From positions 1 to 38,710 of IMG/VR virus record IMGVR_UViG_3300031260_000128: a DNA stretch of 38,710 nucleotides. The stretch is one strand, 5' to 3'. The translations under genes and the position numbers were made by a program. Every line of letters starts with the position of its first letter. The stretch's first letter is position 1. This stretch comes from a virus (taxonomy: Duplodnaviria > Caudoviricetes). Below the pieces are notes generated by a model. It ran no database searches, was not told the DNA's origin, and saw nothing but the letters and a program-made list of their open reading frames with translations. This document shows positions 1 through 38,710 of this stretch, one piece after another.

Positions 1-456
1 TCAAAAGTTACCATTAGCAACTTGAAAACAAGTCAGACCTAGTTCTCTCCACATATCCACAACCTTATTTCTGTCATCAAAAATACACAGGATATCTTCT
101 TTATATTTGGGGTAAAATTTTAAAAGCCAAGAGCGCTTAAGAATCTCATCTGGAGTATATGTGTCCATTTCCCTAAGCGTTAACTCGTCATACATAACAT
201 TATTCTCTGCCAACCATTTGACAGTCTTTTCTTTGGCAATATCACCTCGAGCAGAAAAAATGTGGATTTTGTAACCTAGATGCTTTAAAGCATTTATAGT
301 AGTAATTACCGGTTGATTGGGTATATCCTTGTCACAAGCAAGAAAATATGAGACCCAATCAACTTTTTTAACTTTTGTCTTGTCAATATAATGGCTTCTA
401 TGTTTGTTTAACGCTAAAGTACCATCAAGATCTACAATAACTACTTTACTATCCAT
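1..456 (-). CDS. HAD-family phosphatase resembling the 3'-phosphatase domain of T4 polynucleotide kinase (PseT)
   Basis: DLDGT motif I, FSAR motif II, conserved Lys in PDEILK, and C-terminus FDDRNKVVDMWRELGLTCFQVANGNF similar to the PseT C-terminus; no kinase P-loop domain. Confidence 0.85.
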   Translation of the reverse strand: MDSKVVIVDLDGTLALNKHRSHYIDKTKVKKVDWVSYFLACDKDIPNQPVITTINALKHLGYKIHIFSARGDIAKEKTVKWLAENNVMYDELTLREMDTYTPDEILKRSWLLKFYPKYKEDILCIFDDRNKVVDMWRELGLTCFQVANGNF

Positions 457-458
457 AA

Positions 459-1355
459 CTATTTTATTAATTTTCTTATGTCCTGATGTGCATTAATAAG
501 TTCTTTTCTTAATCTAGTGAATTCTGAAAAATTATATTCTTTATGAATTTTTCCATGAAGAAGAATCATTCGACCATCATCAGTTAATTCACAGTTGCAA
601 TGTGCTAGTGTATTTCTTTCGACCTGTATTCTGTGTACAAGTGAACCATCTTTTAGAAGTTCCTCCCCAATATCTCCTATTAATTCTTTTAAAGAAACTC
701 TTACATTATCAAAAGTTGTAATAATAAAGTTATTGGCAGCGTCTTCTATAGTAGCTATATTCTCAATAACTTTTTGTCTTTCTTCTACTTTTTTTAATAG
801 GCGTGTTTTTAATTTAGTTAGCACCGCTTCACTTTTTGTTACATCACCATGCTTTGAAATATCTATGAGTATTTTTCTAATTTCAAGATCCATTTTGCTA
901 GTTTCTGACATAACCACGCCACGAATATTATTAATGTCAGACATTTTTTTTATATGGTCTTCTATTATTGGTTCTATATCATCATAGAATGTATCTCTAT
1001 GAACAATAAAGACACCATCAACTTCACTCTCATATAGCTTTTTACGAAGGTCTTGAGGAACCTGACCACTATAAAATACCATATCGGTAAAAATCTTACT
1101 TCTAAGGTGGGCAGCAATGCTAAGTCCATTTTCACTCTGTCTCCCTAGGTCATAATCAAAAATTATTAGATCATAAGGATTGTAAAAAGCCAATTTATTG
1201 GCCAAATTTTCTATTTCTTCTGCTGTAATACTATCTTTATGTATTATATCTGGTATGAACCCATTATCAGAAACTAAGAGCTTAAGGCGTTCAACATCAC
1301 CTTCAACGGCGTCAAATTGGTCTTCAAACCAAAGAACTTTATATTCAACTTTCAT
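459..1355 (-). CDS. Receiver (REC) domain protein with a C-terminal putative HEPN-like helical domain
   Basis: VLWFED acidic pocket, DLIIFDYDLG phospho-acceptor Asp, MVFYSG; C-terminal RNTLAH (Rx4H) at 600-617; no HTH output domain. Confidence 0.75.
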   Translation of the reverse strand: MKVEYKVLWFEDQFDAVEGDVERLKLLVSDNGFIPDIIHKDSITAEEIENLANKLAFYNPYDLIIFDYDLGRQSENGLSIAAHLRSKIFTDMVFYSGQVPQDLRKKLYESEVDGVFIVHRDTFYDDIEPIIEDHIKKMSDINNIRGVVMSETSKMDLEIRKILIDISKHGDVTKSEAVLTKLKTRLLKKVEERQKVIENIATIEDAANNFIITTFDNVRVSLKELIGDIGEELLKDGSLVHRIQVERNTLAHCNCELTDDGRMILLHGKIHKEYNFSEFTRLRKELINAHQDIRKLIK

Positions 1356-3886
1356 TATTTTCTGAGCCTTATAGATATTCTAAATCCATGAGGTGGTTGT
1401 TCTTCAGTGATGAAAATTTCTCCACCCATTTTTTCGATTTGTTTCCTACAATGAAACAATCCCAATCCTGAACCTCTAGTTGTTGTTACCCCTTTTTCAA
1501 AGATTCTTTCAGTTTCTAAAATAGAATGGTCTAGCCCCTTTCCATTATCAGTTGCTGTAATGTTCAGGACACTGTTCCCTTCGTTTTTAAGGACAAAATG
1601 TATGAATGATGACCTTGCTTTTTTTGAGTTACTTACCAAGTTATCCAACACCATTCCTAACTCTATAGGCGTAAATGTTGTAACAAATTTCTTGCTATCT
1701 GAATCCACTTTTATCTGAATTCTACTATTATATGCCGTAGAGATTCTTTCCAAATATTCTTTAATATAGATAGCGATATCATCTGTTATTTTTGTAGAGT
1801 CCAGTTTAAAATTAGCGCTAGTAGCAAATCTTGACGTTGTCATTATTTTCTCAACGGATTCTAATAGGTCACTTAACGAACTGGTTAATTCATCTTTATT
1901 TATTTCATTATCATTATTTAATTTTATTAGAGTAGACGTGATTTTCTGTTTTGCAGCTGATGTATATATTATTATTTGGTGCAGGAAGCTTTCTAGTTGA
2001 TCAACATCTCTATTTTCATGTGATAAAAGAAATAAATTTCTTTTCTTTTCTTCTTCATAAGCAGAATTAATTTTCTTAGCCTGAAGTTCCGCCAGCTGCT
2101 TTAGCTGACTCTCTTGATCAGCTTTTATTTCCGCTTGGCGCTTTAGATCAGATTCTTTGTGAGCTCTTAGCTCTGCTTCCTGTTTTAGTCTATTTTCTTC
2201 TTCCGCTCTTTTCTCAGCATCGGCGCGAAGCTTCATTTCAATTTTTGTTTGCTTCTCAGCTTCAAGTCTGGCTTTTAGCTCTCTAGATGCAATGTTTCTA
2301 GCTTCTTCTTCTGCTTTTTTCAATTCAGCGAAGCGTTTTCGTGCTCGCTCTACATTTTGTTGCAGCTCGTCGTTCTGTAAATTTTCTGCTATATTAGCTA
2401 ACTTCTCTACAGAACTTTCAAAATAAAGTGACTTCTCATTTAATACATCAACTAGGTTTCGACTATAATCCACTAGTTCAATATCTTTAGCTCCAGCTAA
2501 TTTTGATACTAGCTCAATTATATTTGCTCTATTCTCGTCTAGGTTTAGTCGTTGAGCGGTTTCATGATGTTTATCAATGCTGTCCTGCCAAGTTACCCCA
2601 ACTACATACTGTTCTAATCTACGAATACATTTTTTAAAAACATATTCAAACAATTGTGAGGATGCCTCAGTTTCAACTAATCCACCGTCACGGCTAGAAG
2701 TCTCTTTAAACTTAGTTTCCGGACCCGCGATATCAACACGCCCCATTATGTCCCGGGTACCGAGCGTTCTAGAGTGACCTTGCTGGTGCCTTCTATCTAT
2801 GCCCCAAGAGTCATCTGTTTCATCTCCAATGGGCATAACCCGAAACCCATTCCTAAATAAGAAAAGAGAGCCAAATGCAACTGAGTGTATCCCTGTACGC
2901 CTCTTAAATAGAGCCTTGGCTGACTGGTTCAAACTAAATATTTGGCATGAGAATTCTGAATCTGCCAATAGAGGATATTGACTAGTTCCCTCTTGAATAC
3001 AGTATATTAGCTCACCTCTATCGATAAGTGTGGTGACAAAGTGATTGTTTGTGTCTAGCTCAACCATAAGTGAGGTGGTCTTATCTCTGAGAATATTAAA
3101 AATATCATTCACAACAGGACCATTAACTAGCGATGGGGGATCTATTGGATCAGCAGGATTTAATGAGATATTTTCTGAGTATTGATTTTGTAACTTGTCA
3201 TCGAGTGCTTTCTCTCTTTGACAGAACATGTTCAATGTTATTGAAGATGTAACGTTACCGAAAGGATTTATTAATTTAGCTAGATTAGTTCTCAATCTTT
3301 TAAGCTTGGTTCTGTCCCAAGAATCAGGTTCTCTTAGGTCCGAAATCTCAAGTATGACACCGGCATTTTGATGATGTAATATACCATTTGGTAAATAAAA
3401 TTTTGATGCAACTTCATGTTTCACATCTATGTTTTCAAATTTTAGTTTTGCATCTTTTTCAAATTTACCCCAATCGACATCTAAAATATGAACACTTTGA
3501 TCTTGCACAGATTTAGATTGTAGTCTAAGTCTTCCACCAAGTCTGTCGCAAGAGAATCTACCAACTCCTTTATTTCCAGCATATATTTTGTGAGATTCAT
3601 TATCTTCGGAGCCATCTTTTTTTGCGGAGTATGCGACGAATAACCATTTATTTACAAGATCCTCGTAGCTCATGCCTTTGCCATCATCGATAATAAAGAT
3701 TTTCTCAATCTTTCCATCATGATCTTCAAATAATAAATTTACGTTTTTAGCATTAGCATCAAAAGAGTTCTTGACAAGTTCAAAAATTGCGATGAAGTCA
3801 TTAGTAATTAGATCTCTTCCAATTACAGATTTTAATGCTGAACTTATTTCGAAATGTAGTGGTTTTGATTGTTTATTTTCCGTCAT
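1355..3886 (-). CDS. MORC-type GHKL ATPase, coiled coil and histidine kinase-like fusion
   Basis: N-terminal ELVKNSFDA, DDGKGM, GNKGVGRFS, LFRNGFRV; C-terminal FLHQI (H-box-like), DNLVSNS, DNGKGL, IFEKG, GSGLGL; no TM segment. Confidence 0.85.
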   Translation of the reverse strand: MTENKQSKPLHFEISSALKSVIGRDLITNDFIAIFELVKNSFDANAKNVNLLFEDHDGKIEKIFIIDDGKGMSYEDLVNKWLFVAYSAKKDGSEDNESHKIYAGNKGVGRFSCDRLGGRLRLQSKSVQDQSVHILDVDWGKFEKDAKLKFENIDVKHEVASKFYLPNGILHHQNAGVILEISDLREPDSWDRTKLKRLRTNLAKLINPFGNVTSSITLNMFCQREKALDDKLQNQYSENISLNPADPIDPPSLVNGPVVNDIFNILRDKTTSLMVELDTNNHFVTTLIDRGELIYCIQEGTSQYPLLADSEFSCQIFSLNQSAKALFKRRTGIHSVAFGSLFLFRNGFRVMPIGDETDDSWGIDRRHQQGHSRTLGTRDIMGRVDIAGPETKFKETSSRDGGLVETEASSQLFEYVFKKCIRRLEQYVVGVTWQDSIDKHHETAQRLNLDENRANIIELVSKLAGAKDIELVDYSRNLVDVLNEKSLYFESSVEKLANIAENLQNDELQQNVERARKRFAELKKAEEEARNIASRELKARLEAEKQTKIEMKLRADAEKRAEEENRLKQEAELRAHKESDLKRQAEIKADQESQLKQLAELQAKKINSAYEEEKKRNLFLLSHENRDVDQLESFLHQIIIYTSAAKQKITSTLIKLNNDNEINKDELTSSLSDLLESVEKIMTTSRFATSANFKLDSTKITDDIAIYIKEYLERISTAYNSRIQIKVDSDSKKFVTTFTPIELGMVLDNLVSNSKKARSSFIHFVLKNEGNSVLNITATDNGKGLDHSILETERIFEKGVTTTRGSGLGLFHCRKQIEKMGGEIFITEEQPPHGFRISIRLRK

Positions 3887-5144
3887 TTTTTACACCTATT
3901 TCGAAATCCCCTAGCAAAAGACCTAGCGCTTCACCAAGAAGAGGTGGAACGGCATTACCTATCTGTGTATATCTCGGACATTCTTTTGTTCTACGGTTGC
4001 CACCCGTCGTATACTTCCCCAAAATGTCAAAACTATCAGGAAAAGACTGTATTCTTGCCATTTCTCTCACTGTCAGAATTCTAGGCTCTGAATAATGCAA
4101 TAGATCATCCGGTAAAGTTGTCAATGTTTTAGAAGGTTCATTTGCATTTAACACTGTAATAGCTTGTTTTTTAGTCCCAATTTCTAAAAGCATGGAGTTA
4201 TTCAGGCATTTCCCTGGTTCACAAATACTTTGAATTCTTTGAAACTTTTCTATCGTCTCGGGTTTGTGACGTGCCAAACGTAGACTATTTGGTTTCTTCA
4301 AGCCTGAATTTTTTCGTATAACTCTTAAATATTTAGATTGTCTTTTTGGCGGAATATAATCAATCTTTTTGAATCCTTTTTTTTCACTTCCAGAATGGTG
4401 TGCTAAATTATTTTTACTAACTAATAGGTCACCTATTGCATCACAAACTTTAACTCTTTTAAGTGGCAAACCTTTAGTAATTAAAAAGTCTCTTCTGCTT
4501 TCTTCTAATATGTCAAATGGATTTTTAAAGTCTTTATTAATTAATTCGTTTCTTATCCCTATCATAATAAATCTAATTCTATTTTGAGGTACGCCGTAGT
4601 CTGCACTACACAAATAATTAGTGAAAATGCTATACCCCAACTTCTCCAGTTTATCTTTTATAATTATAGATTGTGGAAGCTTAATGTTTTCCTCGTCGTT
4701 CGTTTTAAACGGAGTGTTAAAACCTCTAACATTTTCTAAAAGAAGGTATTTGGGAGATATTACTTCTACCATCTTTACATATTCTTCAGACAATTGATTA
4801 CGAGGGTCTTTTGCATTTCTTCGCCCCGCTAAAGAAAAACCTTGGCAAGGAGGCCCTCCGGCAATCAGATCAACTTTCCCTTTTAGTGCTCTCAACTCAT
4901 CTAAATAGTTCGCAAATACGTTTTGAATAGTATTGGCTTCAATGGGCAACCATTCTGGCCAATTGAAATGGGAGTGTACTCCATCGATTAAGTTATGCTT
5001 AAAGGTAGAAAATGCCATTGGGTCTTTTTCAATAGCAAAAAGGCCTTCCCAACCAGCATTACCCAGTCCCAAAGATAATCCACCACAACCCGAGAAAAGG
5101 TCGATATAAGTTCCTTTTTTACTATTTTTCAACCTCTTACTCAT
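3873..5144 (-). CDS. DNA (cytosine-5)-methyltransferase
   Basis: Motifs FSGCGG, GGPPCQGFS, ENV, QNRIR, REMARIQSFPD, QIGNAVPP; ATG at 5144. Confidence 0.96.
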   Translation of the reverse strand: MSKRLKNSKKGTYIDLFSGCGGLSLGLGNAGWEGLFAIEKDPMAFSTFKHNLIDGVHSHFNWPEWLPIEANTIQNVFANYLDELRALKGKVDLIAGGPPCQGFSLAGRRNAKDPRNQLSEEYVKMVEVISPKYLLLENVRGFNTPFKTNDEENIKLPQSIIIKDKLEKLGYSIFTNYLCSADYGVPQNRIRFIMIGIRNELINKDFKNPFDILEESRRDFLITKGLPLKRVKVCDAIGDLLVSKNNLAHHSGSEKKGFKKIDYIPPKRQSKYLRVIRKNSGLKKPNSLRLARHKPETIEKFQRIQSICEPGKCLNNSMLLEIGTKKQAITVLNANEPSKTLTTLPDDLLHYSEPRILTVREMARIQSFPDSFDILGKYTTGGNRRTKECPRYTQIGNAVPPLLGEALGLLLGDFEIGVKNDGK

Positions 5145-5416
5145 CAAAAAAACCTTTAATTTTAGTTATATATGCAGAAGCCGATTATAATATTTAGTAA
5201 GTAAAATACCAGGTGATACGTTAAATATTCTACAACTTTTTTGAGCACATTTTACACAGAATGGCCCCTATTTTTGTTATCAGTAGATGTGCACTTAGCG
5301 CTGAGTAAGAGCTATTCAATTGGGTTTTAGTTAAACTGCTCTGATGCGTTGACCATCTTTCTGAATGAACTTCTCATAGTCCTTATTCTTGCAACCCATC
5401 CTCTTATGGCCATTTA

Positions 5417-5749
5417 CTAATTTTTATTATTTGTGACTGCTTCCATTACTGTCCAATACTCTGTCATGCTTCCTTTTTTGCGAAGCTTGATCATCCCAGA
5501 GAAAACAGCCGTATCTGCAACATAAACCTTTTCGCCTTTCTCAAACATCACGCATTGTCCAGACAATATGCCAGCAGTTAACCCCTGAGAGAATGCGTCC
5601 ATATCTTTATCTACAGCGTAGCGGAGTAGCTTGTCATAGTAATCTCTATCTTGGCAGCCGATGTTTTGGTCTCGAGTGATGGTTTTCTCTAATGCACTGG
5701 CGCTAAGACTAACTAAAGCTAACGCAATGATGGATAGTTGTTTTTTCAT
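5417..5749 (-). CDS. Small secreted/periplasmic protein downstream of cI
   Basis: Sec signal MKKQLSIIALALVSLSASA; AAGGA RBS 8 nt before ATG 5749; two Cys residues. Confidence 0.75.
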   Translation of the reverse strand: MKKQLSIIALALVSLSASALEKTITRDQNIGCQDRDYYDKLLRYAVDKDMDAFSQGLTAGILSGQCVMFEKGEKVYVADTAVFSGMIKLRKKGSMTEYWTVMEAVTNNKN

Positions 5750-5786
5750 TGAAAACATCCTTGTGAGTGTAAAGAGTTGATCGTTG

Positions 5787-6737
5787 TTAACAGCGTTCTA
5801 AAACGCTCACCACTTTACCGTGAATGTGAGTGGTTTCGCTGTTAACTGCGTAACGTTCCCCGTTGTCGAGTAGATACACTTTACCATCTGGAAGCAACTG
5901 CATCTCGCCGATTTTGTAAACATCATTAATCCGGTACAGGTATGTGCCTTCTGTGACTGTCTTTTCAGCGCAAGATACGAAGAGTAACTTGTTTGCTGAT
6001 TGCAACACTAACGCCTTGTGCTTGGGGTTTAAGCCAAAAGCTTGCACGGCTTCTAGGTTGAAGTGATAGTCCTGGCTGGGAACCAATTGACCGTTTTCAA
6101 TATGGAAAACGCTTAGGCTTGTCTGCGGTTGGTGTTGCTCTGAACTCACTGGTGTAACTACGGATGGTGTGGATGGGGATACACTAGGGAACTCGTTTCC
6201 TTGACCAAAACACAAGTATTTAAGACTGACGCCAGTGATAAGATGAATTCTTACTAGCAGTTCATGTGGCACTGTATTCCTTGTCGTCCAAGTTGAAAAT
6301 GTACCAGCTGTTATCCCCAACAACTCGCCAAGTTCAATTCGTGTTCTGACTTTAAACAAGTGGATTAATCGCTTGATTAATGTACGACCTCCATCCGCAT
6401 TTATCGGCTGAGAAAGTGTCTGTCGATTTCGGTCTTTTTCATCAAATGAATATTTATCTGGCATCCTATCTAACTGGATTCCAAAACAAAGGTATTGCAT
6501 TGGAACATTTGTAATCAAATGAATGCGTATTAACAATTCGAAAGGAGTGCTGTCTCTTGTCATCCATGTTGAGATTGTACCAGGTGTTACCCCGATTAAC
6601 TCACTAAGATCGCCTCTGCCCCTCAAGTTAAACAAGTGAATAAGTCGAGATATAAGCGTCTTCCCACCATCACATCTAACTGGCGACTTTAATTCTATTG
6701 AATTATTTTTTGTTTTATCATTGCAATTAACATTCAT
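5787..6737 (-). CDS. cI: 186/K139-type CI repressor with two tandem N-terminal HTH domains
   Basis: Two 64-aa repeats DGG..LI.RLIHLF...GT.STW.TR...P.ELL.RIHLIT.V...YLCFG followed by a beta-rich C-terminal domain; divergent from cox; start uncertain (6737 preferred). Confidence 0.88.
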   Translation of the reverse strand: MNVNCNDKTKNNSIELKSPVRCDGGKTLISRLIHLFNLRGRGDLSELIGVTPGTISTWMTRDSTPFELLIRIHLITNVPMQYLCFGIQLDRMPDKYSFDEKDRNRQTLSQPINADGGRTLIKRLIHLFKVRTRIELGELLGITAGTFSTWTTRNTVPHELLVRIHLITGVSLKYLCFGQGNEFPSVSPSTPSVVTPVSSEQHQPQTSLSVFHIENGQLVPSQDYHFNLEAVQAFGLNPKHKALVLQSANKLLFVSCAEKTVTEGTYLYRINDVYKIGEMQLLPDGKVYLLDNGERYAVNSETTHIHGKVVSVLERC

Positions 6738-6744
6738 ATGATCA

Positions 6745-6832
6745 ACAATCCATTTGTTTGATAAACGAGCGCCACAATCCGCCAAGATGCAGAGCGCTAA
6801 CAATCGAGGATATCACAATGTCAGAAACAATC
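6745..6832. promoter_or_regulatory. Lysis/lysogeny switch region with five ACAAT(C/G) direct repeats
   Basis: Copies at 6745, 6774, 6800, 6815 and 6827 between and around the divergent cI and cox starts. Confidence 0.45.
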
Positions 6833-7063
6833 CCTGATATTCAGCTGCAAGTGCCTACTCCATATGTGACATATGAAGAATTTGCACGGATCACAGGGCT
6901 ACCTTACAACACCGTCAAACGCATGGTTTATGACGGCCGTCTGCCCGTCCGGGAGAAAAACAATCCCAAAGAAAAACCCATGATCAACCTTGTTGCGCTG
7001 CACAAGGAAGCGGGTTCCAAGCCAGTCGCTGATCCACTTTCAGCACATCAACACACCGCATAA
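6818..7063 (+). CDS. cox: Cox/Apl-like regulator (winged HTH)
   Basis: PYVTYEEFARITGLPYNTVKRMVYDGRLP and INLVAL; GAGGA RBS; divergent from cI. Confidence 0.85.
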   Translation: MSETIPDIQLQVPTPYVTYEEFARITGLPYNTVKRMVYDGRLPVREKNNPKEKPMINLVALHKEAGSKPVADPLSAHQHTA

Positions 7064-7100
7064 CGCAGTTACAGCATCGCGCAATAGGGAGAAAGCCGCC

Positions 7101-7646
7101 ATGTATGCAACTCAAATGAATATACAAAAAGGCGCAGGACAGCCGCATGTGCTAGGAGCTATGCGCCAGTTCGCTGATGCCGAAAACCTTAATGAAATAG
7201 CAGACCGGGCAGGGCTGCGGTCAGCGCAGGTTCTGCGTAACAAGCTGTTAGCAGAACAACCTCACCAGTTGACGATTCATGAGCTGGTGAAGGTGACGCT
7301 GGCAAGCGGCAACCGCTGTCTGGTTGATGGCATTCTGCTGGAGCTGCAATGTGCGCCATCAGTGGGCATTAAACAGCTGCAAGACGCAGCGAACATGTCA
7401 CTGACAGACCGGGCACTAGAGATAACAGCCAATGCCGGACAACTGGGCAGTATTGCTCTGGATGCCAAAACAAAGCGCGGTGTTACTAACCGCATGAGGC
7501 ACGAGGCTGCGCGCAGGGTTGCGCTGGTCATGAGTTCCTTAGCCGTTTTTATGTCCGAAATTGAATCCCGCTGTCAGTCCATACCTGTGCTGTCAGTTGC
7601 CAGCGATGTATTTCAAGCAGGCATGCCAATGCCTGGCCTGTCGTAA
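7101..7646 (+). CDS. cII: Phage regulatory protein CII (186 CII/CP76 family)
   Basis: QVLRNKLLAEQPHQLTIHEL motif; follows cox. Confidence 0.88.
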   Translation: MYATQMNIQKGAGQPHVLGAMRQFADAENLNEIADRAGLRSAQVLRNKLLAEQPHQLTIHELVKVTLASGNRCLVDGILLELQCAPSVGIKQLQDAANMSLTDRALEITANAGQLGSIALDAKTKRGVTNRMRHEAARRVALVMSSLAVFMSEIESRCQSIPVLSVASDVFQAGMPMPGLS

Positions 7647-7656
7647 GAGGCTCTAA

Positions 7657-7929
7657 ATGAATACCGCATTTTTACTTGCCGCCCGTTTTGAAACGCCAGC
7701 CGTGGAGCTACGCAAAATCTGCCTGGAGTTTTTTGGCATCAACGCCAAAACCGCAGAGCAACACGCTGCCGCGCAAAAGTTGCCAGTACCGACATTCAAA
7801 CTGCGCGATTCGGGCAAGGCACCCACTATGGTCAAAATCGAAGATCTGGCTGCTTTTATCGATGCCCGTCACGCCGCCGCGAAACGTGACTGGGATGCCA
7901 TACAGCACGCTAAGGGGAACATCAGATGA
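7657..7929 (+). CDS. PrtN (pyocin activator)-family DNA-binding protein, possible excisionase
   Basis: MNTAFLLAARF, LPVPTFKLRDSGKAPTMVKIEDLAAFID family signature. Confidence 0.8.
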   Translation: MNTAFLLAARFETPAVELRKICLEFFGINAKTAEQHAAAQKLPVPTFKLRDSGKAPTMVKIEDLAAFIDARHAAAKRDWDAIQHAKGNIR

Positions 7930-8372
7930 ACAGTTGCCAAACGGTAAAGACGCGCGATGGCATGGTGCCGTTATCCAGTTTCAAAATGACGGGAGAACAG
8001 GCGATTGCCACTATGCGCAAACAACTGGGCAAATCCAGTTTGGCCGCCGCCTACGACAAGCTGACAGGTCAGCAGCGCGCCATCGTGCTGTTTGCTGCCC
8101 GTATCAAACCATCAACAGCTATAGACACGCCGCTGTTGCAGTTGCCTATGGCCCAGCGTGAGGCAGTACGTATGGCAATCATCAGTATCGCCAATTTGGG
8201 CAATGCCATGGCAGGTGTCCCGAATGGGCGTGAGCAGATCATCACCGAACATCCTCAGCGCAAGCCAAAGCAGATCAAGCCAAGCACTCCGGCCAATACC
8301 AATCACACAATCGACATCAGTGAGTTAGCTGCCGAGTTAGCCGCAGATGTAGCACAGAGGAAACGGGCATGA
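7926..8372 (+). CDS. P2-like early protein (position of gpB-type genes)
   Basis: Overlaps both neighbours by ATGA; YDKLTGQQRAIVLFAA resembles P2-family early proteins. Confidence 0.6.
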   Translation: MNSCQTVKTRDGMVPLSSFKMTGEQAIATMRKQLGKSSLAAAYDKLTGQQRAIVLFAARIKPSTAIDTPLLQLPMAQREAVRMAIISIANLGNAMAGVPNGREQIITEHPQRKPKQIKPSTPANTNHTIDISELAAELAADVAQRKRA

Positions 8373-8686
8373 AGTCAGGTATGGGAAATTATCGCGAATT
8401 AGTAAGAAAGGTGCCGACTGCGCCAACAGTCGGCCAACAAATGGTAGGTAACCAAATGTCACTGCAGAGCATAACACCGGAACAGGCGATTGCAAGAGAA
8501 GCCAATGACGTGATCCGGTCACTGTATTTCACTACACCGGCCTCACGCGACAGCGTTGAAGCCGCACTGGATTCACTGCACGCCGTTGCCAGCAGCATTG
8601 CGCCAACGGTAGCCAAGCACATCAATGTCAGGCTGATAGCCTTGCGCAACCGTATTCATGTTCCGTTGATCCAGCAGGGGGCGTAA
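8369..8686 (+). CDS. Hypothetical early phage protein
   Basis: Coupled ORF in the early operon. Confidence 0.6.
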   Translation: MKSGMGNYRELVRKVPTAPTVGQQMVGNQMSLQSITPEQAIAREANDVIRSLYFTTPASRDSVEAALDSLHAVASSIAPTVAKHINVRLIALRNRIHVPLIQQGA

Positions 8687-8688
8687 CT

Positions 8689-8994
8689 ATGCAATTGGAT
8701 ATGAACAACATTCAACACCGCCGCCTGCGCAAACTGCTGGCTGAGCTGGTTGGGTTACATGCCAACTGTTTGCACACTCAGGGCGTTGAGTCAGCGCAGA
8801 TTTACCAGAGCATGGCCGTAGGTATAAGCCGCGTTTGTGCTGCGGTATTAGTGGATTACGCGGCTGCTGACGCCTGCCTCGAAGTACATGAACACATGTA
8901 CCAGCATGATCGTGCCTTTATTGCCAGTAAGCGGTCGAACACACAACACTGGGCAGGTGAGGCGCGGGCTAGTGACATGAGGGCCAGTGCATGA
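8689..8994 (+). CDS. Hypothetical early phage protein
   Basis: Coupled ORF in the early operon. Confidence 0.6.
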   Translation: MQLDMNNIQHRRLRKLLAELVGLHANCLHTQGVESAQIYQSMAVGISRVCAAVLVDYAAADACLEVHEHMYQHDRAFIASKRSNTQHWAGEARASDMRASA

Positions 8995-9212
8995 GCCAGC
9001 ATTATGAAATATTAGAACGGCTGCATTTGCGGCCGTCATTCAACTCTGCCATTAGCCTTGCGGCCTGTTTCAGTGAGAAACAACCCGCGCGCAAAGTTAG
9101 CCAAGCGCAGCGCCGTAAGGCTGCTGCTCGTCGCCGCATTGAAGCCCATCAGGAGCGCATTGCTATCGCGCAATCACTTGGTTGCAGCCCTCGGGAACTG
9201 GGGGAGCTGTGA
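8991..9212 (+). CDS. Small basic hypothetical phage protein
   Basis: ATGA overlap; Arg/Ala-rich helix. Confidence 0.55.
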   Translation: MSQHYEILERLHLRPSFNSAISLAACFSEKQPARKVSQAQRRKAAARRRIEAHQERIAIAQSLGCSPRELGEL

Positions 9213-9400
9213 CTACCTACGCCGCTGAGTTGTTGGAATACGTTATCTGTAACCTCGGTATAGCCAGCCGGAATCTCACAGAACGTAAAGCCAAAGCAGA
9301 AGCCTATCTGGATGCCAACATTGGAATGGACAGGCGCGACAGAACATCTGTGCCAACTGCTGGCGTGTGTGTCATCACAGATGACAGCAAGGAAAACTGA
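9209..9400 (+). CDS. Hypothetical phage protein
   Basis: GTG start overlapping the upstream stop with GGGGAG RBS; stop overlaps the gpA ATG. Confidence 0.5.
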   Translation: MTTYAAELLEYVICNLGIASRNLTERKAKAEAYLDANIGMDRRDRTSVPTAGVCVITDDSKEN

Positions 9401-11661
9401 TGGATCTTGCCAGATTTGAACGCCAGTCCGGGTTAGCTACCTCGGCCATTTTTATTAACTACAAACAGCGCGATGATCTGCGCTGGTGCTTGCAGCAATT
9501 GGAATGGCTACCGGAAGACATTGCCACCACGTTATTTGTTGATTACCTGAGCCGTTATAAACGCAACGAGCGCAGCGCCAATATATGGTTGCGTACTCGC
9601 TGCGAAACCATGCACAAAATCCTCAAGCGGTTTCCTGTACCACTGTTTCATATGAGTACCGAAACCCGCCGAGCCGCATTGGCGCGGGAATGGGCTGACC
9701 GCTGCCAGTTGCTGCTGCACCAAATGACCGACTACGGCCACAAGCAGGTAGATGCAAAAGTGCTGATCTCTGCCGTGCGTCAACCGGCTGACCAGTGGGG
9801 TATCTGCCCGGCACTGCCATCATTTGAAGACTATGAAGCACGTAAAGCAGTGGGTGAGTTTGAACGCGATCCAAGCTTCTATAATGCCGTGTTGGGGGCT
9901 GTTTGCCGTCTGACAGACGATAAATGGTGGACTCGCCAGCTTGAGCGTATGTTTCGCCGATATCAGGAACATGCCGCCATTGTCGTTGGCAAAGTCCGTG
10001 CAGGAGTCTCGCCTTATGTTTCTAACAAGTCACTGCGCGACTACAAAGCGCGAAAACAGATAGCGCAGGCATGGTTGAACGGCAACTTTGTGATCAACCG
10101 TGATCATGATTTGGAGATGTTGTTAGCTGATGCTGTGGCTGCCAGTGTTGCCAATCCACAGAATCGCCGTAATGAACTCATGGTGCGGATGCGTGGCTTT
10201 GAAGAATACGCCAAGGATAATGACTACGTTGGCGAGTTCTACACCTGGACGGCTCCGAGCCGATTCCACAGTTATGTCAAAAGTAAAAAGGGAACAAGTC
10301 ACGCCAACAAGCGTTATCAGGGCGCCAGCCCAAGAGTTACCCAGCGTTATCTATGCCACCAGTGGGCTAAATGCCGCGCTGCGCTGGCACGTAATGAGGT
10401 TAAATTTTTCGGTTTCCGTGTAGTAGAGCCGCATCATGATGGCACTCCACATTGGCACTTGCTTCTATTTGTGAAACCAGAGCAGTTGCGTTTGCTGCGT
10501 TCCATTATGCGCCGCTATGCCCTACAGCATGACAAAGCTGAGCTGGCACCACCAAAGGGTCATCGTGGGCGCAACTTTCAGGGATACCGCCCACGCTTCG
10601 ACTTTAAAACCATTGACCCCGAGCGTGGCAGCGCCACGGGCTACATTGCCAAATACATCGCCAAGAATATCGACGGTGCATATGTCGCAGATGATTTTGA
10701 GGCTGAAAGCTCAGGTATTCATGGTGCCGAAGGTGTAGCCGCCTGGGCGAGTCTTTGGGGGCTGCGTCAGTTTCAACAAATTGGCGGTCCATCTGTCACA
10801 GCATGGCGTGAATTACGCCGAATCCGCGAACCCCTGAACAGTGAAGACATACTCGAAACCATCCGCCGTACCGCTGATAACGCCGACTGGCAGCGCTTCA
10901 TTGAAACCATGGGCGGCGCTTGCCTGCCTCGCGCCCTGCGCCCAGTAAAACTGATGAAAGCGATAGATGAAGCCGCAAACCAGTACGGGGAAGATATCAC
11001 CCGCCTGCGCGGTGTCATGTCCGCCACATTAGGGGCGATCACCAGAATCGAAGGCTGGGAGATTTCACGGCAGGGACTCGGGCAGACAGACGGCTCCGCT
11101 GTTGCTTTTGAAAGCGGCGACAGCCGCGCAGCTTGGAGTTCTGACAATAACTGTACGCGAGGATCAAAAACACCAGAAAAGGATCAGCGATTGATCGCTG
11201 AACTTAAAAAACTGGGGGTTGAAGCGCGTGATCTTGCGCTACTGCGACAGGGGGCAGTTATCAATTCCGAGGGATCCTTAATTCGCTTGCGCCGCTCAGG
11301 TCAAACCGGGGCTGAAATGCTCATCGTCAGCCGCGCAACCGATGCCGCCGAAGAAAATAACGCCGATTTTCATGATCTAGACGCCATCACCGAGGCCGAG
11401 CAGCGCCAATACATCGCCACAGAACGCCAGCGCCTACGCCGCGAAGCGTGGAAGCTGATGGAAGAACACGAACACCAAGACGGCGACATAGAGGACTGGA
11501 TCAACAACCAGAGCAGCATTGAGCTATCGCAGCTCGCCATCGAACAACTTACCGACGTGCTGGAACTGGAGCGCATCGAAACCGCAATGCACAACAAACG
11601 CCAGCGCCAGCAAACACAGCAACAATATTGGGAGGACGTTGAAGACTATGCCGACTTCTAG
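9400..11661 (+). CDS. A: Rolling-circle replication initiator gpA (HUH endonuclease)
   Basis: TWTAPSRFH, EPHHDGTPHWH, GYIAKYIAKNI (two catalytic Tyr), WGLRQFQQIG. Confidence 0.97.
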   Translation: MDLARFERQSGLATSAIFINYKQRDDLRWCLQQLEWLPEDIATTLFVDYLSRYKRNERSANIWLRTRCETMHKILKRFPVPLFHMSTETRRAALAREWADRCQLLLHQMTDYGHKQVDAKVLISAVRQPADQWGICPALPSFEDYEARKAVGEFERDPSFYNAVLGAVCRLTDDKWWTRQLERMFRRYQEHAAIVVGKVRAGVSPYVSNKSLRDYKARKQIAQAWLNGNFVINRDHDLEMLLADAVAASVANPQNRRNELMVRMRGFEEYAKDNDYVGEFYTWTAPSRFHSYVKSKKGTSHANKRYQGASPRVTQRYLCHQWAKCRAALARNEVKFFGFRVVEPHHDGTPHWHLLLFVKPEQLRLLRSIMRRYALQHDKAELAPPKGHRGRNFQGYRPRFDFKTIDPERGSATGYIAKYIAKNIDGAYVADDFEAESSGIHGAEGVAAWASLWGLRQFQQIGGPSVTAWRELRRIREPLNSEDILETIRRTADNADWQRFIETMGGACLPRALRPVKLMKAIDEAANQYGEDITRLRGVMSATLGAITRIEGWEISRQGLGQTDGSAVAFESGDSRAAWSSDNNCTRGSKTPEKDQRLIAELKKLGVEARDLALLRQGAVINSEGSLIRLRRSGQTGAEMLIVSRATDAAEENNADFHDLDAITEAEQRQYIATERQRLRREAWKLMEEHEHQDGDIEDWINNQSSIELSQLAIEQLTDVLELERIETAMHNKRQRQQTQQQYWEDVEDYADF
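11126..11157 (+). other. ori: P2-type origin of replication (gpA nick site) inside gene A
   Basis: GCGCAGCTTGGAGTTCTGACAATAACTGTACG resembles P2 ori GCGCCTCG^GAGTCCTGTCAATAACTGT. Confidence 0.85.
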
Positions 11662-11899
11662 CTGCATTTATGACATGAACAAACAAGAAGACAGGGACCG
11701 ATACGCCGCAGAGCAGCTTAAAAGCCGCCAGTGCTTTGAGCGCTTCCAGCGCTGTAGAAATATGCTCGACAGCAGCAGATCACGCCAGCAAATCATCGCC
11801 TGGTTAGACTGCCTGCAGCCAGCAGAAAGGGAACGTTGCCGACAGGTACTTAACGACATTAAAAATGGCCGCAGAGCAAAAGCGGAGATGAATACATGA
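11648..11899 (+). CDS. Hypothetical protein after gpA
   Basis: ATG 11648 overlaps the end of A; ATGA overlap with the next gene. Confidence 0.55.
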   Translation: MPTSSCIYDMNKQEDRDRYAAEQLKSRQCFERFQRCRNMLDSSRSRQQIIAWLDCLQPAERERCRQVLNDIKNGRRAKAEMNT

Positions 11900-12189
11900 T
11901 GCAAACATTGCTCAGAGGTATCGAACAGGAAGCGACGATCATGGATTTAATCAGCCTCACTGATATTACCAGCGAAGGCATTATAGGTGGCCTGGTAGAT
12001 TACTACGTGCGCGGCCATAACTTGACCACAGCTGCCGCCTTGAACGGCCAAACTAAAGGCAACTTAGGTACCGCAAAAGCTACATTAGAAGCCAAAGCAA
12101 TGATCGTGTACCGCATCAACGAACGAGAAAATGCACGAAAAGGTTATGGGTTCACTCAGAACAATTTGCAAATGGAGGTAAACCAGTGA
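11896..12189 (+). CDS. PapB/FocB-like small transcription regulator
   Basis: LISLTDITSEGIIGGLVDYYVRGHNLTTAAALNG resembles the PapB family pattern. Confidence 0.6.
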   Translation: MMQTLLRGIEQEATIMDLISLTDITSEGIIGGLVDYYVRGHNLTTAAALNGQTKGNLGTAKATLEAKAMIVYRINERENARKGYGFTQNNLQMEVNQ

Positions 12190-12431
12190 TCATCACCGCT
12201 ACCACTCAAGTGAATATTAGTCAGCAAGAGATAGACCGCATTACCACCGCTAGGCTTAATCAGTTTTGGCTGCGGATGAATGTCACTGCAGATAGTTTGC
12301 GTATAGAAAACGGTAACCTAGTTGTAGATTACACCTTAGCCGGCGGGCATGAGATTAGCGAAGTATTGCGTAAAGCAACTGAGTTAGATAAAGCTATTTT
12401 CACCGTGCTAATTGCCCTATCTCACGGTTGA
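12186..12431 (+). CDS. Hypothetical protein
   Basis: GTGA overlap, GGAGG RBS. Confidence 0.55.
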   Translation: MIITATTQVNISQQEIDRITTARLNQFWLRMNVTADSLRIENGNLVVDYTLAGGHEISEVLRKATELDKAIFTVLIALSHG

Positions 12432-12513
12432 TACTGGACAACTGCTAGGTTGGACGTTTGAGCCCTCATCATTATTTTTCATCGTATTTATTTTCATGTA
12501 ACAGCTTATCGTA

Positions 12514-12567
12514 TAACAACAATATCGTTACTTATCATATACATAATAAGTAACGATGTTGTTGTTA
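12514..12567. repeat. 22-bp inverted repeat with a 10-nt loop
   Basis: TAACAACAATATCGTTACTTAT-CATATACATA-ATAAGTAACGATGTTGTTGTTA, one mismatch. Confidence 0.95.
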
Positions 12568-12782
12568 GGATAAAATTTTTGTGGTCTGCTTTAGTCCAAT
12601 AAGACTGGCGTAAACAGTGAAAATTACTTGTTAGGATAATAGATGTATTTTTTAGTTTCCTGATATTAGATTTTTTAATGGAAACTTGTGCTGTAATTCT
12701 GTAACTATGTGAATATTATTGATTATTTCTATACGTTTATTTACTTTGATGACGTTGTTTAGAAATATTTACGGAGTAAAAA

Positions 12783-12974
12783 ATGTGTTGTTTGCGGTTA
12801 CATCAGATTGGGTTACTGACTGGGATGATGGCCGATACAGATATATCTGAACGGGACAGATCTGCAATCACAGCTCTTATTGCAGAGATTTCAACAAAGC
12901 CATGTGACGAGATACTCAAGATAAAATCCACTATTCCTCGTGCTGCACATCAAATGAATTCAATAGCGGAGTGA
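12783..12974 (+). CDS. Small hypothetical phage protein
   Basis: GGAG RBS, 63 aa. Confidence 0.5.
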   Translation: MCCLRLHQIGLLTGMMADTDISERDRSAITALIAEISTKPCDEILKIKSTIPRAAHQMNSIAE

Positions 12975-13003
12975 ATTTTTGGAGTTATTGGGGTTATTCT
13001 AAT

Positions 13004-13039
13004 TTGACGATATAGTTAATTGGGGTTACTATAACCCCA
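13004..13039 (+). promoter_or_regulatory. hicAB sigma70 promoter with an overlapping palindromic operator
   Basis: TTGACG-17 nt-TACTAT; palindrome TGGGGTTA-CTA-TAACCCCA (13021-13039) covers the -10. Confidence 0.8.
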
Positions 13040-13061
13040 CATTAAACAGGTGGGAGGTTTA

Positions 13062-13241
13062 GTGAAGAGTGCAGACCTGATTAAGCTTTTGGAATCCAAT
13101 GGATGGCAGCTTGTCAGCGTAAGAGGAAGTCACCATAAATTTAGACATCCAGATTACGAAGATCCTGTGGTAGTTCCTCACCCAAAGAAAGATTTAGGTA
13201 AGGGATTGGTTCAAAAGCTAAAACGGCAGGCGGGGCTATAA
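13062..13241 (+). CDS. hicA: HicA mRNA interferase toxin
   Basis: GWQLVSVRGSHHKFRHP, VVVPHPKKDLGKG; GTG start after GGAGG. Confidence 0.95.
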   Translation: MKSADLIKLLESNGWQLVSVRGSHHKFRHPDYEDPVVVPHPKKDLGKGLVQKLKRQAGL

Positions 13242-13293
13242 GCCCCTCCTTATCCCTCACTGAACTGATAGAAGTAAGTAATGGAGCAAAGTT

Positions 13294-13725
13294 ATGTTAT
13301 ATCCCATTGCAATTGAAATTGGCGATACCGACGTGGCATATGGTGTGGCATTTCCTGATTTGGCTGGCTGCTTCTCTGCGGGTGACACTTTAGAGGAGGC
13401 GTTATCCAATGCTAAAGAAGCCGCGGAGATGTATTTAGAAGACTTGGCTGAACGTGGAAAATTACCGCCTCAAGCAGGTGATTTGGCAACATGGCAGAAA
13501 GATCCTGAATATCAGGGCTGGGCGTGGGCAGTTGTGGACGTAGATATTGAGCCATACATGGGTAAGGCTGCGAAAATCAATGTCACGTTACCAACTTTAG
13601 TGACAAAACGCATTGATGATATCGTTAAGCAGATGCCCGAATATAAAAGCCGCAGCAACTTTTTGCAAATAGCAGCAATGCGCGAGTTAGCACGTAGTAA
13701 AGAGCATAGTGATAGTGCAGCTTAA
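13294..13725 (+). CDS. hicB: HicB antitoxin with C-terminal RHH
   Basis: YGVAFPDLAGCFSAGDTLEEALSNAKEA, KINVTLP, SRSNFL. Confidence 0.95.
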   Translation: MLYPIAIEIGDTDVAYGVAFPDLAGCFSAGDTLEEALSNAKEAAEMYLEDLAERGKLPPQAGDLATWQKDPEYQGWAWAVVDVDIEPYMGKAAKINVTLPTLVTKRIDDIVKQMPEYKSRSNFLQIAAMRELARSKEHSDSAA

Positions 13726-14000
13726 ATTGAGGCGGAAGCGTCTTTGTTCCCATATAGCCGCTGTGCGCAGTGGCTCATAGGTAGTGTTACTTTGCCAGGG
13801 GTTTTTATGGCCGGTGGCACTACCATTCGTTGCACTTCTTCAATTGCAACAAACGACATACCACAAGGTTTTTCACCTTCGATATTGCTGCACACGTACA
13901 AACGTTCACGAGTACAGTCACTCATTTGTTTAGTTCGGCGCAAGTGAGCCCGGCCCCCACAGTTAGGACAGTACATACCATTTCCATTACCTTTGCTCAT
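13722..14000 (-). CDS. ogr: Ogr/Delta zinc-finger late gene activator
   Basis: CPNCG, ERLYVCSN, CGMSFVA; follows D. Confidence 0.92.
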   Translation of the reverse strand: MSKGNGNGMYCPNCGGRAHLRRTKQMSDCTRERLYVCSNIEGEKPCGMSFVAIEEVQRMVVPPAIKTPGKVTLPMSHCAQRLYGNKDASASI

Positions 14001-14106
14001 GTTACTAAGTCCTCATTGTTACTGCGCACATCTGTAACGCATGATAATTGGTTAATTTATTTAAATATTGTATCAAAAAAACAACCATGTGAATAAGTCT
14101 TAAAAA

Positions 14107-15153
14107 TCAATTTGAATTGTTTTTACTGTCATTTGATAAGTTGTTTCTTACCTCAAACTCCAACTGACTCGTATAACCTGAGTCTCTGACCTCGTGCCGT
14201 ACATTGACCAGCAGCCAGCCGAGCTGGTCAATCTCCTGCTTGAAGCCTGATACCGTCACCGGGCATTCTGGGAACAGTGTTGGATCTCCTTTTGCCAGCG
14301 TTAACTGCAAACGCGCCACCCCGCGCTGCAATTTGTCCCATTCTGCCCTGGCGGCACGTTTGGCGTTCTCTTTGCTGGCATAGATGTGGCGCAGGATTTT
14401 CACGTTGTCGTCATCACCAACCAACACCTGTTTGTCATTCTTAGTGGACTGTCGTTTAGCGGTGAGGCTCTGGCGTTTCGCGCCTCTGGTGTCCTGCCAG
14501 TAGGCAATCACCCCAGAATAGCTTTCGCGGTCGGCCACGTTAAAGCTGTGACGGTCGCCGCTGCTGCGGGTAATGGTGCTGACCGGAAGCGCTTGCCCGC
14601 TGCCGCTTTGGGCCTGTCCGGCTTTGATAAACAGCAGGTTGTCGGCTTTGACAGTAGCTATGGCATCAAACTGCTGCGCCAGCCGGGTGAGAAAGCCCGC
14701 ATCGGATTCGCTGGCCTGGTCAATGTGGTCAATCAGTTCGCTGGCAAGGGCCTGGGTCACCACTGCTTTCAGCGTATGGCGATTGGCGATGGTATCCACC
14801 AGAGTTTGCACGGTGATGCCATGCCAGCTTTGCTCCTGCAGTTTTTGCAGACTGCCACGCAGATTGGCGGCATTGCCGCGCAAGGTGAGCACATCCGGGG
14901 GACCGCTGTGGCTGATTTCATCAATGGTGTAGCGGCCTTTATCCACCAGTCCTTCCCCCTGCCAGCCCAGCAGTACCTGCATGCTGGCCCCTTTTCGGGG
15001 TAACTGCAGCTGGCCGTCACTGTCATCCAGTTGCAGCTCCAGGGTGTCGGCCTCAAAGCCCCGTTTGTCTTCCAGTGTCAGACTGATAAGCCGTGGCCGG
15101 AGTTTGCTGCTGATGTCCTTGCCATCCACCACAATACGGTAATCCGGCTGCAT
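14107..15153 (-). CDS. D: Late control/tail hub protein gpD
   Basis: LISLTLEDKRGFEADTLELQLDD, HIDQASESDAGFLTRLA. Confidence 0.95.
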   Translation of the reverse strand: MQPDYRIVVDGKDISSKLRPRLISLTLEDKRGFEADTLELQLDDSDGQLQLPRKGASMQVLLGWQGEGLVDKGRYTIDEISHSGPPDVLTLRGNAANLRGSLQKLQEQSWHGITVQTLVDTIANRHTLKAVVTQALASELIDHIDQASESDAGFLTRLAQQFDAIATVKADNLLFIKAGQAQSGSGQALPVSTITRSSGDRHSFNVADRESYSGVIAYWQDTRGAKRQSLTAKRQSTKNDKQVLVGDDDNVKILRHIYASKENAKRAARAEWDKLQRGVARLQLTLAKGDPTLFPECPVTVSGFKQEIDQLGWLLVNVRHEVRDSGYTSQLEFEVRNNLSNDSKNNSN

Positions 15154-15596
15154 TACAGGTTCCTCAAATCGCGCAGCAGGTTAATGCTGCTGGTCAGTTG
15201 CAGCAAACCGGGCAGGTCCTGCTCGTCCACCCGTTTTAACTCGATGGAAAACTCAATCTTGCGCGGCGCGCCATCATCAAAAAAGGCGCTACGGCTGCGA
15301 CTGATTTTCTCAATGACGTAATGACCATAGACCTTGCCGGTGCCATCAATCAGCGGGTAGGGCGTGCCCTTGTCGGCCATCTTCACCAGTAGTCCCAGCG
15401 TGAGGTCGTTGCCGGTAATTTCCGGTACCAGTACCCCGCTGAGGGTCAGGCTTTCATCTCCCGGCCCCAGGAACTGGCTGACTGGTCTGGCATTGACCCG
15501 GGCATTGCTGGGATGGCGCCATGGCATGGTCTGCTCGGTGCTCTGAAATGGCACGGTTTTACGGCTAAACACAAAATACCCCAGGGTCATCATCAT
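15153..15596 (-). CDS. U: Tail protein gpU
   Basis: MMMTLGYFVF, QFLGPGDESLTLSGVL, KIEFSIELKRVD. Confidence 0.93.
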   Translation of the reverse strand: MMMTLGYFVFSRKTVPFQSTEQTMPWRHPSNARVNARPVSQFLGPGDESLTLSGVLVPEITGNDLTLGLLVKMADKGTPYPLIDGTGKVYGHYVIEKISRSRSAFFDDGAPRKIEFSIELKRVDEQDLPGLLQLTSSINLLRDLRNL

Positions 15597-15601
15597 GGTG
15601 G

Positions 15602-18229
15602 TTACTCCAAATCCTGCAGGCAACTGCGAAGGCGCGCCTGCTGTTGTTGTTCGCGGCGGTCCAGCTCTTGACGCAATAGCGTCAGGATGGCCTGGTTATC
15701 CATGCCAGGTTGCGCCTGGATGGTGATAGGCGCATTGATGCCAGCATCGATGTAAACCGCTGCGGGTTGGCTCGGCCGAGGGTTGGCACCCTGTACTTGG
15801 GTCAGGGTCAGTGGTGGTGTTTCTTGTACGCCGGGTGTGGGCAGTTCCGTCTCGTTGGCGGTCGCCAGCGTCGGCGAGCTGGCAATGCCGAGCGATAGCG
15901 TGGTGGCCTTGAGGGTTTTACTGAGACTTGCCACCGATTGCAGCGGGGTGTCGCTCGAGCGCTCAAGCCCCAGCGATAAGCCCTGCATGGTGTAGTCACC
16001 AATGGCGGCAAATACCCGGCTCGGCGAGTGAATACCCAGCAGGTTTTTCACCCAAGCCACCGAGCCGTTGATGATGTTACCCAGAGAATCCTTAAGGCCG
16101 GTAAACTTGCCCTGGATGCCGGCGATCAGCCCATCCATGATAAGGCTGCCCAAGGTGCTGAACTGCTGCGGCAGGCTGCCCAGAAAGGCTTTGATGTCGG
16201 CAAAGTGACTGGCAATAAATCCCATGGGTGACCAGCTAAACACCTGCTTGATAACATTCCAGCCGGCCATAAATCCGGGCTTGATGGCGTCCCAGAACTG
16301 CAGCAGGTATTGTTTAAAACTGTCCCAGTGGGTGACTAACAGATAGCCGGCCGTCACCAGCCCCGCAATCCCCAGCACTATCCAGCCAAACGGCGTGGTG
16401 AGTAGCGCCAGCGACAGACTCCGTATCCCCAGCAGCAAGCCCTTGAACAGTCCGGTGACCAGTCCCAGCCCACGGCCGAGGGCGGGCAGTGACTTGATGC
16501 CGAGCACGCTGGCGCTGTAGCGCAGCATGGCAAATGGACCGATTAAGCCGGCTATCATCACCGCCAGCCCGCCGCCGGCCGCAGCCAGGATGGAGATAGC
16601 CAGTGCGCCCTTGAGCAGGCCGCTTGCCAGTGCCGGGTTGGCCTTTACCCAGCCGCCGATGGCGCGCACCACGTCGGTAATGTCCCGGACAAGGCTGCGG
16701 AGGTTATCGCTATCGCCTTCAAACAGCTGGATACGCACATCATCCACGGCGGAATAGAGCGTATCTAAATCGCCTTTGATGTTATCAGTCATCACCTGCG
16801 ACATCTGTTTGGCTACGCCCCGGCTTTCGGTGGCAAGCTGCCGGGCATATTTGGCAAAGCCCTGACTGCCGGCCTGGCCTATCAGTTCATTCATGCCGCT
16901 GGCAGCTTCTTCACCAAACAGGGTCTTGTAGATGCTCAGGCGGTCGGCGGAACCCATCTTTTCAGTGGCCTTGGCAACATCGGTCATCACCGTGATGATG
17001 TTGCGCATGTTGCCTTTGGCGTCTTTGGTATTGACGCCCAGTTCCTCAAACAGTGCCTTGGCCTGTTTGGTGGGGCCGGCCAGACGGTTGAGCATGGCAC
17101 GCAGTGCGGTACCGGAGTTGGATGCTTGAATACCGATGTTACCGAGCAAACCGGCAGCGGCGGCCGCTTCGGAAAGCTTCATCCCCGCCGTTTGTGCAAT
17201 CGGCCCCATGTACTTCATGGTTTCAGCCAGCATCTCCAAGTCCACGTTAGAGGTGGTCATGGTCAGTGCCAGCACATCGGCCACCTGGGTCATCTCACTG
17301 GCTGGCAGCTTGAACGCGGACAGGATGTTAGAGCTGATATCGGCGGTGCGGGCTAAATCGATGTCGCCGGCCTTGGACAAATCGAGCATGGACGGCATGG
17401 CGGCCCGGATGCTCTCAGGAGTAAAGCCGGCCATGGCGAGGAACGCCTGACCGCGGGACACATCGGTGGCAGTAAAGCTGGTATCGGCCCCCAGTTGCCG
17501 GGCCTGTTGGCGCAGTGCTTTAAGCTGTGGGCTGTTGGCATCCAGACGGGTGAGCGCCTGCACCTTGGACTGGGCGGTCTGGTATTCCACCCCGGGTGCC
17601 AGCAAGCGCGCCCCGGCATAGAGTCCGGCGCCACCGGTTGCCATGGCAGTAGCGCCTTTGCCGGCGAGGGTTGAGGCAACGGCTCGGCTGTTGGTCAGTT
17701 GCTGGCGCGCAGCGTTGAGCTTTTTCTGCTGGGCAGAAAGCTGCGCTAACCGGTCTTTTTGTTGTTGGAGCTGGTCATTGGCGCGTGCCAGTGACGCGGA
17801 AAGTTCCCGCTGATAGCGGCTTAAGTGACGGGTATCAATGCCCGCTTCACGCAGGGCGCTGCGCTGTCGCTGCTGTGAGATGGCCAGCTGTTGCTGCTGG
17901 GTCTTGAGCCGTACCGCTTCACGCTGCGCTGCCGCATAACTGCGGGTCAGGGCCTTGCTTGGTGCGGTGCTGGCCTTCATCTCCTGCGCCAGCCGGGCCA
18001 TCTGGTCCCGCGCTTCTTTAAGCTGCACCGAGGTCATGCCTAGCTGCTTGGCGGTGTTGCGATAGCCCTGTACCTGTCGGGTCTGCTGCTCCAGCTGCTT
18101 TACCTTGGCGCGAGTCTCTTTGAAAGCTTCTTGGGTTTTTAAACCGGCGCCGCGCATCTTTTTCAGCGGGGCGGTGACCTTGTCAACGGCGGCTAAAATC
18201 ACCTGGAGCTGTAATCTATTCATCGGCAT
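15602..18229 (-). CDS. T: Tail tape measure protein
   Basis: LQVILAAVDKVTAPL start, TP901-type core, LGIHSPSRVFA motif. Confidence 0.95.
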   Translation of the reverse strand: MPMNRLQLQVILAAVDKVTAPLKKMRGAGLKTQEAFKETRAKVKQLEQQTRQVQGYRNTAKQLGMTSVQLKEARDQMARLAQEMKASTAPSKALTRSYAAAQREAVRLKTQQQQLAISQQRQRSALREAGIDTRHLSRYQRELSASLARANDQLQQQKDRLAQLSAQQKKLNAARQQLTNSRAVASTLAGKGATAMATGGAGLYAGARLLAPGVEYQTAQSKVQALTRLDANSPQLKALRQQARQLGADTSFTATDVSRGQAFLAMAGFTPESIRAAMPSMLDLSKAGDIDLARTADISSNILSAFKLPASEMTQVADVLALTMTTSNVDLEMLAETMKYMGPIAQTAGMKLSEAAAAAGLLGNIGIQASNSGTALRAMLNRLAGPTKQAKALFEELGVNTKDAKGNMRNIITVMTDVAKATEKMGSADRLSIYKTLFGEEAASGMNELIGQAGSQGFAKYARQLATESRGVAKQMSQVMTDNIKGDLDTLYSAVDDVRIQLFEGDSDNLRSLVRDITDVVRAIGGWVKANPALASGLLKGALAISILAAAGGGLAVMIAGLIGPFAMLRYSASVLGIKSLPALGRGLGLVTGLFKGLLLGIRSLSLALLTTPFGWIVLGIAGLVTAGYLLVTHWDSFKQYLLQFWDAIKPGFMAGWNVIKQVFSWSPMGFIASHFADIKAFLGSLPQQFSTLGSLIMDGLIAGIQGKFTGLKDSLGNIINGSVAWVKNLLGIHSPSRVFAAIGDYTMQGLSLGLERSSDTPLQSVASLSKTLKATTLSLGIASSPTLATANETELPTPGVQETPPLTLTQVQGANPRPSQPAAVYIDAGINAPITIQAQPGMDNQAILTLLRQELDRREQQQQARLRSCLQDLE

Positions 18230-18353
18230 TCTCGGCGCTATTCATTTGGTTCCAGCGGCTCACCGCCAGGGTGTGCCAGTGCTGCAGTTCATCCAGGGTA
18301 AAGGCCGCCATTTCGCTGGGCGGCCAGTGAAAGATGATGGCAATATCCGCCAT
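18216..18353 (-). CDS. E': gpE' frameshift extension (absent from the ORF track)
   Basis: -1 frame reads MADIAIIFHWPPSEMAAFTLDELQHWHTLAVSRW; stop at 18216. Confidence 0.9.
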   Translation of the reverse strand: MADIAIIFHWPPSEMAAFTLDELQHWHTLAVSRWNQMNSAENADE

Positions 18354-18361
18354 CAGGTCAT

Positions 18362-18655
18362 CTACGCATCCGGGGAGCTGGGTTCCCGCAGCTGCTTCGG
18401 CAACAAAAAATTGGCGACAGCGCCCCCTAACAGCAGCAGGTCTTCCGGCTCCAACTGGCGCGCTTCGTCTTTGGTGAGCATCGGACTGGAGATACGTGGC
18501 AGTAGTACCGTGAGGGAATTGACATCCATGTTGAGAATGTCATTGAGGTTCAGGCCGCGCAGTTCGCCGGCTTTGGGTTTGCGCAGGGTAATATCGGTAA
18601 TTTGTGTATCACCGCGCGAAATAGGGTTGTCGAGCGTGACGGTTTCAGTGCTCAT
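18362..18655 (-). CDS. E: Tail assembly chaperone gpE
   Basis: ITLRKPKAGELRGLNL, LLPRISSPMLT. Confidence 0.93.
   Translation of the reverse strand: MSTETVTLDNPISRGDTQITDITLRKPKAGELRGLNLNDILNMDVNSLTVLLPRISSPMLTKDEARQLEPEDLLLLGGAVANFLLPKQLREPSSPDA
18404..18410 (-). other. Programmed -1 frameshift slippery site TTTTTTG
   Basis: AAT TTT TTG in E, the same T6G site as P2; the -1 frame is open into E'. Confidence 0.88.
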
Positions 18656-18679
18656 GGGATTTCCTCAAAGGTAAACGCT

Positions 18680-18711
18680 AAAAAATCCCCATGCCCAAGG
18701 CGGGCACGGGT
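18680..18711 (-). terminator. Intrinsic terminator-like hairpin between FII and E
   Basis: CCCGTGCCC-GCCTT-GGGCATGGG followed by GATTTTTT on the minus strand. Confidence 0.65.
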
Positions 18712-18720
18712 CGGGAACAA

Positions 18721-19239
18721 TCAGAGGCCAATGGCTTTGCGGTGCTCGGCCATGCGGTCAACACCATCCGGGCCGATTTCAATCATGTTGATGACATCGA
18801 TTTCATGCAGCACCTGACCATCCAGTACCTCTTTGTAATAGGTGCAGCTCATGCTGGCTTTGGAGGTACTGTTTTCACCATTCTTGAAGGTGCCACGGTC
18901 AATCTCCTTGAAGCGGCCGCGGCAGACGATTTCAACGGTGGACACGTCGCCGGTGTCATCGCGCTGGAATGACCCGGCAAAGCGCAGCGGTACGCCATCA
19001 ATCTTGCTGGCTCCCTGGCGCTTGGTGATGGCTTCACTATAGCCAGCGAACACAAACTCGATATCCAGGGCCGCATCATCCAGCCCCATGTCGATATTGG
19101 CGGCGCCGGGCATGCCGCCACCGCGATAGGGGTCAAACTTGCGGGTCAGCTTGGCCGGGGTGAATTCTTCTGCTTCACCAACCCAGCTTTCGCCATCAAT
19201 AAACACGTTGAGGTGTTTTAACTTACGGGGTAATGCCAT
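18721..19239 (-). CDS. FII: Major tail tube protein
   Basis: MALPRKLKHLN, YRGGGMPG, FAGSFQRDDTG. Confidence 0.97.
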   Translation of the reverse strand: MALPRKLKHLNVFIDGESWVGEAEEFTPAKLTRKFDPYRGGGMPGAANIDMGLDDAALDIEFVFAGYSEAITKRQGASKIDGVPLRFAGSFQRDDTGDVSTVEIVCRGRFKEIDRGTFKNGENSTSKASMSCTYYKEVLDGQVLHEIDVINMIEIGPDGVDRMAEHRKAIGL

Positions 19240-19248
19240 GGGAATTCC

Positions 19249-20421
19249 TTATGCCGCTGCCACGGCGGCAGCAAAATCGGCCAGATAGGTGTCAGTAATG
19301 CGCTGCTGGAAGGTCAAATCTTCCAGTGGCGGTACCGGCGTGTAGTCATAATCGATATACAGCTTGCCCGCCTTGAGGGTGGCGGCTTCGTTGAGGTCTT
19401 CGTTGTACCAGGCGCTGCCATCGACAATGTAGCCCTGGCCCTTGAGTTCGCGGAACTTGGCATTGACGCCTTCGATAATGTCTTTCACCAGTGTGGGTGT
19501 CAGCGGTTTATCGATGGCCCACAGGTGCGCATCGGCCACGGTGTCGGCCAGTACCTGCGCGGTGCGGGTGTAGTTTTCAAAGGCAAACAGCGGATCTTCG
19601 GTGCAGGTGCGTGAGCCCCAGAAGCGAAAGCCGTCCTGCCGGATGAGGGTGGTGATATCGTGACTGTTGAGGTACCCGGCATCGGTATCGGGGTCCTGCA
19701 AGTCCCAGAATACCTGCCTGGAAATACCGGTGACATTCGGTACGGTGACGTTGGACAGCGTCTTGTGCCAGCCCACGGTCTTATCAATGTAAGCGCGTAA
19801 GCCCAGGGCATAGGCGGTTGCCGGCACGGCGCTGCTTTGTGCGGTATCGGTGTTGAACTCGATAAACTCCGGCCAGATCAGCATCAGTTCGCGGTCGCCA
19901 AAGTTCTCGCGGTAAGCGGCCACCGCTTCTTTGGTGGCGCAGTCATGCGCGTAGGCGTAGACAAAGGCGCGCAGTTTCTTGGCAACGGCACACAAGGCCG
20001 TGGTCACTGGCAGGGTATCGAGTCCTGGCACCCCCAGAATACGGGGTTTCACGCCAAGTTGTGACTGTGCTGCCAGCAGCGCCTGTATACCGGTGTACTG
20101 GCCGTCTTCGGTGACGGTACCAATCACGTTGGCAGAGGTTTCGGCGTCATCGGCACCACTGGCAACCCGCACCACGACGACGAGCGTGTTCACCACATTG
20201 GTGATAGCGGTCAGCGCCTGTTTCAAGGTGCCGGTTTTACCGGCCTTGCCAATGGCATTTTTCGGGGTGGTCAGCAGCACCGGTTGGTTCAGCGGAAATT
20301 GGTCAACATCAGCGTCATCGCCAGTGGCGACAATCCCAATCACCGATGTGGCAACAGTTCGGATGGTGCGGGTGCCTTCGTTGATTTCAACGACACGCAC
20401 ACCATGGTGGTAATCAGACAT
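19249..20421 (-). CDS. FI: Tail sheath protein
   Basis: MSDYHHGVRVVEIN, GFRFWGSRTC, YDYTPVPPLEDL. Confidence 0.97.
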   Translation of the reverse strand: MSDYHHGVRVVEINEGTRTIRTVATSVIGIVATGDDADVDQFPLNQPVLLTTPKNAIGKAGKTGTLKQALTAITNVVNTLVVVVRVASGADDAETSANVIGTVTEDGQYTGIQALLAAQSQLGVKPRILGVPGLDTLPVTTALCAVAKKLRAFVYAYAHDCATKEAVAAYRENFGDRELMLIWPEFIEFNTDTAQSSAVPATAYALGLRAYIDKTVGWHKTLSNVTVPNVTGISRQVFWDLQDPDTDAGYLNSHDITTLIRQDGFRFWGSRTCTEDPLFAFENYTRTAQVLADTVADAHLWAIDKPLTPTLVKDIIEGVNAKFRELKGQGYIVDGSAWYNEDLNEAATLKAGKLYIDYDYTPVPPLEDLTFQQRITDTYLADFAAAVAAA

Positions 20422-20533
20422 AAAGTGGGCTCCATGAGGTTTGCAAACTCAGCATTACCAGCGTTAGCTTGCAAACCCATCAGGAGCCTGGCAAAGGCTT
20501 GAGGGGGTGACTCACGCGGGGTAATGGACGGCG

Positions 20534-22630
20534 TTAACTCACCGTGTATTTGTAACCATAAATGCGGTGTACCTTGGCGTTTTCCGAGGTGGTGACAAAG
20601 GTCTGGTTGTTGCTGCTGAAATAGCCCCGGAAACGAATGCCATCAGACTGTAACAGGCACACATCCAGTCCCAGCGACCTCACCGCATTGAGCATGTCGG
20701 TGGGCAGAAAGCTCATGGCTGCATAGGAGCTGTCATCACCGCCGGCAATTACCACCAACCCATCAAAACTGGAATACGGCGCGGACAGGGTGAAGTTCCC
20801 CTGCGCAACGGCAGAACCCAATAGCAGGGTAAAGGTCATCTTACCGGTGTGGCTATGGGCCGAGGGGGTGAAACTTGACGGTTTGCTGCTGACTTCATTC
20901 CAGGACGGCCAACGACTGGCGGTGGCGGGAATACCGGACACCTGACTCCAGCTGTGGCTGTGCGAGGATGCCGCAGCACCCACATCGGCGGCCGTCAAGG
21001 AGATATCGGCAGTCAAGGGCTTGCCGTTCACCTTGCGGGCGGTCGGGACATAGTCGTGCGTGTGGGCCGCCGGTGGGAAGGTGGCGGGCTTGCTGCTCAC
21101 TTCACTCCAGGCGGGCCAGCGGCTGGCAGTGACCGGGATATTGGCTACCTGACTCCAGCTATGGGTATGTGTGGCGGGTGCGGCGCCGACTTCTGCGTAG
21201 CTGGGCTTGTGCCCGGTGTGGTAGATCTCGTTAAACTGGCCCCAGGTGCTGGCGTCATACGTCTGCTGTCTGAAGCCGATGCGACCCGCGCCCGATTTGT
21301 CCATGCACAGCAGGTTGGACACCTTTACATCGGTGCCGCTGTAAGCTGAGATCCACAGGCAATCACTCCAGCTTATACCTGGAACACCCCCCAGACCATT
21401 ATTGCCATTGCCCAGCATCTGGTAGCGCAGTTTGCCCGAGCCAAAGAAGGACGGCGCCGCCAGTCCCCCGGAAACATAGTTGTTACCACCCAATTCCGTG
21501 TGACTGTGCCCGGCTGGGGGAAAGCTGGCAGGTTTGCTGCTCACTTCACTCCAGGACGGCCAGCGACTGGCAGTGGCAGGGATACCGGACACCTGACTCC
21601 AGCTGTGGCTGTGTGTGGTGGGCGCAGCGCCTACATCGGCGGCATTCAGTGACACATGGCCGGTACGGCCATTCACCGAGGAGACCGCATCGGTGTTATC
21701 CACCTTGTCCCATTGGCTGCCATTGGAAATGAGCCAGTCGCCTAGCTCGAAGGTAAGGCCAAACTGGCTGCCAGCCACTTTGACAATGTAGTAGTCGCCT
21801 TTCTTGGCGGGCACGCTGGGCAGCGCTGGCACGTTATTGGCTGCATCCCACACGCCTTTATATTCGACCTGACCTAGTACCGAATCGTTGATCTGATTGA
21901 GCGGGATTTTGGCGTTGGCATCCAGGGTTGCCACGCCGCCGGCTACCCCGCGGCTGGCCTGCTGCACATAGCGGGCATCGAGCTGGCTGTTATTGCGCAC
22001 CTGCTCGTTACCGGTGCCGGCATAGCGATAGCCCGCCACCGCATGATTGCCCCAGTGCCAGGCGGCATTCCAGTGGGCCACGTCTTCCAGACCGCTGTCA
22101 GCAAACCGCAGGTTAATCATCTGGGTTACGCGCGCACTGTGGACGGCCAGGTGGCGGTCATCCAGAGGTGAACTGTCCTGTGTCAGTTGCAGCAGCCCCG
22201 GTACGGATTCAGTGCCTGGTGGCAGCATGAAGCTGGTATCGCCGGTGATGTTGATAAGCGCAGCATCGGCAGCGGCCAGCTTGATATCCACCGCCAGCAA
22301 GGCCACGGCGCTCGGAGTTTTCTCCAGAATGACTTCCGGCTGTGAATACACCGCGAACAGGGTGTCATCATCGCTATAGAGGCCAAAGGCGATTAACTGG
22401 TAAGCATCATTGGATTCATCACGGATAGTCACATGCAGCGTGTCATCATCGACCAGTTCGCCGGCAAAGGTGTCCAGGCGTTTGATTTCCTTTGGCAGCG
22501 TTGTGACGTCGGGGGTGGCGTCAAAGGCGGTTTCACTCAGGCCAATCGCGGTAATGGTGATGGCGTTGGTGCCGGTATTCTGGGCGTTGATAAGGGCGGC
22601 GCGGCCCGCCGCGGTGATGGTGAGGTTCAT
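20534..22630 (-). CDS. H: Tail fibre protein with HxH repeats
   Basis: N-terminal ITAAGRAALINA baseplate anchor; VSSVNG/RKVNGKPLTADISLTAADVGA fibre motifs. Confidence 0.9.
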   Translation of the reverse strand: MNLTITAAGRAALINAQNTGTNAITITAIGLSETAFDATPDVTTLPKEIKRLDTFAGELVDDDTLHVTIRDESNDAYQLIAFGLYSDDDTLFAVYSQPEVILEKTPSAVALLAVDIKLAAADAALINITGDTSFMLPPGTESVPGLLQLTQDSSPLDDRHLAVHSARVTQMINLRFADSGLEDVAHWNAAWHWGNHAVAGYRYAGTGNEQVRNNSQLDARYVQQASRGVAGGVATLDANAKIPLNQINDSVLGQVEYKGVWDAANNVPALPSVPAKKGDYYIVKVAGSQFGLTFELGDWLISNGSQWDKVDNTDAVSSVNGRTGHVSLNAADVGAAPTTHSHSWSQVSGIPATASRWPSWSEVSSKPASFPPAGHSHTELGGNNYVSGGLAAPSFFGSGKLRYQMLGNGNNGLGGVPGISWSDCLWISAYSGTDVKVSNLLCMDKSGAGRIGFRQQTYDASTWGQFNEIYHTGHKPSYAEVGAAPATHTHSWSQVANIPVTASRWPAWSEVSSKPATFPPAAHTHDYVPTARKVNGKPLTADISLTAADVGAAASSHSHSWSQVSGIPATASRWPSWNEVSSKPSSFTPSAHSHTGKMTFTLLLGSAVAQGNFTLSAPYSSFDGLVVIAGGDDSSYAAMSFLPTDMLNAVRSLGLDVCLLQSDGIRFRGYFSSNNQTFVTTSENAKVHRIYGYKYTVS
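20880..21613 (-). repeat. Three ~83-bp imperfect direct repeats in the tail fibre gene
   Basis: About 20880-20962, 21087-21170 and 21531-21613, each encoding H(S/T)HSWSQV..IP.TASRWP.W.EVSSKP. Confidence 0.9.
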
Positions 22631-23157
22631 ACAGCTAACTCCAAGCGGGTGTAATTGGCGGCGCGCACCGCGCCGGCCAGCAATAAACGGGTGTCGGCAG
22701 TCAATGAAGCCTGGACGGTCATGTATGAGCGCGCCGGTTTCACCCGCGTCACTTCATCAATGATGTCCTGCTGAAACTGGGCGGTAATGCTGGCGCCGTC
22801 CATTTCCGGGGCGTTAATGGTGATATCAAAGTGATGGGGCGCGCCTTCACGGCTTTCCCGCAGTGCCAGTGCCGCCCCAAAGGACTCCACCACGGTACGC
22901 ACCGATTGGGCGGTACCCTGGCGGCGTTTGGTTTCAATAGCGCTACGCAGGATGCTGCGGCGCACGGACTCCGGCCAGTAGGACTTCCAGGTGGTCACCC
23001 CAAGAGACCAGGCGAGCCAAGGTAATAAGGCCACCGGGCAGGTGTCGGGGTTCCATATCTCCCGCAGCGGGGTCGGCAGTTCGGTGGCGCGCAGCAACAC
23101 GGTTTCCAGATGACGCTCAAGCGCAGTGGCATTGGGCGGTAATAGCGAATGACTCAT
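22627..23157 (-). CDS. I: Tail protein gpI
   Basis: SLLPPNATALER, WNPDTCPVALLPWLAWSLGV. Confidence 0.95.
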   Translation of the reverse strand: MSHSLLPPNATALERHLETVLLRATELPTPLREIWNPDTCPVALLPWLAWSLGVTTWKSYWPESVRRSILRSAIETKRRQGTAQSVRTVVESFGAALALRESREGAPHHFDITINAPEMDGASITAQFQQDIIDEVTRVKPARSYMTVQASLTADTRLLLAGAVRAANYTRLELAV

Positions 23158-24146
23158 TGCGCGATGCCTCCATAGACCACCTGAATGTCGTCACAGAAGG
23201 CCGCCTGATTGATACTGCAATGCACATCCGCGGCAGGTGAGCGCAGCTCAACCCGCTGCACACCGCCCACATGCAGCGCTGCATATAACCCGGACAGGGT
23301 GACACTGCGCCCGAGGCGGCGGTTATCATTGATGTAGGCTTTTACTGCGGTAATGGCGGACGATACCACCACCGTAGGATCGGGTCCTGCGAAGGTATAG
23401 AGCTGCGCATCCACGCGGTAATTCACAATCGTGGCACTGCGGGTATAGACGTTGTCCGTCAATGGCCGCAAGTCTTCGCCTGACAGGCGCGTGTTGACCG
23501 TATCAACCAACTCGCTGCTGGGCTCCCCGTTACCTTCACGCGATAACACGGTCACCGCCACATCGCCCGGCCGAGGATGGGGCAGCCCCGCATCATAAGT
23601 ACACTGCAGCACCATGACGTTACTGGGCAACTGTTCCGCCAATGCCTCCGGCAGGGTGTAGGTGGTGAACTGTGGACTTTCCACGCTGGCATCCAGCACC
23701 CGGCCATCGGCACTGAGCGCATGATAGATATAGGCGCGCGCGGGCCCGGCCACCGATAAGCCATCCAGTGACAGCAGGATACGCTGGCGGAAGGGTTCAT
23801 CTTCTTCATAGGTCGGCGGAATGGGCGTGGCGGCGGTGGGGTCGCCTGCATCAATCACCAGGCGTTTGACCCCAAGCAGGGCGGCGAGGTTATCCAGATC
23901 GGCATCGAGCGCATAGGCCAGCATGACCGCCTTGGCGGCTTCGTTGACGCGCTGGCGCAGCAGCATTTCCCGGTAGCTGACAATCTGCAGCAGCTTGTTG
24001 AGCGGCTCGGAGTCAAGCGCCAGCACCTCACTCAGGCTCGGGTCGAGGCCGATTAAGGCTGATGTCATCTCGCTGAGGATGGTCTCATAATCAATGGCTT
24101 CAATAATGTTGGGAGATGGCAGCTGGTTTAAATTGATGACACTCAT
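23154..24146 (-). CDS. J: Baseplate wedge protein gpJ
   Basis: LRQRVNEAAKAVMLAYA, GLSVAGPARAYIYHALSADGRV. Confidence 0.95.
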   Translation of the reverse strand: MSVINLNQLPSPNIIEAIDYETILSEMTSALIGLDPSLSEVLALDSEPLNKLLQIVSYREMLLRQRVNEAAKAVMLAYALDADLDNLAALLGVKRLVIDAGDPTAATPIPPTYEEDEPFRQRILLSLDGLSVAGPARAYIYHALSADGRVLDASVESPQFTTYTLPEALAEQLPSNVMVLQCTYDAGLPHPRPGDVAVTVLSREGNGEPSSELVDTVNTRLSGEDLRPLTDNVYTRSATIVNYRVDAQLYTFAGPDPTVVVSSAITAVKAYINDNRRLGRSVTLSGLYAALHVGGVQRVELRSPAADVHCSINQAAFCDDIQVVYGGIAQ

Positions 24147-24186
24147 GATGTAGCCCTATTGGTACTTGGCAGTGCGGTGGCCACAC

Positions 24187-24516
24187 TTACCCGTAATTCA
24201 CTTGGTACTGCTCATTGCTCTGGGTGTCGCTGCGCTGTACTTCCAGCGTGATAATGAGCTTGCCATCCAGGGCGCTGTTGCCCAGAGTAACGGCGGTAAT
24301 ACGCACCCGGGGTTCCCATTGGGTGAGCGCATCAACAATTGCCGCCATCAGGCGCAAGCGGGTGGCACCATGCTGTGGCTGGTCGATTAACTCAAACAGC
24401 GCTGAGCCGTAGTTGCGGCGCATCACCCGGCTACCAATGGGCGTACACAGAATGTCGCGGATGCTCTGGGCAATATGGTCGCGGGTACTGAGGCGCTGGC
24501 CGGTGGTCACATTCAC
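24187..24516 (-). CDS. W: Baseplate protein gpW (gp25-like)
   Basis: HIAQSIRDILCTPIGSRVMRRNYGS, WEPRV. Confidence 0.95.
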   Translation of the reverse strand: MNVTTGQRLSTRDHIAQSIRDILCTPIGSRVMRRNYGSALFELIDQPQHGATRLRLMAAIVDALTQWEPRVRITAVTLGNSALDGKLIITLEVQRSDTQSNEQYQVNYG

Positions 24517-25121
24517 TGTGGGCCTCCAGAAGTGCCGTTGCCGGTGTCCACGCCGCCATGTTTATGGGTACCGAAGTTAATGCCATCAATGCTGATACCG
24601 CCCTGATTGGTCATCTGGCCCTGATGGTCAATCGCGCCTTTAACCGATACGCCTTGGTTAACCGTGAGCTTTTTGGCGATAGAGACATTGCCCGTAAAGT
24701 CGGCGTTGGGGGTATCGATGGTGACCTTTTCGGACGCTTGCACCCGGGCGGTGTTGATACCCTTGGCGGTGAGGGCACCAACTTCGGGGTCATACTCAAT
24801 CACCGCACCATCGGGGTAAACAGTGCGGTGGCGGGTCGGGTGGTCGTCAGGTTCGGGCAGCGCATCGCAATACAGCGCTGGCAACACATAGGCGTTGGTG
24901 ACATCGCCCGAAAGCGACAGCAGCAACACCTGCTCACCTTTGGTTGGGCGCCAACTGCTGCGGGCAGTGCCTGAACGCTGGGTGAGATACGGCCGCCAAT
25001 CAGTCAGCAGTTCACCGGATTTTACCCGGCACTCACCCGCCCGGACGGCTTCAACAGTGCCCAGGCGCAGCAGGTTATCAATACGCCGACGTAAGTCAGC
25101 AATAAGCGTGATGGCATTCAT
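24513..25121 (-). CDS. V: Baseplate spike gpV
   Basis: NLLRLGTV, YPDGAVIEYD, C-terminal HKH iron-binding motif; start at 25121 or 25130. Confidence 0.95.
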   Translation of the reverse strand: MNAITLIADLRRRIDNLLRLGTVEAVRAGECRVKSGELLTDWRPYLTQRSGTARSSWRPTKGEQVLLLSLSGDVTNAYVLPALYCDALPEPDDHPTRHRTVYPDGAVIEYDPEVGALTAKGINTARVQASEKVTIDTPNADFTGNVSIAKKLTVNQGVSVKGAIDHQGQMTNQGGISIDGINFGTHKHGGVDTGNGTSGGPQ

Positions 25122-25380
25122 GGCCATCATGGTCGAGGGAGTAAATCAGTGAGGCAAGTGGTTGTGGGGGTGACTGAAAAAGATCTAACACTTGCGTTGT
25201 TTGCTCATTTTGTCAAAGTTTTGCTTTTTCGTGATGAGAACCGTTTGAGCTTTAAAGATATATAGTGCTAACTTACTGACAAGGCTAAGTTATTTTATTA
25301 CCTCATGTCTTTGACTTTGAAGGCTTAGTGGAGTCTTAATGCGAAGTTTGGGTAATTCACTATGATGTTGCAAAGAACGT

Positions 25381-26178
25381 ATGAATAACTATCTACAAAT
25401 TCTGATGAAAGTGCTAGAAAAAATACCTTTTCTGGAATTTAGAAAACGTATGTGGGGATTTATTAAAAACCCAACGATTGATAATAGCTATGCTTCTATC
25501 ACCCAGCTCCAGCATTCTGGAATTGATATATTCAATGCCCTTGGTTTTTTGTCAATAGTTTGTGTGTTTTTGGCGTTGTTCGAGCAATCTTGGACCGTAT
25601 TTAAAGTAGTATCTGTTTTTAACCCCTTGTATATGATCGGTGTGCATATTGGAAATGGAGTTGTGTACTCGTTCACTCTATCCTCGATTTTTACTATTTG
25701 GTACTGCTTGAAGGTAGGTAATGTTAATCACTACAAAGATATTTCATACAAGATCTTTGCTCATGGATTGCGTATTTATGCTTTGTATGGCTTATTGTTA
25801 GGACTTTTATTTATAAAAAGTTACGGTGATTTTCTGCTTAACGGTATATGTCCTAAGCAATCATTTTCCCATTTGGGTTGGGCTACTTATATAGTGGTGG
25901 CCTTAGTATGGTGGCCTTTTAGGTTGCTAGTTAACCCAATATACAAACTAATGGCGTTTAATAATCACAAAAAAATTGCTTGGTTACTTGCTGTATTGAT
26001 TTGTTTCACCAGTTTTCAACCATTAAAAATTATTTTGATAGGTAGTAGTGATAGGCTAGTTAATTATGAACAGCAGTGTAAAATATTTAAATCAGGTACC
26101 TTTTACAAAGGTATGGAAAGAAGCAGAAAAGAAAAAGCTGAAAACTATTTTTGTAACGCTACTCACAAGGGAGAGTAG
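25381..26178 (+). CDS. AT-rich cargo: multi-pass membrane protein
   Basis: About five hydrophobic segments; opposite strand to flanking tail genes. Confidence 0.75.
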   Translation: MNNYLQILMKVLEKIPFLEFRKRMWGFIKNPTIDNSYASITQLQHSGIDIFNALGFLSIVCVFLALFEQSWTVFKVVSVFNPLYMIGVHIGNGVVYSFTLSSIFTIWYCLKVGNVNHYKDISYKIFAHGLRIYALYGLLLGLLFIKSYGDFLLNGICPKQSFSHLGWATYIVVALVWWPFRLLVNPIYKLMAFNNHKKIAWLLAVLICFTSFQPLKIILIGSSDRLVNYEQQCKIFKSGTFYKGMERSRKEKAENYFCNATHKGE

Positions 26179-26234
26179 TAACCTGCAGCCTAAAAGACAC
26201 CATTGAACTCAGACACTGGGAGCCTTGATTAAGC

Positions 26235-26720
26235 ATGGAGCAATTTGACCGAGTAGAAAGATATTTGAACAAAATTAGAAACGTATATTCTGGTGAAAAT
26301 CAAATATTTTGGAAAGATCGAAAGATGGTGGAGGATGATATTCTTTCATTTTTCATCCACTGCCATCATCTGCAAGATTGGATTTTAACTCTCAACAGAG
26401 TTGGTGTGTCTCAGACTGAATTAAAAGGATTTATAGAAAAACATGATTCGTTAAAACTATGTGCTGACATAGCTAATAGGTCTAAGCACTGTAGACTAAC
26501 AAAGAAGCAGTGGTCTAATGCTAAGCCGCATTTAGCTGGTCGTCAGTACACTAGCAACGGGGATGCAGACTCTCCAGGTATAAAAGGTAAGTTCACTATT
26601 ATTACTAGGAATAAAATTGTTGATGTACTTGAACTTGCTGAAACGTGTTGGAAACTGTGGCTTGAATTTAGTGCAGAATTAGAAACAAAGTTCATATGCG
26701 ACAATCAAAAACAGGCTTAA
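26235..26720 (+). CDS. AT-rich cargo: possible divergent HEPN-like protein
   Basis: FFIHCHHLQDW and LCADIANRSKH motifs. Confidence 0.55.
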   Translation: MEQFDRVERYLNKIRNVYSGENQIFWKDRKMVEDDILSFFIHCHHLQDWILTLNRVGVSQTELKGFIEKHDSLKLCADIANRSKHCRLTKKQWSNAKPHLAGRQYTSNGDADSPGIKGKFTIITRNKIVDVLELAETCWKLWLEFSAELETKFICDNQKQA

Positions 26721-26787
26721 AAACTAGCTAGCCGTAACCTTAAGCTTAGTAGCCTATGATCGGGTATCCTCGTTTCCAATCTGTAAG

Positions 26788-27237
26788 TTATTTTATTGGA
26801 GAATTCAGCCAATCCAGCAGCAGTTCTTCCACTGCTGCTAGTTCTTCTTTGGTAAAGCCCAGCAGCTCGCGCTGTGGATATTGCACCTCGATATAACCTT
26901 TTAATCTTCCACGTAAACCGTATTGGTGTTCGCGTACCATGCGGCTGATGGTCGGCGTAAAGCTGACGGTGGCGGCGTTGGGCGTGGCCTGCTGCTTAAG
27001 CCATTTAGTGCGCACCAGCTTCTGAAACATTAATCTGCGTTTGATGTGCCCCGGCTGTGGTTTGCGTGGGGTGTAGGCGCTGCCGTCCGGGTTTTTGTTG
27101 GCCTTGATGCGTTGCGCCTGAGACTTGCGCAGGGTGACGGCGATCTGTTTGGCAAGTTGCTTACGCGCCTGTGGCGATAGCGCCTCAATCAGTCCGTCAA
27201 ACGGGTCGTTAAGATGGCTTAAGCTGTCGGCGGCCAT
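26788..27237 (-). CDS. S: Tail completion protein gpS
   Basis: RIKANKNPDGSAYTPRK, HQYG, YPQRELLGF. Confidence 0.93.
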   Translation of the reverse strand: MAADSLSHLNDPFDGLIEALSPQARKQLAKQIAVTLRKSQAQRIKANKNPDGSAYTPRKPQPGHIKRRLMFQKLVRTKWLKQQATPNAATVSFTPTISRMVREHQYGLRGRLKGYIEVQYPQRELLGFTKEELAAVEELLLDWLNSPIK

Positions 27238-27686
27238 GGGGTCAGTTCCTGATTGACGTACAGGGTGTAATCGCCGGTTTCATCAAACTGTGGCTCCGGC
27301 AGATGTTCGGCGGTGAGTTGGCCGTCTTGTGTGCTCACTTTCACCCGCTCGGTGAGTGCCAGCGTGATTTCGATATCGCAGGTGGTGTGATTAATCAGCT
27401 CGGCCCGAAACTTAAAACCATTGGCGCGTTTATCGGGATTGCTTAAAAGTTCTGGCTGCTCGGTCGCCAGCCAGCCCAAAATCGGCACAATCAAGGTATC
27501 GGCATGGGCGCGGTAATCGGTCACCACAATGATGCAGTTGAACTGGTACTCATAACTGAGATTACCCTTGGCGGCGGTGGCGATGATGTTGCCGTTCTCG
27601 ACAAAGATATGCAGCGCCTCGGGATGATGGCGCAGATGCGGTACCGCTTGGCTCAGCAGCTCGCGCAGTTGCTGCGGTTTATTCAT
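27219..27686 (-). CDS. R: Tail completion protein gpR
   Basis: MNKPQQLRELL, PEALHIFVENG, LALTERVKV. Confidence 0.93.
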   Translation of the reverse strand: MNKPQQLRELLSQAVPHLRHHPEALHIFVENGNIIATAAKGNLSYEYQFNCIIVVTDYRAHADTLIVPILGWLATEQPELLSNPDKRANGFKFRAELINHTTCDIEITLALTERVKVSTQDGQLTAEHLPEPQFDETGDYTLYVNQELTPWPPTA

Positions 27687-27951
27687 GCGCTTTTTGCTCC
27701 TGCTGTTGCTGGCATTCCACTACCATATCGACCTGGGCGGCGCAGGCGTGCCAGGCCTGCTCTAGCTGGTCAATCTCCTGACTGAGCCCCTCGTTGCTTC
27801 TCGGGTTCGCCGGTGGGAGCGAGCAGGGCACTACGCGCGGACAGCCATTGTCGATAGGCGGCGCTGCCACTAAGGGCCGGTCGCTGGCGCAGGCGGATAA
27901 TAGCAGTGGGCAGAGCAGTATCAGCCCAGGCTTTAACATCGGCGTATTCAT
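27679..27951 (-). CDS. lysC: Outer-membrane spanin LysC (Rz1-like lipoprotein)
   Basis: LLLSAC lipobox, GCPRVVPCSLP, AWHACAAQVD; overlaps lysB. Confidence 0.9.
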   Translation of the reverse strand: MNTPMLKPGLILLCPLLLSACASDRPLVAAPPIDNGCPRVVPCSLPPANPRSNEGLSQEIDQLEQAWHACAAQVDMVVECQQQQEQKAHE

Positions 27952-28210
27952 GTTTCAGTTGCTCCAGTTGCTGCGACTGGGTGGCCGCAAGGTTGTTGGC
28001 TGTATTGAGGCGGCGACGCAGTTCCGCCTGCGCGGCCTGGTTCTGCTGGGCGGTTTTCTGGATGGCATCGATACTTTGCTGCGACTGTGCAACCGCAAGC
28101 TCTAACTTGCCGGCACGCTCGCGGGTATCCAGCAAATCGGTATAGAGCCAGTACATGACCCCCAAGCTCAGCAGTGCATAGACGGTGCCTGCCAGTAGCG
28201 CCTTACTCAT
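27770..28210 (-). CDS. lysB: Inner-membrane spanin LysB
   Basis: N-terminal TM, coiled coil, WADTALPTAIIRLRQRP. Confidence 0.9.
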   Translation of the reverse strand: MSKALLAGTVYALLSLGVMYWLYTDLLDTRERAGKLELAVAQSQQSIDAIQKTAQQNQAAQAELRRRLNTANNLAATQSQQLEQLKHEYADVKAWADTALPTAIIRLRQRPALSGSAAYRQWLSARSALLAPTGEPEKQRGAQSGD

Positions 28211-29012
28211 AACCCTGTTCCTTCAGCAGCACATCGAGTTGCTGATAACTGCGCGCCAGCTTGATGTCATAGTTGTTGGCCTGATAGTTGGGGCCGTTGT
28301 AGCGCTTGGCAAACTCGCCCCATTTACGTTGCTGCAGTGCATGGTGTAGTTTGCTGTCGGCCATGATGAACTTGACCAGGGCATTGAGCTGTTCGGCTTC
28401 ACTGGCGGCCATGGCGCGGCTCATGGCAATGGCCGAGTCATAACCCAGCAGTTGCCAGTGCATGCCCATTATCTGGAACATGCCCCAGCTGCACGCCTCA
28501 ATGGCCGCATCTGTATCGAGTGAGCAGGCTGCGCGCAGCCGGCTGTATTCATTGGCGCCGCCGATATAGCCGCCGGGCTTGGGGTTACACAGATTCGGGT
28601 AACGCTCGGCCAGTGCATCCGCCTGGGCCTGGTCGGTAACGGCAATCTGGCGATAGAAGATATGCCGCTCATACAAAATCACCGCCTTGCCGTTATCAAA
28701 GAAACCGTTGCCTTGGGATTCCACATTGGCGAGGGCCACCATGGTTGCCAGTGCTATCTCCAACGTGTTTGCTGCCTGCTGCAAATCCCGCAGGGTCAGC
28801 AACTCCGGTCTGGCCTTGCCCGCAAGCCGTGCCAGCATGCGCGGGCCGACACTGCCGGTGGGTGGCAAGTCATTGTCCAACTGATAACGCAAGACTGCCT
28901 GACGGGTGGCCTCGCCATAATCCCCATCCACCGCAATCACGGTGCCTTGCTGCAGCAACTGCTGTTGCAGCCATTTGACCTGGTGCCCCTTGGCCCCAAA
29001 TTGCAACATCAT
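28203..29012 (-). CDS. Modular endolysin: PG-binding domain plus N-acetylmuramidase (DUF3380-type)
   Basis: VDGDYGEATRQAV; VESQGNGF, ILYERH, SWGMFQIMG, FAKRYNGP. Confidence 0.92.
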   Translation of the reverse strand: MMLQFGAKGHQVKWLQQQLLQQGTVIAVDGDYGEATRQAVLRYQLDNDLPPTGSVGPRMLARLAGKARPELLTLRDLQQAANTLEIALATMVALANVESQGNGFFDNGKAVILYERHIFYRQIAVTDQAQADALAERYPNLCNPKPGGYIGGANEYSRLRAACSLDTDAAIEACSWGMFQIMGMHWQLLGYDSAIAMSRAMAASEAEQLNALVKFIMADSKLHHALQQRKWGEFAKRYNGPNYQANNYDIKLARSYQQLDVLLKEQGYE

Positions 29013-29320
29013 GCTTTCTCCTTAACGGGTTTTTGATGCAGTAACCAGCTCGACAACCGTGAGTGGGCAGCGCTGGCCTTGAACAGCTCCGCCAGATTGC
29101 CGTTGGCGCTGAATACCAGTACGGCTAACACCGCGTTTGCCAGTAATACGCTCCAGTGGGTGGCGTTGCCGACATGCAGCAGTGCCAGCAACGTCTGACT
29201 GCCACAGGCGACTGTCAGCAGATAGGCCAGTACTGAAATCCACGGCCGGTAACGGCGTTTGACAAAGAGCGCCAGGCGCAGCGCAATGGCGAGACAGATG
29301 AGGGCATTGAGTGTGGTCAT
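29009..29320 (-). CDS. Putative holin
   Basis: About three TM segments, RYRPWISVLAYLL, NGNLAEL; GGGGAAG RBS before ATG 29320. Confidence 0.8.
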   Translation of the reverse strand: MTTLNALICLAIALRLALFVKRRYRPWISVLAYLLTVACGSQTLLALLHVGNATHWSVLLANAVLAVLVFSANGNLAELFKASAAHSRLSSWLLHQKPVKEKA

Positions 29321-29688
29321 TTCTTCCCCCTGAATGAACGGATGAAATCGAGCAGGGTGTCGGGTTCGCTGGTGAGCTTCTGCAGTAGCCTGACGACACT
29401 GGCAGCGGCAATAATGGACGCCATGGCCGGATTGACCGCAATGGTGCTGGGCAGCGCCAGGCTGAGCAGATTGGCGGCCCACTGGGCACACAGCAAACCA
29501 CCCAGAAACGAGATGATAAACAGGCTGGCTTTACGCCAATGGCCGGAGCTGTCATCACTGATGATGAACAGCAGTGAGCCGGTAAAGGCGCCAATGACCA
29601 CGCCGGGGTCCACTCCGGGCAGCAGGGTTAACAGGCCGGCGGTAAAAACGTAGGCAGTGGCGGTTGAGGTGGTAACGGGTTCGCTCAT
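29317..29688 (-). CDS. Putative holin/antiholin membrane protein
   Basis: MSEPVTTST, VVIGAFTGSLLFI; hydrophobic; directly after X. Confidence 0.78.
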   Translation of the reverse strand: MSEPVTTSTATAYVFTAGLLTLLPGVDPGVVIGAFTGSLLFIISDDSSGHWRKASLFIISFLGGLLCAQWAANLLSLALPSTIAVNPAMASIIAAASVVRLLQKLTSEPDTLLDFIRSFRGKK

Positions 29689-29690
29689 GT

Positions 29691-29903
29691 TCAGTCCCAT
29701 AGCTGAATGTGTGAAGTAATGGCAGGCGCTTCGCTGAGCGCCGGCAGCAGAACCGCCGTGCCCAGCGGCAACACCGGCCCTTTGTCTGCCAGGTGCGGGT
29801 TGAGTTGCAGCGCCTTTTCGGTGACGCGGCGCGTAGCCCCCAGATGGCGCTGACACAGTAAGTCGAGGGTATCGCCCTGCTGGCTGTAGACGGTCATGCC
29901 CAT
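29691..29903 (-). CDS. X: Tail protein gpX (LysM-like)
   Basis: QQGDTLDLLCQRHLG, NPHLADKGPVLPLGTAVLLP, QLWD. Confidence 0.95.
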   Translation of the reverse strand: MGMTVYSQQGDTLDLLCQRHLGATRRVTEKALQLNPHLADKGPVLPLGTAVLLPALSEAPAITSHIQLWD

Positions 29904-30361
29904 CAAATCAGCTCCACCGTCACATGGGGGATATCCATCAAATCGCGGATGGCATAGGCTGCATCGCGCCGAAGGTCATCAATGGTGCTCTGCAGGTTGT
30001 CGCTGTCATCCTGCTTGGCGGCGGTGCTGTCATAATCGCTATAGCGCTCACTCAGGTTGGCTTTGGTGAGGCAGTACACCGCCCGCAGATAGAGGTATTG
30101 CCGCTCTGAGCTGCCGTTAATGGTGTGCGCTGGCACCGTGTCCAATGTGGTGTAGCCGTTATCCTGCTGACGCTGCTGCCAGAGCGCCAAGTCGCGGTTG
30201 ACCAAAATCATCGCGTTAATGGCCGCATGCTGCAGCCGCTCGGCGGTGACGGTGCCATCCAGGCGCATGGTGAGCTGCAAGGCGGCTAAGTCGATATCCG
30301 GCCAAAAGCCATCATTGGTGACAGTGCCTTCACTGGCCGGTGCTGTGGCAATAAAACTCAT
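29903..30361 (-). CDS. L: Head completion protein gpL
   Basis: NDGFWPDIDL, MRLDGTVTAERL, TVELI. Confidence 0.95.
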   Translation of the reverse strand: MSFIATAPASEGTVTNDGFWPDIDLAALQLTMRLDGTVTAERLQHAAINAMILVNRDLALWQQRQQDNGYTTLDTVPAHTINGSSERQYLYLRAVYCLTKANLSERYSDYDSTAAKQDDSDNLQSTIDDLRRDAAYAIRDLMDIPHVTVELI

Positions 30362-30462
30362 GTGGCCTCCGCTATCGCGTCAGGGGAGGACGGTGGGCCC
30401 GCCATCCTGAAATCGTTATCTATTCATCAGGCGGGCGCCGTCCGGTGCGCGTGGTCGCTCGG

Positions 30463-31146
30463 TTAGCTGGCGGTATGACTACCGCCGTCTGGCTGTGAGG
30501 TGCCCAAGGTGCGGCCAAGCTTTTCCATCAGCTTTTTCACGCCCACCTTGTCGTTGTATTTGAGTGCGGTCTGGTACGCATCGAAGGCGGGCTGCAGCTG
30601 TTCTTCTGCTTCCAGGGCTTCGCCATAGGCGCGATAGAGCTTGGCGCGCACTTCGTCGTACATGTCACTGTCGGCGGTCATGGCAATCACCTCGGCAATG
30701 AGGGCGCTACTGACTGCGTTCTCGCTGCCCAGCAGGCGCGTTGCCACATCGGCCACCTCTTCGGCAAAGGTGCAGGGCAGACCGCGCTCGAAGCGGTCCG
30801 GCATGGTCAGGTCATGCTGGATGGCATAACGTCCAAGCCTGATGGCAGCAGCAATGTCGCCCACATCGATATGCCACAGCATGACCGTGGTCAGCACTTC
30901 ATCCTGCTGGCCGCGGTTGGCGCTGAGTACCCCGTCCAGATACGGGGTGTACTGCGGCAGAAACTGGCGCTTTGCCTGAATTTTGCGGTCGATGGACTGC
31001 AGTGTTTTCAGCGCGCGGCGGTGCTCGGTGAGTTGCATCAGCATCAGTTCGTACTGGTTGAGGGCCTTTTGGTCGAGGGCGGGGTTATCCCCGCCACGTT
31101 TGGCCGCCAGTACCCGGTCGCGATGCGCTTGGGCAGGTGACATCAT
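30463..31146 (-). CDS. M: Terminase small (endonuclease) subunit gpM
   Basis: SPAQAHR, QDEVLTTVMLWHIDVGD, VGVKKLME. Confidence 0.95.
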   Translation of the reverse strand: MMSPAQAHRDRVLAAKRGGDNPALDQKALNQYELMLMQLTEHRRALKTLQSIDRKIQAKRQFLPQYTPYLDGVLSANRGQQDEVLTTVMLWHIDVGDIAAAIRLGRYAIQHDLTMPDRFERGLPCTFAEEVADVATRLLGSENAVSSALIAEVIAMTADSDMYDEVRAKLYRAYGEALEAEEQLQPAFDAYQTALKYNDKVGVKKLMEKLGRTLGTSQPDGGSHTAS

Positions 31147-32159
31147 GATGAGGCTCCCTGGGTAAAGGTGATGTTTTCAGCAAAGGCAGCACAGCCATAG
31201 TCTTCCACCACGTAGGCATCGTTAGACGACTCGTAGTTTTCAATCTGATCACGTTTCGGGTTATCCACGATATGCCGGCGGCGGGCGCCTTCCTGCCAGT
31301 ACAGGCTGAGGTTATCCATGCGGGTCACCAGAATGCCGTTAGCGGGGAAACTGGGTACGCGCACGGCCGGTAAGCCGCCGAGGCGTTTCTGGCTGATAAT
31401 CAAATCGGCCGCCAGGGTTTCGGTGGGTTCGTGGTTCTTGTTGACGATAGGGAAATACTTATCCGCCAGCAGCTTGCGGCCACAGATAGCCACTAACTCG
31501 GTGTCGTCCTGGTACCAGGGTTCAATCAGGTTATTGACCATGTCGAACACCAGTGCATCCAGGTTGGCGTAGTCGGTGCCGATGATGATTTTACCGGAAT
31601 CGGCCACCACTTCTTTCATGTGACGTTGCGGTGCGTACTCACGGATTTTCTGCAGCCAGCCCTTGTTCACATCCTGTAACAGCGGGTTGGTGCCACGGTC
31701 AGAGGTGGCGGCGCGGCTGGTGCCGTTAAAGCCAATCATAATGCGGTCCAGTGCCTGGCGTTTCAAAATGGTGTCACGAATGCGCGCCTGAAAGTCGGGG
31801 AACTTGGCCCACATATCGATTTTGGCGTAACGCAGCACCGTATCAAAGTTGGTCTGGGTGCAGTCATAACCCGCCGCATCCAAATCGGTCGGGTCGATGG
31901 CCTGACGGTCCTGCTTGGTGGTATCGGTGGTGCTGGCAATGGTGCTGTTGATGCCCAGCCCCAGCTTTTCACCGCTCTTTTCATTCACCGGGACGATGTT
32001 GATGCGGGTCAGGAACTCGGAGCTTTCCTGCATCCGGGTTTCCAGCGTCTGCTGCACACTGGGGGTGACAGTGAATTTGGTATTAGTGCTGTCCACGCCA
32101 TTGAGGGCACACAACTGGTGGGTGTAGGCGTTGAACAGTTGACGGGTTTCGTTGCGCAT
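31143..32159 (-). CDS. N: Major capsid protein gpN
   Basis: MRNETRQLFNAY, ALDRIMIGFNG, NPLLQDVNKGWLQK. Confidence 0.97.
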   Translation of the reverse strand: MRNETRQLFNAYTHQLCALNGVDSTNTKFTVTPSVQQTLETRMQESSEFLTRINIVPVNEKSGEKLGLGINSTIASTTDTTKQDRQAIDPTDLDAAGYDCTQTNFDTVLRYAKIDMWAKFPDFQARIRDTILKRQALDRIMIGFNGTSRAATSDRGTNPLLQDVNKGWLQKIREYAPQRHMKEVVADSGKIIIGTDYANLDALVFDMVNNLIEPWYQDDTELVAICGRKLLADKYFPIVNKNHEPTETLAADLIISQKRLGGLPAVRVPSFPANGILVTRMDNLSLYWQEGARRRHIVDNPKRDQIENYESSNDAYVVEDYGCAAFAENITFTQGASS

Positions 32160-32170
32160 ATAGAAGACTC

Positions 32171-32992
32171 CTAGCAATCGGTTTTTACTGTGTTATCGCC
32201 ACCGCTTGCAGGCTGGCGCTGGCTGTGGTGACCGGGTTCGTTATCCAACTGCTGTTTCAGGGCGTTGAAGTTGGCTGTAAGTTGCTCCAGCCCGGTACTG
32301 AGTTGGCCGAGCGTGGTTTGCTGACGGGTAAATTGCTGCTGCAGCTGGGCGTGACGGGTTTCAACATCGGCCGTGGTCTGGGCAATGGCTTCAACCGCCT
32401 GATGCACATCGCTAAATTCGTCACTGGTCACCTTGCTGGCTTTCCCCAGCAGGGCCTTGACGCGGTTGAATAGCCCCGAGGTTTGCGGCTCGTCGTCTTC
32501 AAACTCCAGCGTGGTTTCCACCGCCGCTGTAAACAAGTTGTCGGGTTTCTGCTTACGCGAGGCCAGCGGGTTGTGTTCACTCTTGGCCGAGAACGCCAGC
32601 ATTTCGGTACCGAGGGAGGCAGGGGAATCGGTGACCGCCAGCCCGGTGAGGTAGCATTTGCCCGATTTAGCAAAGTTGGGGTCAATCTCCACCGAGGTAT
32701 AGATTTTCTGGCGCGCCTTGTTCATCGCCAGCAAATCTTCGGTCGGGGAGATTTGCGCAAACAGCGCCAGCTTGCCGTCTTCGACCTTTTCCGCCTTGAC
32801 GGCGGTGACATCGCCATAAGCCTTAAACGGTGAATCCGGCAGGATGCCGCGAATATGCTCCAGCCAGATACGCGCGCCATATTTGGCGGTGTTGTAGCTT
32901 TCGGCGATTTCTTCAATCCAGTTGCGTTGGATTTCGCGACCGTCAGTGGTGTCGCCTTCGGTAAACACCCGGAAGAATTTGGACTTTTTCAT
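32171..32992 (-). CDS. O: Capsid scaffolding/protease gpO
   Basis: KFFRVFTEGDTTDGR, YLTGLAVTDSPASLGTE. Confidence 0.97.
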   Translation of the reverse strand: MKKSKFFRVFTEGDTTDGREIQRNWIEEIAESYNTAKYGARIWLEHIRGILPDSPFKAYGDVTAVKAEKVEDGKLALFAQISPTEDLLAMNKARQKIYTSVEIDPNFAKSGKCYLTGLAVTDSPASLGTEMLAFSAKSEHNPLASRKQKPDNLFTAAVETTLEFEDDEPQTSGLFNRVKALLGKASKVTSDEFSDVHQAVEAIAQTTADVETRHAQLQQQFTRQQTTLGQLSTGLEQLTANFNALKQQLDNEPGHHSQRQPASGGDNTVKTDC

Positions 32993-33163
32993 GATAACCC
33001 TTTGGCATAAGTGGCTCGGACGTGACTGTTGCTATGGTCAGAAGGGGGGCTAAAGGGGTCAACGTAGCCGGAGGGTGACACACAGCAGCTACCGCCCCCA
33101 TGAGCCAAACTCTGGCCGCCACGCTTTTACACTGGCGCTATTGTGTGATTGCCCAGAGTTGTT
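32993..33163. promoter_or_regulatory. Divergent late promoter region pO/pP
   Basis: Between divergent O and P; carries the GGGTGAC motif also seen upstream of V and FI. Confidence 0.65.
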
Positions 33164-34930
33164 ATGTCCGATATCGCCGAGTCGCTCCTGCAAACCAGTC
33201 CGCGCCAGCAGGCCAAACACCTGTACTGGCAGGGCTGGTATGTGCGGGATATCAGCCAGCATCTAGCTGTGCCAGAAACCACCGTGTCTTCCTGGAAAAA
33301 GCGCGATGGCTGGGATGACGCCAGGCCGATTGACCGGGTGGACGCGGCGCTGGAAATGCGCATGGTGCAGCTCATTGCCAAGCCCGATAAAGACGGACGC
33401 GATTTTAAAGAGATGGATTTGCTTGGGCGGCAGCTCGAGCGCATTGCCCGTATCACCCGTTACCAGAATGGCGGCAATGAAGCGGATTTAAACCCCAAGG
33501 TGCATCACCGTAATGCCGGCGACAAGCGCAAGCCGGTGAAAAACCTTATCACCGATGAACAGCGCGACAAGCTGTGGGCCGCCTTCAATGCGCAGATGTT
33601 TGATTACCAGCGCACCTGGTACCAAGCGGGCTTAAGCCACCGTATCCGCAACATCCTCAAATCGCGGCAAATCGGTGCGACTTACTATTTCGCCCATGAA
33701 GCGCTGCTGGATGCGATTGATACCGGGCGTAACCAGATTTTCCTGTCTGCCAGTAAGGCGCAGGCGCATGTGTTCAAGCAGTACATTCTGGCGTTCGCGC
33801 GGGATGTGGCCGAAGTGGAGCTGAGCGGTGACCCGATTGTGCTCGCCAACGGCGCCATTTTGTATTTTCTCGGGACGAATGCCCGCACCGCGCAGTCGTA
33901 CCACGGCAATTTGTATCTGGATGAATACTTCTGGATCCACAAGTTCCAGGAGTTTCGCAAAGTGGCTTCCGGCATGGCGATGCACAAGAAGTGGCGCCAG
34001 ACCTATTTCTCCACCCCGTCATCGCTGAACCATGATGCGTATCCCTTCTGGTCCGGGGCGCTGTTTAACCGCGGCCGACCCAAGGCCGAACGTATCACCC
34101 TGGATGTGAGTCACCCGGCGTTAGCCAATGGCCGTGCCTGCGAGGACAGCCAATGGCGCCAGGTGGTCACCGTGGATGATGCCATCCGCCAGGGCTGTAA
34201 CCTGTTTGACCCAGACACCCTGCACCTGGAATACAGCCCGGAAGAGTACCAGAACCTGCTGATGTGTGAGTTTATCGATGATTCGCAGTCGGTATTCCCG
34301 ATGCAGATGATGCAGCGCTGCATGGTAGATGCGTGGGAAGTGTGGACCGATTACAAACCGTTTGCGCCAAGGCCGATGGGCATGCGCGAAGTGTGGATTG
34401 GTTACGACCCGGCCAAAGGCGGGCAGGGTGACAGCGCTGGCTGCTCGGTGATTTGCCCGCCGATGGTGAAGGGCGGCAAACACCGCATTATTGAAAAACA
34501 CCGCTGGGCGGGCATGGACTTTGAGGCGCAGGCCAACCAAATCCGTGAACTGACCCGGCGCTATCACGTCACCTTTATCGGGATTGATACCACCGGCCTG
34601 GGTGAATCGGTGTACCAGCTGGTGAAGAAGTTCTTCCCGGCCACGCCGTTCCTGTATACCCCGTCACTGAAAGCGCAGATGGTCATCAAAGCCTATGACG
34701 TCATCAGCAAGGGCCGACTGGAATTTGATGCCGGTTGGACGGATTTAGCTCAAGCCTTTATGTCCATCCGCAAAACGCTGACCGCCTCGCAGCGGCAAGT
34801 GACCTATGAATCCTCGCGCAGTGAAGAAACCAGCCATGCCGATATCGCCTGGGCCACCATTCACGCGCTGTATAACGAACCGCTCGATATAAGCGACAAC
34901 ACCACCTCAATGATGGAGATTTACGACTGA
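33164..34930 (+). CDS. P: Terminase ATPase subunit gpP
   Basis: LKSRQIGATYYFA, NLYLDEYFW, WIGYDPA, HADIAWA. Confidence 0.97.
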   Translation: MSDIAESLLQTSPRQQAKHLYWQGWYVRDISQHLAVPETTVSSWKKRDGWDDARPIDRVDAALEMRMVQLIAKPDKDGRDFKEMDLLGRQLERIARITRYQNGGNEADLNPKVHHRNAGDKRKPVKNLITDEQRDKLWAAFNAQMFDYQRTWYQAGLSHRIRNILKSRQIGATYYFAHEALLDAIDTGRNQIFLSASKAQAHVFKQYILAFARDVAEVELSGDPIVLANGAILYFLGTNARTAQSYHGNLYLDEYFWIHKFQEFRKVASGMAMHKKWRQTYFSTPSSLNHDAYPFWSGALFNRGRPKAERITLDVSHPALANGRACEDSQWRQVVTVDDAIRQGCNLFDPDTLHLEYSPEEYQNLLMCEFIDDSQSVFPMQMMQRCMVDAWEVWTDYKPFAPRPMGMREVWIGYDPAKGGQGDSAGCSVICPPMVKGGKHRIIEKHRWAGMDFEAQANQIRELTRRYHVTFIGIDTTGLGESVYQLVKKFFPATPFLYTPSLKAQMVIKAYDVISKGRLEFDAGWTDLAQAFMSIRKTLTASQRQVTYESSRSEETSHADIAWATIHALYNEPLDISDNTTSMMEIYD

Positions 34931-35943
34931 TGTCAAACGACACACTTGAAACAACTGAACCCAATCACCGCATTGAGGTGTTTACCTTTGGGGAGCCGAT
35001 GCCGGTGTTATCGCAACGGGAGATTTTTGATTACCTGGAAGCCATGAGCAACGGCAAATGGTACGAGCCGCCCCTATCCATGAATGGCCTGGCGCGTATC
35101 TACCGTGCGGCGGTGCATCATGCCTCCGCCATTCAGGTGAAGCGCAACATTCTCAAGGCGTGTTTTATCCCGCACCCCAAACTGTCGCTGCACGAGTTCA
35201 CCAAACTGGTGATGGACCTGCTGATTTTTGCCAATGCCTATTTGCAGCGCATTCCCAACCGCACCGGCGGCACGGCCAGCTATCAGGTGAGCCCCGCCAA
35301 ATACACCCGGGTGGGCATCAAACCGAACCAATACTGGTGGGTACCGAACCTGGCCGATGAAATGGCGTTTGCACCCCATGAGCTGTTTCACCTGATGGAA
35401 GCGGATATCAACCAGGAGATTTATGGCGTGCCGGATTATGTCGCCAGCATGAATTCCAGCCTGCTGAATGAATCGGCCACCCTGTTTCGGCGCCGTTACT
35501 ATGAGAACGGCAGCCACGCCGGCTTTATCCTGTACCTGACAGACTCTAACGTGAACAACCAGGACGTGGATGCCCTGCGCAAGAGCCTGAAAGAAAGCAA
35601 AGGCCCCGGTAACTTCCGCAACCTGTTTTTACACTCGCCCGGTGGTAACAAGGATGGCATGAAGTTGATCCCCGTGGCCGAAGTGGCCGCCAAGGATGAA
35701 TTTCTATCCATCAAGAACGTATCACGCGATGACCAGTTGGGTGCCCACCGCGTCCCCCCGCAACTGATGGGCATCATGCCCAACAACACCGGCGGCTTTG
35801 GGGATGTGGAAAAGGCCGCCAAAGTGTTCGATGCCAACGAACTCGAGTGCATCCGCCAGAACCTGCTCAGCATTAACGACTGGGCAGGGGAAGAGATTAT
35901 CCGGTTTAAGGCGTTTAGTCTGGTGGCATCGGTTGGCGATTAA
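34930..35943 (+). CDS. Q: Portal protein gpQ (PBSX family)
   Basis: WYEPPLS, FRRRYYENGSHAGFILY, AHRVPPQLMG. Confidence 0.97.
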   Translation: MSNDTLETTEPNHRIEVFTFGEPMPVLSQREIFDYLEAMSNGKWYEPPLSMNGLARIYRAAVHHASAIQVKRNILKACFIPHPKLSLHEFTKLVMDLLIFANAYLQRIPNRTGGTASYQVSPAKYTRVGIKPNQYWWVPNLADEMAFAPHELFHLMEADINQEIYGVPDYVASMNSSLLNESATLFRRRYYENGSHAGFILYLTDSNVNNQDVDALRKSLKESKGPGNFRNLFLHSPGGNKDGMKLIPVAEVAAKDEFLSIKNVSRDDQLGAHRVPPQLMGIMPNNTGGFGDVEKAAKVFDANELECIRQNLLSINDWAGEEIIRFKAFSLVASVGD

Positions 35944-36145
35944 GCACTTGGCAAGCGCTGGTGCAGGGCGGTGTCAGCGTATAGCCGTGCTATTGTGTGC
36001 CACAGCGCTAAGACTTGTTGCTCTGTCATCATGAACTAATTGACCAAATTTTAGTAATGCTACCAAATGAGTACTCTGGCAGTGACAGATCTAGTGTTCG
36101 CTCAATGACAAACATTCTACTTTATCAAAATAATGAAGGACTCAA

Positions 36146-36174
36146 TTGACTCGTTTGGGGCCCTATAATAGATT
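36146..36174 (+). promoter_or_regulatory. Putative sigma70 promoter for the riboswitch-alx unit
   Basis: TTGACT-17 nt-TAGATT puts +1 near 36181, at the riboswitch start. Confidence 0.55.
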
Positions 36175-36180
36175 TATACT

Positions 36181-36296
36181 CGCAAAGGGGAGTAACTTCA
36201 TTGTCGGTAGATCGTCATCACGATGCTTAAAGCATCCGGTCGCTGAGCAACCTATTTGGATGGTTGTAAGTGAGACCTTGCCGGAAGGCGAGGTCT
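36181..36296 (+). ncRNA. yybP-ykoY (Mn2+-sensing) riboswitch, alx-type leader
   Basis: AAAGGGGAGTAAC, CGTCATCAC, CCGG, GTGAGACCTTG core, then hairpin AGACCTTGCC-GGAA-GGCGAGGTCT as recalled for the E. coli alx leader; upstream of a TerC gene. Confidence 0.9.
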
Positions 36297-36365
36297 ATTG
36301 CTGCTCAAAATCAATGGCTGACACTTTCTGTGTTGGCCATTTTGTTTTTAAGGAGTAGCTATTTT

Positions 36366-37316
36366 ATGACAACAGTCGGAACACCTATGCTTTGGGGCGC
36401 TTTTGCTCTCATAGTTTTTACAATGCTTGCTATCGATTTGATGATTCAAGGTCGCCGAGGCGAGTATGGCATGTCCGTCAAGCAAGCCGCAGTTTGGTCA
36501 GTTATTTGGGTATCAATATCATTAACGTTCAATGCAGGTCTTTGGTGGTATTTAACCAAAACTACTGGAAGTGAAGTGGCGGTAGAGCAGTCTGTCGCAT
36601 TTTTAACTGGGTATTTAATTGAAAAGGCCTTAGCGGTTGATAATCTGTTTGTCTGGCTAATGTTGTTCAACTATTTTGCGGTTCCCGCTTCCTTACAGCG
36701 CCGAGTGTTAGTTTATGGTGTTATAGGCGCTATCATATTGCGAACATTAATGATTTTCGGTGGCAGTTGGTTAATCTCCCAATTTGACTGGCTATTATAT
36801 GTATTCGGCGTTTTTTTAATTTTTACCGGTGCCAAAATGTTTTTTGGCAGCGAGGAACAAGAAAATACCGCTGATAATCCTCTAATCAAATGGTTACAAC
36901 GACACCTTCGAGTTACTAATACGCTAGAAAATGAGCATTTTTTAGTAAAACGTAATGGACTTTGGTATGTCACACCGTTGTTTTTGACATTGGTGATGGT
37001 TGAACTGAGTGATGTCATTTTTGCCCTTGATAGCATTCCAGCGATTTTTGCCGTTACAACAGATCCTTTCATCGTACTGACCTCCAACTTGTTTGCGATT
37101 CTAGGTCTGAGGGCAATGTATTTCTTGCTAGTCGGTATGGCAGAAAAGTTCTCGTTGCTTAAATATGGGCTAGCCGTCATTTTGCTTTTCATCGGGCTAA
37201 AGATGGCAATGGTTGATTTCATTCATATACCGGTTGCGATTTCGCTTGGGGTAGTTGCAATGATTCTTGCAGTGACTTTGGTTGCTAGTATTTTTATTAG
37301 ACAGAAAGATAATTAG
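36366..37316 (+). CDS. alx: TerC-family membrane protein Alx (Mn2+ homeostasis)
   Basis: [73 protein letters not shown]; AAGGAG RBS. Confidence 0.93.
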
Positions 37317-37441
37317 TTTCGACTTACTGTAATAGATTGATTTGGGGCAGGTAGCAGTCTGAATGGGCTGCTCTATATTTATGCGTTATGCTGCGTCAAG
37401 CTGGTGTAAAACGCTTGTGGCCCAAAAAAGAGTATTCATAT

Positions 37442-37467
37442 AAAGCAGCTTCGGCTGCTTTCTTTTT
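37442..37467 (+). terminator. Intrinsic terminator downstream of alx
   Basis: AAAGCAGC-TTCG-GCTGCTTT followed by CTTTTT. Confidence 0.8.
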
Positions 37468-37495
37468 GCCTCAATTTTACCCCAGGCAACCCCCA

Positions 37496-37535
37496 GCGCG
37501 CGCGCTCGACCCCACGCCGCGCCTGCGCGCTTTAT
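37496..37535 (-). other. cos: P2-type cos packaging site
   Basis: Minus strand ATAAAGCGCGCA-GGCGCGGCGTGGGGTCGAG resembles P2 cos GGCGAGGCGGGGAAAGCAC and its flank; orientation to Q as in P2. Confidence 0.8.
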
Positions 37536-37612
37536 CGAATGAAAAGAACGCAGTTACTCAGCCTGATAAACTCAGGCCAGCAGCAGGGGCAAGCGGAAAG
37601 ATCGCTAAGCGG

Positions 37613-37636
37613 AAAACTACGCAAAACTACGCAAAA
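37613..37636. repeat. Tandem 10-bp repeat AAAACTACGC x2
   Basis: Read directly between cos and the int stop. Confidence 0.85.
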
Positions 37637-37651
37637 ACGATCTGAAAAGGA

Positions 37652-38710
37652 TCAGACCGCCTTAAACTTGTCATGCAGCTTATGAGGATAGAGCTGGGTG
37701 TAGACTTGCCAAAGAATATTTAGATTTCTATGCCCTGTTACCTGGGCGACTTCCTCAATGGAATAACCTGCTTCAAACAATCGGCTGGCACCTTCACGCC
37801 GCAGATCATGGTAATGCAGGTCAGTGATGCCAAGAGCATTGCGGACACGTTGAAATCCAGCAGTGACAGATTTTTCGTTGTAGGGGAATATCCGGTCGTC
37901 GGATTTAGGTTGCCGCTTAATGATTTTGAAGGAGTCACCAAGCAATGGCACTACCATGTGGTTCCCATCTTTTTTGCGTGGGTCTTTCCTATCACGAACG
38001 ATCACGGTCTTATTCTTTTCATCTAAATCGCGCCAGGTGATCCGGCAGACTTCGCCAATGCGCATACAGGTTAAGATACTGAAATCAAGAATATCGACAA
38101 AAGGGATAGCACCACCGTGAGCATTGCCCATACGTTGACGTAGGCCTTTTCGTAATTTATTCAGTTCATCAGTGGTTGGGCGTCTGGTACGTTTTTGGCT
38201 TTTGCCGACGAGCTTCATGTCGATTAGAACGGGAACTGCTTCTTCAAAAACTTGCCAGTTAGCCTCTATATCCCAAACCGCTTTTGCTTTTTTCATCACG
38301 CTGCGAAGATATGCCACATCATGGTAAATAGTTGCAGGCCCCGCGCCAGCTTCTCGGCGATTTTTACAGTGCTGGATAATGTCAGACGCTTTGAGCTGAT
38401 CAGTGCGCACTTGAGCAATATCGCAGTCCATTAACATCTGGATCACGTAACGCTTTGTTCTGCCGGTATTACTCCATAGATCATGATCTTCATAGAATAA
38501 ATTCAGCAGTTCAAAAATGGTGCTGGTTTTGTGCTGTTCTGTAATGGCCTCGTTTTCAATTGCTGTACAGCGTAAAATGCCCCACTCTTTAGCAATCTGA
38601 TGCTTGCCAAAAGTCTTGGACTCGCTGCGACCATCAGAAGCTCTAACTAAGCACCGATAACGAGTATCACCCTTTGCGGTTTTGCGGGGTTGAATAGTGT
38701 AGTTAGCCAT
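37652..38710 (-). CDS. int: Tyrosine recombinase/integrase (Rci/HP1-like, possibly dusA-associated family)
   Basis: TCMRIGEV (R), RKDPRKK, YHDLRREGASRLFE (HxxR), TGHRN, VYTQL (Y). Confidence 0.93.
   Translation of the reverse strand: MANYTIQPRKTAKGDTRYRCLVRASDGRSESKTFGKHQIAKEWGILRCTAIENEAITEQHKTSTIFELLNLFYEDHDLWSNTGRTKRYVIQMLMDCDIAQVRTDQLKASDIIQHCKNRREAGAGPATIYHDVAYLRSVMKKAKAVWDIEANWQVFEEAVPVLIDMKLVGKSQKRTRRPTTDELNKLRKGLRQRMGNAHGGAIPFVDILDFSILTCMRIGEVCRITWRDLDEKNKTVIVRDRKDPRKKDGNHMVVPLLGDSFKIIKRQPKSDDRIFPYNEKSVTAGFQRVRNALGITDLHYHDLRREGASRLFEAGYSIEEVAQVTGHRNLNILWQVYTQLYPHKLHDKFKAV

Follow-up and report, generated by a model that had tools for sequence, protein, structure and literature searches.

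A cassette at the edge of a P2-like prophage pairs a DNA methylase and a paraMORC-like ATPase-histidine kinase with a receiver fused to a HEPN-like domain: a candidate phosphorelay-gated defence system

Can a two-component system serve as the trigger of a toxin rather than of transcription? This question is raised by four genes at one end of the window, the 38,710-nt stretch of viral DNA that we analysed. All four lie on the minus strand and encode a C5-cytosine DNA methyltransferase (3873..5144; 423 aa from its ATG, with an alternative TTG start at 5147), a GHKL ATPase-histidine kinase fusion (1355..3886; 843 aa), a receiver fused to a HEPN-like domain (459..1355; 298 aa) and a stand-alone PNK-type HAD phosphatase (1..456; 151 aa), with the phosphatase stop codon at base 1 of the window. 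Open reading frame coordinates confirm the tight, co-oriented and AT-rich arrangement described in the original prediction: the methylase and kinase frames overlap by 14 nt, the kinase and receiver frames share a 1-nt TAATG overlap, and 2 nt separate receiver from phosphatase. The GC content of the cassette is 0.347, as compared with 0.536 for positions 6801-38710. We tentatively propose that the cassette is a phosphorelay-gated abortive-infection system, in which invading DNA would be sensed by the paraMORC-like ATPase module and the signal passed by the fused kinase to the receiver (His636 to Asp67). Receiver phosphorylation would activate a domain that is probably a HEPN ribonuclease, and the accessory phosphatase would process the RNA ends cut by the RNase.

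The GC-richer prophage that had been described around these genes is P2-like, with cI, cox, cII, replication A, tail, capsid, terminase, portal and integrase genes, and the four cassette genes sit past its repressor gene. Analogy with related phages, where the corresponding slot carries toxin and integron-like cargo, makes the predicted cargo position inside the prophage, rather than beside it, likely; an att core was looked for at the prophage and not found. A circularly permuted phage with the integrase adjoining the phosphatase was ruled out, as the contigs differ in their continuation at both sides. The absence of a restriction endonuclease gene noted earlier applies to the 38,710-nt window; a contig that is possibly the source extends another 31,061 bases to the left of base 1. 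No XRE regulator lies upstream of the cassette in the window. A promoter scan gave no signal over chance, and a search for the methylase target by word avoidance in the prophage returned several under-represented words, none of them discriminating.

Homologous loci show which of the genes belong together. The methylase, kinase and receiver-effector form a conserved core across several phyla. The kinase adjoins the receiver gene in all 43 loci with enough flank (42 scored by script, and L025 adjacent by its locus map), and of 35 loci scored for the methylase, 34 have it close to the receiver. Co-conservation, which had been expected of all four genes, does not extend to the phosphatase, which is found in 11 of 40 loci and is accessory, not core. 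Pairwise identities of the kinase, receiver and HEPN-like domains co-vary (Spearman 0.85-0.87) and the three domain trees largely agree; the kinase and receiver-effector have descended jointly. At least two methylase exchanges have taken place between lineages of the kinase (L007/L008 and L005), and the methylase is a core gene that is occasionally swapped or lost. The context is mobile and low in GC, with the kinase-receiver genes below the GC of their flanks in 18/18 long loci. The cassette is also rare: besides the seed, it was present in one genome among 400 Gammaproteobacteria and, in another phylum, in one among 301. No relatives of the receiver-effector were detected in IMG/VR, INPHARED or PLSDB, or by DNA comparison in E. 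coli RefSeq.

The domain calls made earlier for the methylase, GHKL ATPase/kinase, receiver and phosphatase are supported by Pfam matches and by the receiver fold, and the catalytic residues are invariant across aligned homologs. The methylase (PF00145, Pfam E 4.6e-58; PADLOC MTase_II, E 2e-80) carries FxGxG at 17-21, the catalytic PC (Cys100), ENV at 137-139 and RxR at 189-191, unchanged in 32/32 aligned copies. The suggestion that it marks self is challenged by two loci, L012 and L042, in which all catalytic residues of kinase and effector are intact and the adjacent methylase is absent; with the methylase query used, no match was found in the L012 genome, which may be incomplete. These loci weaken a strict or simple self-marking model, and we see about an even chance that the trigger signal is DNA lacking the 5mC mark of the cassette. 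Alternatively, the methylase might trigger rather than protect. It would then mark DNA that is replicating or has just entered the cell, the ATPase would read this DNA in its (hemi)methylated form, the relay would fire the RNase, and accessory Mrr/HNH nucleases would cut what had been marked. Tolerated loss of the methylase beside an intact effector fits this explanation, as do accessory partners of the Mrr and HNH_2 types and the methylase of the Ambrosia defence system, which the accessible part of its report describes as required yet non-protective (10.1101/2025.09.30.679545). However, Vsr near 7 of 55 loci (a scripted neighbourhood count) suggests that 5mC persists in the DNA of the host itself, and the methylase-less loci number just two and may be silent relics or reflect a single event. 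We consider this explanation unlikely.

In the phosphorelay scheme that we prefer, sensing and signaling would both fall to the 843-aa protein, which consists of a GHKL ATPase (PF13589, aa 32-153, E 1.4e-23), a middle domain, a coiled coil of variable length and a histidine kinase (PF02518, aa 741-842, E 6e-19). The expected ATPase residues (Glu36, Asn40, D67xGxG, K106) and kinase residues (His636-Gln637, Asn749/Asn753, Asp780, G805-G807-G809) are present in 116-117 of 117 homologs; His636 is found in every one, and so are E36, N40, D67, G69, G71, K106, G107 and G109 of the ATPase. The kinase domain resembles SrrB, ZraS and PrrB in the PDB, and in an Atlas model of the ATPase part aa 3-497 align with other HATPase_c_3 proteins (TM 0.85-0.88). 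The PDB comparison gave no solved-structure match for the N-terminal ATPase part, which resembles the BbrUII/HgiDII restriction enzymes below the cut-off (E 6.6e-17). It had been called a MORC ATPase. The N-terminal GHKL module with intact ATP-binding motifs bears out part of that assignment, but the strict MORC motif GhXhhpXXRhl of the S5 domain, as given in the available part of PMC2292703 and compared by eye, is absent: in the candidate stretch, 339-350, Arg occupies positions 7 and 11 instead of position 9. We therefore use the term paraMORC-like.

The partner of the kinase is a receiver with one unusual feature. In the AlphaFold model of the 298-aa protein (pLDDT 88.5), aa 3-138 adopt a receiver fold (Z 13-14, rmsd 2.5-2.9, ~120 aligned) bearing the acidic pair Glu11 and Asp12, the predicted phospho-acceptor Asp67, and Ser96, all as in canonical receivers. 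The position after beta5, where receivers usually have Lys, is Arg120, with Arg in 186/196 homologs and Lys in 9/196. The kinase box is unusual as well, since Gln rather than an acidic residue follows the histidine in 117/117 homologs, a departure from the canonical pairs. No DNA-binding output domain was seen on the receiver, and no HTH family appears in the top 25 families of 143 members. A cREC identity, raised by a weak PF20274 match, was ruled out, as members of PF20274 are said never to occur beside kinases. Because the textbook residues are in place and the cognate pair travels together, we consider phosphotransfer from His636 to Asp67 highly probable. It is also reasonably probable that phosphorylation turns the RNase on, not off, as canonical receivers are activated by phosphorylation. 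With the reverse polarity, constant phosphorylation of the receiver by the kinase would hold the RNase inactive as long as host DNA, methylase or ATP is normal, and a phage inhibitor or degradation of host DNA would stop the kinase, leaving the unphosphorylated effector to fire as a PrrC-like back-up. The usual behaviour of receivers speaks against this, and the methylase-less loci argue against the methylase itself as the guarded target. On the other hand, Arg120 and the His-Gln box allow a non-standard switch, and the accessible part of PMC3710099 proposes that R-M-linked HEPN RNases stay inactive unless the R-M system has been knocked out. On balance, we find reversed polarity quite doubtful.

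If phosphorylation switches the effector on, as we favour, what would it activate? The C-terminal domain carries R145-G146, Asp156 and R247-N-x-x-A-H252. In all 196 receiver-effector homologs D67, R145, G146, R247 and H252 are invariant and position 156 is acidic (Asp in 164, Glu in 32), while N248 follows the motif Arg in 189/196. The R247..H252 motif lies at the end of helix 239-252 in the AlphaFold model. The domain thus has an Rx4-6H motif at a helix end with a polar residue after the Arg, and a conserved acidic residue upstream, traits that the available part of PMC3710099 attributes to HEPN domains. Five HEPN Pfam families matched below the cut-off (best E 1.1e-4, a weak match), and profile-profile comparison with two HEPN families gave a probability of 61-62% (E 8e-5), on a scale where those two families score 52% against each other and ten unrelated-domain control pairs score <1%; this match spans 25-26 columns, is limited to the motif region and is lost once the motif is masked. 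The isolated domain is modelled as helical (pLDDT 88.8), but Foldseek retrieved no HEPN structure at E ≤ 0.001, a VIA fold search found no HEPN (best Z 6.2, on helical fragments), and a PDB sequence search with the effector domain likewise gave no HEPN, with unnamed clusters only in the Atlas. The HEPN identity predicted for this effector is supported by the R247..H252 motif and weak profile matches and not by the fold searches; judged from these sequence features, the domain is likely a HEPN RNase. It might instead cut DNA or be a non-catalytic output, which would make the cassette a direct restriction system gated by phosphorylation. The missing fold match would suit that explanation, as would the resemblance of the ATPase part to BbrUII/HgiDII, a weak match of one family member to PD-Lambda-5_A, a compact R-M-plus-Abi system, and the view, in the accessible part of PMC2292703, that paraMORCs generally serve DNases. 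We regard it as improbable in the face of the invariant R-N-x-x-x-H, the upstream acidic residue, the five HEPN families matched and a partner that is an RNA-end phosphatase.

This phosphatase (PF25109 HAD_PNKP, E 3.7e-31, 108.6 bits against a cut-off of 27.6) has the motifs D9-L-D11-G-T, S68-x-R70, K107 and D127-D128, unchanged in 12/12 cassette copies. It had been suggested to reset or heal. Its closest solved structures, Pnkp1 (4xrp, E 2e-20) and T4 PNK (1ltq, E 2.7e-10), act on RNA ends, and this makes a similar substrate the more likely one here. HEPN RNases leave 2',3'-cyclic phosphate ends, according to the available part of PMC3710099, and we lean towards a phosphatase that removes this group rather than one that resets the receiver. 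It would then either clear sub-lethal cuts or put cuts beyond RtcB-type ligases.

The family also bears on whether a separate nuclease is the effector. An Mrr/HNH nuclease is added in 8/26 fully flanked loci; L037 retains just an Mrr remnant. In 18/26 fully flanked loci there are no Mrr/HNH/GIY homologs of the tested types, which makes one of the core genes the most likely place for the effector, and for the family, though not for this particular locus, we reject plain R-M with a nuclease lying just outside the four genes. Among 88 homologs of the L001 Mrr, none was listed on a contig as long as the one given for the cassette proteins, a weak indication because the listing gives each cluster's longest contig. 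Among the neighbours are relaxases, toxin-antitoxin pairs, Fic, IS66, Vsr, Mrr and HNH; many loci are flanked by housekeeping genes instead of by defence islands. We consider defence against phages or plasmids the likely role. A selfish addiction or stress-dormancy module without an anti-phage role, which the patchy, mobile and rare distribution and the housekeeping flanks would suit, is very improbable beside the toxin and integron-like cargo in the prophage slot of relatives, the nucleases among the accessory genes and the validation, in the accessible part of the Ambrosia report, of a similarly laid-out defence system.

Hundreds of genomes carry methylase-linked paraMORC-kinase/receiver pairs whose output nobody has shown. 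The receiver in the present family bears a visible candidate active site, making trigger, polarity and output testable with six point mutants and a 5-kb clone. We speculate, with some reserve, that a paraMORC DNA sensor fires a HEPN RNase directly by His-Asp transfer, without transcription, and that a co-opted RNA-healing phosphatase trims the ends, possibly blocking repair. If true, direct enzyme gating by His-Asp transfer would join the known ways to fire an anti-phage toxin, with a two-component system as toxin trigger and a repair enzyme turned toxin helper. It would also open a way to learn which signals bacterial MORC-like ATPases detect, and a phosphorylation-switched RNase would become available.

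How does the cassette compare with known systems? In PrrC, gating falls to an ABC ATPase together with a type I R-M complex, not to His-Asp transfer as proposed here. The cassette resembles the R-M-linked HEPN RNases PrrC and RloC, as described in the accessible part of Anantharaman et al. 2013 (PMC3710099), in that a methylase adjoins a HEPN-type motif. With the end-healing enzymes T4 Pnk/Pnkp1 it shares a phosphatase of the PNK family and, as predicted, cyclic-phosphate ends, although the present phosphatase has no kinase domain and lies beside a toxin, not a ligase. With the MORC/paraMORC R-M-like operons of Iyer et al. 2008 (PMC2292703), as far as the available text describes them, the cassette shares an N-terminal GHKL ATPase that has cytosine methylase, Vsr and HNH genes nearby; unlike in those operons, no SF2 helicase partner was seen and the strict MORC motif is lacking, and a term search of that text found no "receiver", "two-component" or "HEPN".

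PADLOC (2.0.0, with a library from 2023 that is older than Ambrosia) found no full system; its matches were to methylase models of a generic kind and, over a short stretch, to REase_II, with none for the receiver-effector. The accessible part of DefensePredictor includes a predicted, unvalidated system whose labels are HATPase and REC (Fig. 6F), and a literature search whose coverage left out most subscription papers turned up no description of a cassette of this type with a receiver-HEPN effector fusion. "Undescribed", as the original prediction had it, is nevertheless too strong, because the class of methylase, paraMORC-kinase and receiver is in print (PMC8011034, available part) and Ambrosia has been validated. 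Methylase-linked paraMORC-kinase/receiver pairs, PF19191/PF19192, were predicted in 2021 with a proposed link to R-M (Bellieny-Rabelo et al., PMC8011034). As described in the available part of that paper, these HEF_HK/Response_reg_2 pairs have a soluble protein with HATPase_c_3, His-box and HATPase_c next to a receiver-like gene, a C5 methylase upstream, and Vsr and HNH_2 as frequent neighbours. The present cassette likewise has HATPase_c_3 ... HATPase_c beside a receiver and C5 methylase. However, PF19191 (HEF_HK) has no match at E ≤ 0.1 in the window kinase or 19 full-length homologs, and PF19192 is absent from the window receiver and weak in 9/143 distant members (best E 4.3e-4). The kinase box is His-Gln here and His plus acidic in HEF_HK; the published receiver query was 600 aa with the effector unnamed, as compared with 298 aa and a HEPN-like motif; and the PNK-type phosphatase of the window cassette goes unmentioned in the available part of that paper. 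By sequence comparison, then, the cassette falls outside the PF19191/PF19192 families though it is of the same class.

A validated parallel is Ambrosia, a kinase-receiver-methylase phage defence reported in 2025 (van den Berg et al., bioRxiv 10.1101/2025.09.30.679545), which, in the accessible part of the preprint, likewise joins methylase, HATPase kinase and receiver in a single operon. There, the receiver Asp is needed for defence, the methylase is required although methylation did not protect phages, and host toxicity was not seen. Ambrosia has an N6-adenine methylase and an XRE regulator, whereas the present cassette has a C5 methylase (PF00145) and no XRE, and the HNH nuclease is obligatory in Ambrosia and a nuclease optional in the present family. 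Lastly, the Ambrosia receiver carries a winged HTH that acts on transcription, while the receiver described here is fused to a probable RNase.

The window is the entire record G000 and holds a P2-like prophage, whose terminase shares 80% identity with its counterpart in Shewanella phage M16-3. At its left end lie four minus-strand genes encoding a C5 methylase (3873-5144), an 843-aa ATPase-kinase (1355-3886), a 298-aa receiver-effector (459-1355) and a 151-aa phosphatase (1-456), with reading frames, junctions and low GC all as described in the original prediction. The cI repressor (5787-6803, minus strand) is followed by cox, cII, a replication gene, structural genes and an inward-pointing integrase (37652-38710). 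Contigs from sequencing run X1, a possible source of the record, extend 31,061 bases past base 1 and 19,768 past base 38710; the record was therefore cut at gene edges. No att site was located. From repressor to genome or prophage end, M16-3 (L143:33277-39847) carries integron-like cargo annotated as an IntI integrase and ~14 small hypothetical genes, the corresponding stretch of record G707 has low-GC genes over ~6 kb, among them a YhaV toxin and a weak match to HEPN, and two further records have short cargo there. Because these relatives hold cargo at this position, the cassette likely occupies a prophage cargo slot. The same slot in a related prophage (L144:817-2744) contained a 339-aa weak HEPN (MAE_28990-like) ORF and a 272-aa unknown ORF, adjoined by a YhaV toxin.

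Several other features of the window were recorded. In the CI-type repressor the N-terminal HTH is duplicated (two PF07022 stretches), and its gene has a 92-nt direct repeat (6280-6371 and 6556-6647, 72% alike); a pattern search of IMG/VR found no relative. Between cI and the methylase, a 113-aa ORF with a signal-peptide-like start (5417-5758, minus strand) had no match in Pfam, NCBIfam, PADLOC or PHROG and is possibly a superinfection-exclusion gene. Two low-GC ORFs of 265 and 161 aa (25381-26720, plus strand), inserted opposite to the tail-gene direction and lacking Pfam or PHROG matches, are a candidate defence pair in a second cargo slot. A TerC/Alx-family membrane gene (36270-37316, plus strand) with a long untranslated leader (~36000-36360) lies between portal and integrase. 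The low-GC stretch at 12189-13725 has an inverted repeat of 25 nt (12514-12567) and encodes a HicB-like antitoxin (13294-13725), likely with a short HicA partner upstream. Three 167-nt repeats lie in the tail fibre gene (at 20847-21664), where the X1 assembly falls into short contigs, a pattern compatible with a variable fibre segment. Across 5201-38710, GATC is strongly under-represented (130 observed vs 286 expected, both strands), as are GGWCC, CGWCG and TGGCCA.

The receiver-effector has a confident predicted fold (pLDDT 88.5), in which residues 3-138 form a receiver (fold match Z 13-14) and the C-terminal domain is built of helices, with a beta hairpin following the motif. Among homologs of 270-350 aa (196 of 208 fetched), D67, R145, G146, R247 and H252 are invariant, and Arg replaces the usual Lys after beta5 of the receiver in 186. 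A HEPN identity is probable for the C-terminal domain, since the motif, its position and an upstream acidic residue agree with the published HEPN description and profile evidence points the same way. Members of a 143-row alignment gave weak HEPN profile matches (RiboL-PSP 7, Swt1 7, Abi_2 6, Apea 3, Csm6 2; best E = 1.1e-4). In a profile comparison, the domain scored 61-62% against RiboL-PSP (10 members) and Swt1 (12 members), which scored 52% with each other (controls <1%), the match being restricted to the motif region and lost once the motif was masked. The receiver half of the predicted REC-HEPN effector holds, and the HEPN half is backed by motif and weak profiles but not by fold, as two fold searches with the isolated C-terminal domain returned no HEPN among their matches. 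The proposed ATPase-kinase fusion also stands: a GHKL ATPase forms the N-terminal part and a kinase the C-terminal part. Of 120 homologs fetched, the 117 that reach 760 aa all have E36, N40, D67, K106, H636, Q637, N749, N753 and the G2 glycines. The protein does not, however, fit the strict motif that Iyer et al. give for MORC, so paraMORC-like is the preferable name. All C5 methylase motifs were present in 32/32 aligned methylases.

The scans found 25 loci in genomes and 30 in metagenomes, or 47 once 8 with identical receiver matches were removed, in records named as Pseudomonadota, Thermodesulfobacteriota, Verrucomicrobiota, Planctomycetota, Balneolota and Acidobacteriota. The kinase was directly upstream of the receiver-effector in all 43 loci with at least 250 nt of flank (42 by script, L025 confirmed from its locus map). 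Of 35 loci with at least 3.7 kb upstream, 34 had a methylase nearby; L022-L025 have it downstream and convergent. The phosphatase was directly downstream in 11/40, and 8/26 fully flanked loci had an Mrr, HNH or GIY-YIG homolog, the types seen in these loci. Kinase-receiver genes were lower in GC than their flanks in all 18 long loci among the 25 from genomes. At 50% identity, a profile search counted 1,214 clusters, 967 of them with E<=1e-10 and 296 with E<=1e-30; the best 150 were inspected, and weaker ones may match via the receiver alone. Counted per genome, the family is rare. Across 31 complete loci and the window, kinase and receiver-effector trees agree for the most part, and the methylase mostly follows them, with at least two exchanges. 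In L007 and L008 the methylase and phosphatase resemble those of the window (72-76%) while the kinase is at 47%, and L005 has the opposite pattern. L012 (5644-8897) and L042 (553-3815) keep kinase and receiver-effector intact but lack a methylase next to them; their homology to a relative that has one breaks off within ~25 nt of the kinase start. They provide natural test cases on the methylase's role.

The predicted domains point to two cassette proteins that would combine sensor, relay and toxin, and we consider a role in defence likely. We hypothesize that the kinase would activate the RNase of the receiver-effector, leading to abortive infection, while the methylase would mark self DNA; this whole chain is tentative, at somewhat below even. 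It is unlikely that the methylase instead marks the invader and is needed for the trigger, an idea kept alive by the methylase-less loci, the methylase swaps and the Ambrosia phage defence, in which methylation did not protect phages and the methylase was required. The same observations sustain a guard of reversed polarity, with the kinase keeping the RNase off, which is slightly less likely still. Kinase genes broken into several frames beside intact receiver-effectors (L002:5598-8004, L050:2148-4497) would, if no assembly error, mean that kinase loss is tolerated and favour phosphorylation-on over the guard polarity.

The phosphatase belongs to PF25109, with Pnkp1 and T4 PNK as nearest relatives. 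Cassette copies are 60-77% identical to that of the window, against 49% and 43% for the best viral and plasmid relatives, and by this comparison form a dedicated subgroup; all eight rows that include a phosphatase group together within one methylase clade of 13 rows (support 93/93). PNK phosphatases remove 2',3'-cyclic phosphate, and RtcB has an RNA-end requirement. As HEPN enzymes leave 2',3'-cyclic phosphate (Anantharaman 2013, PMC3710099), RNA ends are the phosphatase's most likely substrate. Of the suggestion that it resets or heals, action on RNA ends is favoured, but the enzyme lacks a kinase domain and no RNA ligase was found among 72 neighbours scanned, so healing would be incomplete. 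We speculate that it may clear fragments or block RtcB-type re-ligation.

In their accessible parts, neither Iyer 2008, Anantharaman 2013 and the Tiamat preprint nor the BREX, WASA, jumbo-phage, DefensePredictor, Vassallo 2022, eLife 2020 and HisKA papers describe a receiver fused to HEPN together with a GHKL kinase, and the receiver-effector has no model in PADLOC 2.0. The cassette is real, intact and mobile, and is a distinct family inside an already predicted class, likely the member whose output can be named. The portion of Bellieny-Rabelo et al. 2021 (PMC8011034) available presents the same layout in other families and names no effector, whereas Ambrosia (bioRxiv 2025.09.30.679545), as far as its accessible text describes it, is validated and differs from the cassette in methylase class, regulator and output.
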